In this document: one piece after another, positions 1-62,591 of the stretch
Layout of the letters: the number at the start of each line of letters is the position of its first letter
Position numbering within the stretch: position 1 is the first letter of the stretch
Source of the DNA: Bacilli bacterium
GTDB lineage: Bacteria > Bacillota_I > Bacilli_A > RF39 > UBA660
Direction: 5' to 3'
Length of the DNA: 62,591 nucleotides
NCBI GenBank assembly: GCA_900769635.1
Contig: CAAGHJ010000053.1
Coordinates: 1-62,591, forward strand
Translations under genes and position numbers: made by a program
Notes under the pieces: generated by a model
Seen by the model: the letters and a program-made list of their open reading frames with translations, nothing else
What the model was told of the DNA's origin: nothing
Database searches by the model: none

Positions 1-501
1 CCAATTAGAACAAGGTCCATAAGTACTACTAGTATTTGTTTTATTATAGAAGTATTCATTTAATAAGACATTTAGATTAGCTTTTACTCCCGTAGTATTA
101 CCTGTCCAGTCATTTTTATAATCTGAATAAGTACCACTTGTATTAGTTGTATTATATGCTCCCCAAGAGTTTCCTCCTAAAGAACGAGATCTTATTAATT
201 TAACCATCTCGGTACTTTTACCGTGACTATTACTATCAAATACTCCTATTATACGATACATATCATTATTAAACTTAACATAGTTATTAACTTCTGCACC
301 TACATATCTATATTCGTGAGAATTGGTATAGTATACACCACTAGCTCCAGCACTCCAACTAGATCCTTTATTTAAGGCTTTAACTGTATCTACTAGAGTT
401 GTGCCGACGGCATAACTCTTTTTAGAGTTAAAGCCTATTATTATTATAGTTATAGTTACTAATAATATAGATATTATTATAATTATTTTTTTTTTACTCA
501 T
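1..501 (-). CDS. secreted protein, 5' part only (3' end runs off the window); paralogue of the C-terminal domain of the 532..3042 protein
   Basis: ATG at 499-501 after an AAAGGA SD, open to position 1 (167 codons). N-term MSKKKIIIIISILLVTITIIIIG anchor, then ...HEYRYVGAEVNNYVKFNNDMYRIIGVFD...NDWTGNTTGVKANLN, matching the neighbour's C-terminal domain. Not in the ORF track because no stop lies in the window. Confidence 0.75.
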   Translation of the reverse strand, partial: MSKKKIIIIISILLVTITIIIIGFNSKKSYAVGTTLVDTVKALNKGSSWSAGASGVYYTNSHEYRYVGAEVNNYVKFNNDMYRIIGVFDSNSHGKSTEMVKLIRSRSLGGNSWGAYNTTNTSGTYSDYKNDWTGNTTGVKANLNVLLNEYFYNKTNTSSTYGPCSNW

Positions 502-531
502 ATATATTTATCCTTTCTTAGGTTAATATAT

Positions 532-3042
532 TTATTCTACTATATACGGATTATCAAAGGTACCATCCCCACCGGTTACAGAGACGGTAGATTTTAGATA
601 GAAGGTGGGACGCCACCCGCTCGGACCGTCCGCGCTGCCGCTGCTTGCACGGCCAAGACCCACGATCCACACAACATTAGCACCAGAGGCATAAGGGGTT
701 AGAGTCCACTCGTAGCCTTTATAGAGCCAGTTCTTATTTCCAAAGTACTGTGCACTCTGAGTAGTTGTATCAGAGCTTGTATAATAACTACTAGCGTATA
801 AGTAATCACTTAAATACATTAGTCCTATCTTAGCATCAGTAGTAGTACTATAAGATCCAGAATTAGCCCCTGTACAAGAGTTCCCACCTCTTTCGCAGAG
901 ATACCAGTTCTGTTTGCTTTGATCAGTACCACTTCCATAGAGATACCAAGTAGTTGTTTCAATGGAGTTTAAGGCACTACTATCTATACCATAACCGACT
1001 ATATCCGAACAATCATTAGTTCTATAATTAGTATTATAATAGAAGTAAGTCCAATTAGAACAAGCTCCATAAGTACTACTGGTATTAGTACGATTTGCAA
1101 AGTATTCATTAGAAAGGATATTAAGATTAGCTTTTACTCCCGTAGTATTACCTGTCCAGTCATTCTTATAATTAGAATAGGTACCACTTGTATTAGAGGA
1201 GTTATATGCTCCCCAAGAGTATCCTCCTAAAGGGTTTGCCATTATTAACTTAACGAGATACTGTCCTGTTTTACCGTGACTATTTTCATCAAAGACACCT
1301 ATTATTTGATACATATCATTATTAAACCAAACATAGTTATTGGGTTCTGCTCCTATATATCTATATTCATGATATTTAGTAGTACCGTCAGAGGCGGTAT
1401 AACTATTAGTTGCATAGAGGCCTTCGGCACCAGCTTCCCATTCATTGCCTTTACTTTGTGACATAATTAATTTAACAACATTTTCTTTTATATTTACTTG
1501 TTTTTTATATTTATATCTATTACCATTATTATCTTCTAATACATATAAGGCAGTAGTAGACTTAGTAAGGCCTTTAGTAGTAGCAGGCTTTACTAAGACT
1601 ATCTTACAGCCTGCTCCATTATCTTTACAAGTTACTTGGGTAGATAGATCTATTACTTGTCCTTTTTCTATGGATATAGCACTTGTATCTATACTAGGTA
1701 CTGTACTTGCTTTAACAGTAGATGTTATTCTTATATGACCATCTCCGGAGTGGCCTGTAACAGTGCTACCGCTATTATCAGTAAAGGATTGATCACCCGC
1801 TATGGTAGAGGCATCGGTTAAGTAATAACTACTATTTAAAAGGCACCCTGATGGATAACTAGAAGCTGTACTAGAAGTATACACGTATCCAGAACCACCG
1901 CCACCTCCACGATCATCATCTCCTGAACCATCTGGAACAGTTCCGGAACCGCCATACCAGCCTCCTCCTCCTGCTCCTCCATAACCACTGCTTAAATAAA
2001 CTCCGCCTCCACCAAATCCAAATCCTCCAGCATAATTTGCTGTAGTATTAGAATTTAATCCTGAAGTTGTTTGCGTAGTTATTGTATATGAAGTTGAATA
2101 TCCAGAATATGTTTGTGTTCCACCTTTTCCGCAATAATTAGAGTTTGCTGTGAAACTTTCAGACGAAGACCCTCCAGATGTTCCACCTCCATACATTCCT
2201 TTTTTAGAGGTTGATCCATCAGAACCACCGCCACCAGCAACTATTACTCTTGCATATAGTGAATCAGTTCCTAGTCTTATATCAGAGGCTCCGCCTCCAC
2301 CTTTATGTGTATGTCTATAACCTCCACCATTAAATCCACCATTGCATATACTCGAAGTACATGTTCCAGAATTACCAGATCCTCCAACATAAACATAAGC
2401 ATTTGTTGTTTCAGTTAAAGTTAGTGTTCCGTAAGAATATCCACCTTTTCCTGCATAAGTTGCACTATTTCGATATCCTCCTTCAGCACCCCATACTTCT
2501 AGTTTGTGGGTTCCTGCTTTAAGAGTAACAGTTTGTACGGATCCTGTATAACTATAATCCGTTGTTGTTGTTTTTGTTTCGCCGGCATCTCCACTGGGTT
2601 CATTTCCGGTATTAAAGGTTTCTGTTATAAGGGTTTTTCCTTCTGTTAAACCTAGTTCATTACTATCACTTCCAGCAACACCTATATTTAAAGTTATATC
2701 ACTACTAGTGTTATTTATTACTAATAGTTCTACGGGTAAGATAGAACCGTTAGTAATACTACCACTAGTAGCGTTGGCACTCCAATCTATTTTATATATT
2801 CCTATATCATCTGTTTTGGTACTGGGAGATACCATTTCATAGAATACTCCGTAATATATACTTCCTCCAGTATCGTTATTTACGTTAACCATTACACTGG
2901 TATTAGATCCTGCGGGAACGGTTACTTTTTTGTATTCGTATATTTTAAGAGTGGTTTCGATATTGGATGCTGCTTTCATAGTTACTATATCTTTACTGGT
3001 TGTTTTTTCAGGGAGAATAAGGCAAAAGAGGAATACATACAT
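532..3042 (-). CDS. large secreted multidomain protein with a glycine-rich (PF12810 / ALK-LTK GRD-like) central domain; N-terminus apparently frameshifted
   Basis: 836-aa ORF. Gly-rich motifs VWGAEGG, VYVGGSGNSG, GGFNGGGY, GGGGASDIR, VIVAGGGGSDG, GGGGWYGGSG, RGGGGGSGY. C-terminal ~330 aa are paralogous to gene 1..501. No SD or signal peptide at the annotated ATG. Confidence 0.8.
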   Translation of the reverse strand: MYVFLFCLILPEKTTSKDIVTMKAASNIETTLKIYEYKKVTVPAGSNTSVMVNVNNDTGGSIYYGVFYEMVSPSTKTDDIGIYKIDWSANATSGSITNGSILPVELLVINNTSSDITLNIGVAGSDSNELGLTEGKTLITETFNTGNEPSGDAGETKTTTTDYSYTGSVQTVTLKAGTHKLEVWGAEGGYRNSATYAGKGGYSYGTLTLTETTNAYVYVGGSGNSGTCTSSICNGGFNGGGYRHTHKGGGGASDIRLGTDSLYARVIVAGGGGSDGSTSKKGMYGGGTSGGSSSESFTANSNYCGKGGTQTYSGYSTSYTITTQTTSGLNSNTTANYAGGFGFGGGGVYLSSGYGGAGGGGWYGGSGTVPDGSGDDDRGGGGGSGYVYTSSTASSYPSGCLLNSSYYLTDASTIAGDQSFTDNSGSTVTGHSGDGHIRITSTVKASTVPSIDTSAISIEKGQVIDLSTQVTCKDNGAGCKIVLVKPATTKGLTKSTTALYVLEDNNGNRYKYKKQVNIKENVVKLIMSQSKGNEWEAGAEGLYATNSYTASDGTTKYHEYRYIGAEPNNYVWFNNDMYQIIGVFDENSHGKTGQYLVKLIMANPLGGYSWGAYNSSNTSGTYSNYKNDWTGNTTGVKANLNILSNEYFANRTNTSSTYGACSNWTYFYYNTNYRTNDCSDIVGYGIDSSALNSIETTTWYLYGSGTDQSKQNWYLCERGGNSCTGANSGSYSTTTDAKIGLMYLSDYLYASSYYTSSDTTTQSAQYFGNKNWLYKGYEWTLTPYASGANVVWIVGLGRASSGSADGPSGWRPTFYLKSTVSVTGGDGTFDNPYIVE

Positions 3043-3110
3043 AGTGATAATATTCCTACGATTATTACTATTAGTAAGTAACTTTCTTTTATTATATATT
3101 TATTTTTCAT
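2985..3110 (-). CDS. 41-codon ORF encoding a signal peptide, probably the true 5' end of the 532..3042 gene, displaced by one frame
   Basis: GGAGG SD 7 nt before ATG (3108-3110). Encodes MKNKYIIKESYLLIVIIVGILSLCMYSSFALFSLKKQPVKI*. Overlaps the long ORF in the +1/-1 relation, and the frames cross at an A6 tract (T6 on the + strand, 3003-3008). Confidence 0.6.
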   Translation of the reverse strand: MKNKYIIKESYLLIVIIVGILSLCMYSSFALFSLKKQPVKI

Positions 3111-3209
3111 ACAGGTTCCTCCTACTCTTTACTCTAATATTATTTTAGCATATCTTAGGTTATATTTCAATAGGTTTAGAGAAAAAAATATATACCTAGT
3201 AGGATGGTA

Positions 3210-3261
3210 AATGTTCCTATGAAAAGGAAAATTTTAAAAATATCCTTTTCACAGGAACATT
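3210..3261. repeat. 19-bp inverted repeat (1 mismatch) with a 14-nt spacer in a divergent promoter region
   Basis: aatgttcctatgaaaagga (3210-3228) / tccttttcacaggaacatt (3243-3261). Confidence 0.7.
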
Positions 3262-3280
3262 ATGAATTATGGAAATAAAG

Positions 3281-3302
3281 TAATTAATTATATAATTAAT
3301 TA
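3281..3302. repeat. perfect 22-bp AT-only palindrome about 75 nt upstream of the antitoxin-like ORF
   Basis: taattaattatataattaatta equals its own reverse complement. Confidence 0.6.
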
Positions 3303-3376
3303 AAGCATAATATAGATTATACCTTAACTTTTTATATAATTTATGATATTATTTTAACTAAGAAAGAGGTGTAATT

Positions 3377-3589
3377 ATGGAAAGTCTAACAACTACTATA
3401 AGTGGGCAAGTAGATATTAAACAATTAATAAATAGAGATGGTGTTCCTTTTGATGTGGTAAATCCTAAACCAAGTAAAGAACTATTAGAGGCTTTACAAG
3501 AGGGTGAGGATATACTAAATGGAAAAGTAAATGCAAAAAGATATCATAGTATTAAGGAATTAATTGGTGATTTAGATAATACAAGATAA
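3377..3589 (+). CDS. DinJ/RelB-family antitoxin-like protein lacking the N-terminal RHH region
   Basis: AGAGGTG SD. ...RDGVPFDVVNPKPSKELLEALQEGEDILNGKVNAKRYHSIKELIGDL resembles the C-terminal half of DinJ-type antitoxins (..GIPFEV..PN.ET..A..E......F.S.EELF.DL). Only ~15 aa precede it. Confidence 0.55.
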   Translation: MESLTTTISGQVDIKQLINRDGVPFDVVNPKPSKELLEALQEGEDILNGKVNAKRYHSIKELIGDLDNTR

Positions 3590-3647
3590 TGAATTAATAT
3601 TATTACTTTTTGCAATGGGTAGTCATAGCGACTTGTTTAATAAATAG
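3576..3647 (+). pseudogene. remnant of the last ~20 codons of a YafQ/RelE-family toxin gene
   Basis: The frame after the TAG at 3573-3575 reads IIQDNELILLLFAMGSHSDLFNK*. (T)GSHSDLF is the characteristic YafQ-type C-terminus. No start codon and no upstream toxin body. Confidence 0.6.
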
Positions 3648-3657
3648 GGAAACTTCC

Positions 3658-3681
3658 CTCTTTTTTCATTAAGAAAAAGAG
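3658..3681. terminator. bidirectional hairpin between convergent genes
   Basis: CTCTTTTT-loop-AAAAAGAG stem with A/T runs on both sides. Confidence 0.5.
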
Positions 3682-3698
3682 AACCTTAGTTCCCTTTA

Positions 3699-4784
3699 TT
3701 ATAATTCTTCCTCTTGTCTTGTAGTTCTATTATAGTAATAGATACCATAACCTAATGCTCCTAGGCCTATAAACCATATAAAGCCCATTGCTGCTGCTCC
3801 TGTTTTTGGAGTGTATATTACATCTACTATAACGTCTTCATCAGGCATTGTTCCTCTTACAACGTCTTTATCTGGTGAGTAGCCATTAATACTTGGTGAT
3901 GTTACATCGTATTTATTACCGGCTTTTTCTTCTTTACTATATGTAGGGGCTGCGGTTTTTCCTCCTACTTCATCATACCAGTATCTTATTGTTAGGGTTG
4001 GATTTTTTACTTCGGGTTCATCACAAATATTGAAAGTCATTTTGTATAGCATTGGTGCATATATTATTGCTTCTCTTGCATCTGAGTTTGCATCTACAAC
4101 GTTATTATTTGCATCTATAAACTTGCCAGCATCGTTCTTTCTATATACTACGTTACCGTTTGTTTTCATATTGTTTACATCGGCTTTTTTGTAGATTCTT
4201 TTGGCTTTGAATGTTCCTTGTAAATTTTTATTTACTTTTTTGAATGTGTAATCTGTTACTGTTGATATTCCTGATAGGCTGGCTTTACTTAGTTCGGGTA
4301 CTGTAAATATTCCGTTTTTAGAATTTTGGTTACTTAGGTCTTTATTTGACCAAGCTCCGTGTCTTACATATAGGGCTCCGTTTTTTACGGTTGTTCCTTC
4401 ATCGAAAGTAGTCATTGTAGTCCAGAAATCGGTTAAGTCTCCTATTGGAATTACTTTTCCTGATCCTTCTACGGCTTCGATGGTTGCTTTATCGGATATG
4501 TTTAGACCGCTAAAATCGATATTAAAGGTTCCGGTCCCTTTACAAGCACCACTAGCATCCATTCTTTCTGATGTACTACACGTTTCATAGGTATAGCTAT
4601 CGCCATTTCCCATTGCTTTTTCTAGTGTGCTTACCCATTGTTGGTCTGAGAAGTATAGGTAGGCATCTACTTGTTTACAGGTATTATCTGTTACTCCTGC
4701 AGATACTTCTTTGGGGTTATATACAAATATGCATAGTGTTAGGACTAGTATTACACTAAATACTCCTAAAATCTTCTTTTTCAT
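3699..4784 (-). CDS. cell-surface protein with a C-terminal MucBP-like domain and a sortase-type sorting signal (TPKTG)
   Basis: Signal peptide MKKKILGVFSVILVLTLCIFV...VSAG. MucBP-like LTIRYWYDEVGGK...INGYSPDKDVVRGTMPDEDVIVDVIY. Then TPKTG, a hydrophobic stretch and NRTTRQEEEL. Confidence 0.75.
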   Translation of the reverse strand: MKKKILGVFSVILVLTLCIFVYNPKEVSAGVTDNTCKQVDAYLYFSDQQWVSTLEKAMGNGDSYTYETCSTSERMDASGACKGTGTFNIDFSGLNISDKATIEAVEGSGKVIPIGDLTDFWTTMTTFDEGTTVKNGALYVRHGAWSNKDLSNQNSKNGIFTVPELSKASLSGISTVTDYTFKKVNKNLQGTFKAKRIYKKADVNNMKTNGNVVYRKNDAGKFIDANNNVVDANSDAREAIIYAPMLYKMTFNICDEPEVKNPTLTIRYWYDEVGGKTAAPTYSKEEKAGNKYDVTSPSINGYSPDKDVVRGTMPDEDVIVDVIYTPKTGAAAMGFIWFIGLGALGYGIYYYNRTTRQEEEL

Positions 4785-4894
4785 TCTTTTTCTTCCTTTC
4801 CTTGGGTACTACCCTTCTACATTAATAAGGATATCATAAAAGATATTTTTTTGCAATATATTTTTGGAAATTAATTGTTTTTTTGGTTTTTTCG

Positions 4895-4903
4895 TGTTAT
4901 ACT
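4895..4903 (+). promoter_or_regulatory. extended -10 (TGTTATACT) for the Hpt operon
   Basis: TGnTATACT about 29 nt upstream of the ATG at 4932, with an AAGGAGG SD following. Confidence 0.4.
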
Positions 4904-4931
4904 TTTATCATAGAATAAGGAGGATTTATTT

Positions 4932-5294
4932 ATGAGTGAGAAACTTAATTTTTTAAAGAGATATGGTGTTGATGTGGAAACGGGAATAAAGAACACTATG
5001 GATGAGGAAACTTACAATGAAATTCTGGATGATTTTTTTAATGAGATTCCTAATAATATTAATAGGCTTGGTAATTTTAAAGTGCAGGGGGATATGGCGA
5101 ATTATGCTATTTTAGTGCATTCTTTAAAGAGTAATTCGAGGACGCTTGGTTTTGGGGCCTTTGGGGAAATTTGTTATAAACACGAGATGGAGAGTAAGGC
5201 TGGTAATACTTCTTTTATTAATAGTGACTTTAATAACTTAGTTACGAGTGCTCAAAATGTGTATGCTATTATTAGGGCATACAAGGCTTTATAG
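4932..5294 (+). CDS. Hpt (histidine phosphotransfer) domain protein
   Basis: VHSLKSNSRTLGF matches the Hpt phospho-His motif HxLKGss..LG. 120 aa, AAGGAGG SD. Confidence 0.75.
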   Translation: MSEKLNFLKRYGVDVETGIKNTMDEETYNEILDDFFNEIPNNINRLGNFKVQGDMANYAILVHSLKSNSRTLGFGAFGEICYKHEMESKAGNTSFINSDFNNLVTSAQNVYAIIRAYKAL

Positions 5295-5303
5295 GAGGGT
5301 GTT

Positions 5304-6953
5304 ATGGGTAATAATAATTCTATTTTTTATTTACTACAGAACTTTCTTCTTACTAGATTTCTTAATGCTTATATTATTGATATTATTAGCGATAAGGCTT
5401 TTATTTATAGTTATGTTAATAATAGTATTGTTAATAAGAGTAATACGACCTACTCTGGTTTTCTGACTGATCTTAGTAATAGTTTAAGTAGTGAGGATTT
5501 GAATAATTTAACGGCTAATTTATCTATTCAAAGACTTGAAGAGTGTTTTTATAGTGGTAAGAAAAGTGTTAATTTGGTTATTAACAGGGGTGGTACTGAT
5601 TATCTTTTGGATATTTCTTTGGTTAATTTTAATGGTAATAAGCTTATTATGGTTATTGAGAATTTGTTTGATAGTTCTATGGGGCTTAATATTAATAGTG
5701 GTAATTATAAAAACAAGGAAGATATTAGGATGCAGAGTATGATTGATAATGTTTCGGACTCGCTTCTTAAGATTTATAATGTTTTTAATAGTAATAGGAA
5801 CAATCCTGAGGTTAATAATATTGGTAATTATATTAATACTATTTTATCGGATATTACTAATAGTTATCCGGAGTTTAATAGAAGTTTTAAGGAGAATGCG
5901 ATTAGTGTTAGTAGTATGGGAAGGCCTACTCTTTTAATTGTTGATGATGATATGATTACGAGGAATCTTTTGAAGAAGATTTTTATTGATCAGTATAATA
6001 TTGTTATGGCTACTAATGGTGAAGAGGCTATCAGTATATTAGAGGATAATAGTAATAGGAATATGTTTGAGAGTAGAGATAATATTGTGGGGATTTTCCT
6101 AGATCTTGTTATGCCTAAAATGGATGGATTTGGGGTTCTTGATTATCTTAATAGGAATAATTATCTTTCTAAGATTCCGGTTGCTATTATTAGTGGGGAT
6201 TATTCGAAGGAAACTAGGGATAGGGTTTATGGGTATCATATTGCGGATATGTTAGAGAAGCCTTTTAATACGGAGATTATTAAGCACAGGGTTAATAATT
6301 TGGTTAATTTGTATAAGTCTAGTAATTCGCTTAATGAGATGATTCTTAATCAGTATGCTGATCTTAAGAATGTTATTGATACTATTATTAGTGCTTACAA
6401 GTATGATTATGCGAGTAATATTGAGATGATAAAGAGATATTCTTTTATTATTGGAACGGATATTATGAATAATTATGGGGAATATAATTTGGATGAGGCA
6501 CGGGTTAATTTGATTGCGGAAGCTAGTTGTTATTATGATATTGGCTACTATGCTATTCCGAGGGTTATTTATAGTAAGGATTCTAATTTTACGAAAGAGG
6601 AAGCGGACATTGTGAAGAATTATCCGATTATTGGTTCGAAGATTGTTAAGTATGGGCTTAAGAATATGGGGAACAGTGCTTTTACGGAGTATGCTTATGA
6701 GATTACGAGGTATTATCACGAGAGGTATGATGGTACGGGATATCCTGAAGGTCTTAGGGGGGATGCTATTCCGATTAGTGCTTGTATTGTGGCTCTTAGT
6801 GCTTTATTTAATAATTTTGTTAGATCGTATAGTAATAGTGAGGATATTAGGGATGCTATCTGCAAGCTTAGTGGTAGTAAGTTTAATCCGAGGATTATTG
6901 AGTCTTTTAAGAGGGTTTTTGATAAGTTAATTAGTGCTAGTAATGGGGAATGA
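5304..6953 (+). CDS. response regulator: N-terminal unknown domain, REC, then HD-GYP phosphodiesterase
   Basis: REC: PTLLIVDDDMITRNLL...LDLVMPKMDG...EKPF. HD-GYP: YYHERYDGTGYPEGL. Confidence 0.85.
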   Translation: MGNNNSIFYLLQNFLLTRFLNAYIIDIISDKAFIYSYVNNSIVNKSNTTYSGFLTDLSNSLSSEDLNNLTANLSIQRLEECFYSGKKSVNLVINRGGTDYLLDISLVNFNGNKLIMVIENLFDSSMGLNINSGNYKNKEDIRMQSMIDNVSDSLLKIYNVFNSNRNNPEVNNIGNYINTILSDITNSYPEFNRSFKENAISVSSMGRPTLLIVDDDMITRNLLKKIFIDQYNIVMATNGEEAISILEDNSNRNMFESRDNIVGIFLDLVMPKMDGFGVLDYLNRNNYLSKIPVAIISGDYSKETRDRVYGYHIADMLEKPFNTEIIKHRVNNLVNLYKSSNSLNEMILNQYADLKNVIDTIISAYKYDYASNIEMIKRYSFIIGTDIMNNYGEYNLDEARVNLIAEASCYYDIGYYAIPRVIYSKDSNFTKEEADIVKNYPIIGSKIVKYGLKNMGNSAFTEYAYEITRYYHERYDGTGYPEGLRGDAIPISACIVALSALFNNFVRSYSNSEDIRDAICKLSGSKFNPRIIESFKRVFDKLISASNGE

Positions 6954-6957
6954 TGTT

Positions 6958-8832
6958 ATGTTTAATAGTATTTCTATTCAGATTTGTAGTTTAGTTTATG
7001 TGGTTATGCTTATTGTGGTTTATCTTTATAAGAGGAAGTATAATTCGCTTGAGAATGGTATTTATAAGGTTATGCTTATTAATACGTTATTTATTTTGAT
7101 TTTGGATTTGATGAGTATTTTTACGATTAGGTATTATGTTAATTTTTCTTTTATTAATGGGGTTTTTTCAAAGGGTTTTTTGGTTTTAGTGGGGTTTTGG
7201 TTTGGGTTATTTCTTCTTTACACGATGGTATGCGAGTACAAGGAGAATTTTAAGTGTTTTAGTGAGGCTTTAAAGAAGTCAAGGGGTGTTAAGGTATGGC
7301 TTGGTATGATGGTTTTGATGTTTATTGGTATTGTTTATTTTCCAGCGGAGTATTCGGTAGATGATATTTATATGTATGGGAAATCTTTTGATTTTACTTA
7401 CTATATTTGTGTTTTTATGAGTACGATTAGTTTGGTTATTCTTGCGATTAACAGGAAGAGGATTTCGGGGAATAGATGGATACCGATGATGTTATTTTTG
7501 TTTAGTTTATTGATTGTTTTTTCGGTACAGTTTCTGTGTCATAATCTTCTTATTATTAGTAGTGGTATTGCGATTGTGACGGTATTTATGTATTTTATTT
7601 TGGTTAATCCTGATATTCGGTACATAGATGAACTTAATGCCCTTAGGGAAGAAGCGGAAAATGCTAATAGGGCTAAGACGGACTTTCTCGCTAGTATGAG
7701 TCACGAGATTAGGACGCCGATGAATGCGATTATTGGGCTGACGGACTCGGCTCTTTCGAATGAGCTTTCGGACAGTGTTAGGGAGGATATTAAGAATATT
7801 AATAATGCGGGGCAGATTCTTTTGGAGATTATTAATAATATTTTGGATATTTCAAAGATTGAGGAAGGGAAAATGGAACTTTCTTGTAGTTCTTACTCGA
7901 TTAGTAATATTGTTTTAGAACTTTCTAATATTGTTATGGTTAGGATTGGGGATAAGCCGATTAAATTTAATATGAGTATTGACCCGAATATTCCGAGGAA
8001 GCTTTATGGGGATGAGACGAAGATTTTTCAGATTTGTCTTAATATTCTTAATAATGCTGCGAAGTATACGGATAAGGGAGAGATTGATTTTAGTGTTAGT
8101 TCTAAGGTAAGTGGCGATGATTGTATGCTTACTTTCAGGGTTAGTGATACTGGTAAGGGTATTAAGAAAGAGGATTATGATAGGCTTTTTGTTAAGTTCG
8201 AGAGGCTGGATAAGGAGGTTAATCAGACGATTGAGGGAACGGGTCTTGGGCTTGTTATTACGAAGGAAATGGTTGAACTTATGGGGGGTAAGCTTGGGTT
8301 TAGTAGTGAATATGGTAAGGGGTCTGTGTTTACGGTTAGTATCCCACAAAGGGTTATGGATCACGCGATTGTGGGGGTTATTAATAGTTTGGACTTGAAA
8401 GAGAAAGAGGTTGAGTATTTTAATGGGGCGAGGTTCAAGATTCTTATTGTTGATGATAATAAGCTTAATTTGAAGGTAGCGGAGAAACTTATGAGGCCGT
8501 ATAATTTTCAGATTACGACGGTTACGAGTGGTTTAGCGTGTCTTAATTATACAAAGAAGAATAAGTATGATTTGATATTTCTTGATCATATGATGCCGGA
8601 GATGGATGGTATTCAGACGATGCGGTATTTGAAACAGAGGGTGGATTTTGTTAATACGCCGATTGTGGCTCTTACGGCTAATGCGATTAGTGGTATGAAG
8701 GAGATGTATCTTAGGGAGGGGTTTGATGATTATCTTTCAAAGCCTATTGATCAGGTTAAGCTTAATGAGATTTTGCGAAAGTATTTGCTTAAGGATGGGG
8801 GTAATGATAATGATAAGGGAACGGGAATATAG
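6958..8832 (+). CDS. hybrid sensor histidine kinase (multi-TM sensor, HisKA, HATPase_c, REC)
   Basis: FLASMSHEIRTPMNAIIG (H-box); DTGKGI, GTGLGL (G-boxes); C-terminal REC ILIVDDNKLNL...FLDHMMPEMDG...KPI. The ORF is open from GTG 6934. I chose ATG 6958; the start is uncertain. Confidence 0.85.
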   Translation: MFNSISIQICSLVYVVMLIVVYLYKRKYNSLENGIYKVMLINTLFILILDLMSIFTIRYYVNFSFINGVFSKGFLVLVGFWFGLFLLYTMVCEYKENFKCFSEALKKSRGVKVWLGMMVLMFIGIVYFPAEYSVDDIYMYGKSFDFTYYICVFMSTISLVILAINRKRISGNRWIPMMLFLFSLLIVFSVQFLCHNLLIISSGIAIVTVFMYFILVNPDIRYIDELNALREEAENANRAKTDFLASMSHEIRTPMNAIIGLTDSALSNELSDSVREDIKNINNAGQILLEIINNILDISKIEEGKMELSCSSYSISNIVLELSNIVMVRIGDKPIKFNMSIDPNIPRKLYGDETKIFQICLNILNNAAKYTDKGEIDFSVSSKVSGDDCMLTFRVSDTGKGIKKEDYDRLFVKFERLDKEVNQTIEGTGLGLVITKEMVELMGGKLGFSSEYGKGSVFTVSIPQRVMDHAIVGVINSLDLKEKEVEYFNGARFKILIVDDNKLNLKVAEKLMRPYNFQITTVTSGLACLNYTKKNKYDLIFLDHMMPEMDGIQTMRYLKQRVDFVNTPIVALTANAISGMKEMYLREGFDDYLSKPIDQVKLNEILRKYLLKDGGNDNDKGTGI

Positions 8833-8860
8833 GTATTATTGGAACTTTTAACTTTAGAAT

Positions 8861-8888
8861 AACCGCCTTGAAAAAGGGTGGTTTTTTA
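8861..8888 (+). terminator. rho-independent terminator of the phosphorelay operon
   Basis: AACCGCCTT-gaaaa-AGGGTGGTT followed by TTTTTT. Confidence 0.7.
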
Positions 8889-8893
8889 TTATT

Positions 8894-8935
8894 AACTCCA
8901 AAAAAGTTGATTTAGTATTTGACTTTTTTGGAGTT
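8894..8935. promoter_or_regulatory. perfect 14-bp inverted repeat overlapping the -35 of the next gene (candidate operator)
   Basis: AACTCCAAAAAAGT (8894-8907) / ACTTTTTTGGAGTT (8922-8935), 14-nt spacer. Confidence 0.5.
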
Positions 8936-8947
8936 ATAGTGTATATT
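8919..8947 (+). promoter_or_regulatory. sigma-A-type promoter for the AAA ATPase gene
   Basis: TTGACT (8919-8924), 17 nt, TATATT (8942-8947) preceded by TG. Confidence 0.5.
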
Positions 8948-8967
8948 TTAGGTGGAGGTTAGTAATT

Positions 8968-10320
8968 ATGGATAGAATGGCAATGAATGATTTAATTAAA
9001 TGGAAGAATAAGGAAAATAGAAAGCCTTTACTTTTATATGGGGCAAGACAAGTGGGCAAGACTTATCTAGTTAAGGAGTTTGGAAGGAAATATTTTAAGG
9101 ATATTATTTATGTTAACTTTGAAACTAATGATATTGTGGCGAAGATTTTTGAGGAGAATATTACTCCTGAGCATATTATTAAGAATTTGGAGCTTATTTT
9201 TAACAAAAAGATTGAGGCGGATAAGACGTTAATTTTCTTTGATGAAATTCAGAAAAACACAAGAGCTCTTACTTCTTTTAAGTATTTTTGTGAGGATGCT
9301 CCTAACTTTTTTGTTATTGGAGCTGGTAGTTTACTTGGTGTTCCTATTAATAAAAAGGATTATTCTTTTCCAGTTGGGAAGGTGGATTTTCTTACTATAT
9401 ATCCGCTTAGTTTTGAGGAGTTTTTAATTAACACTGGGAATAGCCTACTTTTAGATAAAATAAGGGAATGTTTCCAAAATGACACGCAGATGGACGAGGT
9501 TATTCATAACAAGGCTTTGGGGCTTTATTATGATTATTTGACAGTTGGGGGGATGCCCGAGGCTCTTTCTGAGTATATAAGGAGTGGTTCACTTGTTAGT
9601 TCGGCAGATTATCAAAGAGCAATTATAGAGGCTTATAAGAATGATATTACGAAGTATGCACCGGATGCGAGTATGGCAAATAGAATTATTGCAACGTTTA
9701 ATTCTATTCCTGTGCAACTTGCTAAGGATAATAAGAAGTTTCAGTATAAGTTTATTCAAAAGGGAGGCACGAGTGGGATTTTTGGGGATGCTATTAATTG
9801 GCTTATTAATGCAGGAATTGTCAATAGTTGTGTGAAGACAAAGATTGGTGTACCACTTAAAATGTATGAGGAGATGGATTCGTTTAAGCTTTATATGAAT
9901 GATGTGGGGCTACTAACTAATTTGAGTGAGTTTCCGCTTTATCTTATTCATAATAGAGAGGCTGTTAATGAGATGATGATGGGAATGCTGACGGAGAATT
10001 ATGTTGCGAGTGCACTTAAATATAATGGGGTTAATCTTAATTATTTTAAGAATGACTTTGATAGTGAAATTGATTTTATTTTGCAATCTGAAAAGGGGAA
10101 TATCATTCCTTTGGAGGTTAAATCTAGCACACATACGAGGTCAAGGAGTTTGTTTAATTATGTAAAGGAGTATGAGCCTAAGTATGCAATTAGGGTTAGT
10201 GCAAAGAATTTTGGATTTGTGAATGGTATTAAGTCTGTGCCTCTTTATGCGGTATTTTGTATTAACAAAGATAGTCTTGATAGACAGATTGATAAGGGGG
10301 AAAGGAATAATAAGGAGTAG
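8968..10320 (+). CDS. AAA ATPase with a C-terminal DUF4143 / PD-(D/E)xK-like domain (COG1373 type)
   Basis: Walker A LLLYGARQVGKTYL, Walker B LIFFDEIQ, C-terminal EIDFILQSEKGNIIPLEVKSS. GGAGG SD. Confidence 0.8.
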   Translation: MDRMAMNDLIKWKNKENRKPLLLYGARQVGKTYLVKEFGRKYFKDIIYVNFETNDIVAKIFEENITPEHIIKNLELIFNKKIEADKTLIFFDEIQKNTRALTSFKYFCEDAPNFFVIGAGSLLGVPINKKDYSFPVGKVDFLTIYPLSFEEFLINTGNSLLLDKIRECFQNDTQMDEVIHNKALGLYYDYLTVGGMPEALSEYIRSGSLVSSADYQRAIIEAYKNDITKYAPDASMANRIIATFNSIPVQLAKDNKKFQYKFIQKGGTSGIFGDAINWLINAGIVNSCVKTKIGVPLKMYEEMDSFKLYMNDVGLLTNLSEFPLYLIHNREAVNEMMMGMLTENYVASALKYNGVNLNYFKNDFDSEIDFILQSEKGNIIPLEVKSSTHTRSRSLFNYVKEYEPKYAIRVSAKNFGFVNGIKSVPLYAVFCINKDSLDRQIDKGERNNKE

Positions 10321-10428
10321 GAGTTTCTTCCCTACTCTTTTTAATTTTTGAAATTTGCAAGAAGTCCTTGCAAAATTTAAATTCAAACTATTGTTCTTGG
10401 TTTATAGTCCCATAGTGCAAAAAAGAAA
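10291..10428. repeat. direct repeat copy A (~138 bp): last 30 nt of the AAA gene, a terminator hairpin and a TTGCAAG/CTTGCAA hairpin
   Basis: Aligns by eye at roughly 85-90% with 11592-11735. Terminator GAGTAGG-loop-CCTACTC-TTTTT at 10314-10343. Confidence 0.85.
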
Positions 10429-10499
10429 ATTTTTTCTTATAATTAATGACATTTGGAAAATTTTTTGATACAATTTAGATATGTAAAGGAGTTGATAAA

Positions 10500-11555
10500 A
10501 TGATAGATAACAATGATTATTTCAAGCTTTTGGAGGAAGTCAAGGGCGAGCTTGTCAGTACGAGGCGAGAGGCGGTCGAGAGTGTTAACAAGTCTCTGAT
10601 ACTTATGTATTATAAGATTGGGAAGATGCTTCTGGAAAACAATAAGTATGGGGCTACTTTTATCGATAATCTAGCTAAGGATTTAAAAATGGCGTTTCCG
10701 AGTGTTAAGGGTATGTCGGCGAGAAATTTGCGATATATGCAGAAATTTGCTAAGGAATATGGGGATATTAACTTTTTGCAAGAAGTCCTTGCAAAATTGT
10801 CGTGGAATCATAATCAGATGTTACTTGACAAGGTAAAGGACGAGAAAAAGCGAAAGTGGTATGCAGAGAAGGCTGTTATTAATGGTTGGTCGACAACTGT
10901 TTTGGCTCATCAAATTAAACTTAATCTTTATGAAAGACAGGCTGTACTTGAAAATAAAACGGAAAATTATAAGGATACTTTACCGATGGAAATTAGTGAT
11001 AAGGCAAGGGAGATGCTTAAAGACCCGTACATTTTTGATTTTCTATCGTTACGAGAAGATATGAAAGAGCTGGAAATTGAGAAAGAGCTTACTTCTAACA
11101 TTACTAAACTTTTGCTAGAACTTGGTAATGGGTTTGCTTTTGTGGGTAGACAGTATCATATCGAGGTTGGAGATAAGGATTATTATTTGGATTTGTTATT
11201 TTACAATTTGAGGGTTAAGAGTTATGTAGTAGTTGAACTTAAAGCCACAGAATTTAAACCTGAATATGCGGGAAAACTTAATTTTTATCTTTCGGCAGTT
11301 GACAGGTACATTAAGAGTGATACTGACAATCCTACTTTTGGTATTCTTTTGTGTAGGGAGAAGGATAAGATTACAGCGGAACTGGCACTAAAAGATATTA
11401 ATAAACCGATTGGGGTTAGTGAGTATAAGTTGCTTTCGGATTTACCTGATTATTTGAATAATACTTTACCTAATATTAGTGATATTGAAAAAAGACTGGA
11501 ACATAATCAGAGGGAGATGAGTAATCAGAGTAATCAAGAGCATTATGATAATTAG
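10500..11555 (+). CDS. YhcG-family PDDEXK nuclease domain protein (DUF1016)
   Basis: ...GFAFVGRQYHIEVGDKDYYLDLLFYNLRVKSYVVVELKATEFKPEYAGKLNFY... is the typical DUF1016 core. AAAGGAG SD. Confidence 0.85.
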   Translation: MIDNNDYFKLLEEVKGELVSTRREAVESVNKSLILMYYKIGKMLLENNKYGATFIDNLAKDLKMAFPSVKGMSARNLRYMQKFAKEYGDINFLQEVLAKLSWNHNQMLLDKVKDEKKRKWYAEKAVINGWSTTVLAHQIKLNLYERQAVLENKTENYKDTLPMEISDKAREMLKDPYIFDFLSLREDMKELEIEKELTSNITKLLLELGNGFAFVGRQYHIEVGDKDYYLDLLFYNLRVKSYVVVELKATEFKPEYAGKLNFYLSAVDRYIKSDTDNPTFGILLCREKDKITAELALKDINKPIGVSEYKLLSDLPDYLNNTLPNISDIEKRLEHNQREMSNQSNQEHYDN

Positions 11556-11591
11556 AATAATGACAGAATAATTGCTATAATTATGTAAGAT

Positions 11592-11735
11592 GTTGAGGGG
11601 GAAGGGAACGATAAGGAGTAGGATTTTCTTCCCTACTCTTTTTAGTTTTTGAAATTTGCAAGAAGTCCTTGCAAAATTTAAAGTCATACTTTTGTTATTT
11701 ATTTATAGTCCCATAGGGCAATGGAAAAAAGAAAA
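11592..11735. repeat. direct repeat copy B (~144 bp), entirely non-coding here
   Basis: Same order of elements as copy A. Terminator at 11615-11644. Hairpin aaatttgcaagaagtccttgcaaaattt. Confidence 0.85.
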
Positions 11736-11743
11736 GAAGATGG

Positions 11744-13018
11744 TTAGTCTTCCTTGATTATTTCATAGATTAATTTGTAATCGGGCTCTTTGTTTGGAGT
11801 GATTTGGAATATGTTTCCTTCGATATCGATGTGCTCTTTTCCGGTGTGGAGGCGGAGAATTGTGTCATTTTGGTGGATGGGGTCATTGGGGCGTTTTAGT
11901 ACTTCGATACCGGCAGTGTAATCGATTTGGTCCTCTTTATTTAGGCGGCCACTACCGAGGTGCATAGAGAGTTTACCTAGTTCGTGGGCATTGAGATGGG
12001 TTAGATATCCGGCTTTATTGGCGAGGACATCAAAGGTGTAATTGCTTATGGGGAAGTTCTCAATATCGGCTTTTTGGTACTTGATATATTCGAGGAATTT
12101 TATATAGGCACGACCACTTTCAAAGTTGGTTTGGACAAGGCGTGCTGCTTCGATAGTTGGTATTTCAAGACCGAGAGCAACCATTTCTGTAGCGAGGTTT
12201 AGGCAAAGGGTGGTGAGGTTTGATGTTTTGTGATTTTTGAGAATATCGATAGCTTCTTCTACTTCAAGTGTATTGCCTATATTTTGACCGAGGGGTACAT
12301 CCATATTGGTAAGGAGACAGACTACTTTTATATTGTAGCTTTTGCCTATCTTTATCATTAGATGGGCGAGTTTACGAGCGGATTGGATATTATGGATAAG
12401 GGCTCCTGTTCCTACTTTTATATCAAGAACGAGTTTTTTTACACCAAGGGCTATTTTTTTACTCATAATGGATGAGGCTATAAGGGGGAGGGATTCGACA
12501 GTACCGGTTACATCTCTTAGGGCGTATATTTTTTTATCGGCAATGGCAATGTCTTCGGTTTGGCTGGTTATGGAAAAGCCGATTTTATTTACCATATCTA
12601 GAAATTCGTCTAGGGTTTGATTTACTTTTAATCCTGGTATGGATTCTAGTTTATCGATTGTTCCTCCGGTATAGCCTAGTCCACGGCCACTCATTTTGGC
12701 TACTTTTACCCCACAAGATGCTACTAGGGGGGAGATTATGAGTGTTGTTTTATCCCCTACTCCTCCGGTTGAGTGTTTATCTACTACGTTATCTCCTAGG
12801 TTATTTAGGTCAAGTATTCTACTGGCTCCTACCATTGCTTTGGTTAAGTTAATTGTTTCTTTTTCGGTCATTCCGTTTAGGACAATGGCCATTAGAAGGG
12901 AACTCATTTGGTAGTCTTTGATGTCCTCACTTAGGTAGTTTTTGATGACGTAGTTTAGTTCATCGTAGGTTAATTCGCCTTTGTTTTTTTTCTTGGTTAT
13001 TATATCTATTATATTCAT
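11744..13018 (-). CDS. pdp: pyrimidine-nucleoside (thymidine) phosphorylase
   Basis: DKHSTGGVGDKTTL, MSGRGLGYTGGTIDKLESIPG. Confidence 0.9.
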   Translation of the reverse strand: MNIIDIITKKKNKGELTYDELNYVIKNYLSEDIKDYQMSSLLMAIVLNGMTEKETINLTKAMVGASRILDLNNLGDNVVDKHSTGGVGDKTTLIISPLVASCGVKVAKMSGRGLGYTGGTIDKLESIPGLKVNQTLDEFLDMVNKIGFSITSQTEDIAIADKKIYALRDVTGTVESLPLIASSIMSKKIALGVKKLVLDIKVGTGALIHNIQSARKLAHLMIKIGKSYNIKVVCLLTNMDVPLGQNIGNTLEVEEAIDILKNHKTSNLTTLCLNLATEMVALGLEIPTIEAARLVQTNFESGRAYIKFLEYIKYQKADIENFPISNYTFDVLANKAGYLTHLNAHELGKLSMHLGSGRLNKEDQIDYTAGIEVLKRPNDPIHQNDTILRLHTGKEHIDIEGNIFQITPNKEPDYKLIYEIIKED

Positions 13019-13053
13019 ACTAACCTCTTCTTTCTTTTTATTCTTTTTTATTT

Positions 13054-13602
13054 TTATTCTTTATAGGTTGAGGTAAATAGTTCTTTTTCGTTACTTTCTT
13101 CCTCAGTATAGTTTATTTTGGGTAAGTCTTCTTTACAAGATAGTCCAAAATAGTCTAAAAAGTCATCTGTTGTTTTGTATAATATGGGTCTACCTGGGGC
13201 ATCGGACTTACCGGCTTCTTTGATTAGTCCTTTGGCAACTAGTCTTCTTAGAACGAAAGTTGATTCTACACCTCGCATTTCATCTATTGTTATTCTGGTT
13301 ATGGGTTCGTTATAGGCTATTATGGCAAGGACTTCGAGAGCGGCTGCTGATAGGGCATAACCGGTAGAATTATCTAAGAGTCGTTGGTAGTACTCTTTGT
13401 GTTCAGGGCGAGTTGTTAATTTGAAGGTATTGCCTAGATAGTTTATGCGAAGTCCACGGTTTTCTTTTTCGTAATTTATTTTTAGTTCATATACTAATTT
13501 TTTGGCTTCTTCTTCGGTTATTCCGAGGACATTTTTTACCTCATCAAGAGTTAGTCCTTGGTCGCCTTGCACATAAAGAAGGCCCTCTAATATTCCTAAC
13601 AT
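13054..13602 (-). CDS. scpB: segregation and condensation protein B
   Basis: LEGLLYVQGDQGLTL...LSAAALEVLAIIAYNEPITRITIDEMRGV; overlaps scpA. Confidence 0.9.
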   Translation of the reverse strand: MLGILEGLLYVQGDQGLTLDEVKNVLGITEEEAKKLVYELKINYEKENRGLRINYLGNTFKLTTRPEHKEYYQRLLDNSTGYALSAAALEVLAIIAYNEPITRITIDEMRGVESTFVLRRLVAKGLIKEAGKSDAPGRPILYKTTDDFLDYFGLSCKEDLPKINYTEEESNEKELFTSTYKE

Positions 13603-14345
13603 TTGTTATCACTCATTTCTAGTATTATATCGGAGAAGTTTTCTTTTTGTTTTACTTCAATAGTGCCTTCTTTTATCATATCTAAAAGGGAGAGAAAGGT
13701 TACTACTATATAGGGTTTATTGTATTCTTCAAAGAGAGAGGTAAAGGTTACTCTTCCTTTTTCTTTAAGGGTTTTTAGAATACTTTGTTTTCTTTCTTTG
13801 ATGCTATATTCTTTGGTTGTTACTTTAGTGGTAAGGGGTTTTTCATCGTCTTTTCTTTTTAGAAAGGCATTCATTGCTTTTACTAAGTCGTCAATATTTC
13901 CTGTTCCTAATAGTTTGGTCTCTTCGATATAGTTTTTTATTTTTTCAGGGGATTTGATGTATATTTCTTTGCGTTTTTGTTCTTTTTCTTTGAAGAATGG
14001 AGCTAGTTCTTTGTATTTTTGGTACTCGACTAGTTTATTTATAAGGGCTTCTTTTGAGACTTCTTCTTCATCTTCTCCTTCTTCTTTTGGTTTCTGTGGT
14101 AAGAGAGATGCGGATTTTATTTCCATTAATTCGGCAGCCATTACTAGATAGCTAGATGCTACTTCGATATTTAGTTCTTCCATTTTATGGATATAGTCTA
14201 GGTAGTCTTGGGTAATTTTGGTAATGGATATTTCATAGATATTTATATTGTCTTTTTTTATTAGATGTAATAGGAGATCGAGGGGACCTTCAAACTCATT
14301 TATTTTTATGTTATAGGTATTTTTATCTATGACTTTATTTTGCAT
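13596..14345 (-). CDS. scpA: segregation and condensation protein A
   Basis: FEGPLDLLLHLIKKDNINIYEISITKIT.QYL. Confidence 0.9.
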   Translation of the reverse strand: MQNKVIDKNTYNIKINEFEGPLDLLLHLIKKDNINIYEISITKITQDYLDYIHKMEELNIEVASSYLVMAAELMEIKSASLLPQKPKEEGEDEEEVSKEALINKLVEYQKYKELAPFFKEKEQKRKEIYIKSPEKIKNYIEETKLLGTGNIDDLVKAMNAFLKRKDDEKPLTTKVTTKEYSIKERKQSILKTLKEKGRVTFTSLFEEYNKPYIVVTFLSLLDMIKEGTIEVKQKENFSDIILEMSDNKC

Positions 14346-14367
14346 TCTATCTTACTCCTTTTAATTA

Positions 14368-14376
14368 ATTATAGCA
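14368..14376 (-). promoter_or_regulatory. extended -10 (TGCTATAAT) for scpAB
   Basis: The reverse complement of attatagca, about 23 nt upstream of the ATG. Confidence 0.4.
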
Positions 14377-14543
14377 GATTGGGGGTTAATTGTAAATGTT
14401 TTTTGTTTAATTTGAATATTCGTAAGGGTTATATGGCTAGAGTGATACTTGCAGTTTTTTTTGTTCTGCACTTATTGGTAGACAGTTTTTGAATTTCTGT
14501 AATATTTGAATAGCGGTTTTGGAAAAATTGTAAAAAGGACAAG

Positions 14544-15839
14544 TTACATACTAGAACTTGCACTTTTTACAAATGTTAGTGATGATATGATTGAACTTTC
14601 CATATAGGTACAACCGTAATCCTCGTTTAAATTTATTTCCGAACTTACTTTATATATACTTCCTTCATATATGGCAAAATATGTATATTTATTGGTACCT
14701 TCATTACTAACACTATGGGTATAACTCCATAGATAGTTGTTTATTTTATCACTAAGTATTGCATTATTTTCGTTATATGTTGGATTACTTTCTAGATATT
14801 CATCAACACTTTTGGCATCAGTTGGTGTTGAGGTTACGATAAATCTACAATTACTTTTATCGGTACTGTACTTCCCTACTACACCGCTTGGTATTGTTTG
14901 TGTTATTACTTTATCGGGAAAATCTACTTTTAGTTTATCTACTGTCTTTGTTGTTGTACTTCCTACCCCTTGGTAATCCATTTCTTCTTTTATTTCGTAT
15001 AGAGCATTATTCATTACACTTACATAACTTCTATATGCAGCAATTATGAATATTATCATAAATAGTGCTACTATGTATAGGACGACAGGAACAATGGATG
15101 TTCCTCCTTTTTTGGTACATATTCGTGCTAAGGAATTTATATCTCGATCGGGATTTTGTTCCTTTATTTTATTTACTTTCTTTTCGGCATATTCGACATA
15201 TTTTTCTTTAAATTTTAGTCCTACTACTACATTTACTACTATGGTTATTATTCTTAATATATAATATGTGGTATCTCCTTCATTAGATGGGAATATTTCT
15301 ACTAGGGCATAGTTTATGGCAATCCATACTATGGCTACTAAATATATTTTTCTATATAGTAGATAGAAGGGTCCGAAAAAAAAGGCTGGAAAGCAAAAGC
15401 CACCGCTACATATTTGATCGGCATTTTTTCCTATATAGCTATCTATAAGTAGATTGTTTGTTTCGTATTCTTCATATCTTTCATAGGGTCTATTATAATT
15501 TATTTCTAAGTTGGGTTGGTTATTGATATTGGGTATTGTTCCTCCTGTTGTAAAGTTTGGTATTTGATTACTTGTATTATTATAGTTATATGGATTATTA
15601 TTATTTAAATTATTTATGTTATTATTTGCTTGATATGTACCAAAACTGTTATAGTTATTATTATAATTATTATTATTGTAATTGTTGTTATAATTGTTAT
15701 TGGGATTGAACCCATTATTTCCTTGATTATAGTTATTATTGAGATTAGCCCCTATAAAGTTATATCCACAGTACTTGCAAAAGTTTTCCCCTGAACTTAT
15801 TATATTTCCGCATTTTGGACAGTTCATATTTTCCTCCAC
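14544..15839 (-). CDS. zinc-ribbon membrane protein with a long Asn/Tyr low-complexity tract
   Basis: N-term CPKCGNIISSGENFCKYCG; N/Y-rich aa 33-95; several TM helices; extracytoplasmic C-terminal domain. Confidence 0.7.
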   Translation of the reverse strand: MEENMNCPKCGNIISSGENFCKYCGYNFIGANLNNNYNQGNNGFNPNNNYNNNYNNNNYNNNYNSFGTYQANNNINNLNNNNPYNYNNTSNQIPNFTTGGTIPNINNQPNLEINYNRPYERYEEYETNNLLIDSYIGKNADQICSGGFCFPAFFFGPFYLLYRKIYLVAIVWIAINYALVEIFPSNEGDTTYYILRIITIVVNVVVGLKFKEKYVEYAEKKVNKIKEQNPDRDINSLARICTKKGGTSIVPVVLYIVALFMIIFIIAAYRSYVSVMNNALYEIKEEMDYQGVGSTTTKTVDKLKVDFPDKVITQTIPSGVVGKYSTDKSNCRFIVTSTPTDAKSVDEYLESNPTYNENNAILSDKINNYLWSYTHSVSNEGTNKYTYFAIYEGSIYKVSSEINLNEDYGCTYMESSIISSLTFVKSASSSM

Positions 15840-15850
15840 TTCTTTATTTT

Positions 15851-15859
15851 ATTATATCA
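15851..15859 (-). promoter_or_regulatory. extended -10 (TGATATAAT)
   Basis: The reverse complement of attatatca, about 12 nt upstream of the ATG at 15839. Confidence 0.35.
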
Positions 15860-15902
15860 TTTTTTTAGGTTTACGTATATATTTTTTAGATTTTTTTCTT
15901 AA

Positions 15903-16274
15903 TTATCAAATTTTGTTTTACTAAACTGTAAACTATGGTGGATATTTGCTTTATCTGGAATATTAAATGAATTAATTTACTTTATTTTTAAAATTAAGTA
16001 TGTTAGAATAGTACTAAAAAGAGAAATAAAGGAAGAAATAGGAGTAAACTTAAATGATGATTTTAATCTTTTAGATACTCAATTGAGAAAGCAACAATTT
16101 ATTGATATATATACAACTAATCAAATAATAAAAATAGTTACTTTGCAAAAGGAAGAAGTAAGCGATTATAAATTTGTAACCAAGGATGAATTTAACAAGA
16201 TGATTAATGATAATGAAATAGTACCTGCTATAATAGATAGGTATAATATGATAAAACATTATTTTTCATCATAA
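15903..16274 (+). pseudogene. NUDIX hydrolase remnant lacking its 5' part
   Basis: Stop-free frame with no in-frame ATG before TTG 16083. Contains LKREIKEEIGV (the REx2EExGU part of the Nudix box), but the upstream Gx5E part is not recognisable. Confidence 0.4.
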
Positions 16275-16301
16275 TTAATGGCATCTACTTTTTTTTATAA
16301 A

Positions 16302-16327
16302 AAGAAACTGTTTTATTTCAGTTTCTT
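16302..16327. terminator. bidirectional terminator (parC / Nudix remnant)
   Basis: AAGAAACTG-ttttattt-CAGTTTCTT with flanking T/A runs. Confidence 0.7.
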
Positions 16328-16352
16328 TGTTCTTACCCAAGGGTAGGGCATA

Positions 16353-18743
16353 TTAATTTTCTATCATTTCTACTTTGATATGGCTACTTAGGAGTTTATT
16401 TTTAGCAATAAAGGATCCATTACTTTGTTTATCCATTACTTTTATGTCAGTTAGTTTAATTGTTTTTTGTTCTTTTTCGGTAATGAGAACTATTTCTGAC
16501 TTTGTATTTTCGATAAAGGTATTTATAATTTTGGATGGATTGGACTTGATTTCTTTCATTAATAGGCTTCCTCTTTTAGCACGAGTGGTCTTTTCGAGTT
16601 CTTCTAGTTTTAGTCTTTTTCCTGTTCCTTTATCGGTTAAAATGGTTATGTATTCGGCATTATCAAAGTGGTACCCTGATACGACATAGTCATCTTTTAG
16701 ATTTATGGATTTAACACCTGATGCACGAATACCTATTACAGGAATTTCTTCGGTGCTATACCATAATCCGTAACCGTTATGGGTTGCTATAAGGGTATTT
16801 TCTTTATTGGTTGTATCTACACTTATGACCTCATCACCGTCTTTTAGGTTCATCATACAGATTGGTTTGGAGTATCTTTGTACGGCAAAGTCTTTTAGTT
16901 TGGTTCTTTTAGCCATTCCGTTTTTGGTAAAGATGGTTATGTATTTATCGTCATTAAAGTTATAGACAGGCATACTTCCTATAATACTTTCGTTTTGGGC
17001 TAGTGGTATGATATTGCTTATGTGTTTTCCTAGTTCTTTCCACTTTGCTTCTGGTAGTTCATAGACTGGTAAGTAGAGGTAATTTCCGAGATTGGTAAAG
17101 ACTAGTAGGGTATTTCTGGTATTTGCTTTGTATAGTCCTATTAGATAGTCGGTATCTTTAAGGGCTGTTTCTTCTTCGGCCTTGGAATAGCTTCTAGTGC
17201 TTACTCTTTTTATGTATCCTTCGTGGGAGAGGGCTACTATTACATCTTCATCGGGGATAAACATTGTGTTATCGATTTTTATTTCTTCTATTTCAGCTCT
17301 TATTTCTGTTAATCTTGGCATAAAGTATTCTCTTCTTATGCGTCTTAATTCTTCTTTTATGACTAGATTTAGTTTTTCGGGACTTGATAGTATTTCTTCT
17401 AATAATTTCATTATTCTTTCTAGATTGGCTTTTTCTTCTTCAAGGACTACGACATCGGTATTGGTTAGTCTATATAATTGGAGTTCGACAATGGCAGTTG
17501 CTTGTTCCTCTGTAAAGTTATATTCTTTAACGAGGTTGGCAATGGCATCGGCTTTGTTTTTTGATGCTCTAATGGTTTTTACTACTTCGTCTAATATGCT
17601 TATGGCTTTTATTAATCCTATTACGATATGGTATCTTTTTTCAGCGTGGGCAAGATCGAAACGGCTTCTTTTTAGTATTACTTCTTTTTGATGTGCTATA
17701 TAGGCATCTAGTATTTCAAGAAGGCCTAATTGTTTTGGGCGTCTTCCTACAATGGCTATCATATTGAAGTTATAGCTTATTTGGAGTTCGGTATTTTTAT
17801 AGAGATAATTTAGGATATTTTCGGCCTTAGCGTCTTTTTTTAAGTCAATGGTTATTTGCATACCGGTTTTATCGGATTCGTCAATTACTTCATTTATTCC
17901 TTCTATTTTTTTATCTATTCTTATTTCGTCGATTTTTTTTACGAGGGCTTGTTTATTTACTTCATAGGGAATCTCGGTTATTATTATTTTGTTTTTCTCT
18001 ATACTGGTTTTGGCGGTTATTATTATCTTCCCTCTTCCGGTTTCATAGGCTTGTTTTATACCTGATAATCCTGATGCGATACCTCCCGTAGGGAAATCGG
18101 GGCCTTTTATGTAATTCATTATGGTATCTAATCTTGAATTGGGATTATCTATGCGATATATTACGCCGTCAATTACTTCTCCTAAATTGTGAGGAGGGAT
18201 ATTTGTTGCATATCCGGCACTTATTCCGGTAGTTCCGTTTACAAGGAGATTGGGAAACTTACTTGGTAAAACGGTAGGCTCCATTAGGGTATCGTCATAG
18301 TTGGGGGTAAAGGTCACTGTTTCTTTATCTATATCTCTTAGCATTTCTCCGGCTATTTTTGATAAGCGGGCCTCGGTATAACGGGATGCAGCGGGAGAAT
18401 CACCGTCGATAGATCCGTTATTTCCTTGCATATCGACAAATGGGGCACGCATTTTCCAATCTTGACTCATTCTAACAATGGCATCATATATTGAACTATC
18501 TCCGTGGGGATGGTATTTTCCCATTACATCGCCGACAGCTCTTGCTGATTTTTTATAGGGTTTATCATAAGTATTTTTTTCTTTATACATTGAAAATAGT
18601 ATTCGTCTTTGAACGGGTTTTAGTCCATCTCTTACATCGGGTATAGCTCGATCTTGTATTATGTATTTTGAGTATTTTCCAAATCTTTCTCCCATTATTT
18701 CTTCTAATGAGTAGTCATAAATTTTTTTTATAATTTCTTCCAT
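16353..18743 (-). CDS. parC: DNA topoisomerase IV subunit A
   Basis: MGERFGKYSKYIIQDRAIPDVRDGLKPVQRRILFSM, HPHGDSSIYDAIVRMSQDW, AASRYTEARL. No GyrA box (QRRGGKG). Confidence 0.8.
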   Translation of the reverse strand: MEEIIKKIYDYSLEEIMGERFGKYSKYIIQDRAIPDVRDGLKPVQRRILFSMYKEKNTYDKPYKKSARAVGDVMGKYHPHGDSSIYDAIVRMSQDWKMRAPFVDMQGNNGSIDGDSPAASRYTEARLSKIAGEMLRDIDKETVTFTPNYDDTLMEPTVLPSKFPNLLVNGTTGISAGYATNIPPHNLGEVIDGVIYRIDNPNSRLDTIMNYIKGPDFPTGGIASGLSGIKQAYETGRGKIIITAKTSIEKNKIIITEIPYEVNKQALVKKIDEIRIDKKIEGINEVIDESDKTGMQITIDLKKDAKAENILNYLYKNTELQISYNFNMIAIVGRRPKQLGLLEILDAYIAHQKEVILKRSRFDLAHAEKRYHIVIGLIKAISILDEVVKTIRASKNKADAIANLVKEYNFTEEQATAIVELQLYRLTNTDVVVLEEEKANLERIMKLLEEILSSPEKLNLVIKEELRRIRREYFMPRLTEIRAEIEEIKIDNTMFIPDEDVIVALSHEGYIKRVSTRSYSKAEEETALKDTDYLIGLYKANTRNTLLVFTNLGNYLYLPVYELPEAKWKELGKHISNIIPLAQNESIIGSMPVYNFNDDKYITIFTKNGMAKRTKLKDFAVQRYSKPICMMNLKDGDEVISVDTTNKENTLIATHNGYGLWYSTEEIPVIGIRASGVKSINLKDDYVVSGYHFDNAEYITILTDKGTGKRLKLEELEKTTRAKRGSLLMKEIKSNPSKIINTFIENTKSEIVLITEKEQKTIKLTDIKVMDKQSNGSFIAKNKLLSSHIKVEMIEN

Positions 18744-18846
18744 ATTCTTTCACCATATTTTATATTATCATATTTCCGAACTTTTGGAAAGGGTAATGGG
18801 AGGGTTTTTTTATTTTTTTTGGGGGTTTGGGCCCTTATTATTAGAA

Positions 18847-18869
18847 AAAGAGCCACGGTTTGGCTCTTT
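18847..18869 (-). terminator. rho-independent terminator of the surface protein gene
   Basis: Minus sense: AAAGAGCCA-aaccg-TGGCTCTTT-TTC. Confidence 0.7.
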
Positions 18870-18871
18870 AA

Positions 18872-20785
18872 TTAGTTTGTTTGTTTTCTTTTCTTATAGT
18901 AATATGTACCTACTCCTGATAGGGCAATTGCTGCAAACATCATTCCTACAAAGCTTAGAATGCTATCGCTAGTTTGTGGATTTGCAATTGTGCTTCCACC
19001 TGCGTTTGCGTTATCATAAGTTATGGCATAGCTTGAGAATTTGCTAGCGAATATGTAAATCATTCCTTCTTCTTCGTCTACATAGTAGGTTCCGTCTTTG
19101 TATGCGTCTTTATTTTCTGGCATTGCTGTTAATTTTTTGAATTTGTCAACTGCTTGTCCGTGATATCTAGCAATGGCTATATTTGTTTTTCCTTCAAGGT
19201 TGTATGGAACAGCAAACATTAGAACGTTATCTGTTTCATTAATGATTTCATCTCCATCAGCTAGTTCTATTTCTAAGAAATCGTAGTTTTCGGCTTTGAT
19301 GTTTTCTTTAATGGCTTTATGGGCATCTGTTTCTTCTACATCTTTACCTATAACCATTGTTATTTCGTTTCTTGCTATTACTTCATCTAATCCGTCAACG
19401 GCTACATCTGGGGTATCGTTTCCTACATAAACTATTCTTGTTCCTACATTACCGATTGTTAAATCTATGGTAACGTCTTTGTCTACTTTTACGTATTTTG
19501 ATGTTGAACCGAAGGCATCTACTACTACTAGGGTATATGTTCCTTTGGCTACATTAGTAAAGGCATAATCTCCTTTATCATCTACTTTAGATATTTGAAG
19601 TACTTTTGCACCTTGTTTTAACTGTACAATTGTTCCTTCTTCGGAATCTGTTACTTTTCCTAGAATTTTATATGTTCCTTCTTTTACGTTTATTTTTTCT
19701 ACGACAACGTTTCCGTCTTCGTTTACATAAGATTTGTATCCGGCATTTAATAGCATTGATACGTCATTGTTATAAGTTCCGCCGTTAATGAATGTTGGAA
19801 TCTTTGCACTTAAGGCATTTGATAACATAAATGTTACGTTATCCTCACTGCTTGTAAAGGTTCCGCCATTTATTTTTAGGCTGTCTACGTTTAGTACTCC
19901 TGAAGATGTTATGTATTCTTCAAAAGCAAATCTGTTTGTACTAATGAAAGTTCCTCCATTAATGGTTAGGTTTATGTGTCCATAATATGATGAGTTACTT
20001 TCTATTAGAATTGTTGATCCGTTACTGTTTATTCCGTTACCGTATTCTTTCGGATCTTTGGATTCTCCGTTTGCTAGGAATGTTCCTCCATTAATGGTTA
20101 GGGTTCCTGACTTTATTCCTAATGCTGATTTTCCGCTTACTTTGGCATTTCCTATAGTCCAAGTACTATTTCCTGCGGAATATAAGCCAATTTCATCTCC
20201 AACTATTTCAGCTCCATCTTTGATTGCTATCACGGGTCCGTTTTCGTTTTTGATTCTTCCTTGAACGGTTATTCCTGTATCTGTTGCTTTGGCTTTGCCA
20301 GCAAAGGTTACTTTTACGCCATAAGCATCTTTGTTTATTTTAGTTTGGTTTTCAAAGATTGCTACACCATATTTTCCTACTAGGGTTACATCTTTTTCTA
20401 CTGTTAATACTGAGTAGTCTTTGGCATCTTTGTCTTTGCTTCCCCAAACGGCTAATGCGTTATGTCCTGGCATTGTAATAGTTCCTTTACCTGTTACAGT
20501 AAGGTTACCATTAGATACGGTTATCGATCTGTTTTCTTTTTTTTCTACAGTTGTTAAATTGAAGCCATTTAAGTCAAATGTTAGGGTTCTTCCTTCATCA
20601 ACCATAATATAGCTTCCATCGTGTGTTACGTCTTTTGTTAATTTAATAGTGTCGCCTGTTACTGCTTTTTTGAAGGCATCTACTAAACTTGCATCATCTG
20701 CTACTTCGATTGTTGCGGCACTTACTGATGGTACGTAAATCATAAGTGCGATAGCTGCTACTATTAATAGCATTTTTTTCTTCAT
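18872..20785 (-). CDS. cell-surface protein with beta-helix-like repeats, a CarboxypepD_reg-like domain and an NPQTS-type sorting signal
   Basis: Start moved to ATG 20783-20785 (GGAGGA SD). MKKKMLLIVAAIALMIYVPSVSA signal. Repeated (L)TINGGTF motif x4. C-terminal NPQTS, hydrophobic stretch, KKRKQTN. Confidence 0.75.
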   Translation of the reverse strand: MKKKMLLIVAAIALMIYVPSVSAATIEVADDASLVDAFKKAVTGDTIKLTKDVTHDGSYIMVDEGRTLTFDLNGFNLTTVEKKENRSITVSNGNLTVTGKGTITMPGHNALAVWGSKDKDAKDYSVLTVEKDVTLVGKYGVAIFENQTKINKDAYGVKVTFAGKAKATDTGITVQGRIKNENGPVIAIKDGAEIVGDEIGLYSAGNSTWTIGNAKVSGKSALGIKSGTLTINGGTFLANGESKDPKEYGNGINSNGSTILIESNSSYYGHINLTINGGTFISTNRFAFEEYITSSGVLNVDSLKINGGTFTSSEDNVTFMLSNALSAKIPTFINGGTYNNDVSMLLNAGYKSYVNEDGNVVVEKINVKEGTYKILGKVTDSEEGTIVQLKQGAKVLQISKVDDKGDYAFTNVAKGTYTLVVVDAFGSTSKYVKVDKDVTIDLTIGNVGTRIVYVGNDTPDVAVDGLDEVIARNEITMVIGKDVEETDAHKAIKENIKAENYDFLEIELADGDEIINETDNVLMFAVPYNLEGKTNIAIARYHGQAVDKFKKLTAMPENKDAYKDGTYYVDEEEGMIYIFASKFSSYAITYDNANAGGSTIANPQTSDSILSFVGMMFAAIALSGVGTYYYKKRKQTN

Positions 20786-20909
20786 AATTCTCCTCCTTTT
20801 TATTTTAAACTTGTAGAGTGTTACTTCTTTCTCTACTATCTTCATTTTATCATAGTTGATTGTATTTTACAAGTTTATTTTAAAAAAAGACTTAGTTTTT
20901 ATCTAAGTC

Positions 20910-21650
20910 TTAGTAAAATACGTTTTTTAGATATAGGCCTACAGCTGGAGCTGTTTTTCCGGCCTTTGTTCTATCTTCGCTTTTTAGTATTTGTATTATA
21001 TCTTCGGGTTTTATTTTGCCTTCTCCTATTTCTAGTAGAGTTCCTACCATATTTCTTACCATATATCTCATAAAGCCGCTTCCAGTGAAGGAAAGGGTTA
21101 TTTGGTTTATGTTACGGGGATCTCTTATGACTTCGGTTTCACTTATGGTTCTTACATAGTCTTCTTTTTCGTCATCGGCTTTGGTAAAGGATTTATAGTT
21201 ATGGGTTCCTTCTAGGTATTTTAGGGCTCTTTCCATAGCTACTACGTCTAATTTGTATGGGCACTGATATACATAGTTTCTTTCTATGGGATTATAGGGT
21301 CCTGTGTTTATTTTATAGATGTATTCTTTACCGTGAGCGTTAAACCTTGCGTGAAAGTCTTTATCGACTTCTTCGACTTTATCAATTGATATATCGGGTG
21401 GTAAAAGGCTATTTATGCTTTTTTGGAGTTTATTTGTTTCTATTTTTGTATCCATATCAAAATGGGCCTTTTGGGCGAGGGCGTGAACTCCGGCATCGGT
21501 GCGACCGGATGCGTTTAGACTTACTTTTATGTCTTTGTTTATTTTGGTTAAAGCGGTTTCTATTTCTTCCTGAATGGTTCTTTTATCGGGTTGTTTGGCA
21601 TATCCGTAAAAACCACTACCGTCATAGGAAAATGTTATTAAATATCTCAT
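20910..21650 (-). CDS. truA: tRNA pseudouridine(38-40) synthase
   Basis: FSYDGSGFYGYAKQP, ASGRTDAGVHALAQKAHFD. Confidence 0.9.
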   Translation of the reverse strand: MRYLITFSYDGSGFYGYAKQPDKRTIQEEIETALTKINKDIKVSLNASGRTDAGVHALAQKAHFDMDTKIETNKLQKSINSLLPPDISIDKVEEVDKDFHARFNAHGKEYIYKINTGPYNPIERNYVYQCPYKLDVVAMERALKYLEGTHNYKSFTKADDEKEDYVRTISETEVIRDPRNINQITLSFTGSGFMRYMVRNMVGTLLEIGEGKIKPEDIIQILKSEDRTKAGKTAPAVGLYLKNVFY

Positions 21651-21677
21651 TTTATTACTACCTCACTTCTTGTTTTT

Positions 21678-21686
21678 ATTATATCA
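21678..21686 (-). promoter_or_regulatory. extended -10 (TGATATAAT) for truA
   Basis: The reverse complement of attatatca, between the VanY-like stop and the truA start. Confidence 0.4.
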
Positions 21687-21710
21687 TTTTATTTTGGTTT
21701 GGGCAAATTT

Positions 21711-22262
21711 TTATTCTCGTTGACTTACATATTCTTCAAGAGTTATTTTTTGTTCGTTTATTTTAGATGCGTCTTTGCCCGTGTAGCGTAAGTGCCATGG
21801 TTCATAATCGTATCCTGTTATATCTTCTTTTCCTTCGGGGTATCTGACTATAAAGCCGTATTTGTGGGCATTTTGGTGGACCCATTTTGTTTCTTCCATA
21901 CTGGTTATTTCGTTTTCTATATAGCATTTTTCGTCTTTATATATGCAAAAATCGAGGGCAAGACCGGTTTGATGTTCTGATGAACCTGGTTTGGCTATTT
22001 TGCGAAAGGCATAATTTAGGCCTTTTTCGTGGACTAATCGTGTATAGATTTTATTTTGGTAATCATAGCTTCTATAACCACTCATTATATCTATTTGATA
22101 GTTTTCTTTTTGGGCATCTTCTTTCATTTTTTCAAAGGCTGTGAGAACATAATCTACAATGGTTATATTGTCCTTATATATGCTATTTGCGGGAACAAGG
22201 TTAGGGGGCGTGTATGTTTTATCTAATAGAAAGTGTTTATTTACTACTAATAGATTATTCAT
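21711..22262 (-). CDS. M15 family D-Ala-D-Ala carboxypeptidase (VanY-like)
   Basis: SGYRSYDYQ, SEHQTGLALD, EPWHLRY. Confidence 0.85.
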   Translation of the reverse strand: MNNLLVVNKHFLLDKTYTPPNLVPANSIYKDNITIVDYVLTAFEKMKEDAQKENYQIDIMSGYRSYDYQNKIYTRLVHEKGLNYAFRKIAKPGSSEHQTGLALDFCIYKDEKCYIENEITSMEETKWVHQNAHKYGFIVRYPEGKEDITGYDYEPWHLRYTGKDASKINEQKITLEEYVSQRE

Positions 22263-22286
22263 ATTATCACCTGTTATATTATATGT

Positions 22287-24380
22287 TTAGGTTATTTTGG
22301 TGATACTTTTATGATTTTTCATTAGTTTTCTTATTCCATAAGGATGGGGGAAAGCGATAGTTAGGATTGTGTTTCCTACATCGGTTATGACGCCAATTCC
22401 GTACTTTTCGTGTTTTATGTGTTCTCCTACTTTATAGGTTTCGGATTGTTCTTTAAACATATTTTCTTTGGTAAAGTTTATGGCTTTACTTATTATATTA
22501 GTTTTTTTGTTTATTTCTTCAATGTATTTTGGATCTATTTCATTTATAAATCTACTTGGTAAGTTGAACTGGACATTACCGAAGAGCATTCTTTTTTTGG
22601 CATTTAATAGATATAGTTTTTTCTTGGCACGGGTTATGGCTACATAGCATAGTCTTCGTTCTTCTTCTATAGCAGAGGCTACTCCTTCTTGAAGGGAGTT
22701 GTAATGGGGAAATATTTCTTCTTCCATTCCGATTACAAAGACGTTATCGTATTCGAGGCCTTTTACGGCGTGTATTGTCATAAGGCTTACTCGGCTTTTT
22801 TCTTCTTGGTGCTCGGATACATCACTAACGAGGGTTACTTCGTTTAGGAAGTCTTCGAGGGATATTTCGCCATTGTCTTCTTCATAGCTTTTGGTTATGG
22901 ATTTGAATTCTTCGAGGTTTTCTAGTCTGATAGTGGCTTCGAGTGTTTTTTCGTTTTGGAGTTCTTGTTTTAGTCCGCTATCGTTTAGGACAACATCAAC
23001 GAGTTCGGTTAGGGAGAGGTTCTCACTTTTTGTTTTAAGGGTATTTATTAGTTTTTTGAATTCTAATTCTTTTCCGCTATCTATTGCATCAAAAAGTGTT
23101 TTGTTTTCTTGTCTGGCTTTTTCGACAAGATTATTTATGGTTTTCTCACCTATTTTTCGTTTTGGGGTATTTATTACTCTTAGTAGGCTGACGTCATCTT
23201 GGGGATTATTTATTAATCTTAGATAGCAAAGGAGGTCTTTTATTTCTTTTCGGTTATAGAAGTAAAAGCTTCCTACTACTCTATATGGTATGCCATCTTT
23301 TAGCATTTCTTCTTCGATAAGTCGTGACTGGGCATTGGTTCTATATAGTATGGCTATGTTTTCATAATTGGTACCGTTTTCGACAAGGTGTTTTATTTCC
23401 TCACCTACATACTGGCATTCTTCTCTATCGGTATTGACTTCGATATATTTTACTTTACTGCCTTCTTCATTATTGGACCAGAGATTTTTGTCTTTTCTTT
23501 GTTTATTGTGTTTTATTACACTATTGGCAGCATTTAGGATATTTTTAGTGGAGCGATAGTTTTCTTCGAGGAGGATTACTTTACAGTTTGGATAGTCTTT
23601 CTCAAAATTTAGGATATTTTTGAAATTGGCTCCTCGAAAGGCGTAAATGGCTTGGTCATTATCTCCAACGACAAAGATGTTTTTGTGTAGAGCGGAGATC
23701 ATTTTACTTAGGATATATTGGGCTTCATTGGTATCTTGGTATTCGTCGATTAGGATGTATTTGTATTGTTTTTGATAATGGGCTAATATTTCTTTATTTT
23801 GTTTGAATAGTTTTATGGGTAATATTAGGAGATCATCAAAATCAACGGTATTATTTGTTTTGAGTATTCTTTGGTATCTTCTATATATTTCGACAATATT
23901 TTTATCGGCTTCTAATTTATCGTATTCATCGGGATTTATTAGTTCATTCTTGCAAGTGCTTATTTTATTTCTTATGGTCTTGGCACTATAAAATTTGGGG
24001 TTTAAATCTAAGTCTTTCATTAGTTTTTTTATGATGGTAAGAACGTCGTCAGAATCCACGATAGTGAAATTTTTATCATAACCGAGTACACTGGCATTTT
24101 CTTTTATTATTTTGAGACCAAAGGAATGGAAAGTTGAAATTTGGATTTTATAGGCTCCGTAGACTAGTTTGGCTACTCTTTCTCGCATTTCCGTTGCGGC
24201 TTTATTGGTGAAGGTAATGGCAAGAATGTTTTGGGGATTGACATCGTTTTCGATTAGGTAGGCTATACGACTGGTAAGGACTTTTGTTTTACCGCTTCCT
24301 GCTCCAGCTAAAACTAGCATCGGGCCGTCTATATGGGTTACTGCTTCTCTTTGTTTATTGTTTAATAGTTCTAAATTCAT
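22287..24380 (-). CDS. pcrA: ATP-dependent DNA helicase PcrA/UvrD
   Basis: LNNKQREAVTHIDGPMLVLAGAGSGKTKVLT, ILIDEYQDTN, VITRAKKKL. Confidence 0.9.
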   Translation of the reverse strand: MNLELLNNKQREAVTHIDGPMLVLAGAGSGKTKVLTSRIAYLIENDVNPQNILAITFTNKAATEMRERVAKLVYGAYKIQISTFHSFGLKIIKENASVLGYDKNFTIVDSDDVLTIIKKLMKDLDLNPKFYSAKTIRNKISTCKNELINPDEYDKLEADKNIVEIYRRYQRILKTNNTVDFDDLLILPIKLFKQNKEILAHYQKQYKYILIDEYQDTNEAQYILSKMISALHKNIFVVGDNDQAIYAFRGANFKNILNFEKDYPNCKVILLEENYRSTKNILNAANSVIKHNKQRKDKNLWSNNEEGSKVKYIEVNTDREECQYVGEEIKHLVENGTNYENIAILYRTNAQSRLIEEEMLKDGIPYRVVGSFYFYNRKEIKDLLCYLRLINNPQDDVSLLRVINTPKRKIGEKTINNLVEKARQENKTLFDAIDSGKELEFKKLINTLKTKSENLSLTELVDVVLNDSGLKQELQNEKTLEATIRLENLEEFKSITKSYEEDNGEISLEDFLNEVTLVSDVSEHQEEKSRVSLMTIHAVKGLEYDNVFVIGMEEEIFPHYNSLQEGVASAIEEERRLCYVAITRAKKKLYLLNAKKRMLFGNVQFNLPSRFINEIDPKYIEEINKKTNIISKAINFTKENMFKEQSETYKVGEHIKHEKYGIGVITDVGNTILTIAFPHPYGIRKLMKNHKSITKIT

Positions 24381-24406
24381 TGGTACCTCTCTTTCTTCTG
24401 TGTTTA

Positions 24407-24415
24407 ATTATATCA
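24407..24415 (-). promoter_or_regulatory. extended -10 (TGATATAAT) for pcrA
   Basis: The reverse complement of attatatca, about 27 nt upstream of the ATG. Confidence 0.4.
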
Positions 24416-24442
24416 CAATCTTTTGATATTGCAACGGATAAT

Positions 24443-24470
24443 TAAAGAAAAACGAGTTTATTTACTCGTT
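24443..24470 (-). terminator. rho-independent terminator after the 180-aa gene
   Basis: Minus sense: AACGAGT-aaataa-ACTCGTT-TTTCTTT. Confidence 0.7.
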
Positions 24471-24544
24471 TATTCTACTAAACTTGGGGTTATTTATAAT
24501 GTGCCCCGTAGGGATAATTTATAAAAGATATATTAGTCTTTTTG

Positions 24545-25087
24545 TTATGATGCGTTTTGTTTTGCACTTGCATTGATATAGCCTGAGTATGCAGCTCCTA
24601 GGTATGCGGAATCGGCTGTGGCTCCGTCTAGCCAAAGGTAAACTTTGTAAGTGTGAGAAGTTCCGTCGATGGTAAATCCGTTATAGACAGTTAAATCTCC
24701 GGATGAGGTTATGGTTCCTGTTTTTGCAGCTGTAGTTGCATCATCGATAACAACCGCGTATTTTAGGGCACTGCTTGCTGTTAGGAGATTTGTGTCTCCA
24801 GCTTTGAAGCTGCTTGTATGTAAATTTAGGGTTCCGGTTCCGGTTACTCCACTACAGGAATCGCTTATTTTCATTGTAGCACTTGCTAATATTCCTCCTG
24901 TATAGTCACTTGACATCTTAAGGTTACCGTTAAATCCTTGACCGGTATAGGTTATATCAAAGCATCCACTTCCTCCGGTTATTTTTGTACTACTGCTCCA
25001 ATTAAGCCATGCTAATGTTATTCCGGCAATTAGGGCTATAAACGCTGTTATTCCTACTATTAATCCTAATATTTTTCTTTTTTCCAT
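24545..25087 (-). CDS. small secreted/anchored protein, unknown function (TasA/SipW-like signal?)
   Basis: MEKRKILGLIVGITAFIALIAGITLAWLNWSSS, then a Ser/Thr/Gly-rich beta-type sequence ending YKVYLWLDG... Confidence 0.6.
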   Translation of the reverse strand: MEKRKILGLIVGITAFIALIAGITLAWLNWSSSTKITGGSGCFDITYTGQGFNGNLKMSSDYTGGILASATMKISDSCSGVTGTGTLNLHTSSFKAGDTNLLTASSALKYAVVIDDATTAAKTGTITSSGDLTVYNGFTIDGTSHTYKVYLWLDGATADSAYLGAAYSGYINASAKQNAS

Positions 25088-25185
25088 TTTATCTCTCCTA
25101 TCTTCTTATGTTATTAATATATCATATTATTGGCTTTATTTCAAGAGAAAAATGAAAAGATGTAAAATTTTCATTTTCTACATCT

Positions 25186-25800
25186 TTAACTGTTTTGTAT
25201 GTTATATATATGTCTGTTTACTTTAGATGGCCATTCGGGATCTTCGGCATATTTTTTGCCAATTTGTGCCGTATTGGTAAGGCCGTATAGGTAGTAATTT
25301 TTATGAAGATTGTTTAGGAATGCGTATATTCCTTCTTCCATACTACCAAAGTAGGCGTATTCACCACAACCGGTTCCTTTTTGTCCACCTATGTTATGAC
25401 AGGCATTTGTTAAATAACTACAATTATATTTACAGCCTGTTTCGTGTAATACAATCGCAAGGGCTAAATAGGGGTCTACTCCTAGTTCTATTGAATAATT
25501 TGCAAAGATTTGACCGTATCCTGTTAAGCTTGAGTTTAGGTTTCTTTCTATTTTATTTCCTAACTCTTCGATTGTTAATCCATCATATACTTCTTTTCTT
25601 TCTTCTTTTTTGGCATTGGCTAGTTCTTTAGTAGCTTCTGTTTTGATATTTTTTCCAGCAGATGCTACTAGTTTTTCTATATGCTCATTTGAAGTTGTAT
25701 GAATGGACATTACATTCTTGTTAATAATTCCGTGTGTCATTATTGTCATATATGGTAGTAAACACGTCATTATTAACATACTCGATCGACTTATTTTCAC
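25186..25800 (-). CDS. putative peptidoglycan hydrolase (glucosaminidase/lysozyme-like domain)
   Basis: N-terminal hydrophobic segment; ...FANYSIELGVDPYLALAIVLHETGC... resembles muramidase/glucosaminidase catalytic regions. The family call is tentative. Confidence 0.4.
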   Translation of the reverse strand: MKISRSSMLIMTCLLPYMTIMTHGIINKNVMSIHTTSNEHIEKLVASAGKNIKTEATKELANAKKEERKEVYDGLTIEELGNKIERNLNSSLTGYGQIFANYSIELGVDPYLALAIVLHETGCKYNCSYLTNACHNIGGQKGTGCGEYAYFGSMEEGIYAFLNNLHKNYYLYGLTNTAQIGKKYAEDPEWPSKVNRHIYNIQNS

Positions 25801-25832
25801 GCTTCTTCACCTCTTTTTTGAAAGCAGGTATT

Positions 25833-25861
25833 ATTCTATCAGAAACTTGTTTTTTTGTCAA
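25833..25861 (-). promoter_or_regulatory. strong sigma-A promoter
   Basis: Minus sense: TTGACA, 17 nt, (TGa)TAGAAT. Confidence 0.6.
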
Positions 25862-25904
25862 GTTTTTCATCACTGAATCTGTAATATGGGGGAAATTGGT
25901 ACTT

Positions 25905-25935
25905 TAAAAGCCCCTATTTATTGTATTTTGGGGCT
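25905..25935 (-). terminator. hisS terminator
   Basis: Minus sense: AGCCCC-16 nt-GGGGCT-TTTAAA. Confidence 0.55.
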
Positions 25936-25944
25936 TAATTTTTG

Positions 25945-27231
25945 TTAATTATTGGATTTTAATTCTTTTATTACTTCATCTATGGTTAGTAATTGTTGTT
26001 CTTGTTTATCCATATTTTTTAGTGTATATTTGCCTTCTTTTATTTCATTTTCACCAACTACTAATACGTATTTGATGTTTTCCTTAGAAGCGTATTCAAA
26101 GCTTTTTTTGATTTTTCTTTGTTTTAATTCTACTTCGACCTTTATATTATTATTTCTAAGTTCTCGTGCTAGGGATAAGCATTCTATCTCGGTGTTCATT
26201 GGAACTACGTATACGTCTACTTGTTTTATGGTCATCATTGTTTCTTTTAGTATTGCATATATTGGTTCTAAACCGAATGATAATCCTACGGCTGGGTAGG
26301 TGGTTCCGTCATCTATGAATTCGGTTATTATTTTGTTGTATCTTCCACCACCACCGAGACTACAGGTTAATCTTTGTTTTTTATCGAAAAACTCAAACAC
26401 TATTCCTGTATATATTGATAGTCCTCGTGCTAGGGTTGGAGTAAAGGTTGTGTTTTCTTCAAGGTGTAGTTTGGGGATGTTTTTGTTTATTTCATTTATT
26501 TCTGACAGTCCTTCCTTGATTAGGGTATTATCTGTATCTTTAAATTTTTCGTTATATTGTTCTATATTCATTGAGAATAGTTTTAGTAGTTCTTCGGCTT
26601 TTTCTTCGTTTATATTTATTTTTTGAAATTCTTTTATTAGTTCTTCGTGGGTTATTTTTTCCATTTTATCTAGAATTTGAATGCTTTTTTCGATACTATT
26701 TATTTGGAGGTATTCTAATAATCCTGACATTAGTTTACGGTTATTCCATTTTATATTTATATCTATATTTAATTCTTTAAAGGTATCAACTACGAGTTGC
26801 ATTTCTTCTAATTCTATATAGCGGTTATCTAATCCTACTACATCGACATCGCATTGATAGAATTCTCTATTACGACCGGTTTTGACGGGCCCATTTCTGA
26901 ATACTTTTCCTATTTCATATCTTTTAAATGGTAATCTTAATTCTTTGGTGTTTGCTATTAGTTTACAAAAGGGCATTGTTAAATCGTAACGAAGGGCTAA
27001 ATGTCTTTTTCCTTGGTCGGTTAGGGTATACATTTCGTTCAATATTTCGGCGTCATCATCATATTTGTATGCTAAGATATCATAGTTATATAGTGCTGGC
27101 GTTTCAACAGGACTATATCCGTATTTTTCAAAATTATTTTTTAGAGTTGTCTTTATTTTATTTCTTATTATTTCTTCTTTTCCTACGTAATCGAATACTC
27201 CTTTTAGGTTACTTACATCTATTTTTTTCAT
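25945..27231 (-). CDS. hisS: histidine--tRNA ligase (archaeal/eukaryote-like sequence type)
   Basis: LALRYDLTMPF, KRYEIGKVFRNGPVKTGRNREFYQCDVDVVG, LGGGGRYN; C-terminal anticodon-binding-like domain. Confidence 0.85.
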   Translation of the reverse strand: MKKIDVSNLKGVFDYVGKEEIIRNKIKTTLKNNFEKYGYSPVETPALYNYDILAYKYDDDAEILNEMYTLTDQGKRHLALRYDLTMPFCKLIANTKELRLPFKRYEIGKVFRNGPVKTGRNREFYQCDVDVVGLDNRYIELEEMQLVVDTFKELNIDINIKWNNRKLMSGLLEYLQINSIEKSIQILDKMEKITHEELIKEFQKININEEKAEELLKLFSMNIEQYNEKFKDTDNTLIKEGLSEINEINKNIPKLHLEENTTFTPTLARGLSIYTGIVFEFFDKKQRLTCSLGGGGRYNKIITEFIDDGTTYPAVGLSFGLEPIYAILKETMMTIKQVDVYVVPMNTEIECLSLARELRNNNIKVEVELKQRKIKKSFEYASKENIKYVLVVGENEIKEGKYTLKNMDKQEQQLLTIDEVIKELKSNN

Positions 27232-27965
27232 TAATTTCCCTCCTTAAATTTTTGGTACCAATTGCTTACTTTTTCTTTGGCACTGTTGTAGGTTTCTTTG
27301 GCTTTTTCTTTGACATTATTTTTTGTATCTCCTACTTTATTATAATTGTCTTCCCCTATTGTTTCTTTTATTTTTTCCATTGCTTTTGTGTATGTTGTTG
27401 AGCTTACATCTTTAATAGTACTATATGCATCTCCTAAATCGTTTTTATAGTTTGGATATACTTTTATGACTTGACCGTCTATTTCTCCAAATATTTTCCA
27501 TAGTACTGATTTGGTCTTATCTGATATGTCTGTTAAATAGACACCGTTTATATCTTTGCCATAAAAGAGGAAATCGGCCATTGTTATAAAGTATTCTTTT
27601 CCTTTGCTTTTTACTTTATCTACTGAAGAACTATTGTTTAGACTTTGTAGTTCTGCTTTTGCACTACTGAAATAGTTTATCATTTTTTTATCGGCTTCAT
27701 TTTGTACTTCATTGGGGTAATCGGCAGAGTAATCGTAATTATTATTACTTGCCGTAACATTGTTAGTTTGTTCTTCTTTTTTTGCTTGTTCTTCCTTGTT
27801 TTTTTGTTCTTCTTCTTTTAATTCTTGTTTTATTTCTTCTTTTATTTTGGCTTCTTTGTCTTCTTTTTTTTGTTCGTAATTTCTATATATTAGTATACTA
27901 GTCATACTTATTATGATTATTAATAGTATTCCTAATAAGATATAGTATATTTTATTTAATTTCAT
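27231..27965 (-). CDS. membrane-anchored K/E-rich hypothetical protein
   Basis: N-terminal TM YYILLGILLIIIISMTSILIY, then a KEE repeat tract. Its stop overlaps the hisS start by 1 nt. Confidence 0.6.
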   Translation of the reverse strand: MKLNKIYYILLGILLIIIISMTSILIYRNYEQKKEDKEAKIKEEIKQELKEEEQKNKEEQAKKEEQTNNVTASNNNYDYSADYPNEVQNEADKKMINYFSSAKAELQSLNNSSSVDKVKSKGKEYFITMADFLFYGKDINGVYLTDISDKTKSVLWKIFGEIDGQVIKVYPNYKNDLGDAYSTIKDVSSTTYTKAMEKIKETIGEDNYNKVGDTKNNVKEKAKETYNSAKEKVSNWYQKFKEGN

Positions 27966-28055
27966 TATACCACCCCTTGTGGCTTATATTATACTACAAA
28001 TTAGAACAAATGACAACTTTTTTGGGTTACTATTATGGGTTTTCTATTTTTTTAT

Positions 28056-28094
28056 AGTAAAAAAACTATACAGAATTGTTTCCATATAGTTTTT
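28056..28094 (-). terminator. rplM-rpsI terminator
   Basis: Minus sense: AAAACTATA-14 nt-TATAGTTTTTTT. Confidence 0.55.
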
Positions 28095-28102
28095 AATATA
28101 TT

Positions 28103-28522
28103 CTAACGTTTTGAGAATTGTGGTGCTCTTCTTGCTGCTTTTAATCCGTATTTCTTTCTTTCTTTGCTTCTTGGATCTCTTGTTACAAAGCCTTTGGCTT
28201 TTAGTTTCTTACGGAAAGAATCTTCTTTATCTTCATTTTCTTTATCATATTCTAATAAAGCTCTTGTGATTCCTAATCTAATAGCTCCGGTTTGTCCAGA
28301 AAATCCACCACCATTTACGTTACAAATTACGTCAAATGTTTCTTCACAACCTGTTTCTACTAATGGTTGCTTTAAATCCATAACTAATGTTGCAAATGGC
28401 ATATATTCGTTTACGTCACGACCATTTACTGTTATTTTACCAGTTCCAGGAGTTAATATTACACGTGCTACTGATGATTTTCTTCTACCAGTACCGCAAA
28501 ATCTTCTTTCTTCTTTTGCCAT
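28103..28522 (-). CDS. rpsI: 30S ribosomal protein S9
   Basis: [12 protein letters not shown]...ends PQFSKR. Confidence 0.95.
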
Positions 28523-28524
28523 TA

Positions 28525-28962
28525 TTATTTACCTCCCATTTCTATTTTTGTTGGTTTTTGAGCTGTATGTGGATGTTCGCTACCTTCGTATACGAATAAT
28601 TTCTTATACATTTGTCTTCCTAATCTGTTTTTTGGAAGCATTCCTTTAACTGCTCTCTCCATCATTTCAACTGGATAATTTTCTTTCATTTCTCTAGCAG
28701 TTCTTTCTCTTAATCCACCAACATATCTACTGTGATTGTAATACATCTTGTTATCTAACTTGTTTCCTGTAAGTAATGCTTCTTTAGCGTTAATTATAAT
28801 TATGTAATCTCCGCAATCGATATGAGGTGTGTATGTTGGTTTATGTTTTCCTCTAAGCATTACTGCAGCTTTACTTGCTACTCTACCTAATGGTATATCT
28901 TTGGCATCAATTACATACCAAGAACGAGTAACTGTTTCTTTGCTTTGCATAAAACTTTTCAT
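28525..28962 (-). CDS. rplM: 50S ribosomal protein L13
   Basis: [29 protein letters not shown]. Confidence 0.95.
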
Positions 28963-29049
28963 TGCTTATTCTCCTCTTTCATTATTTTTATAATTACCAT
29001 CATACTTTTGTGTTCCCAATACAAAAGTACTAGGTATAAAATGTACCGA
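28963..29049 (-). promoter_or_regulatory. structured 5' leader of rplM-rpsI (candidate L13-type r-protein leader)
   Basis: 9-bp stem TACTTTTGT (29003-29011) / ACAAAAGTA (29021-29029) between the promoter and the SD. Confidence 0.35.
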
Positions 29050-29054
29050 TTATG

Positions 29055-29083
29055 ATTTTACTAGAATTTTGGGATTTTGTCAA
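29055..29083 (-). promoter_or_regulatory. sigma-A promoter of rplM-rpsI
   Basis: Minus sense: TTGACA, 17 nt, TAAAAT. Confidence 0.6.
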
Positions 29084-29167
29084 TAGTTTTGGGGTTTTTT
29101 TTATTATTTTGTGGTTTTATTGTTACTATGCCTTAACTAATACCTAGAACTTCCTTTTTTATATATA

Positions 29168-29207
29168 AAGAAAAGGTAAAATGGTTTGAAGGTTTTCTAA
29201 CCATTTT
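29168..29207 (-). terminator. terminator of the SPFH gene
   Basis: AAAATGGTT-12 nt-AACCATTTT overlapping the stop codon; a T-rich tail in minus sense. Confidence 0.55.
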
Positions 29208-29943
29208 ACTTGTTTTCTCTGGATTCCATAGCACGTAATATTTCAACTGGTAAGGCAAATATTATGGTATTTGACTGATCTGATGAAACGTCATTGATTG
29301 TTGCAAGGGTTCTTAAATGTAGTGCTCCTGGGGTTTTAGACATTATTTCAGCTGCTTCAGCTAGATTTTTAGATGCTTCTACTTCTCCGGTTGATTTGGT
29401 AATAACGGCTTCTCTTTCTCTTTGAGCTTCGGCTATTTTGGCTATTACTCTCTTCATTTCTTCTGGAAGGCTTATGTCTTTTAATTCTACGTTTTCTACT
29501 TTTATTCCCCAAGGGTCAGTTGCTTCATCAATTATTTTGCATATTTCCGTACTTATTTTTTCTCTTTCTGATAATAGTTCATCAAGGGAAACGGAACCTA
29601 CAAGATTTCTCATTGTTGTTTGAGCAAGTTGACTTACGGCATAATAAAAATTTTCTACTTCTAGTATTGCTTTAGAGGCATCAAATATTTTATAGTATAT
29701 TACAGCGTTTATTCTTACTGATACGTTATCTTTGGTAATGGCATCTTGTTCGGGGACATCGACTGCTTTTGTTCTTATGTCTACTTTCTTGTAAGAATGT
29801 ATTATGGGTAATACTATTCTCCAACCTGGGTTTAGTATTTTGGTATATTTTCCTATTGTAAATAGTACTCCTCTTTCATACTGGTTAATTTGTTTGACTG
29901 AGCTAAGCAATATAACAGCAATAATGACTAGTATTATTATCAT
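29206..29943 (-). CDS. SPFH/band 7 (stomatin-like, slipin) protein
   Basis: N-terminal TM, then QYERGVLFTIGKY...AVDVPEQDAITKDNV... Confidence 0.85.
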   Translation of the reverse strand: MIIILVIIAVILLSSVKQINQYERGVLFTIGKYTKILNPGWRIVLPIIHSYKKVDIRTKAVDVPEQDAITKDNVSVRINAVIYYKIFDASKAILEVENFYYAVSQLAQTTMRNLVGSVSLDELLSEREKISTEICKIIDEATDPWGIKVENVELKDISLPEEMKRVIAKIAEAQREREAVITKSTGEVEASKNLAEAAEIMSKTPGALHLRTLATINDVSSDQSNTIIFALPVEILRAMESRENK

Positions 29944-29967
29944 ATTAGTTTCCTCCTTTTCTACTTA

Positions 29968-29976
29968 ATTATATCA
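29968..29976 (-). promoter_or_regulatory. extended -10 (TGATATAAT)
   Basis: The reverse complement of attatatca, between the PHP stop and the SPFH start. Confidence 0.4.
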
Positions 29977-29982
29977 TAGTTT

Positions 29983-30852
29983 TTAGAAATTAAGCCATTT
30001 TTTTGTTATTTCTTCGGGAATGGATAGTGTATTATTATATCCTGTAGCAAGGTTTATATTTGGATATTTTGAACCGTGAAAATCGGTTCCTCCGGACATT
30101 AATAGATTTTTTTTATGGCAATAGTTTATTAGTGTTTTGATTTGCTCCTTTGTGAAATTGGAATGATAGCACTCTAAACCGTCAATTATTTTATCGTTAT
30201 AAAGGGCATTTATAAAGCCTATATGGTCTTTTAAATCATAAACATAAGGATGGGCAAGAAATACTTGTCCACCGTTTTCTTTTATTAGTTTTGATATTTC
30301 TTGGGCTGGAGGCAATGTTTTGTTCTCGTTGTAGAGAAAAAATGTATCATCACCTACGCAGATTCTAAAAAACTGCGTCTTTGAAGGGAATTTTTGGCCC
30401 GAAAAATGGGCTTTATTTTCATCATATTTGATAATATCGTCATAGAGGTTATCTAAGACCATATTGTCATTTATTGGAATGTTTTCTGATAATTTTATAT
30501 TGTTTTTTTGGCATAATTTTATTAGGGTAACAAGTTCTTCTTTTTTTCTTTTTAATACTTTATCTTTGGAATAATAGTTGCTTAGGTATTTATCTACTTT
30601 TTTATAGTCAAAGTTATAGCATATTAGTTCTATTCGAGACTTTTTATAAATGCAATTTAATTCTGCTCCTACGATTAGATGTCCTGAATAGTATTTGGAT
30701 ATGTTTTCTTTTTCTAGGCTTTTATAGGCTCCAACTGAATCGTGGTCGGTAATGGAAAGGATGCTTACTTTTTTCTTTTCGGCTTCTTTTAGTATTTCTA
30801 TTGGAGTCATTGTTCCATCGGAATATATTGAATGGATGTGTAAGTCTATCAT
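29983..30852 (-). CDS. PHP domain phosphoesterase
   Basis: MIDLHIHSIYSDG...ITDHD...GTDFHG. Start set at the ATG forming an ATGA overlap with the rhomboid stop. Confidence 0.8.
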   Translation of the reverse strand: MIDLHIHSIYSDGTMTPIEILKEAEKKKVSILSITDHDSVGAYKSLEKENISKYYSGHLIVGAELNCIYKKSRIELICYNFDYKKVDKYLSNYYSKDKVLKRKKEELVTLIKLCQKNNIKLSENIPINDNMVLDNLYDDIIKYDENKAHFSGQKFPSKTQFFRICVGDDTFFLYNENKTLPPAQEISKLIKENGGQVFLAHPYVYDLKDHIGFINALYNDKIIDGLECYHSNFTKEQIKTLINYCHKKNLLMSGGTDFHGSKYPNINLATGYNNTLSIPEEITKKWLNF

Positions 30853-32030
30853 ATTGGTACTCCTACAAAACATATATATATTATAAAGGTAAAATATAGA
30901 GCAAGAACGATTAATCCGTTTATTTTATCGGCTTTTCTTGTTTTATCAGTAACCCCTAGGGCCAATGATGTTAGTATACCGCCTATTAATCCGCCTATGT
31001 GAGCAGCGTTGTCTATTCCAGAAGTGCTAAATCCTATTACTAGATTTAGTATTATGATTGGTACGATTTGGCTTTTTATTACACTTCCTAGGTAGTTTCG
31101 ATAGAAGAATCCGAAGTATAATAGTGCTCCCATTAATCCAAAGATGGCTCCGCTGGCTCCTGCAGATACGGTATTTGAAGAGAAGGTTATAGATAAAATA
31201 CTACCGCTTACTCCGCTTAATATGTATATTAGGAAATATTTGAATTTTCCATAGAATGATTCTACTTGGGGGCCTATTATGTATAGGGCATACATATTGA
31301 ACAGTAGATGTAAGAGGCCAATATGGATAAACATACTGCTTAGCAGTCTATAATACTCACCGCTTTTGGTTAAATATGCGTTATTTGCACCGTATTTTAA
31401 GAGAGTCTCTATATCAGTACTTCCTCTGGTTAATATAAACATTATTATACATATAGTAATAAAAATGTAAGTTACGATGGGCTTTTTGGTTGCAAATAGT
31501 TTTTGGGCTTTTATATTTCTATCACTGTTTGTCCTATTTATATCGTTTGTTAATTTCATAAATAATTCTATTCCTCCTTCTTTATATTTTGTTTTTTCTA
31601 CTATATCGGGACACAATTTTGATAATTCTGTGTTTTTTAAATCGGTATTTGTTGAGGCACTTATTCTTATGTTATCTTTATCTGATTGTATATTGGCATT
31701 TTCTCCTAAATTAGTGTATATGCTTAATGATTTCATTTTGATACTAAATGTTTTGAGTTTTAATTTGCTTATTATTTTATTTGTTTTAAATATATCGAAG
31801 TCTAATTGTTCATCATTATGTATATAGTGTGATACTATTCTTATTATTTTGTATTCCTCTTGCATATTTTCAAGCCATATTTCATCGTCTATTCCGTGAA
31901 CTACTACTGGATTATATTTTTTTTCGGTTATAAAATAGTTGGCTAAGGATAGTATGAATAGGTCTTTTTCTTTTACTTCTATATCGGCAAGAGATATAAA
32001 TTTGTCGGTGTTATTTATATCTTCATTCAT
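30849..32030 (-). CDS. rhomboid family intramembrane serine protease
   Basis: GASGAIFGLMGA (catalytic Ser), AHIGGLIGG (His); cytoplasmic N-terminal domain of ~190 aa. Confidence 0.85.
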   Translation of the reverse strand: MNEDINNTDKFISLADIEVKEKDLFILSLANYFITEKKYNPVVVHGIDDEIWLENMQEEYKIIRIVSHYIHNDEQLDFDIFKTNKIISKLKLKTFSIKMKSLSIYTNLGENANIQSDKDNIRISASTNTDLKNTELSKLCPDIVEKTKYKEGGIELFMKLTNDINRTNSDRNIKAQKLFATKKPIVTYIFITICIIMFILTRGSTDIETLLKYGANNAYLTKSGEYYRLLSSMFIHIGLLHLLFNMYALYIIGPQVESFYGKFKYFLIYILSGVSGSILSITFSSNTVSAGASGAIFGLMGALLYFGFFYRNYLGSVIKSQIVPIIILNLVIGFSTSGIDNAAHIGGLIGGILTSLALGVTDKTRKADKINGLIVLALYFTFIIYICFVGVPI

Positions 32031-32076
32031 TTTAAATCACGTCCTAACATTTATTATTATACTAGAAAACTGGAAA

Positions 32077-32979
32077 TTAATCTACCTTATTTTTGTATAT
32101 ATTTAGTATTTCTGTAAATTTCTGAGGGGGAGTTACGGTAAATTCTAAATATTTTTTTGTCTTGGGATGGATAAAACCTAATGTCTCGGCGTGAAGCATT
32201 TGTCCGAATGTTTTATCTATTTGTTTATTTTTTCCGTAGACGGGATCATTTACTATGGGATGATTTATATAGTTTAAATGTACTCTGATTTGGTGAGTTC
32301 GACCTGTTTCTAAAATGCACTCTATTAGGGTGCTGTCTAGATATCTTTCGAGAACTTTTATGTGTGTTATTGCTGGTTTTGAGTTTTCTGATGTTACACA
32401 CATTTTTTTGCGGGCTCTTTTGTCACGCCCTATGGGAGCATCAATAGTGGCTGTGTCTTCGCTTATGATGCCGTCGGCTAAAGCTAGATATTTTCTGGTT
32501 ACGGTTTTATTTTTGATTTGTTCAGCTAAACTATTATGTGTTTCATCGTTTTTGGCAACTACTAATAATCCTGATGTATCGGCATCTATACGATGAACTA
32601 TTCCGGGTCTAATGGTTCCGTTTATTTGTGATAACTGATTGCAATGATACATTAGGGCATTTACCATTGTTCCTGAATTGTTACCTGCACCTGGATGGAC
32701 CACCATTCCACTTGGTTTATTTACTACAAGTAAATCTTCATCTTCATAAACTATGTCAAGGGGGATTTTTTCGGGTTTTATTTCTATTATTTCTTCTTCG
32801 TTTTCTTTTATTGTTATTTTGTCGCCTGTTTTTAAGTTGTAACTTGATTTGGCTTTTTTGTCATTTATGGTTATTTCTTCGTTTTCTATCATTTTTTGAA
32901 TTTTAGTTCTTGTTTTTCCTAATTCATCGATTAGGTATTTATCTAATCTTTGGCTATCACCTTCATATATTATATTCAT
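32077..32979 (-). CDS. rluD: RluA-family 23S rRNA pseudouridine synthase (RluD-like)
   Basis: S4 domain at the N-terminus; HRIDADTSGLLVVAK; RTHQIRVH. Confidence 0.85.
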   Translation of the reverse strand: MNIIYEGDSQRLDKYLIDELGKTRTKIQKMIENEEITINDKKAKSSYNLKTGDKITIKENEEEIIEIKPEKIPLDIVYEDEDLLVVNKPSGMVVHPGAGNNSGTMVNALMYHCNQLSQINGTIRPGIVHRIDADTSGLLVVAKNDETHNSLAEQIKNKTVTRKYLALADGIISEDTATIDAPIGRDKRARKKMCVTSENSKPAITHIKVLERYLDSTLIECILETGRTHQIRVHLNYINHPIVNDPVYGKNKQIDKTFGQMLHAETLGFIHPKTKKYLEFTVTPPQKFTEILNIYKNKVD

Positions 32980-33058
32980 TTTTTCACTTCCTTGTTTTTG
33001 TATATAATATCATATTTTTGTTTTTTTAACAAGTGTAAAAGAAAAAAGGTTTTCACCT

Positions 33059-34177
33059 TTAATCTTGTTTATTTTCGGTTAATTTTACTTTTGTGGTATT
33101 TTCTTTTCCACCTCTTAAATATGTTATAGTTATTTCTTCTTTTGGTTCGTGCTGATATAATTCATAACGGAAATCGGCCACTCCTGATATTTCTTTGTTA
33201 TTTATTTTGGTGATGATATCGCCTTTTTGTAGGCCGGCACTTGCTGCTGGAGATGATGATACGACTTCAAGAATAACTACTCCTTTTGTTACTCCATCTG
33301 GTATTTGAATTCCATTTTGCCATAAGTAATAGCTACTTGATACATCTAGCATACTTACGCCGATATATGGTCTTACTATTTGTTTACCGCTTTCTATGGT
33401 TTCGGCATATTTTAGGGCATCTTCGATTGGTATTGCAAAGCCCATTCCTTCTATTTCATCTTGAACTAGTTTTAATGAGTTTATACCGATTACTTCTCCA
33501 CTTACATTGCAAAGTGGTCCACCGCTATTTCCTGGATTAATGGCAGCATCTATTTGCATTACTTTCATATAGTAATCAGCTGAGCTCCCTGAAAAACTTA
33601 CTTCGACTAATCTATCTTTTCCTGACAGTATTCCTTTTGTAACTGTACCGCTATATGTTTTTCCCATTGGGGAACCTACTGTAAATATGGTATCTCCTAA
33701 TTTTACTTTTGTGCTATCTCCTATTTCGGCTATTTTTAGTTTATCGTTATTTTTTACTTTGAGGACAGCTATATCGGCATATGTTTCTCCTCCAAGTAAT
33801 TCGGCCTCAACGATATCGCCATTACTTAATATTATTGATATTTTGTCTATTTTGTAATTGTCATTGGAAACGACGTGATTGTTAGTCATTATATAGGTAT
33901 AGTTGCCATCTTTTTTATAGGCAAAGCCTGTTCCTGTTGATACTTCTGTTTCTCCACTTGATGCTACTACTACTACTGTTGCATCATATATTTTATCTAC
34001 TGAGGAAGATATTGATGTTTCAACTAATTCGGATGTGGTTACGTTTTTGACTATTTTCTCAGTACTAGTAGATGCTACGACCATATACGCCCCTAGGGTG
34101 CCGCATATAAATGATAATAGTATGGCGGATATTAAAATTACTGTGGTATTGTTTTTTTGTTTATTCATTTTTTTCAC
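33059..34177 (-). CDS. htrA: HtrA/DegP-family serine protease with a PDZ domain
   Basis: TNNHV, DIAVLKV, GNSGGPL catalytic triad contexts; C-terminal PDZ (GLQKGDIITKINNKEI). Confidence 0.9.
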   Translation of the reverse strand: MKKMNKQKNNTTVILISAILLSFICGTLGAYMVVASTSTEKIVKNVTTSELVETSISSSVDKIYDATVVVVASSGETEVSTGTGFAYKKDGNYTYIMTNNHVVSNDNYKIDKISIILSNGDIVEAELLGGETYADIAVLKVKNNDKLKIAEIGDSTKVKLGDTIFTVGSPMGKTYSGTVTKGILSGKDRLVEVSFSGSSADYYMKVMQIDAAINPGNSGGPLCNVSGEVIGINSLKLVQDEIEGMGFAIPIEDALKYAETIESGKQIVRPYIGVSMLDVSSSYYLWQNGIQIPDGVTKGVVILEVVSSSPAASAGLQKGDIITKINNKEISGVADFRYELYQHEPKEEITITYLRGGKENTTKVKLTENKQD

Positions 34178-34180
34178 TCC

Positions 34181-35119
34181 TTACATTTCTACTAATTCCA
34201 TATAATTTTCGGGGAAGCCCATTCTATCTAGGACTCTTGCTATGGGAATGGAATCTACTCTTCCATCTAATTTTTCGATTTCGTATTCTATTTCTTTTAG
34301 CATTACACGGAATTCACTTTTTCTTAATAGGTATTTTAGCATTATTATGACGGCAAATATATCGTTTTTTCCATATATATACTCTCCGTCCATTTTGTTT
34401 ATTCTTAATTTTCTATGATACTCGTTATCGTCGATGTATTTCTCGGTCTTGTGATCAAATACTATATCTTCGTGAGCACATAAATTTCTATAATTGGATA
34501 GTATGGGAAGAAATTCATTCATATATTCGACAGATACGCCAAAGGTATCGGCAACGGCTACTTGGTCTTCTTTCTTTAATATGGAAAATAGTTCACATAC
34601 TAATCCGAAAGATAGGACTTTCACTAAGACCCACATTGGTATATAGCCGTATTTGTTTAGGTAATGGATTGTTGCATTATGGCGAGAGGCATTTATTCTT
34701 ACTTGTCGTTTTATTTTTTCTATGATGTCTTTTACTCTTCTTTTTTTTGTGGGATCATTTGTAAAACTTTTATGATTTAAGTAGTCTTTTTCCATATATC
34801 CATAGTTTTTTGATAATTGATATGATATGACGCTTTTTAATTGGTTTTCTATTATTAATAGATTTTTGAACATTATATTGCGAAAATATCTATCAAACAG
34901 AAATATGGAATATAGTTCTCTAAATGTTGATGCGGGGACAAATGTTTTATCACTATAAGAATTCATTAAAACATGTCTATACCCACTTATGAAAAAGTAA
35001 TTTTCTCTTAGGAGTATTTCTTTTGTTTCTGTTACATCTTCTATTATTAGGCCTTTTTCTTTTAGTATCTCTATTTGTTCATCTAAGTTTTTAAAACTTT
35101 TTACTTTCATTTCTTTCAC
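34181..35119 (-). CDS. Abi_2 (AbiD/AbiF-like) abortive-infection family protein
   Basis: LKEKGLII.D...A...L...NYFFISGY, FLFDRYFRNIMFKNLLIIENQLKS, SFGLVCELFSIL, LSNYRNLCAHED. Confidence 0.75.
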   Translation of the reverse strand: MKEMKVKSFKNLDEQIEILKEKGLIIEDVTETKEILLRENYFFISGYRHVLMNSYSDKTFVPASTFRELYSIFLFDRYFRNIMFKNLLIIENQLKSVISYQLSKNYGYMEKDYLNHKSFTNDPTKKRRVKDIIEKIKRQVRINASRHNATIHYLNKYGYIPMWVLVKVLSFGLVCELFSILKKEDQVAVADTFGVSVEYMNEFLPILSNYRNLCAHEDIVFDHKTEKYIDDNEYHRKLRINKMDGEYIYGKNDIFAVIIMLKYLLRKSEFRVMLKEIEYEIEKLDGRVDSIPIARVLDRMGFPENYMELVEM

Positions 35120-35146
35120 AATACCACCTATCTCATAGTTTATTTT

Positions 35147-35155
35147 AGTATATCA
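35147..35155 (-). promoter_or_regulatory. extended -10 (TGATATACT) for Abi_2-htrA
   Basis: The reverse complement of agtatatca, about 28 nt upstream of the ATG at 35119. Confidence 0.4.
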
Positions 35156-35252
35156 CATTTAAGCGTAAATTGATACTTTTTTTGTGTTTTTTCACATATT
35201 TTTTAGATTATTTCTTTTATTTGTGATATACTCAAATGGAGGTGATATGATT

Positions 35253-35666
35253 ATGGATATTATTATTAAAAGAATGGAAGAAAAGGAACATAATATGGTT
35301 CTTGATTTATATGAAAGGGTTTTTGATAAAAAACAGATTCAGCCTTTTCATATTAGTGATAGTAATGGTATATTTGTTATTGCTAAGGATAATGACAGGG
35401 TTGTGGGATTAGTGCAACTTGATATTATTGTTGATGTTTTTAAGGGTATTAAGTATGGTTTTATTAATAGTGTTTGTACTGATGCTCAATATAGGGGAAG
35501 GGGTATTGGTGATAGGATGATTAAGGAAGTTCATAGGATTGCTAAGGAAATGGGCTGTTCTTATATTGAACTTACTTCTAGCGATTCTAAAAAAGCTGCC
35601 CATCGTTTATATTTTAAGAATGGTTATGTTATTAGGGACACTAATGTTTTTAGGGTTTCATTATAA
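35253..35666 (+). CDS. GNAT family N-acetyltransferase
   Basis: QYRGRGIGDRMIKEVHRIAKEMGCSYIELT (acetyl-CoA motif A). GGAGGTG SD 8 nt before ATG 35253. Extended -10 TGATATACT at 35224-35232. The upstream part of the track ORF was discarded. Confidence 0.8.
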   Translation: MDIIIKRMEEKEHNMVLDLYERVFDKKQIQPFHISDSNGIFVIAKDNDRVVGLVQLDIIVDVFKGIKYGFINSVCTDAQYRGRGIGDRMIKEVHRIAKEMGCSYIELTSSDSKKAAHRLYFKNGYVIRDTNVFRVSL

Positions 35667-35679
35667 TATAAAAGGAATA

Positions 35680-36039
35680 TTACTGAAGTTTAAAGTATAT
35701 TCCTTTTTTTATTAATTCATTTGAAGCATTGTAATCGTAGGGTACGTATCCTATTTTTAGCAGATGTTCTATTACTATCATATTGTAATTTAGGGCAAAG
35801 AGGAAATTTATGAGTAACATCATTATTATGCTTACTAGTATCCCTATTTTTAATTTAAATGTGGCTATAAACAGAGCAATGATTGCTAATTGGAGAAGAA
35901 GTATTAGTACGCCTAATTTTATATTTTGTTTTTTGAGGGGATATAGGGGACCTAAATACAGCATTTTCCATGCTATTCCGTAGTCGCATTCTACTATATT
36001 TTTTTCATCATAATAGTATTTTAAATATATTTTCTTCAT
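35680..36039 (-). CDS. small membrane protein, unknown function
   Basis: Start at the ATG after a GGAG SD; two or three TM helices. Confidence 0.55.
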   Translation of the reverse strand: MKKIYLKYYYDEKNIVECDYGIAWKMLYLGPLYPLKKQNIKLGVLILLLQLAIIALFIATFKLKIGILVSIIMMLLINFLFALNYNMIVIEHLLKIGYVPYDYNASNELIKKGIYFKLQ

Positions 36040-36100
36040 AGTAACTCTCCTTATTTTATATGTTAATGATAACATAATTTGTTTTTTTTTACAAGGGGGG

Positions 36101-37633
36101 TTATTTGTTTAATTCTTTTACTCTCTTTTTTACTTTTTCATTTTTCTTAATGTTTCCATATACTGATGTTTTTACTTTTTCTAATTTGTATCTATTGTTA
36201 TCTAATATTTTTCTCATTTTGGTTATGTTGTTTAATATTTGTTCTGTTTTTTCGGGGTCATAATTTTGGAATTTTTCTTTTATTTCTAATTCTAAACTTT
36301 TAAGACGGTCTATATTGCTATCGAGCATCATTCCGACATCTGCTAGGGAATAAAGGGTATAATCTAGTTCTGTTAGGTAATCTGGTGCTTCATACACTTT
36401 CTTTTTCACCTCTTCTATGTGAACTGTTTTTCTTATATTATCAACCATTTTTTTTGTTGCAACGGCATTCATTGCTATTGATGGAAATACGCCTTTTAGT
36501 GGTGTTAACAAAAGGGCAAAAAAGTACTTAGCGTCATAATATAGTAATTTATCGAGGTTTTTGATTTGTTTTTCTATTACTTCTCTTGATGTTATTTTTT
36601 CTATTTGCGAGGCTAGTTTATTCATATTGTTTTCTTGTTTTATAAGAAATTTATCCATTTTTAGGCTTATTTTTTGGAATTCTTTTGTGTTTTCAACGTA
36701 GGCATCGTAGGATTTATCTTGTTCCTTTCTTAACTCCAGTTTTTGTTTATTTTGCTCATCTAATTTTTGATTTTCCTTCTCTATTTCTTCTAATTTTACG
36801 TATAGGATTTTGTATTCTTCAAATAATTCTAAATGTTTTTTGACATCTTCCTTGTCTTCAGTTGTTGCTAATTCTTTGTATTTTATTATGTCATCCATTA
36901 ATCCTTCATCATTTAACCATATTATATCTTCGAGATAGTTATTTTCTTTAAATATTTGGTATTGTTCTTTTAGTTTTTTTATTTTTTCTATTAATTGCAT
37001 TAGTTTTTTTCGTTCTTCTTCTATTTTTTCTTTGCTTTGATAGTCTATTTGGCCTTTATTTATTAGGTATAATTCGCTTTCTATTACTTCTAATTCGTTC
37101 AATTCTTTTTTTAATTTATTTTTTATTTTTTTTAGTATTTGATCTTTTTGATTATTTAATTGTTTTTCTTTTTCTAGTTGTTGAGTTATTTTTTTTTGTT
37201 CCTCAGTAATACTATTTGCTTCTGGTAAGACAGGTGGTGGGGTTATATTTAATTTTTGAGGTTTATTTTTTTCTGGGGATGTATCGTTGTGTTTTTGTTT
37301 TTTTTGTAAATCTTCTGTTTTTGAAAAATTGCTACTTGTTGTGGACTGTTTTTGTTCAGGAATGCCTTTTTTGTGAGTAATATTTGGTATTTGCGATGGT
37401 GCAGACTTTTCTAATTGTTTTTCTATTTTTTCTTTTTTTTCGTTTTCTAATTTTTCTAATTTTTGGTACTCTTTTACTTGATTTACTGATTTGTTTATGG
37501 GGACTCCAAATCTTTCATACTCTACTTTTTTAGTTTTTTGTAGTGGTGTCTCTGTTACCCGAGATGGAGTTTTGGATTTTTGATTTATTTTTTTTAGTCT
37601 TTCTCTTAATTTACCTAATTTATTTCCGTTCAC
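36101..37633 (-). CDS. K/E/Q-rich coiled-coil protein, unknown function
   Basis: 510-aa ORF of heptad-like charged sequence with one hydrophobic segment (FFALLLTPLKGVFPSIAMNAV). Confidence 0.55.
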   Translation of the reverse strand: MNGNKLGKLRERLKKINQKSKTPSRVTETPLQKTKKVEYERFGVPINKSVNQVKEYQKLEKLENEKKEKIEKQLEKSAPSQIPNITHKKGIPEQKQSTTSSNFSKTEDLQKKQKHNDTSPEKNKPQKLNITPPPVLPEANSITEEQKKITQQLEKEKQLNNQKDQILKKIKNKLKKELNELEVIESELYLINKGQIDYQSKEKIEEERKKLMQLIEKIKKLKEQYQIFKENNYLEDIIWLNDEGLMDDIIKYKELATTEDKEDVKKHLELFEEYKILYVKLEEIEKENQKLDEQNKQKLELRKEQDKSYDAYVENTKEFQKISLKMDKFLIKQENNMNKLASQIEKITSREVIEKQIKNLDKLLYYDAKYFFALLLTPLKGVFPSIAMNAVATKKMVDNIRKTVHIEEVKKKVYEAPDYLTELDYTLYSLADVGMMLDSNIDRLKSLELEIKEKFQNYDPEKTEQILNNITKMRKILDNNRYKLEKVKTSVYGNIKKNEKVKKRVKELNK

Positions 37634-37669
37634 AATATCACTTCTTTCTTTATATATTATACTTTTTTT

Positions 37670-38341
37670 TTACTTTTTTGTAAAGTATGTTTCTAAGGAT
37701 ATGGCTAATAGTCTTGCTATTTTTTCTTGATATTTTTGATCTCTTAATATATAGTTATCACTTGGATTTGATAGGAATCCTACTTCGACTAATACTCCTG
37801 GAACTTTTATTTGTTTATACATATAGTAATTATCTTCTTGTTTTAATTCTCTTACATTACTAAGATTTCTTGTCATTTCTTCATAAATGGTTTGAGCTAA
37901 GTATTTGTTTTGCTTATTTGTACTTGTGTAAAAGATTTGCATTCCACGCCATTTGCTATTTGCTGTGGAATTTAAATGAATTGATAAATATAAATCTGGA
38001 TTGGTTTTGTTTATTTTTTGAGCACGGTTTGTTAGATCTGATCTTTTTCTATTATGTGTTTGAGTGGATAAGTCTGTATCTTTATCTCGTGTTAAGTATA
38101 CTGTGGCTCCTTTTTTTATTAATTCTTTTTCTACTTTTTGGACTATTTCTAAATTTATTGTTTTTTCGTATATTCCACCCGCAATAGCGCCTGAATCTGG
38201 ACCACCGTGGCCAGCATCTAAATATATTGTTTTACCAATCAGTGTATAATCGTTTATGATGGCGTAAGTTTTGGAGATGGTGAATGTTGTGATTACGACT
38301 AATGCTAACAACAGCGTTTTTATTTTGTTTATTTCTCTCAT
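37670..38341 (-). CDS. cwlD: N-acetylmuramoyl-L-alanine amidase CwlD (germination-specific type)
   Basis: N-terminal anchor; IYLDAGHGGPDSGA; TR.KDTDL; LYLSIHLNS....KWRGMQIFY; VEVGFLSNPSD. Colinear with B. subtilis CwlD as I recall it. Confidence 0.75.
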   Translation of the reverse strand: MREINKIKTLLLALVVITTFTISKTYAIINDYTLIGKTIYLDAGHGGPDSGAIAGGIYEKTINLEIVQKVEKELIKKGATVYLTRDKDTDLSTQTHNRKRSDLTNRAQKINKTNPDLYLSIHLNSTANSKWRGMQIFYTSTNKQNKYLAQTIYEEMTRNLSNVRELKQEDNYYMYKQIKVPGVLVEVGFLSNPSDNYILRDQKYQEKIARLLAISLETYFTKK

Positions 38342-38396
38342 TATCTCACCTAAGTAATTATATGTGTTGATACAAAAGAAAAAGACTAAATTTGTT

Positions 38397-39992
38397 TTAG
38401 TCTATGTTTATGATATTTATTACGTCTGACTGGGTTGTATATTTTATATTGACTGTATCGCCTTGTTTTAGGAATGGTATTTTATTTTCATTTATTTTTA
38501 TATTAGTCTTGTATTTTTGGCCATTTGTATCTTCTATATAATAGTATGTTTCACCTGTGATGTATGCTTTATCAATCCAAGCTATGGTTATTTGATTTTC
38601 TTTTATGGTTCCTTCTTCGTAGGTACTGGTAACTTTTTTTAGATAATTTTCGGCGGCGGTATTTATTCCTAAGGATGCATCTGTGACTACTACTTTTTGG
38701 TAATCTGTTGCATCGACAAAGGCATACATTTTTACTAGGCCAGCTTTATCTTTCAAACTCATTAGGTATGTTGGTTTATTGTTCAGGTTGATTAGAAGAG
38801 GAAATGTTGAAGTGTACTTCATTTGTTGAACTGCTCCTTCTGCTGAGGCCATAGCACTGTATTCTTCGGCCCCCACGACTTGATAATAGTTTGTTTCCTT
38901 TGTTCTCATATTACAGAGGATAAAACCTAAGTTGGATTCATCTGATGATACAGAGGTTATTCCTGTATACAAATATACATCATCATCCATAGTCATATAG
39001 TTGTAGCCCTCGGTGGCCATAACGACTTTTTTTTGACCGAGTAGTGAGTTTATAAATCCTTTTTGGTATTTTCCCCAATCGTTTATTTGTTCTATGATTA
39101 GATTGGCTGAATATACGTGGTCTACCCATTTGGGAATATCTTCTTTATTGTATTTTTTGCTTTGTCCTGTTATTGGGTCTAATAAAACAACTCCTATTAT
39201 GTCTTTTCGCATTTCTACGCCTTTGTATGATACTATTGGAGCTACCCAATATGGATTTCCTTCGTTATCTAATTCGAAATTTATTTGGTCAAAAATTTGG
39301 GTTGGATATTTAAATCTTAATTTTCGGTATAGTTTATCATTGAAAAGAGCACTTGGCATATATTTCATTCCTTTTTTTAGTTTTACTAGTTTTGATTCGC
39401 CAGTTACGGAGTTGACTGTTATATATCCTTTTATGCCTTCTTTGTGATTGGTAAAATATTTTATAATTGAGGCGTATTCTAATGGGGTTACTCTTATTAT
39501 TTCATTATTGTAATTTATTTGCGTATATAGGTTTGACACATTGAATTGACTTACGAGGTCTGGCAGTCCTCCCATTACACGGTCCCCTAATTTTTCACTG
39601 GAATCTTTATCTAAAAGTGGAACTAGATTGAAATCTACTTCTTTTATGTTTTCAGAAAATTTTTCTTTATCATTTACTTTAATTCTTTTGGCGTAGCTTT
39701 TGGAGTTCAAGAGTGGGGAGTATATTATATTTATTATTATAATTAGAAAAAATATTATTGGTATTAGGATTGTGGTTTTTGAAATAGTTGGCTTTGTTTT
39801 TTTTGCTGTAAATATTTTTTGTTTTATATTTATTATGTCATATATATTTATTAATTTATAAAATATGTAAATTGTTATTACATAAATATAAAAATTGAAA
39901 CTGTGTAAATTAATGGCAGGAAGTGTAATATAATATGTAATACTAGCAAAAAGTAATGTCCATATTATTTTTTTTAGTTTGAATTTATTCAT
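38397..39992 (-). CDS. polytopic N-terminal-anchor protein with a large extracytoplasmic domain, unknown function
   Basis: 531 aa; three N-terminal TM segments; 4-nt overlap with the upstream gene. Confidence 0.6.
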   Translation of the reverse strand: MNKFKLKKIIWTLLFASITYYITLPAINLHSFNFYIYVITIYIFYKLINIYDIINIKQKIFTAKKTKPTISKTTILIPIIFFLIIIINIIYSPLLNSKSYAKRIKVNDKEKFSENIKEVDFNLVPLLDKDSSEKLGDRVMGGLPDLVSQFNVSNLYTQINYNNEIIRVTPLEYASIIKYFTNHKEGIKGYITVNSVTGESKLVKLKKGMKYMPSALFNDKLYRKLRFKYPTQIFDQINFELDNEGNPYWVAPIVSYKGVEMRKDIIGVVLLDPITGQSKKYNKEDIPKWVDHVYSANLIIEQINDWGKYQKGFINSLLGQKKVVMATEGYNYMTMDDDVYLYTGITSVSSDESNLGFILCNMRTKETNYYQVVGAEEYSAMASAEGAVQQMKYTSTFPLLINLNNKPTYLMSLKDKAGLVKMYAFVDATDYQKVVVTDASLGINTAAENYLKKVTSTYEEGTIKENQITIAWIDKAYITGETYYYIEDTNGQKYKTNIKINENKIPFLKQGDTVNIKYTTQSDVINIINID

Positions 39993-41017
39993 TTATTTTT
40001 CTTCCTTTCGTCAGTATCTTCTAATATCTCATTTTTATAAATTCCTATTATTCCGTTTTTTATAGTATTTTTTAAACTATTTTCATCATAGGTTGTGAAT
40101 GTATTACTTTGATAGTTATAGCTGTAATATTTTTTTTCTTCTTCTATTATAATGAATGGTAACCTTTCTTTTCTTTTATAATAGTAGGTTGTTATGTTTA
40201 TTTTTTCGTTTGGTAAATATTTTGATATTATTTCAATTAACACATCTTTTTGATAAACGGGGGGAATATTCTTTATATTTAGTACTGTAGGAAGCACTTG
40301 AAGAATTAGAGATAATGATGGAGTTTCTTCTTTTAATCTTTGTTCTAATATTTCATCATTATATGTTGCTTTGATATAATTTATTTTCTTGTCAATTTCG
40401 GGAATGTTGTTATGCCTTCCAAAATATTTTGTTTTGAATTTTGCATAAATGTTTGGTAAATCTTTAAATAGATTTATTTTTAATTTATCATCTAGATTTA
40501 ATTCTACAAATTCTTCTTCGCCATTATCTATAAGTGTTGGTTGAAGTCCGACTAATGTACATAACAATGTAAATAATTTATTGGTACTTTTTTCATTTAC
40601 ATTTGAGGTACTTATGGCACTGAAAGGATTTACTGTTTGCCACTGATTATCTATGGATGCTTCTTCATTTTTTTCAGGATTATTATTAATGTTGTATTTT
40701 ATTCTTTCACCAAGAGCTATATAAATATAACGTGCTTTTTCGATTGGTAATTGAGTTTCATTAATATTTTGTATTATTTCTTTTATTATCTTTACAGCTC
40801 TTTTATAATCTTCAAAGGTTGAATATATATATCCTATTTTATCACGTATTTTATCTGAATATAAAAATCTACTCCCGTTTTCTTCTAGGTATATTAACAA
40901 TTCAATTGTGGCTTTTTCTATATCTATGTTTATGTATTTTACTTCTTCGTCTGTTGTTACTTTTCTTGCTTCCTCTAAATTTTGGACATTTGCAATTAGT
41001 GAAGTGCTATTTTTCAT
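39989..41017 (-). CDS. hypothetical cytoplasmic protein
   Basis: 342-aa ORF, translationally coupled to 38397..39992. Confidence 0.55.
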   Translation of the reverse strand: MKNSTSLIANVQNLEEARKVTTDEEVKYINIDIEKATIELLIYLEENGSRFLYSDKIRDKIGYIYSTFEDYKRAVKIIKEIIQNINETQLPIEKARYIYIALGERIKYNINNNPEKNEEASIDNQWQTVNPFSAISTSNVNEKSTNKLFTLLCTLVGLQPTLIDNGEEEFVELNLDDKLKINLFKDLPNIYAKFKTKYFGRHNNIPEIDKKINYIKATYNDEILEQRLKEETPSLSLILQVLPTVLNIKNIPPVYQKDVLIEIISKYLPNEKINITTYYYKRKERLPFIIIEEEKKYYSYNYQSNTFTTYDENSLKNTIKNGIIGIYKNEILEDTDERKKNK

Positions 41018-41082
41018 ATAATCACCATTTTAATAATATCATATTTTTTAAAAAAAATAAACATATATTAACTATATGTTTA

Positions 41083-41760
41083 CTATTTTATTACACTTAT
41101 CACTTCTATTTTACCATTTATCTTTTTTCCCATCATTCTACTTTGACCATATTTATTGCTATTTGGGTCATTATACTGATATGTTTCTGTTTTGTTATTG
41201 TATGCTGTTTGCCAAGCTGAATAATCCGAGCATGTAGTAATATCGGTTAAATCAGTACATATTTCTTCTAAATATATTCTTAGCTCATAATTGTATGTAG
41301 CTGGATAAGTACTAATACTTTGAGTTGTTAATGGATATAGTTCTAAGGTATTTCCTGTTAAATTTACAAAACTTCCACTTCTTATTTCACTACCATTCAA
41401 TAATAGTTGCCATTTAAAATGTGAATCTTTTAGAGCGTCATCTATACTGATATTGGTAAGATTTATTTGAAGTGCCAATTTATGACCGCTTAAAGTGGTT
41501 GGAACTGTTACAGTAAATATGCTTTTTGAGGCTTTAGTTGATATTTCGCTTGTAAGGATTGGTTGACCTATTGATGTACTTATATTCTGACCTTGTGAGT
41601 ATACTACTGCAACAGAATCAGAGGTATTTACATTAAATTTTGTTGCTTCTTTAGAAGATGCAACATAATATCCATAGCTAAGCATTAATATCAGGGCAAA
41701 AATAATGGTAACCGTTACAAAGAAAATTGTCATTAATTTTTTAAACTCCACTACTCTCAC
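41083..41760 (-). CDS. small secreted/anchored protein, possible distant paralogue of 24545..25087
   Basis: N-terminal anchor LMTIFFVTVTIIFALILMLSYGYYVA; ...YELRIYLEE... resembles YKVYLWLDG; shares a 22-nt promoter block. Confidence 0.55.
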   Translation of the reverse strand: MRVVEFKKLMTIFFVTVTIIFALILMLSYGYYVASSKEATKFNVNTSDSVAVVYSQGQNISTSIGQPILTSEISTKASKSIFTVTVPTTLSGHKLALQINLTNISIDDALKDSHFKWQLLLNGSEIRSGSFVNLTGNTLELYPLTTQSISTYPATYNYELRIYLEEICTDLTDITTCSDYSAWQTAYNNKTETYQYNDPNSNKYGQSRMMGKKINGKIEVISVIK

Positions 41761-41833
41761 CTCTTTATTATCTTTATGTTATTAATATATCATATTTTTA
41801 AAATAATATCAACCAATTAATAAAAAAAGTTAA

Positions 41834-42814
41834 TCATTTTGAAAAAGTTTTGCTTTTTACTTTTCCTTCATTTAACTTTTTTTTAGGTTTTATATATTGA
41901 TTTAAAAAATATATTTTATCTAGATCATTTGTAAATATTAAATCAGCAAATTCAAGGGCAGCATCTAATTGAAAATCACTATAATGTTCAAATGTTATTC
42001 CTAATCTTTCATTAATTCTTTTTCTTCTTAAAATCGTTTCTTGATCAAATTCTGTATTTTTAGCATATAATATGGTTCTTAGCGTTAATAAGTTATTATT
42101 TTGCCAAATTATTGGATTTTTAGTACCATTAGGATGCCTTATTTCTATTGTATTTTTATATGCTACTTTTTTAGTATTTTTGACATTCACAAAATTTATT
42201 GCTTTAAATTTTTCCATGTTTAATCCTTTTATAACATCAATTACTTCATAATAGAAGCTTCCTTTTAATTCCTGATATCTATTCCAAAAATCTTTAGAAA
42301 CACTACTAGCATATCCCTCCAAATACTTTCTTGGCTTACTATCTTCTCCATATCCAAATCTAAATATAATATTTTCATACGTTGATATTAGTAATAAATA
42401 GTTTAACCAAGCTTTGGGATTTGGTCCTAAAACTTGTGCGCCTACGTGTATATGTGCTCCGCAATTAGTATTTACTATATTGTCTAATCCTACTGTTTCA
42501 CACATTTCTTCTAGTTCTAACCAACTTTCTATTGTATCTGTTAAAATTGGAGTTTGTATTTCATATATTTCTCTTATTGCATCATCACTACAAAGATGCC
42601 ATTTTGAAAACTTCGAGGAATTAAGTTTATTTCGTATTTGTGTTAAATTTTTTTTAAAAAATTCTAATTCAAACCCAAATGTTGCGTCACTTGGTATATT
42701 TGTTTTTTCCCTTAATATTAATTTATATTTGCTTGCATAATTTAGAAATTGATGTAATTCTGTCATATTTAGTTTAGATAAGTTTGTATTGCTTTGTTCT
42801 AATCTTTCTGTCAT
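41834..42814 (-). CDS. glutamine-synthetase-fold carboxylate-amine ligase (amidoligase, PF12224-like)
   Basis: FGFELEFF, NCGAHIHVG and NTIEIRHPNGT occur in the order expected for the GS/GCS2/amidoligase fold. Confidence 0.5.
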   Translation of the reverse strand: MTERLEQSNTNLSKLNMTELHQFLNYASKYKLILREKTNIPSDATFGFELEFFKKNLTQIRNKLNSSKFSKWHLCSDDAIREIYEIQTPILTDTIESWLELEEMCETVGLDNIVNTNCGAHIHVGAQVLGPNPKAWLNYLLLISTYENIIFRFGYGEDSKPRKYLEGYASSVSKDFWNRYQELKGSFYYEVIDVIKGLNMEKFKAINFVNVKNTKKVAYKNTIEIRHPNGTKNPIIWQNNNLLTLRTILYAKNTEFDQETILRRKRINERLGITFEHYSDFQLDAALEFADLIFTNDLDKIYFLNQYIKPKKKLNEGKVKSKTFSK

Positions 42815-42937
42815 ATTAAACCTCCTTGATGGATATTATAATATCACAAGGAATTATTTTTTTCAAGCATTTTCACTAACAAGCTGTTAGAAATTTATGA
42901 AAACAAAAAACAAATTTAAAGTTATATTTTTGAATAA

Positions 42938-43693
42938 TTAAAATTTTTTATTACTATTTTTTTCTTGTATAAATGAATTTATATACAATAATGTTTTTAT
43001 TGGCACCATTTTTACTAAAATTTTATTTAATTTCATATTTGGTGGTATTATTATTAATTTATTTTTAAACATATTATCTATTGCATACTTTGCAGCATAA
43101 TTAGCATTTATTTCCCTTATGTTAAATTTTACATTGGCTACATTTTCAAAATTTGTTTTGACTGGTCCTGGACAAAATATTGATATTTTAACATTTGAGT
43201 TGGATCTTTTTAATTCTTCATAAATTCCTAAAGATAAATTCAACACATAAGCTTTTGTAGCGTAATATGTATCCATATATGGTCCTGGCATAAATCCAGC
43301 CATTGAAGCAACGTTTAATAATCTTCCTTTATCTCGCATAACAAAATCTTTTAAGAATAGTTTTGTTAATATATGATAAGCTTTTATATTTAAATCTATC
43401 ATTTTTAGTTCGTTTTCTAACGATGTTTCTGTAAAATTTCCCGCCAATCCAAAACCAGCATTATTTATTACTACATCAATATTCTCTTTTTTTAATTTTT
43501 CATATAATTTATAGCAATTATCTTCACTAGTTAAATCAAGAACTATTGGCATTACAGTTGTTTTAGAATTATTATATAGTTCTTTTATTTTTTCATCATT
43601 TGAGACAACATATAAATCGTATCCTAATTCTATTAAATATTTAGATATTTCTTTTCCTATTCCAGAAGAGGCACCTGTTACTAATGCTTTCAT
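42938..43693 (-). CDS. SDR family oxidoreductase
   Basis: MKALVTGASSGIGKE, NNAGFG, YYATKAYV. Confidence 0.85.
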   Translation of the reverse strand: MKALVTGASSGIGKEISKYLIELGYDLYVVSNDEKIKELYNNSKTTVMPIVLDLTSEDNCYKLYEKLKKENIDVVINNAGFGLAGNFTETSLENELKMIDLNIKAYHILTKLFLKDFVMRDKGRLLNVASMAGFMPGPYMDTYYATKAYVLNLSLGIYEELKRSNSNVKISIFCPGPVKTNFENVANVKFNIREINANYAAKYAIDNMFKNKLIIIPPNMKLNKILVKMVPIKTLLYINSFIQEKNSNKKF

Positions 43694-43701
43694 TTTTCCT
43701 C

Positions 43702-44139
43702 CTATAAATACTTTTTTAAAAGCTCTATGTTTTCATTGTTAAATTTAGCAAGTTTTTTTGCTAGTTTTAATATTTCAGGTTCAGCATCCTTGCTATACCT
43801 ATTAACTTTTTTTTCTATATCTATTTTTCCCATTGTAAAGCCTTTAATTAACATATCGGCAATTTTGGCATCAGAATTGTCCTTTAATAATTCTACCTTC
43901 ATTTCCATATAAGCCATAACATTAGCAATTACTCCTTTTTCTTTTGGTGTGGCTTCGTATTTTTTTAATAACTTTTCGCTATCTTTAATAAAATTTTCAT
44001 ATTCTTTTAGTTCTTCTTCAATAATTTTTTTAATTTTATTATTTTTTTCATTTAATATTTTTATTAGGCTAGTTAAATTTTCTGCACCCATTTTTGCATT
44101 TTGATAAATATATTCTAATATTTCTACATTTTCATTCAT
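43702..44139 (-). CDS. hypothetical helical protein
   Basis: 145 aa, K/E-rich helical, 8-nt gap to the SDR gene. Confidence 0.5.
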   Translation of the reverse strand: MNENVEILEYIYQNAKMGAENLTSLIKILNEKNNKIKKIIEEELKEYENFIKDSEKLLKKYEATPKEKGVIANVMAYMEMKVELLKDNSDAKIADMLIKGFTMGKIDIEKKVNRYSKDAEPEILKLAKKLAKFNNENIELLKKYL

Positions 44140-44194
44140 TTTGTCACTCCCCTTTCATACTTATTATTTTTAATTTTTATTTATTTATACTTCA

Positions 44195-44965
44195 TTACCC
44201 TATTTTTTCTATTGAATATATTTTTTTATTCTTTGAAGTTAATTTAAATCTAGTTAATTTCTTATAATTTTTTTCATTAATAATACTTTCTCCAGTTTCG
44301 TTGGTACCAATTTTTTTGCTTTTTTGGTAATCCTTATAAAAATCATATACATTTTTACCTTCTTCTATAGAATGCTCCATATATGCGATACTTATGTATT
44401 CGTAATACTCGTTTACAGTACTTAAATTTCTTTCTAATTTATATACATATATATCTACTATTGGTCCTGTATTACAATTAAACATTCCCATATAATTTTG
44501 AGAACTTCCGTCATATTTAAAACTTGGACATCCAGAAAAATTTTTATAACTTGTAAATTTTTTTTTATCAAAAAGTTTTTTTGAATATTCAATTACTTTA
44601 TCAATTGGAATTACTTTATATGTTTCATTCTCTTCTGTAATTTCTTCCAACTTACTTGTTTCTGATAATATTATATTATTTAAAGTGGCCGCTAATAAAA
44701 TATCTTCATCCATATTATTTATTATAATTTTATTTCCATTAAATACATAGTCATTTCTATCTTTTACAACTTTTCCTGCATATATAAGGTCCTGTAAGCC
44801 GTTAAAATTGCTAGCTGAAATATTTAAATATTCTTTTTTATTAGTAATATTTATTTCTTTGGCTTTGTTCAATTTTATTATGAGAATACTTAAAACTAAT
44901 ATTATTAATAATATAAGTATGAGTATTATTACTGATTTTGTCTTTATTTTTATTTTCTTTTTCAT
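44195..44965 (-). CDS. membrane-anchored hypothetical protein
   Basis: N-terminal KKKIKIKTKSVIILILILLIILVLSILII anchor. Confidence 0.55.
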   Translation of the reverse strand: MKKKIKIKTKSVIILILILLIILVLSILIIKLNKAKEINITNKKEYLNISASNFNGLQDLIYAGKVVKDRNDYVFNGNKIIINNMDEDILLAATLNNIILSETSKLEEITEENETYKVIPIDKVIEYSKKLFDKKKFTSYKNFSGCPSFKYDGSSQNYMGMFNCNTGPIVDIYVYKLERNLSTVNEYYEYISIAYMEHSIEEGKNVYDFYKDYQKSKKIGTNETGESIINEKNYKKLTRFKLTSKNKKIYSIEKIG

Positions 44966-45035
44966 TTCTTACCACCTAATTTAATGATACAATATAATAA
45001 CTATAATTACAAGTATTTATTACGTCTTTTAATAG

Positions 45036-45060
45036 AAAAAAAGTATAAGAAATCTTATAC
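45036..45060 (-). terminator. alpha-operon terminator
   Basis: GTATAAGA/TCTTATAC stem overlapping the rplQ stop, then T7 in minus sense. Confidence 0.6.
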
Positions 45061-45396
45061 TAATTCTATGATAACCTCTAATGCGTTATCTCCTTTTCTT
45101 TCTTTCATTTTCAATATTCTTGTATATCCACCATTTCTGTCTTTGTAACGTGGTGCTAGCTCATTAAATACTTTATTTACACAATTTTCATCATTATGTA
45201 AAAAGGCTAAGGCTAATCTTCTTGATACTAATGTACCTTTTTTTCCGTATGATATCATTTTATCAAAGCTTTTTCTAACCTCTTTTGCTCTTGTTTCAGT
45301 TGTTACAATTTTTTCATTCATTATTAATTGTTTTGTTAATGTTGCTAACATACTTCTTCTATGTTTGTTATCTCTTCCTAGTTTTCTATAAGCCAT
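45055..45396 (-). CDS. rplQ: 50S ribosomal protein L17
   Basis: [20 protein letters not shown]. Confidence 0.95.
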
Positions 45397-45410
45397 TGTT
45401 ATCCTCCTTA

Positions 45411-46361
45411 CTAATCATCATTTCTAAAAGATAAGCCCATATTTTTTACCTTATCTATTACTTCTTTCAATGATTTTTTACCCAAATTTCTTATTTTTTG
45501 CATTTCATTTTCACTTTTATCCACTAAATCGTGTAATGTAAGTATACCTGCTCTTTTTAAACAGTTATATGCTCTTACTGATAAATCTAAATCATCAATT
45601 GATGTCTCTAGTACTTTTAAGTTGGGATCCTCTATTTTAGATACCATAAGTCCAGTTGCATCAGCTATTTCATTTAAATCCGATAAAACTTTAAAGTGCT
45701 CAATTAGAATTCTACTTGCCAAAGATATTGCCTCTTCTGGATTAATTGAACCATTTGTCCATACTTCTAATATTAATTTATCATAGTTGTTATTTTGTCC
45801 AACACGGGCATTATCTACTTCATAGTTAATTCTTTCTATTGGTGCATAAAGGCTATCTATTGCTATTACATTTGGTTTATTTACAAATAATTTTTTATTT
45901 TCTTCTGCCCTAGTATATCCTCTACCACTACCTATTGTCATTTCCATAGATAATCTTCCACCATCTGTTAATTCTGCTATAACTTGATCCTTATTTAATA
46001 TTTCTATGTCAGAATCTTTTTCGATATCTCCTGCTGTTACTACTTTTGGTCCGGTAACGTTTAATCTTAAAATTTTATTGTTATCGTGTGAATAATTTTT
46101 TATAACTATTGACTTCAAATTTAATACTATAGCAGTTACGTCTTCTACAACACCATCTATTTTTTGAAATTCGTGAGCTACGCCATCAATTTTTACAGAG
46201 GTTATTGCATCTCCTGGTAAACTTGATAGCATTACTCTTCTTAAAGCATTTCCCAATGTTGTTCCAAATCCTCTTTCAAGTGGTTCAATTTCAAATTTTC
46301 CATAAAAATTGCTTTTTACATATTCTTTTACTTTATATTCCGGTTTTTCAAACTTTAACAT
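45411..46361 (-). CDS. rpoA: DNA-directed RNA polymerase subunit alpha
   Basis: Start at MLKFEKPE after a GGAGTG SD; [20 protein letters not shown]; C-terminal [16 protein letters not shown]. Confidence 0.95.
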
Positions 46362-46381
46362 TTTTATACACTCCTTTTCTT

Positions 46382-46765
46382 TTAACCACGGCGTCTTTTG
46401 GGTGGGCGACATCCGTTATGTGGGATTGGTGTAACATCAGTTATTGATTTTACCTCTAATCCTGCTGTTGCGAGTGAACGTATTGCAGCTTCACGACCAG
46501 ATCCTAATCCTTTTACAAACACATCTACTGTTTTCATTCCCATATCCGCAGCTTTTTTTCCAGCAGACTCTGCTGCCATTCCTGCTGCAAATGGTGTTGA
46601 CTTTTTGCTTCCTTTAATTCCTTGTGTTCCTGCAGAATCCCAGCTTATTACATTTCCTTCTTTGTCAGTAATTGTTACAACTGTATTATTAAATGTAGCG
46701 TGAATATGTACTTCACCTTCTGGTACATTTTTCTTTACTCTTTTTTTTCTTGCTTTATAAGCCAT
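46382..46765 (-). CDS. rpsK: 30S ribosomal protein S11
   Basis: [30 protein letters not shown]. Confidence 0.95.
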
Positions 46766-46787
46766 AATTAACTTACCTCCTTATAAA

Positions 46788-47156
46788 TTATTTTTTCTTG
46801 TTTGCTACTACTTTTTTCTTTCCGCCTCTAGCAGTTACGGCGTTTCTATTTGTTCTTTGCCCTCTAACTGGTAATTTTTTCTTATGACGAATTCCTCTGT
46901 ATGAATTAATTTCCATTTGAGTTTTAATATTCATACTAACTTCTCTTCTTAAATCACCTTCAACCGGATATTTATCTACTTCTTTTCTTATTCTAGCTAT
47001 TTCGTCATCTGTTAAGTCTTTTGCCTTTGTATTTATATCTACCTTTGCGTCACTTAATATTTGTTTTGATAAATTTCTTCCAATTCCATAGATGTATGTT
47101 AGAGATATTTCTACTCTCTTATCGTTTGGTATTTCAATACCTTTAATACGTGCCAT
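46788..47156 (-). CDS. rpsM: 30S ribosomal protein S13
   Basis: [26 protein letters not shown]. Confidence 0.95.
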
Positions 47157-47174
47157 AATTTCTTTCCTCCTATT

Positions 47175-47516
<342 letters not shown>

Positions 47517-47524
<8 letters not shown>

Positions 47525-48275
47525 TATTATCATCTCCTGTTAATATTTGATAGCCATCATCTGTTACTAATACAGTATGCTCAAAATGAGCAGATGGTCT
47601 ATTATCATAAGTAACTATTGTCCAATCGTCATCTAACATTGCTACTTTTCGTGTTCCAATATTAAGCATTGGTTCAATTGCTATTGTCATTCCTGATTTT
47701 AATTCTATTCCCGTGTTTGGTTTTCCATAATTCGGTACTTCTGGATCCTCATGTAAATGAGTCCCCACTCCGTGGCCAACCAATTCTCTCACAACACCCA
47801 ATCTATGTTTATGTGCGTATTTCTCTATAGCATAGCCTATGTCACCTAATCTGTTTCCTGCCTTTACCATTCTTAATCCTTCATATAAGGCCTTTTCAGT
47901 ATGTTCTAATAAATACTTTTTTTCTTCAACTACATCACCTATTGGATAACTCCAAGCTGAATCTCCATGATATCCTTTGTAACAGGCTCCTATATCTATG
48001 CTAATTAGATCTCCATTTTTTAATTTTCTATTTCCCGGTATTCCATGAACCACTTCTTCATTTATTGATGTACAAATACTGGCAGGAAAGCCGTTATAAT
48101 TTTTAAATGATGGAGTTGCCCCACAAGATATTATAAAATCATAAGCTATTTTATCTAACTCTTTAGTTGTTATTCCGGGCTTAAGGTATTTTTTTAAGTG
48201 CTGATGAGTTCTATACACTATATTACCGGCTTTTCTCATTAATGATATTTCTTGTTCATTTTTTATACTAATCAT
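47517..48275 (-). CDS. map: type I methionine aminopeptidase
   Basis: [28 protein letters not shown]. Confidence 0.95.
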
Positions 48276-48934
48276 TATTTTTTTAATATCCCCTCAATTT
48301 CCTCAAATATATCCATTGCACTTTTGTCTTTGGTTACCTTAATTATTTTTAATACTTTTTTATCTTGATAATAATTTATAAGATCACTTGTCTTTTCCAA
48401 ATATGTGTCAAATCTCTTTAAGAAAGTTTCCTTATTATCGTCACTTCTCGTATTTAATTTGCTAGAACATCTATCACATATTCCTTCAGTTTTGGGCTTA
48501 ACATCTTCAATTAAGAGATTATATGAGGCTCCACATTTAGGACATATTATTCTGCTTATTGTTCTTTCAAGGGCTAAATCTTTGTCTATATCCAGAAATA
48601 TAACTACGCCTAAGTCTTTATTCATTTTGGTTATTAGTGCATCATAGGCTATGGCTTGTTTCACATTTCTTGGATAACCATCCAATATGTATCCATCTTT
48701 ACAATCTTTTTCGATTAGTCTTTGTTCTAACAAACTTAAAACAACTTCATCAGTAATTAAATTACCTTGTTCCATTTCTTTTTTAATGCTTTTTCCTAGT
48801 TGCGTTTCCTTATTTATTTCATCTCTTAATAGGTCACCGGTAGATATATGAGGAATATTATATTTCTCACTTAATAATTTTGATTGTGTTCCTTTGCCAG
48901 CTGCCGGTGGAGCTATAAATATAATATTCTTCAT
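48275..48934 (-). CDS. adk: adenylate kinase
   Basis: PPAAGKGTQS, ISTGDLLR; zinc-lid CPKCG...CDRC. Confidence 0.95.
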   Translation of the reverse strand: MKNIIFIAPPAAGKGTQSKLLSEKYNIPHISTGDLLRDEINKETQLGKSIKKEMEQGNLITDEVVLSLLEQRLIEKDCKDGYILDGYPRNVKQAIAYDALITKMNKDLGVVIFLDIDKDLALERTISRIICPKCGASYNLLIEDVKPKTEGICDRCSSKLNTRSDDNKETFLKRFDTYLEKTSDLINYYQDKKVLKIIKVTKDKSAMDIFEEIEGILKK

Positions 48935-48935
48935 T

Positions 48936-50201
48936 TTATCTCACAACTCCTCTTCGGTAATTTCTATTTATTAACCTACTTTCCAATTGTCTATATGTTT
49001 CAAGGGCTACTCCTACTACTATTAATATACCTGTTCCTCCAACATTTACTGAGGATGGTAAATTTGTGTTTAGGAAGTTACTGAATATAATAGGTAATCC
49101 TGCAATTATTGATATAAATATTGCTCCTAAGAATGTAATTCTTCCTAATATTGTTTTTATATAATCCTGTGTTTCTTTGCCTGGCCTTATGCCGGGAATA
49201 TAACCACCTTGTCTATTTAAATTCTTCGATAATTCTTCTGGATTAATTTGTAAAAATGTATAAAAGTAACTGAAAAATATTATTACTATTATGTATACAA
49301 TAAATCCTTCTGGTGTTTTATAATTTAGAAACGTATTGGTAAACTTTACAAATCCATTGCTACTATCAAGCAATGTTGCTATAAAAGAAGGTACGGAAAA
49401 TATCACTGAAGCAAATATTACAGGCATAACAGATGCTGAATTTAACTTAAATGGTATATAGTTTTGTTTTGCACCATAAGCTGAAGATGTTTGATTTGAA
49501 TATTGAATTGGAACTCTTCTTTCTGACTTCTCTATAAACACAATTCCTAATATAATTGCTATATAAAATAGTACAAATAAGGTGAATGATACTATTCCTA
49601 TAAAAAGTTCTGTATTATTTAAAACGAGTGCTTTAAATGTATCTATAAACATACTTGGAACAGTATTTATAATACCTGCCATAATTAATAATGATATTCC
49701 ATTTCCAATTCCTTTGGCTGTTATTTGATCTCCAAGCCATAGTAAGAAAGCAGTGCCTGCGGTTAAAATGAGTGCTAATTTCATATATTCTAAAGCAGTG
49801 CCTCCCTTTACAAATGCTACAGACATCGCAAAGCCCTGTAAAAAGGCAATTGCAAGACCCATATATCTATTTATTTTATTTATTTTTTGTCTGCCCTCTG
49901 CTCCATTTTTCTTTAATTCTGTAAAGTATGGTACTATATCCATTTGAAGAATACCTGTTATGATAGATGCTGATATATAAGGCATAACTCCCAAAGCAAA
50001 TATAGAAAAGTTTTGTAAGGCTCCGCCTCCTATTGCATCATATAATTCCCATATTCCTAAATTTGATATTGCACCTTGTGTACCTGGAACTGGTATTGTA
50101 GTACCTACTATAAATATTAACAATATAAATAGTGTAAAATATATTCGTTTTCTTAAATCAGCATTTTTTTTACTAAATAGTAATTTAAAAGTTTTAAACA
50201 T
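48936..50201 (-). CDS. secY: preprotein translocase subunit SecY
   Basis: 10-TM protein; GVMPYISASI, GGYIPGIRPG. Confidence 0.95.
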   Translation of the reverse strand: MFKTFKLLFSKKNADLRKRIYFTLFILLIFIVGTTIPVPGTQGAISNLGIWELYDAIGGGALQNFSIFALGVMPYISASIITGILQMDIVPYFTELKKNGAEGRQKINKINRYMGLAIAFLQGFAMSVAFVKGGTALEYMKLALILTAGTAFLLWLGDQITAKGIGNGISLLIMAGIINTVPSMFIDTFKALVLNNTELFIGIVSFTLFVLFYIAIILGIVFIEKSERRVPIQYSNQTSSAYGAKQNYIPFKLNSASVMPVIFASVIFSVPSFIATLLDSSNGFVKFTNTFLNYKTPEGFIVYIIVIIFFSYFYTFLQINPEELSKNLNRQGGYIPGIRPGKETQDYIKTILGRITFLGAIFISIIAGLPIIFSNFLNTNLPSSVNVGGTGILIVVGVALETYRQLESRLINRNYRRGVVR

Positions 50202-50645
50202 CTAAATCACCTCTATTTTTCCACCAACTGATTCAATCTTTTCTTTAGCAGTATTTGAAAATTTATTTGCCTTTACTGTTAATTTTTTTGTTAATTTTCC
50301 ATTTCCTAAAATTTTTATTCCGTCTAATTCTTTATTAACAAGACCGCTTTCTTTTAGCATTTCAATTGTTACTGTAGTACCATCTTCAAATCTTTCTAAA
50401 TCGCCAACATTTACTACAGCATATACAGTTCTAAAATTATAATTGTTAAATCCTCTTTTTGATAATCTTCTAAATAGTGGTAATTGACCTCCTTCAAACC
50501 CTGGTCTTACCCCACCGCCACTACGAGCATTTTGTCCTTTGTGTCCTTTTCCAGATGTTTTTCCAAGTCCACTACCTATTCCACGTCCTACTCTTTTCTT
50601 TGATTTTACTGCCCCTTCATTTGGGCTTAATTCATGTAATTTCAT
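50202..50645 (-). CDS. rplO: 50S ribosomal protein L15
   Basis: [32 protein letters not shown]. Confidence 0.95.
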
Positions 50646-51235
50646 TATCCTCTTAACTCCTCTACTGATTTACCTCTCAATTTTGCAATATGAGCAGGTG
50701 ATTTTTGAGCTTTAAGAGCATTTAGAGTAGCTCTAGCCATATTAATTTTAGTACTTGAACCTAAACTTTTTGATAATACATCTTTTACACCAGCTAATTC
50801 TAATACATCTCTAACAGGGCCTCCGGCTTTTACTCCTGTACCTTCTGTGGCTGGTTTTAACATTACTCTTACAGCTCCTTCTTTCATTATTATTTCGTGT
50901 GAAATAGTTCTATTATCTATCAATTCAACATTAATTAGGTTTTTAGTTGCTGCTTGTGTAGCTTTCTTTACTGCATCTGGCATCTCTTTTGCCTTACCAG
51001 TACCTATTCCGACTTTTCCTTTTCTATTTCCAACTACAACTGTGGCTGAAAAACGAAATTGACGACCGCCCTTTACAACTTTAGTTACACGGTTAATAGA
51101 GATAACTTTATCTTCAAGGTCACTTTTTGGTTTTTCCATTCTTCTAGGCTTTCTCTTATTATTTCTATTATCGCTATGCTTTATATTTTTATTATTTTTT
51201 TCTTCGCTACGTGCATTATTTACTTTTTCTTGCAT
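50645..51235 (-). CDS. rpsE: 30S ribosomal protein S5 (with a ~30-aa basic N-terminal extension)
   Basis: [27 protein letters not shown]. Its stop overlaps the rplO ATG by 1 nt. Confidence 0.95.
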
Positions 51236-51250
51236 AGGTTTTCCTCCTTA

Positions 51251-51613
51251 TTAGAATTCTAATCCATTTTCACGTGCAGCATCAGCTAGTGCTTTTACAC
51301 GTCCATGGTACAAGTATCCGCCTCTATCGAATACTACTTTTGATATTTTAGCTTTTTTCGCTCTTTTTGCTAATTCTGCTCCTACTGTTTTTGCTGCTTC
51401 AATATTTCCTCCGTTATTTATTTTTAGCTCTTTTTCTAGTGTTGAAGCACTTACTAATGTGATGCCTTTTTCATCATCAATTATTTGAGCAGTAATATTA
51501 GAGTTTGAACGAAATACGTTTAATCTTGGTCTTTCATTTGTACCGCTTAGATTTTCTCTTACTCTCTTATGTCTTATTAAACGCATTTTGTTTCTTGAGA
51601 CTTTATTTATCAT
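51251..51613 (-). CDS. rplR: 50S ribosomal protein L18
   Basis: [31 protein letters not shown]. Confidence 0.95.
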
Positions 51614-51633
51614 AAGATTTCTCTCCTTTACTA

Positions 51634-52173
51634 TTATTTAGATGCCTTTTTTCCTTCTTTACGACGGATTTGTTCACCCTTATATCTTATTCCTTTGCCT
51701 TTATATGGTTCAGGTTCACGCACTTTACGTACATTTGCAGCAAATTCTCCTACTAAGCATTTATCAATTCCTTCTATTTCTATTTCATTGTTACTAATGC
51801 CTTTTATTGATAAGCCTGTTGGAACATCCATTTTTACTGGATGAGAGTATCCAGCACCTATTGTTAGAGTATTTCCGCTTACTGTGAAACGATATCCTAC
51901 ACCTATTATCTCTAATCCTTTTTTGTATCCTTCACTAACACCAATTATCATGTTATTTATGTTGGCATTTGTTGTACCGTGCATTTTATTTGTAAATTTA
52001 TCATCTTTTATTTTTTCAACAGTTAACTTATTATCATCAACAACTACTTTAAGTGTTTTAATTAAATCTAACTTTAACTCTCCTTTTGGTCCTCTTACGA
52101 TAACTTCATTATCTGTTACATCTACATTAACATTTTCTGGTATTGTTAAAATTCTTTTTCCAATACGACTCAT
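51634..52173 (-). CDS. rplF: 50S ribosomal protein L6
   Basis: [15 protein letters not shown] after a GGAGG SD; YKGKGIRY. Confidence 0.95.
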
Positions 52174-52184
52174 AATATTCCTCC

Positions 52185-52565
52185 TTACCAAACGTATGCA
52201 ATTACTTCTCCACCAACGTTATTTTTTCTAGCTAATCTATCAGTCATAACGCCTTTTGGTGTTGATATAATTGCAATTCCTAAACCGTTTAACACTGTAG
52301 GTAACTCAGATGCGGAAACGTATACTCTTAGTCCTGGTTTAGAAATTCTTTTTAGTCCTGTAATTACTCTCTCTTTATTTTCGGCATATTTTAAAGTTAA
52401 TGTTAATGTATTATCTTTTACTTTAAATTCTGTAATGTAACCTTCCTCTTTCAATATTTTTGCTATTTCTGTCTTCATTTTTGAAGTAGGCATAACAACT
52501 TCTTTATTACGCATTACATTAGCATTACGAATTCTTGTAAGCATATCTGCGATTGGATCTGTCAT
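52185..52565 (-). CDS. rpsH: 30S ribosomal protein S8
   Basis: [15 protein letters not shown]. Confidence 0.95.
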
Positions 52566-52593
52566 TTGAATCCCTCCTTCTTTTATTTTGGTT

Positions 52594-52779
52594 TTACCAA
52601 CTTGATTTTTTAACGCCTGGTATTTGTCCTTTATGTGCTAATTCTCTAAAACAAATACGACATATCCCAAATTTTTTAAGTACGGCATGCGGTCTTCCAC
52701 ATCTTGAACAACGAGTGTACTTTCTAACTTCAAATTTAGGTTCTCTCTGTGATTTTACAATCATTGATTTTCTTGCCAT
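52594..52779 (-). CDS. rpsN: 30S ribosomal protein S14 type Z (zinc-binding)
   Basis: 61 aa; [10 protein letters not shown]...GICRICFRE. Confidence 0.95.
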
Positions 52780-52790
52780 TGTTTTCCTCC

Positions 52791-53330
52791 TTATTTCCTA
52801 AAAGGAACTCCAAGTTCTTTTAATAAGTCATAAGCTTCTTCGTTTGTTTTTGCAGTAGTTACGATAACAATGTCCATTCCCCTTACTTTTTCTATTTCAT
52901 CATAGTTTATTTCTGGAAATATCAATTGCTCTTTAATTCCTATAGTATAATTTCCTCTACCATCAAAACTTTTTGGTGATAATCCCCTAAAGTCTCTTAC
53001 ACGTGGTAACCCAATTGATATTAACTTATCTAGAAAATCATACATTTTTTCTCCTCTTAAAGTTACTTTACAACCAATTTTGTGTCCTTCTCTTACTTTA
53101 AAAGCAGCTATTGATTTTTTAGCCTTAGTCTCAACTGGTTTTAATCCTGTTATTTTTTCTAGATCTGCTAAAGCATTTTCTAAATTCTTAGAATTACTTA
53201 TTGCATCTCCTACTCCCATATTTACTACTATTTTTTCTATTTTAGGAACTAACATTACTGTTTTATAACCGTGCTTTTCTTTTAAACTTGGAACAACTTC
53301 ATTTTTATACTTTTCTTCTAGGCGGTTCAT
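52791..53330 (-). CDS. rplE: 50S ribosomal protein L5
   Basis: [12 protein letters not shown]...[11 protein letters not shown]. Confidence 0.95.
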
Positions 53331-53350
53331 ACAAACGCCCTCCTTCCAAA

Positions 53351-53656
53351 TTAGTCAATCTTTTCTTTAGATTTTTTAGAAATTCTTATTTTCTTACCAT
53401 TCTTATCTATTTCGTGTCCTATCCTTGTAGGTTTCTTTGTTTTTGGATCTGCTATCATTACGTTAGATACGTGAATTGGTGCTTCTGTTTCAACTATTTC
53501 ACCAGTTCCATTATTATTTTTAGGTTTTAAGTGTTTTTTTCTTAAATTTACACCTTCAATAATAACTTTATCTTCTAACTTTTTGATAATTTTTCCTTCT
53601 TTACCTTTATTAGAACCGGCAATCACTATTACTTTATCGCCTGTTTTTAATTTCAT
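53351..53656 (-). CDS. rplX: 50S ribosomal protein L24
   Basis: [23 protein letters not shown]. Confidence 0.95.
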
Positions 53657-53680
53657 GTTTCTTCCTCCTTAACATTTAGG

Positions 53681-54049
53681 TTATAGCACTTCTTTGGCTA
53701 AACTTACAATCTTCGAAAATTCTTTATCTCTAAGTTCGCGTGCTACTGGTCCCAAAACACGAGTACCAATTGGAGATTTATCGTCTTTTATAATAACACA
53801 AGCATTATCATCAAATTTTATATAACTTCCGTCATCTCTTTTTACTCCAAACTTACTTCTAACAATTACGGCTTTTACGACTTTACCTTTTTTTATGTTT
53901 CCATTAGGAGTAGCTTTTTTTACTGTACCAACGACAATATCACCAATATTTCCTGTTTTTACTTTACTTCCACCAAGAACTCTAATTACTAATAATTCAC
54001 GAGCCCCACAGTTATCTGCAACTTTTAGACGGGTTTCTTGTTGTACCAT
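53681..54049 (-). CDS. rplN: 50S ribosomal protein L14
   Basis: [27 protein letters not shown]. Confidence 0.95.
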
Positions 54050-54069
54050 TTTATTTTCCTCCTTCCGGG

Positions 54070-54330
54070 CTAAAGGATTATAGCCTTTTCAATAACTTCT
54101 GCTAAAGCATATCTCTTGGTTTTAGATAGTGGTCTAGTTGCAACCAATCTTACCTTATCGCCAATTTTAGCAGTATTTTCTTCATCGTGAGCTGTATATT
54201 TTTTTGAATATTTAACTCTCTTATTGTATAAAGGGTCTTTTTTATAAGTTTCTACTTTAACTGTTATTGTTTTATCAGCCTTATCGCTTACAACAATACC
54301 AACTAATTCTCTTTTCTTCTTCTCGTTCAT
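54070..54330 (-). CDS. rpsQ: 30S ribosomal protein S17
   Basis: [18 protein letters not shown]....PLY.KRV. Confidence 0.95.
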
Positions 54331-54341
54331 GAAAATCCTCC

Positions 54342-54536
54342 TTACCCTTCTATTTCTCTTTCTTTAAGAATTGTTTTAATGCGTGCTACTGTTTTTCTTA
54401 GTTCTTTAATTCTGCCTGTATTTTCTAGTGTTCCTGTAGCTTGTTTCATTCTCAAATTAAATAGTTCTTGTTTACAATCATTAATTTTTGTATTTAATTC
54501 TTCAGTGGATAATTTTCTAATTTCATTAATCTTCAT
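54342..54536 (-). CDS. rpmC: 50S ribosomal protein L29
   Basis: [14 protein letters not shown]...[14 protein letters not shown]. Confidence 0.95.
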
Positions 54537-54954
54537 TTAATTCACCACTTTCTTTGGTTACAAATTTACATTTAATTGGTAATTTATGAGATGCTAATCT
54601 TAGTGCTTCACGGGCTACTTGCTCATCAACTCCACCAATTTCAAACATAATTTTTCCTTCTTTTACAACGGCAACCCAAACTTCTGGATTTCCTTTACCT
54701 TTACCTTGTCTTGTTTCAAGAGGCTTTTTAGTTAATGAAAGGTTAGGGAATATATTAATCCATACTTTTCCCCCACGTTTCATATATCTTGTCATTGCTA
54801 TTCTGGCTGCTTCAATTTGCTGTGATGTAATCCAAGCACCTTCTTTAGCCATAAGACCGTATTCTCCAAAATGTAACTCTTTATTTCCTCTGGTTTTGCC
54901 TTCGTATTTTAAACGGAAGGTTTTTCTATGCTTTGTTCTTTTTGGCATTAACAT
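54526..54954 (-). CDS. rplP: 50S ribosomal protein L16
   Basis: [11 protein letters not shown] after a GGAGG SD. Confidence 0.95.
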
Positions 54955-55600
54955 TAGTATTACCTCCCTTTTCATCTAGTATTTCACCTTTATATATCCA
55001 TACCTTAACTCCAATTTTACCATAAGTTGTATCTGCTTCGCTTGTTGCATAATCTATATTGGCTCTTAATGTATGAAGGGGAATTGTTCCTTCTGAATAT
55101 CCTTCACCTCTTGCAATATCTGCTCCACCTAAACGTCCAGATACTAAAGTTTTTATTCCTTTTGCTCCAGCTTTCATTGTGTTCCTTATTGCTTTTTTCT
55201 GTGCAACTCTAAATGATACACGATTTTCAATATTATGAGCAATTGTATCTGCAACTACTTGTGCTACTACATCAGGATTTTTTATTTCTATTACTGATAT
55301 TTGGACGTCTTCACCAACTAGTTTTGATACATCTTTTTTTACTTTTTCTATTTCAGTTCCGCTCTGGCCAATGATTAGTCCTGGTTTAGAAGCATGGATG
55401 AATATTTCACATCTTTTTTTGTTTCTTTCAATAACAATATGGGAAATTCCTGCTAATTTAAACTTTTTGTTTAAAAATTTACGAATCTTTACATCGTTGT
55501 TTAGGTACTTGGAAAAGTCTTTGTTATTTGCATACCATTTTGATTCCCAATCTTTATTGATTCCTATTCTAAGTCCTACCGGACTGACTTTTTGTCCCAT
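54926..55600 (-). CDS. rpsC: 30S ribosomal protein S3
   Basis: [24 protein letters not shown]. Confidence 0.95.
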
Positions 55601-55614
55601 TGTAGGTTCCTCCT

Positions 55615-55962
55615 TTACTTATTTCTCTCACTTACAATTACTGTAATATGACTTGTTTTATGATCGTTTCTTCCAACGTGTCCTCTTGAATCCATTTTAG
55701 CTCTTTTCATTACTAATCCTTCATCAACATAACACGCTTTAACATATAATTTTTCTTCATCTAAATTATTGTTATTTATAGCATTGCTTACAGCAGAATT
55801 TAATACTTTTTCTATTACTCTAGCGGCTCTTTGAGGTTGATTTTGTAATATTGCATAAGCATCACTCACATTTTTACCTCTAATTAGATCTATTACTAAT
55901 CTTGTTTTTCTAGGGGCTATTCTTACTGTTCTAGCTACTGCTTTTACTTCTGTATTCATCAT
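55615..55962 (-). CDS. rplV: 50S ribosomal protein L22
   Basis: [24 protein letters not shown]. Confidence 0.95.
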
Positions 55963-55977
55963 AGTCCTCCTTTTGGA

Positions 55978-56253
55978 TTATTTTTTCTTATTTTTATCTG
56001 CTCCGTGTCCACCAAACTTACGTGTTGGTGAAAACTCTCCTAATTTATGACCTACCATATCTTCTGTTACATAAACTGGTATAAATTCTTTACCGTTATG
56101 TACTGCAAAAGTGTGTCCAATAAAATCAGGATAAATTGTTGAACGACGAGACCAAGTTTTTATTACTTCTTTTTTGCCAGTTTCATTTAATACTTTGACT
56201 TTATTTAATAATCTTTCAAAGACATAAGGTCCTTTTTTTAAACTTCTTGCCAT
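55978..56253 (-). CDS. rpsS: 30S ribosomal protein S19
   Basis: [11 protein letters not shown]...[19 protein letters not shown]. Confidence 0.95.
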
Positions 56254-56270
56254 TTTTAATCATCCTTTCT

Positions 56271-57104
56271 TTATTTTTTCTTACGACGAGTAACAATATA
56301 TTTGTCTGATTCTTTTTTATTTTTTCTTGTTTTTAATCCAAGTGCTGGTTTTCCCCAAGGAGTCATAGGACCACTTCTACCTATTGGTGCACGTCCTTCT
56401 CCTCCTCCGTGTGGGTGGTCATTAGGGTTCATAACAGAACCACGTACTGTAGGTCTAATTCCTTTATATCTATTTCTACCAGCTTTTCCTATCTTAACTA
56501 ATCCGTAATCTTCATTACCAACACTACCAATGGTTGCACGACACGTTCCTAAAATCTTTCTAGTTTCACCACTTGATAATCTTATTAATACATATTTATC
56601 TTCACGTCCTAAAATTTGAGCAGAACTACCCGCACTTCTGGCTAGTTGTCCACCTTTTCCTGGTCTCAACTCTATATTATGAATTATTGTTCCAACCGGA
56701 ATATTCATTATTGGTAAGGCATTACCAATTTTTATATCTGCATTTACTCCACTTTCAACCACATCTCCGACTTTTAATCCTTTTGGAGCTATTATATATG
56801 CTTTTTCTCCATCACGATAATTTATTAAAGCTATGTTTGAACTTCTGTTTGGATCATACTCTATGCTGCTTACAATTGCTGTAATTCCATCTTTAACTCT
56901 TTTAAAATCGATTAGACGATATTTTCTTTTTACACCGCCACCACGATGTCTTACAGTTATTCTACCTTGATTGTTTCTTCCGTTTGTTTTTTTCTTTGTA
57001 ACTAATAATCCTTTCTCAGGAGCTTTTTTGGTAATCTCTTCGCTTGTAAGTACACTTCTTTGTCTTGAACCATTCGTAATTGGTTTATATACTCTTATTG
57101 CCAT
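56271..57104 (-). CDS. rplB: 50S ribosomal protein L2
   Basis: [14 protein letters not shown]; [18 protein letters not shown]. Confidence 0.95.
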
Positions 57105-57121
57105 TTTATTTCCTCCTTACA

Positions 57122-57397
57122 TTAGTCAAAACTAATAGTATTACCTTTCGCTAACTTAACGATGGCTTTTTTATACTTATTAGTCATACCTGTATATTTG
57201 CCCACTCTTTTCTTTTTTGGGTGGGAATTTAATGTATTTATTTTTTCTACTTTTACATTAAAGATGCTTTCAATTGCTTTTTTTATTTGTGGTTTTGTTG
57301 CTTTGGCATCTACTTTAAATGCGTATTTTCCTTGTTCTTTCATTTTTTCTGATTTTTCAGTAATTACTGGAGCAAATATTATATCATATTTATTCAC
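57122..57397 (-). CDS. rplW: 50S ribosomal protein L23
   Basis: YDIIFAPVITEKS...KYAFKV. Confidence 0.95.
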   Translation of the reverse strand: MNKYDIIFAPVITEKSEKMKEQGKYAFKVDAKATKPQIKKAIESIFNVKVEKINTLNSHPKKKRVGKYTGMTNKYKKAIVKLAKGNTISFD

Positions 57398-58025
57398 CAG
57401 AAATCACCTCCTCTAATTTTTGTAATGAAGATTCTGTTAATAGCATTTTATCAGCATTTACTACATCATAAGTATTTACTTCTTCTGGAAGTACTACCTT
57501 AATATTTCCAATGTTCCTAGATGCTAAACATATATTTTCATCTAATTCATTAATTACTAATAATATTTTTTCATTTACTAAATCTAGTTTGTTTAGTAAT
57601 AACATCATTTCTTTTGTTTTGTTTGTTTCAAATTTTATATTATCAACAAGAATTAATTCTTTTTCTCTTGCTTTATATGTTAAAGCAGATTTTAGAGCTA
57701 ATCTTCTTTCTTTTCTGTTCATTTTTTTTGTGTAGTTTCTATCTGGAGTTGGACCAAATACTATTCCACCACCACGCCATTGTGGTGCTCTTATTGATCC
57801 TTGACGGGCATTACCAGTACCTTTTTGTCTCCAAGGTTTTCTTCCGCCTCCTGATACTTCACTTCTTGTTTTTACTTTATGTGTTCCTTGTCTTCTTGAT
57901 GCTAGTGTTAAAACTATTGCATCGTGTAATACGTTATTATTGGGTTCTATATTCCAAATGTTATCTTTTAAATTTATTTCCTTTACTTTTTCACCATTTA
58001 GGTTTAGCATATCTAGTTTAGACAT
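57390..58025 (-). CDS. rplD: 50S ribosomal protein L4
   Basis: SGGGRKPWRQKGTGNARQGSIRAPQWRGGG. Confidence 0.95.
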   Translation of the reverse strand: MSKLDMLNLNGEKVKEINLKDNIWNIEPNNNVLHDAIVLTLASRRQGTHKVKTRSEVSGGGRKPWRQKGTGNARQGSIRAPQWRGGGIVFGPTPDRNYTKKMNRKERRLALKSALTYKAREKELILVDNIKFETNKTKEMMLLLNKLDLVNEKILLVINELDENICLASRNIGNIKVVLPEEVNTYDVVNADKMLLTESSLQKLEEVISGE

Positions 58026-58076
58026 AATTCCTCCTTTATTTCATCACAATTTTTATATAGTTTTGTTATATATATA

Positions 58077-58811
58077 TTATTCTGATACTTCTTCAGTAGT
58101 CTCTTGCGATGATATTTCTTCAGTAGTTTCGGCAGTTTTTTGGGGCTCTTCAAATGTTATTAATTCTATTTTTTCGTTTTTTGTTGAACCTTTTTTTACT
58201 GCTGATTTTACTAAAACTAAAGATTTCTTTGGTCCTGGAACATTTCCTTTAATTAAGATAACATTATTTTCCAAATCTATTTGTATTATTTCTAGGTTTT
58301 GAATAGTTACTTTGTCACCACCCATTTGTCCAGGCATCTTTTTTCCTGGTAATACTCTCATTGGTAACATTGTTCCTAGTGACCCTACACCACGATGATA
58401 TTGGCTTCCGTGACCCATTGGTCCACGTGATTGATTGTGTCTTTTAATAACACCTTGAAATCCTTTACCTTTAGAAGTGCCAGTTACATCAACTATTTCT
58501 CCTTCGGTAAATACATCAGCTTTTAATTCTTGTCCTATGCTGTAACTACTTACATCTACACCTCTAATTTCTTTTAAGAAGCGCTTAGGGGTAGAATTAG
58601 ATTTTTTAAAATGACCTTGTTCTGGTTTATTACTAAGTTTTTCTCTCTTATTAACAGAAGCTAATTGAATAGCTTCATATCCATCAGTTTCTTTGGTTTT
58701 TATTTGAGTTACAATATTTGGCTCAATTTCAATAACTGTAACAGGAATTAATTTTCCATCTTTAGCAAAAACTCCAGTCATTCCGATCTTACGACCTAAG
58801 ATTCCTTTCAT
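58077..58811 (-). CDS. rplC: 50S ribosomal protein L3 (with a ~35-aa acidic C-terminal extension)
   Basis: [14 protein letters not shown]; [12 protein letters not shown]; tail ...[24 protein letters not shown]. Confidence 0.95.
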
Positions 58812-58823
58812 TTTATTTTCCTC

Positions 58824-59132
58824 CTATAATTTAATTTGTATATCAACACCACTTGGTAAGTCAAGATGTTGTAATGCATCTATTGTTTCCTTACTTGGAT
58901 TATTGATGTCGATAAGTCTTTTGTGAGTTCTCATTTCGAACTGTTCTCTTGAATCTTTGTACTTATGTACTGCTCTTAAAATAGTATATTTTTGAACGTC
59001 AGTTGGTAATGGAACTGGTCCGCTTACCTCTCCACCCGTTCTCTTAACAGTATCTACTATTTTAGCAGCAGCTTTGTCAAGAATTCTGTGTTCATATGCC
59101 TTTAGCTTGATTCTCACTTTAGTATTTGACAT
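58824..59132 (-). CDS. rpsJ: 30S ribosomal protein S10
   Basis: [20 protein letters not shown]....R.G..VSGP.PLPT. Confidence 0.95.
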
Positions 59133-59249
59133 ATTGATCCTCCCTTCGCCTATATCTAGTATAGACTTGCTCCGAACAAATTACCTGATACTTGCTAACA
59201 ACTTAGCCGGGTGTATCAGCAACTTTGCCCATCTAAGCCAGTCACACAG
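59133..59249 (-). promoter_or_regulatory. structured, relatively GC-rich 5' leader of the S10 operon (candidate autoregulatory leader)
   Basis: Minus sense: CTGATAC...GTATCAG (7 bp), GGCTTAG...CTAAGTT (7 bp with 2 G-U) crossing it, and GTCTATA-ctaga-TATAGGC just before the GGGAGG SD. Confidence 0.4.
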
Positions 59250-59255
59250 TAAATA

Positions 59256-59284
59256 ATTATACTAGAATATTTCTTTAAAAGCAA
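59256..59284 (-). promoter_or_regulatory. sigma-A promoter of the S10 operon
   Basis: Minus sense: TTGCTT, 17 nt, TATAAT. Confidence 0.6.
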
Positions 59285-59339
59285 TAGAAAATTACGAATT
59301 TTTTGTTTTTTTTTGAAATTTTTGTGAATTTTTATTATT

Positions 59340-60092
59340 TTATTCTTTTTTTGTGGACTTTTCTATTAAATTTGAGTTTGTTGTATATCCATTCAAATAC
59401 ATTTGAGGCACTTTACCTTCTATAACTTTCATAGATATTGGTATTACGTTTGAAACTTTTACTGTTTTTGATATGAATGGCAAATTTATTTTTGATGATA
59501 CTTCTACATATACTCCTATTTCTAAAAGTGCATTATTAATGCCATAGTTTGTAACTTTTGTTTCTATATTGCTTATAACATCTCCAATTAAATTTAACTT
59601 AATAGGAATTTTGGGACCGATATTTGACAAAAAAGCATTTGTTGTTATAGTTCCAATCGGAACTTCATATATTATTCCACTGTTTATTATTTTTTTATCG
59701 TAGTTTTCTATAGTATTTTGTGGTAATTCTACTAAATCAACATTTCCTTCTTCTATTGATTTTAAATTTAATTGAATAAGATTAGTTATAGTCGATAACA
59801 TTCTTGTAACATTAACTGAGTTATACGTTACAAGGGTTACCTCACCACTTTGATTTTTTTCTATATTAAAAAGTTCTTCTTGACTTAAAGTTAAGGCCAA
59901 TTGTTTAGTAACAGCATTATTTATGACTAATGTTGTTATCTTTTTTGTTTCAGATTCGGCATAATTCATTAATAGTGGTGTTACTTTATAATTCCAATAT
60001 TTTATTAATAAATAGGACGTCAGAATAGAAAATATAATTATTATCTGCAATAATATTATCTTATTTCTTCTTTTTCTTTTCTTCAGTTTCAT
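59340..60092 (-). CDS. yunB: sporulation protein YunB
   Basis: N-terminal TM; ...VINNAVTKQ...; PIGTITTNAFLSNIGPKIPIKL...NYGINNALLEI..YVEV...IIEGKVPQMYLN is the pattern of the YunB family as I recall it. Confidence 0.65.
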   Translation of the reverse strand: MKLKKRKRRNKIILLQIIIIFSILTSYLLIKYWNYKVTPLLMNYAESETKKITTLVINNAVTKQLALTLSQEELFNIEKNQSGEVTLVTYNSVNVTRMLSTITNLIQLNLKSIEEGNVDLVELPQNTIENYDKKIINSGIIYEVPIGTITTNAFLSNIGPKIPIKLNLIGDVISNIETKVTNYGINNALLEIGVYVEVSSKINLPFISKTVKVSNVIPISMKVIEGKVPQMYLNGYTTNSNLIEKSTKKE

Positions 60093-60135
60093 ATTTTTTC
60101 ACCAATAAATAATATGCAAAAAAAGAAGTTATATT

Positions 60136-60831
60136 TTATAGTATAGTAATCACTTTTTCATATAACTCTTTATTAATATCTTCTATCGTCCTTATATTTT
60201 TTTCATTTGTACATTTTATCATATCATAATTATAAATGTCCGATAACTCCAAATATGCTTTTTCACTTCTTTTTAAATATTCTACATTGCTTTCAACTTC
60301 ATCAGGTAATTCGTCTCTATTTTTCTTCAATTCACATGCTTTTTCATACGGTAAATATAGTAATATTATTTTGTCTGGTCTTGGTAATTCATTTATTGTA
60401 TATTCTAACATATCTATTTTTTTGTATATTTTTTTTCTTTCGTTAGCATTTAATATTAATCCACCTCTATGTGCCATATTAGAAGGAACATATCTATCAA
60501 TTATTAGATTATAGCCCTCATATAGGTATTTATTTATAATTGGAAGATTATATCTTCTATCAGCTGCATAATACATTATTGCTGTTAATGAATCTATATT
60601 TCCTCCTCCTTCTTTAAATAAACTATGATTTTGTGTTAATATTTCTTTACATATTTCTGGTTTTCCCAATAAGCAAGATCCTATTATTTTTCCCGTTGGT
60701 GTTTCATACATTGGAAATGATATTCTTTTTGTTTTTTTGCCACAATCATTTAACTTTTTTTCCAACAATCTAGATTGCGTTTCTTTTCCAGAACAATCGG
60801 TTCCTTCTATTACAATTATTTTTCCTCTCAT
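60136..60831 (-). CDS. tmk: thymidylate kinase-like nucleotide kinase
   Basis: P-loop IIVIEGTDCSGKETQ; DRYVPSNMAH (DRY motif). Confidence 0.65.
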   Translation of the reverse strand: MRGKIIVIEGTDCSGKETQSRLLEKKLNDCGKKTKRISFPMYETPTGKIIGSCLLGKPEICKEILTQNHSLFKEGGGNIDSLTAIMYYAADRRYNLPIINKYLYEGYNLIIDRYVPSNMAHRGGLILNANERKKIYKKIDMLEYTINELPRPDKIILLYLPYEKACELKKNRDELPDEVESNVEYLKRSEKAYLELSDIYNYDMIKCTNEKNIRTIEDINKELYEKVITIL

Positions 60832-60900
60832 TTTTTCTACCTCAATATCAGTATAACATATTTTTTCTTTATTATATTAATTTTTACTTATAGTTTACTT

Positions 60901-61716
60901 TTATCTGTCAAACGCTTTACCCAAAGTGTAGCCTACTAATAGCAATGGTATCCCTATTATTAATTCATGAGTTGTGCTTAACTTAGTTAATGTTTGATAT
61001 GTTAAAGATATGATCGTGCTTATGAAAATTCCTAATATTATATTATATGTTGTATTTTTATAATGGCAAAATAATTTTGATATTAACAGTGACACTATAT
61101 AAATTCCCAATATTAATCCAAATAAAAATGGTAATATAATATTAAATGAATTCATTACTATTTCTAAATTAGTTATATTTGCAAATAAGGATATTATTAT
61201 TTGATATATTCCCATAAGAAGTAGCAAAGCTGTTGAAGAAACTCCCGGTACTACGGTACCTATGGCTTCCAATAATCCTCCACAAAAAAAGGTAATATAA
61301 TCTTTATAATTGTATTTCATAATATATATTTTTTCTCCCGACATAAACATTATTCCTGTAAATAATATGATTGTTACTATTATTATAATATAATTGTTAT
61401 TTTTTATTTCTTTAGTTATATTTTTAACGGTTCCCAATATTAATCCTATAAAAAATATCATTACCAAAAATTCGCTTTTTTTTATTAGCAACGTTAATAT
61501 CTTACTAAATATTATTATTGAAAGTATTATTCCTATCATTAATGAAGATAGTATATATATATTTTCTTTAGCATTTTTATTAAAATGAATTATTGCATTT
61601 AATCCTTTATCATAAACTTTTAATATTATTGCTAAAAATGCACCAGAAATTCCAGGAAGTATTTTACCTATTCCTATGATGAAACCTTTAAGTATTAATA
61701 TTAGATAACGTTTCAT
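60901..61716 (-). CDS. DUF368 family membrane protein (polyprenyl-phosphate transporter family)
   Basis: Two copies of the motif: KILPGISGAFLAIILKVYD and GTVVPGVSSTALLLLMGIYQ; ~8 TM. Confidence 0.7.
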   Translation of the reverse strand: MKRYLILILKGFIIGIGKILPGISGAFLAIILKVYDKGLNAIIHFNKNAKENIYILSSLMIGIILSIIIFSKILTLLIKKSEFLVMIFFIGLILGTVKNITKEIKNNNYIIIIVTIILFTGIMFMSGEKIYIMKYNYKDYITFFCGGLLEAIGTVVPGVSSTALLLLMGIYQIIISLFANITNLEIVMNSFNIILPFLFGLILGIYIVSLLISKLFCHYKNTTYNIILGIFISTIISLTYQTLTKLSTTHELIIGIPLLLVGYTLGKAFDR

Positions 61717-62063
61717 TTAATCACCTAGTATAGAATATTTGTTTTTTTGATTTGTATTCTTTTAAACATAGTTTAATTATTGTTATATTCAAATTTTTTA
61801 ATAATTTATTTATGTAATATTTTATTATATTAATTATTTTGAATTACTCTTATTTAAAATAATTATTTTTAACATATAATTATGCTGTATGTGCATAAGT
61901 TCGGGAACAAAAATATATATTATTTGAAAAATTTATCTTTTATTTTTTGTAAATTATTATTATAATATTTTTATGTTTTGCATTTTTGCTAATTAAAACT
62001 GTCATCACTCGAACCTGAAGGTTGGTTTTTTTGTCAGTTAAATTATAAAACATAAAAAAAAAT

Positions 62064-62168
62064 ATTGGCAACGTCCTATTTTTGCTAATACTATCGTCGG
62101 CGCTGAAGTGCTTAACTTCTGTGTTCGGGATGGGTACAGGTGGGTCCACTTCGCAAATATCACCAATA
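62064..62168 (-). rRNA. rrf: 5S ribosomal RNA (short form)
   Basis: Minus sense: ...GGTGATATTTGCGAAGTGGACCCACCTGTACCCATCCCGAACACAGAAGTTAAGCACTTCAGCGCCGACGATAGT...GGACGTTGCCAA. Ends are approximate. Confidence 0.9.
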
Positions 62169-62235
62169 TATAATTTATATAAAGTTCTCTGAAAACAAGA
62201 TAATGTGTTATTTCATCAAATTAGGTTTAATCTCG

Positions 62236-62591
<356 letters not shown>

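Follow-up and report, generated by a model that had tools for sequence, protein, structure and literature searches.

A GC-rich, adenine-poor patch in an uncultured gut Bacilli genome is very probably the variable region of a diversity-generating retroelement target gene

Overview

A short GC-rich patch lies within the last ~50 codons of an 836-aa open reading frame (532..3042) in the 62,591-nt stretch of DNA analysed here (the window). Very probably, this patch is the variable region (VR) of a target gene of a diversity-generating retroelement (DGR), takes its composition from the scaffold of a template repeat (TR) and was written from a GWRP-type TR. The analysis documents an uncharacterised DGR family of uncultured human-gut Bacilli. 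Its cassette is flanked by paired paralogous targets and is present in some strains and absent from others; some targets are remote, and target loci recombine with one another. The value of the result is one of annotation; the general understanding of DGRs is unchanged.

The features discussed below are as follows; all are on the minus strand.

532..3042 (-): DGR target gene t1, an 836-aa open reading frame as it stands, taken from the list of open reading frames; it comprises an N-terminal region, an ALK_LTK_GRD glycine-rich domain and a 322-aa DUF6273-like domain that carries the VR C-terminally
535-1500 (-): DUF6273-like domain of t1, with the VR at its C-terminus
600..690 (-): VR, the stretch with homology to TRs in related DGRs; the encoded peptide is ASGANVVWIVGLGRASSGSADGPSGWRP-TF
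607-690 (-): 84-nt core of the VR, within 600..690
607..618 (-): segment at the 3' end of the VR core, read directly from the sequence
588-606 (-): 3' flank beyond that segment, 19 nt, ACCTTCTATCTAAAATCTA, the same as in actively diversified VRs
742..768 (-): a further, shorter variable stretch, TTTQSAQYF; it lies beyond the TR homology, at a distance of 17 codons upstream from the VR
3002..3110 (-): original start codon (3110) and signal-peptide/anchor segment MKNKYIIKESYLLIVIIVGILSLCMYSSFALFSL, from translation and alignment with intact alleles
1..501 (-): t2, the paralogous target adjoining t1; N-terminal 167 codons of 340 aa, the remainder being left of the window

Composition of the patch

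Positions 601-670 contain 50 G or C in 70 nt (71.4%), the highest value of all 70-nt intervals in the window; the background over such intervals is 31.4% on average (sd 7.6%), and those with at least 60% GC start at 563-631 only. In its core, 601-670 has 8 adenines per 70 nt on the coding strand. The 84-nt VR core has 9 coding-strand adenines, the minimum of all 84-nt intervals (mean 35.5, sd 6.5); two intervals have 9 or fewer, and both lie at the 607-690 patch. The counts for 601-670 agree with the initial annotation, which had given 50/70 G+C and 8 adenines in a 69-nt core and had quoted a codon string that matches the sequence. The encoded peptide is rich in glycine, serine and alanine. 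No second copy of the patch and no TR copy was found within the window (blastn, word size 7).

In related DGRs, G and C make up 67-81% of the TR scaffold once its adenines are set aside; an active VR of L022 reaches 74% GC. The patch is GC-rich and adenine-poor because it follows this scaffold and because most of the adenines have been replaced. Since 81% of the non-adenine positions are G or C in a TR of the L019/L020 type, a high-GC donor is not needed to account for the composition. Such a donor had been the initial annotation's alternative. It is extremely improbable that the patch has no link to a DGR and is either a horizontally acquired piece of a high-GC genome or a compositional quirk of a loop rich in Gly, Ser and Ala. 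Local GC is nowhere else in the window so extreme, and the peptide is of the type that such a loop would have; however, the nearest sequences, TRs and VRs, come from this low-GC lineage itself, those TRs share the GC-rich scaffold, and mismatches are concentrated at TR adenines, as detailed below. A blastn search of the patch for a foreign donor gave no match in phage or plasmid collections. Recombination visible at the locus is from paralogue to paralogue.

Compositional anomaly alone can flag a DGR target whose reverse transcriptase (RT) and template are out of view. The flag in this case, set in an AT-rich genome, is an island of ~90 nt that is high in GC, poor in adenine and placed at the 3' end of a gene.

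DGR cassettes in related genomes

In related genomes (given below as L numbers), genes for bAvd and an RVT_1 reverse transcriptase and an 84-91-nt TR adjoin genes homologous to t1; the TR aligns exactly to the patch. The gene order is target1, orf, avd, RT, TR, orf, target2, with the two paralogous targets flanking the cassette and a conserved ~200-nt spacer between the TR and the small open reading frame. The TR flank reads TATAGGGTAGTCTT...GGGCCTCTG. In L003, the RT matches RVT_1 (E=8e-16), the TR lies at 12985-13068, and Avd matches both bAvd of Pfam (E=3.2e-9) and DivGenRetAVD of NCBIfam (E=4.2e-11), in each case below the curated cut-off. Further cassettes are found in L004, L005, L019-L023 and L027; RVT_1 stands beside homologous targets in L003-L005, L019-L023, L025 and L027. 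Avd beside the RT is present in relatives only (PF22296 is listed for L019-L027). The TRs of L003, L004 and L005 give 91-nt blastn matches to exactly the patch-equivalent part of homologous VRs.

Differences between TR and VR are adenine-specific. VRs of L019, L020 and L022 differ from their own TR at 10-21 of 27 adenine sites and at 0-1 of 57 other sites. When the window VR is compared with the L019/L020 TR, which comes from a near-conspecific genome, 19 of 27 adenine sites and 7 of 57 non-adenine sites are changed (Fisher p=2e-7); all seven of the latter changes are at third codon positions. Other TR types fit the window VR worse, with 11-23 non-adenine mismatches. A shortened GWRP variant in L025 removes one of the seven mismatches; GSRP-type (L027) and AARP-type (L026) TRs are also found, and no exact parent of the window VR was found among the TRs compared, these three included. 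The TR codons beneath the AGC, GGC and GAC codons of the window are AAC, which bears out the suggestion in the initial annotation that these are randomised AAC codons. Its reading of the patch as a DGR variable region is likewise supported by the TR homology, the cassettes in relatives and the adenine-specific mismatches.

Hypervariability is seen throughout the family. In 120 homologues, the block AS-xxxx-VW-x-V-xx-G-...-P-xx-RP is variable and rich in N, S, Y, D and G, and its flanks are invariant. In the 90% identity cluster of the window protein (15 of 30 members listed), variation peaks at residues 786-810; per-column variability also has a peak at residues 761-768, as well as in the VR, and this peak marks the further variable stretch at 742..768.

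A GC-rich constant segment and an IMH-like sequence are present at the 3' end of the VR and are imperfectly repeated in the TR; GC-rich constant flanks of TR and VR, and an IMH with a GC-rich start, have been described (PMC5758913). The VR carries GGGTGGCGTCCC followed by ACCTTCT, and the TR GGGTGGCGCCCC followed by AACTTCT; the two diverge beyond this point. The 3' flank at 588-606 equals that of L019_t2, L022_t2 and L007_t2, and the GC-rich run and 3' flank together show one C-to-T change relative to active VRs.

The proposed mechanism would start from a cassette between two paralogous targets, as it stands in relatives. The TR transcript would be reverse-transcribed with random bases placed opposite adenines, and the mutated cDNA would then replace the VR. 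Thirteen AAY codons and one ACG codon would be randomised in this way, on a loop or hairpin of the DUF6273-like domain. The window VR would have been written from a GWRP-type TR and may have reached this gene through retrohoming in trans or through recombination with an allele diversified earlier.

Remote targets are acted on in trans in this DGR family. The VR of L009 differs from the L019-type TR at 15 of 27 adenine sites and at 0 of 57 other sites, with no RT within 10 kb.

Fold of the variable domain

The glycine-rich domain of t1 is recognised by Pfam (ALK_LTK_GRD, residues 170-441, E=1.8e-44). In the DUF6273-like domain, a Pfam search of the window protein gave no match; the Pfam DUF6273 threshold is reached by 15 of 87 diverse relatives. 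The target domain family comprises 2,325 clusters at 50% identity and lacks a dedicated Pfam model. Searching the PDB by sequence, with the single sequence and with two profiles, returned nothing meaningful.

An AlphaFold2 model of the domain, made with a diverse alignment, has a pLDDT of 96.8 and a pTM of 0.94; in it, the VR occupies strands E276-281 and E284-289. The best solved structure found by Foldseek is the IgA peptidase of Thomasclavelia ramosa (9qa6; 316 aligned columns, E=3e-8, 16% identity, TM 0.47). DUF6273 phage proteins match as well (E values are given as 1e-5 to 1e-7 and as reaching down to 2.5e-6), and there are weak matches to C-type-lectin-like domains and DUF1566. DUF6273 domains have been described as C-type-lectin-like DGR targets (PMC10743442, PMC11792537). 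The model thus places the VR on the C-terminal strands and loops of a predicted C-type-lectin-like (DUF6273) fold; the initial annotation had compared the C-terminus with the tips of C-type-lectin-like domains, and the confident model is in agreement with this. The DUF6273-like domain is probably a surface ligand-binding domain.

[quoted passage not shown] Both come from gut Bacilli-type organisms; the IgA peptidase domain is not known to be DGR-diversified. The IgA peptidase paper reports that the DUF6273 domain has no effect on catalysis. No functional inference, IgA binding included, is therefore drawn from this match.

Absence of the cassette from the window and its left flank

RT, Avd and TR are absent from the window and from the 10 kb to its left; similarly, no RT, Avd or TR spacer is found in the window, L001, L013, L016 or L024. 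On the window and left flank, tblastn with the family RT, Avd and small open reading frames gave chance matches only, and blastn with the TR and spacer gave only chance matches or the VRs themselves. Two YxDD-motif open reading frames from a six-frame scan of the window were rejected as RTs; they are an Abi-like protein and a tRNA-synthetase-like open reading frame. The statement in the initial annotation that the window holds no RT or TR is thus confirmed. Its proposal that these be sought to the left was answered in part: none lies within 10 kb, and cassettes are found beside homologues in related genomes. The window closes with a 5S/23S rRNA operon and so probably stops where its contig does. 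A scan of genome contigs gave six loci only, none of which belongs to the genome of the window. A search with the TR flank/spacer pattern in viral contigs and JGI metagenomes gave no match; the first pattern was too strict for the L019-type spacer.

The gap between t1 and t2 is 30 nt; at the same place, L003 has the 2.5-kb cassette. The t2 start codon is at 501, and L001 (12542-13564) is the same DNA as the t2 region, extended leftwards. The t2 VR is also GC-rich (59-60%) and is 12 nt shorter due to a 12-nt deletion; the four members of its 90% cluster all share one VR sequence, and the cluster representative is found on 17 contigs.

In t1, a 1-nt deletion (CCCT-GAAAAAAC, within 3002-3017) leaves the signal-peptide/anchor segment in a different reading frame from the remainder of t1. 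Alignment shows L013 and L016 to be intact at this site; the deletion recurs in the independent assemblies L001 and L002.

The window t1 differs from that of L013-L015 by 35 changes in ~2.6 kb (34 substitutions and the 1-nt deletion; ~1.3%). Across the window, L001, L002 and L013-L015, the VR shows one synonymous non-adenine difference. Adenine-site polymorphism between strains, which the initial annotation had suggested as a check, is seen in the family, where between-strain variation is confined to the VR and to adenine-templated positions, and not in the window allele. The assemblies that share the window VR could be one widespread clone.

The VR in this strain lineage is likely to be an orphan that is no longer rewritten. 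This is based on the lack of a cassette in the window and 10 kb to the left, the near-invariance of the VR, the 12-nt deletion in the t2 VR and the frameshift in t1.

Origin of the window VR

A near-conspecific contig of 1.38 Mb carries an orthologous cassette-less locus (locus A) and, ~190-200 kb away, a second locus (locus B) that has both an RT and a TR of the GWRP type. The TR usual for the t1 gene is of the SARP type; the window VR fits the GWRP type.

The arrangement on this contig would permit the window VR to be a live remote target, at which a cassette elsewhere in the genome (e.g. at locus B) still rewrites 600-690 in trans. The L009 VR provides a precedent in the family, targets at distances above 100 kb have been described (PMC5758913), and the near-identity of the GC-rich run and 3' flank to those of active VRs is in keeping with such a role. 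However, live rewriting is unlikely. VRs beside the L019/L020 TR have 0-1 non-adenine mismatches to it, whereas the window VR has seven; its one synonymous difference over five other assemblies stands against ~1.3% divergence in the gene; no GWRP-type variants of the window allele occur among the cluster members listed; and, in the 1.38-Mb genome itself, the locus-A VRs misfit the locus-B TR (15-18 of 57 non-adenine mismatches).

The sequence around the two VRs bears on how a probably orphan VR came to be of the GWRP type. Upstream of the t1 VR, the sequence keeps its locus-A character (95-98% identity) as far as the 5' boundary of the TR homology, which is exactly what retrohoming predicts. 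In the 54 nt after the TR homology, t1 has ~9 differences from near-conspecific alleles, and these are not explained by retrohoming alone. Of the t2 sequence, the ~120 nt that lead up to its VR are closer to locus-B t2 (92-95% identity) than to locus-A t2 alleles (72-82%); this converted tract reaches beyond the TR homology.

It is a serious possibility that the patch was gained by homologous recombination with a diversified target, through paralogue conversion or allelic replacement; its ultimate origin would still be a DGR. Both the t2 tract and the differences after the t1 TR homology point this way, as does P0260, an 850-aa relative (69% identity) with nearly the same tail (STVSVTGGDGTFDNPY). 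On the other hand, t1 stays locus-A type up to the TR homology, and no donor sequence with the window VR was found.

A more specific scenario, which we put forward only tentatively and regard as rather unlikely, is a switch of VR type. Locus A would have lost a SARP-type cassette, and its orphan VRs would have been overwritten with GWRP sequence from the locus-B DGR ~200 kb away, by trans retrohoming in t1 and by paralogue conversion in t2. If this is true, one cassette that survived has taken over the targets of another that was lost, in an uncultured member of the gut Bacilli whose ~1.4-Mb genome encodes up to six DUF6273-like surface proteins.

Comparison with known systems

The family resembles the DGR of Bordetella phage BPP-1 (mtd VR, TR, avd, brt) in its adenine-specific TR-to-VR mutagenesis (PMC5758913), in having Avd with the RT (here in relatives), and in its VR, which forms the last ~30-45 codons of a C-type-lectin-like domain and has a GC-rich constant 3' end. 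Unlike BPP-1, it is chromosomal rather than phage-borne; two paralogous targets flank the cassette of relatives, and the window itself has no cassette. The BPP-1 GC-rich hairpin/cruciform downstream of the VR, which is non-essential (PMC5758913), has no counterpart in window 500-720; there is only an AT palindrome, past the stop codon.

As in cellular DGRs of the Treponema denticola TvpA and Legionella LdtA type (PMC5758913), the targets are cellular surface proteins, with several related targets per genome and some far from the RT (L009; locus A versus locus B). The target domain is DUF6273-like in this family, in contrast to FGE-sulfatase or DUF1566, and the remote VR has seven non-adenine mismatches to the available TR and is invariant between assemblies.

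DUF6273 targets of gut phages (tentaclins of nd4/nd12; Faecalibacterium prophages) also have the VR at the C-terminus of a DUF6273-type, C-type-lectin-like domain (PMC10743442, PMC11792537). In contrast to these, the window protein falls below every Pfam DUF6273 threshold, its ~320-aa domain is fused to an ALK/LTK-type glycine-rich domain, and the genes around it are housekeeping genes of the bacterium, none of them from phages. Compared with the RTs of nd12 and FP_Lagaffe, the RT of the family shows 28-31% identity.

Composition and identity of the patch

A GC-rich, adenine-depleted patch at 600-690 (-) falls within the last ~50 codons of an 836-aa ORF (532..3042 (-)), hereafter target gene t1. 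The initial annotation had described it correctly from the sequence alone. GC content is 71.4% at 601-670, whereas 70-nt windows average 31.4% (sd 7.6%), and 70-nt windows of at least 60% GC occur nowhere else in the 62.6 kb. The 84-nt core (607-690) has nine adenines on the coding (minus) strand, the minimum of all 84-nt windows (mean 35.5, sd 6.5).

The patch is a variable region (VR) of a diversity-generating retroelement (DGR), in a DUF6273-like, C-lectin-like domain. This was the main interpretation offered initially; it is borne out by adenine-biased mismatches and by DGR cassettes in relatives. When aligned codon by codon with the template repeat (TR) of related loci L019/L020, the VR is changed at 19 of 27 adenine sites and at 7 of 57 other sites (Fisher p=2e-7); all seven non-adenine changes are at third codon positions. 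AGC, GGC and GAC codons had been proposed as products of AAC, and AAC codons do underlie them in this TR. In L025, a partial TR variant reads AAT at codon 6, which eliminates one of the seven non-adenine mismatches; variants of the L019-type TR therefore circulate. By alignment, the VR fits the other TR types much worse, with non-adenine mismatches of 23/61 (L003), 20/56 (L005), 12/56 (L004) and 11/56 (L027).

The unusual composition is explained by the template: non-adenine positions of the L019/L020-type TR are 81% GC, and most adenines have been replaced. The alternative raised initially, a foreign patch from a high-GC donor, is unnecessary, and phage and plasmid collections contain nothing that matches the patch. 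GC content reaches 74% in active VRs of the same family, and GC-rich constant TR/VR flanks are a described DGR feature (PMC5758913).

DGR cassettes in related loci

The TR of relatives aligns to the window patch and lies within complete cassettes. L003 belongs to a MAG of uncultured Bacilli recovered from Hadza gut samples; its layout, shared by L004 and L005, and that of a second locus type are as follows.

L003 gene 1: 860-aa orthologue, C-terminal domain 88% identical
L003 gene 2: 122-aa ORF
L003 gene 3: accessory protein bAvd (Pfam E=3.2e-9; NCBIfam DivGenRetAVD E=4.2e-11)
L003 gene 4: RVT_1 reverse transcriptase (RT), 364 aa, E=8e-16, YMDD motif
L003 element 5, 12985-13068: TR
L003 element 6: conserved spacer of ~200 nt
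L003 gene 7: 94-aa ORF
L003 gene 8: 348-aa paralogous target
Second locus type (locus B; L019-L023): 507-aa target, bAvd, RT, TR, 345-aa target

The RT of locus B (P0142) is present on >300 contigs, and its TR encodes ASGANNVWNVNNGNANNNNTNNPNGWRP. VRs flanking this TR are changed at 10-21 of 27 adenines and 0-1 of 57 other bases, and they vary from sample to sample despite an identical RT protein; adenine mutagenesis at this locus type is canonical and apparently active. The RT is 26-31% identical to phage DGR RTs (e.g. nd12, FP_Lagaffe).

The TR core is 84 nt long; a 99-nt VR with a 15-nt insertion (L020 8938-9036) adjoins an intact cassette. In L005, the RT is broken into 65-aa and 285-aa ORFs (3895-4891; frameshift or assembly error), while its two VRs remain adenine-specific relative to the local TR (15-18/28 adenine sites, 3-4/56 other sites). 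The L004 TR (9379-9462) fits the middle of its VRs (7203, 10754) poorly, with AGA AGC GAC in the TR and CGC GCG GGC in the VR; apparently, either this TR was altered after the latest homing or a different TR served as template for the VRs.

Target protein and hypervariability

Pfam ALK_LTK_GRD covers residues 170-441 of the 836-aa ORF (E=1.8e-44); Pfam gives nothing for the C-terminal ~320 aa, and >2,000 homologues of this domain are found in metagenome proteins. With a diverse alignment drawn from 50%-identity representatives (2,325 clusters found at E<=1e-3), structure prediction gave pLDDT 96.8 and pTM 0.94, compared with only pLDDT 31 for an earlier model from ~72%-identical homologues. 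Among solved structures, the model best matches the Thomasclavelia ramosa IgA peptidase 9qa6 (E=3e-8 over 316 aligned columns), whose N-terminal domain is annotated as DUF6273 (PMC12402451); C-type-lectin-like domains are weak matches ranked after it. Many DUF6273 phage proteins in BFVD match the model (E=1e-5 to 1e-7), and Pfam DUF6273 is hit by 15 of 87 diverse relatives. Such domains have been described as C-lectin-like targets of DGRs, the VR lying at the C-terminus (PMC10743442, PMC11792537). In the model, the VR spans domain residues 271-298, across strands E276-281 and E284-289.

Homologue C-termini have invariant flanks, NKNWLYKGYEWTLTPYAS and RP(T/S/A)FYLKS, around a ~26-residue block that is rich in N/S/Y/D/G/A and different in nearly all homologues. 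Among 15 listed of the 30 members of the 90%-identity cluster of the window protein, variation peaks at residues 786-810 (<=6 residue types per column); other columns have about 1.0-1.5. There is one further variable feature:

742-768 (-): TTTQSAQYF, a second short stretch of variation, located 17 codons before the VR in a part with no TR homology

This stretch differs among close homologues (e.g. QGTSY, IPSVQ, DNAYY) and may form an adjacent loop that co-evolves with the VR.

Absence of the cassette at the window locus

No DGR cassette was found in the window or in the 10 kb to its left, viewed via metagenome contigs L001 and L002, whose sequence matches that of the window exactly for 13 kb. 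Target t1 is separated from t2, the adjacent paralogous target, by 30 nt (L001 12511 to 12542), where L003 has the 2.5 kb cassette. Near-conspecific loci L013-L018 and L024 are also cassette-less, with flanks 95-98% identical. Between the target 1 stop codon and the target 2 ribosome-binding site, the cassette (orf122, avd, RT, TR, orf94; ~2.5 kb) is either there in full or cleanly missing. The intervals compared are:

L003 10973-13485: cassette
L001 12512-12541: cassette-less
L016 12581-12591: cassette-less
L024 9983-10000: cassette-less

Identity to L001 is 88% for L003 and 95-98% for the cassette-less loci.

L024 is on a 1.38-Mb contig which also bears locus B (RT and TR), about 190-200 kb off. 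Trans action does take place in this DGR family: the VR of L009 differs from the L019-type TR at 15/27 adenine sites and 0/57 others, with no RT within 10 kb.

An RT candidate from a motif scan, ORF 34181-35119 (-), has an Abi-like motif (NYRNLCAHEDIVF...YIDD) and is not a reverse transcriptase. In L003 and L024 the target gene is immediately preceded by an AbiEi_4 gene, which is absent there in the window. Immediately past the target pair on its downstream side, some 3 kb beyond the left edge of the window (L001 15582-16724), are genes for an IS605-family OrfB/TnpB (Cas12f-like) and a HerA/DUF87 ATPase, kept in L013, L016 and L024. At the right edge are a 5S rRNA gene (62063-62167 (-)) and a 23S rRNA 3' end (62235-62591 (-)); this end of the window is probably a contig break within an rRNA operon.

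Activity of the variable region

The window VR is probably an orphan in this strain, and frozen. The opposite may hold, with the VR still active, the cassette search having covered the window and 10 kb leftwards; mismatches, VR invariance, a deletion in t2 and an N-terminal frameshift point to the frozen state. The VR has seven non-adenine mismatches to the near-conspecific TR, compared with 0-1 for VRs adjoining that TR. Over ~2.6 kb, 35 positions (34 substitutions and a 1-nt deletion) separate the gene from L013-L015; just one of them, a synonymous T/C difference outside the adenine sites, is in the VR. The VR therefore drifts at background rate. It is common to three distinct protein variants. 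The t2 VR (L001 13403-13474) is 72 nt, 12 nt shorter than all TRs. The four members of its 90% cluster all share it unchanged, and the cluster representative is on 17 contigs.

The 1-nt deletion lies near 3010 in the window, L001 and L002 (two independent assemblies), with CCCT-GAAAAAAC against CCCTTGAAAAAAC in L013. It uncouples a signal-peptide/anchor segment, MKNKYIIKESYLL...FALFSL (3002-3110 (-), start at 3110), from the remainder of t1. As this segment is out of frame, the 836-aa ORF begins at an internal out-of-frame ATG; t1 may be a pseudogene or an allele in the phase-off state.

Origin of the t1 variable region

The VR of t1 is of GWRP type; the remaining members of the 860-aa cluster have SARP-type VRs. 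Two routes are possible. Retrohoming in trans could have written the GWRP-type VR into t1, as the sequence upstream stays locus-A type (the t1/t2 locus of the window; 95-98% identity) as far as the 5' boundary of TR homology. Recombination could also have brought it in: the 54 nt past TR homology differ at about nine positions from near-conspecific alleles, and t2 has a tract of ~120 nt before its VR (L001 13280-13402) that is 92-95% identical to locus-B t2 of a near-conspecific genome, and only 72-82% identical to locus-A alleles. Since this converted tract reaches past TR homology, recombination between target loci certainly took place at this locus; in t2, the identities indicate gene conversion between two DGR target loci.
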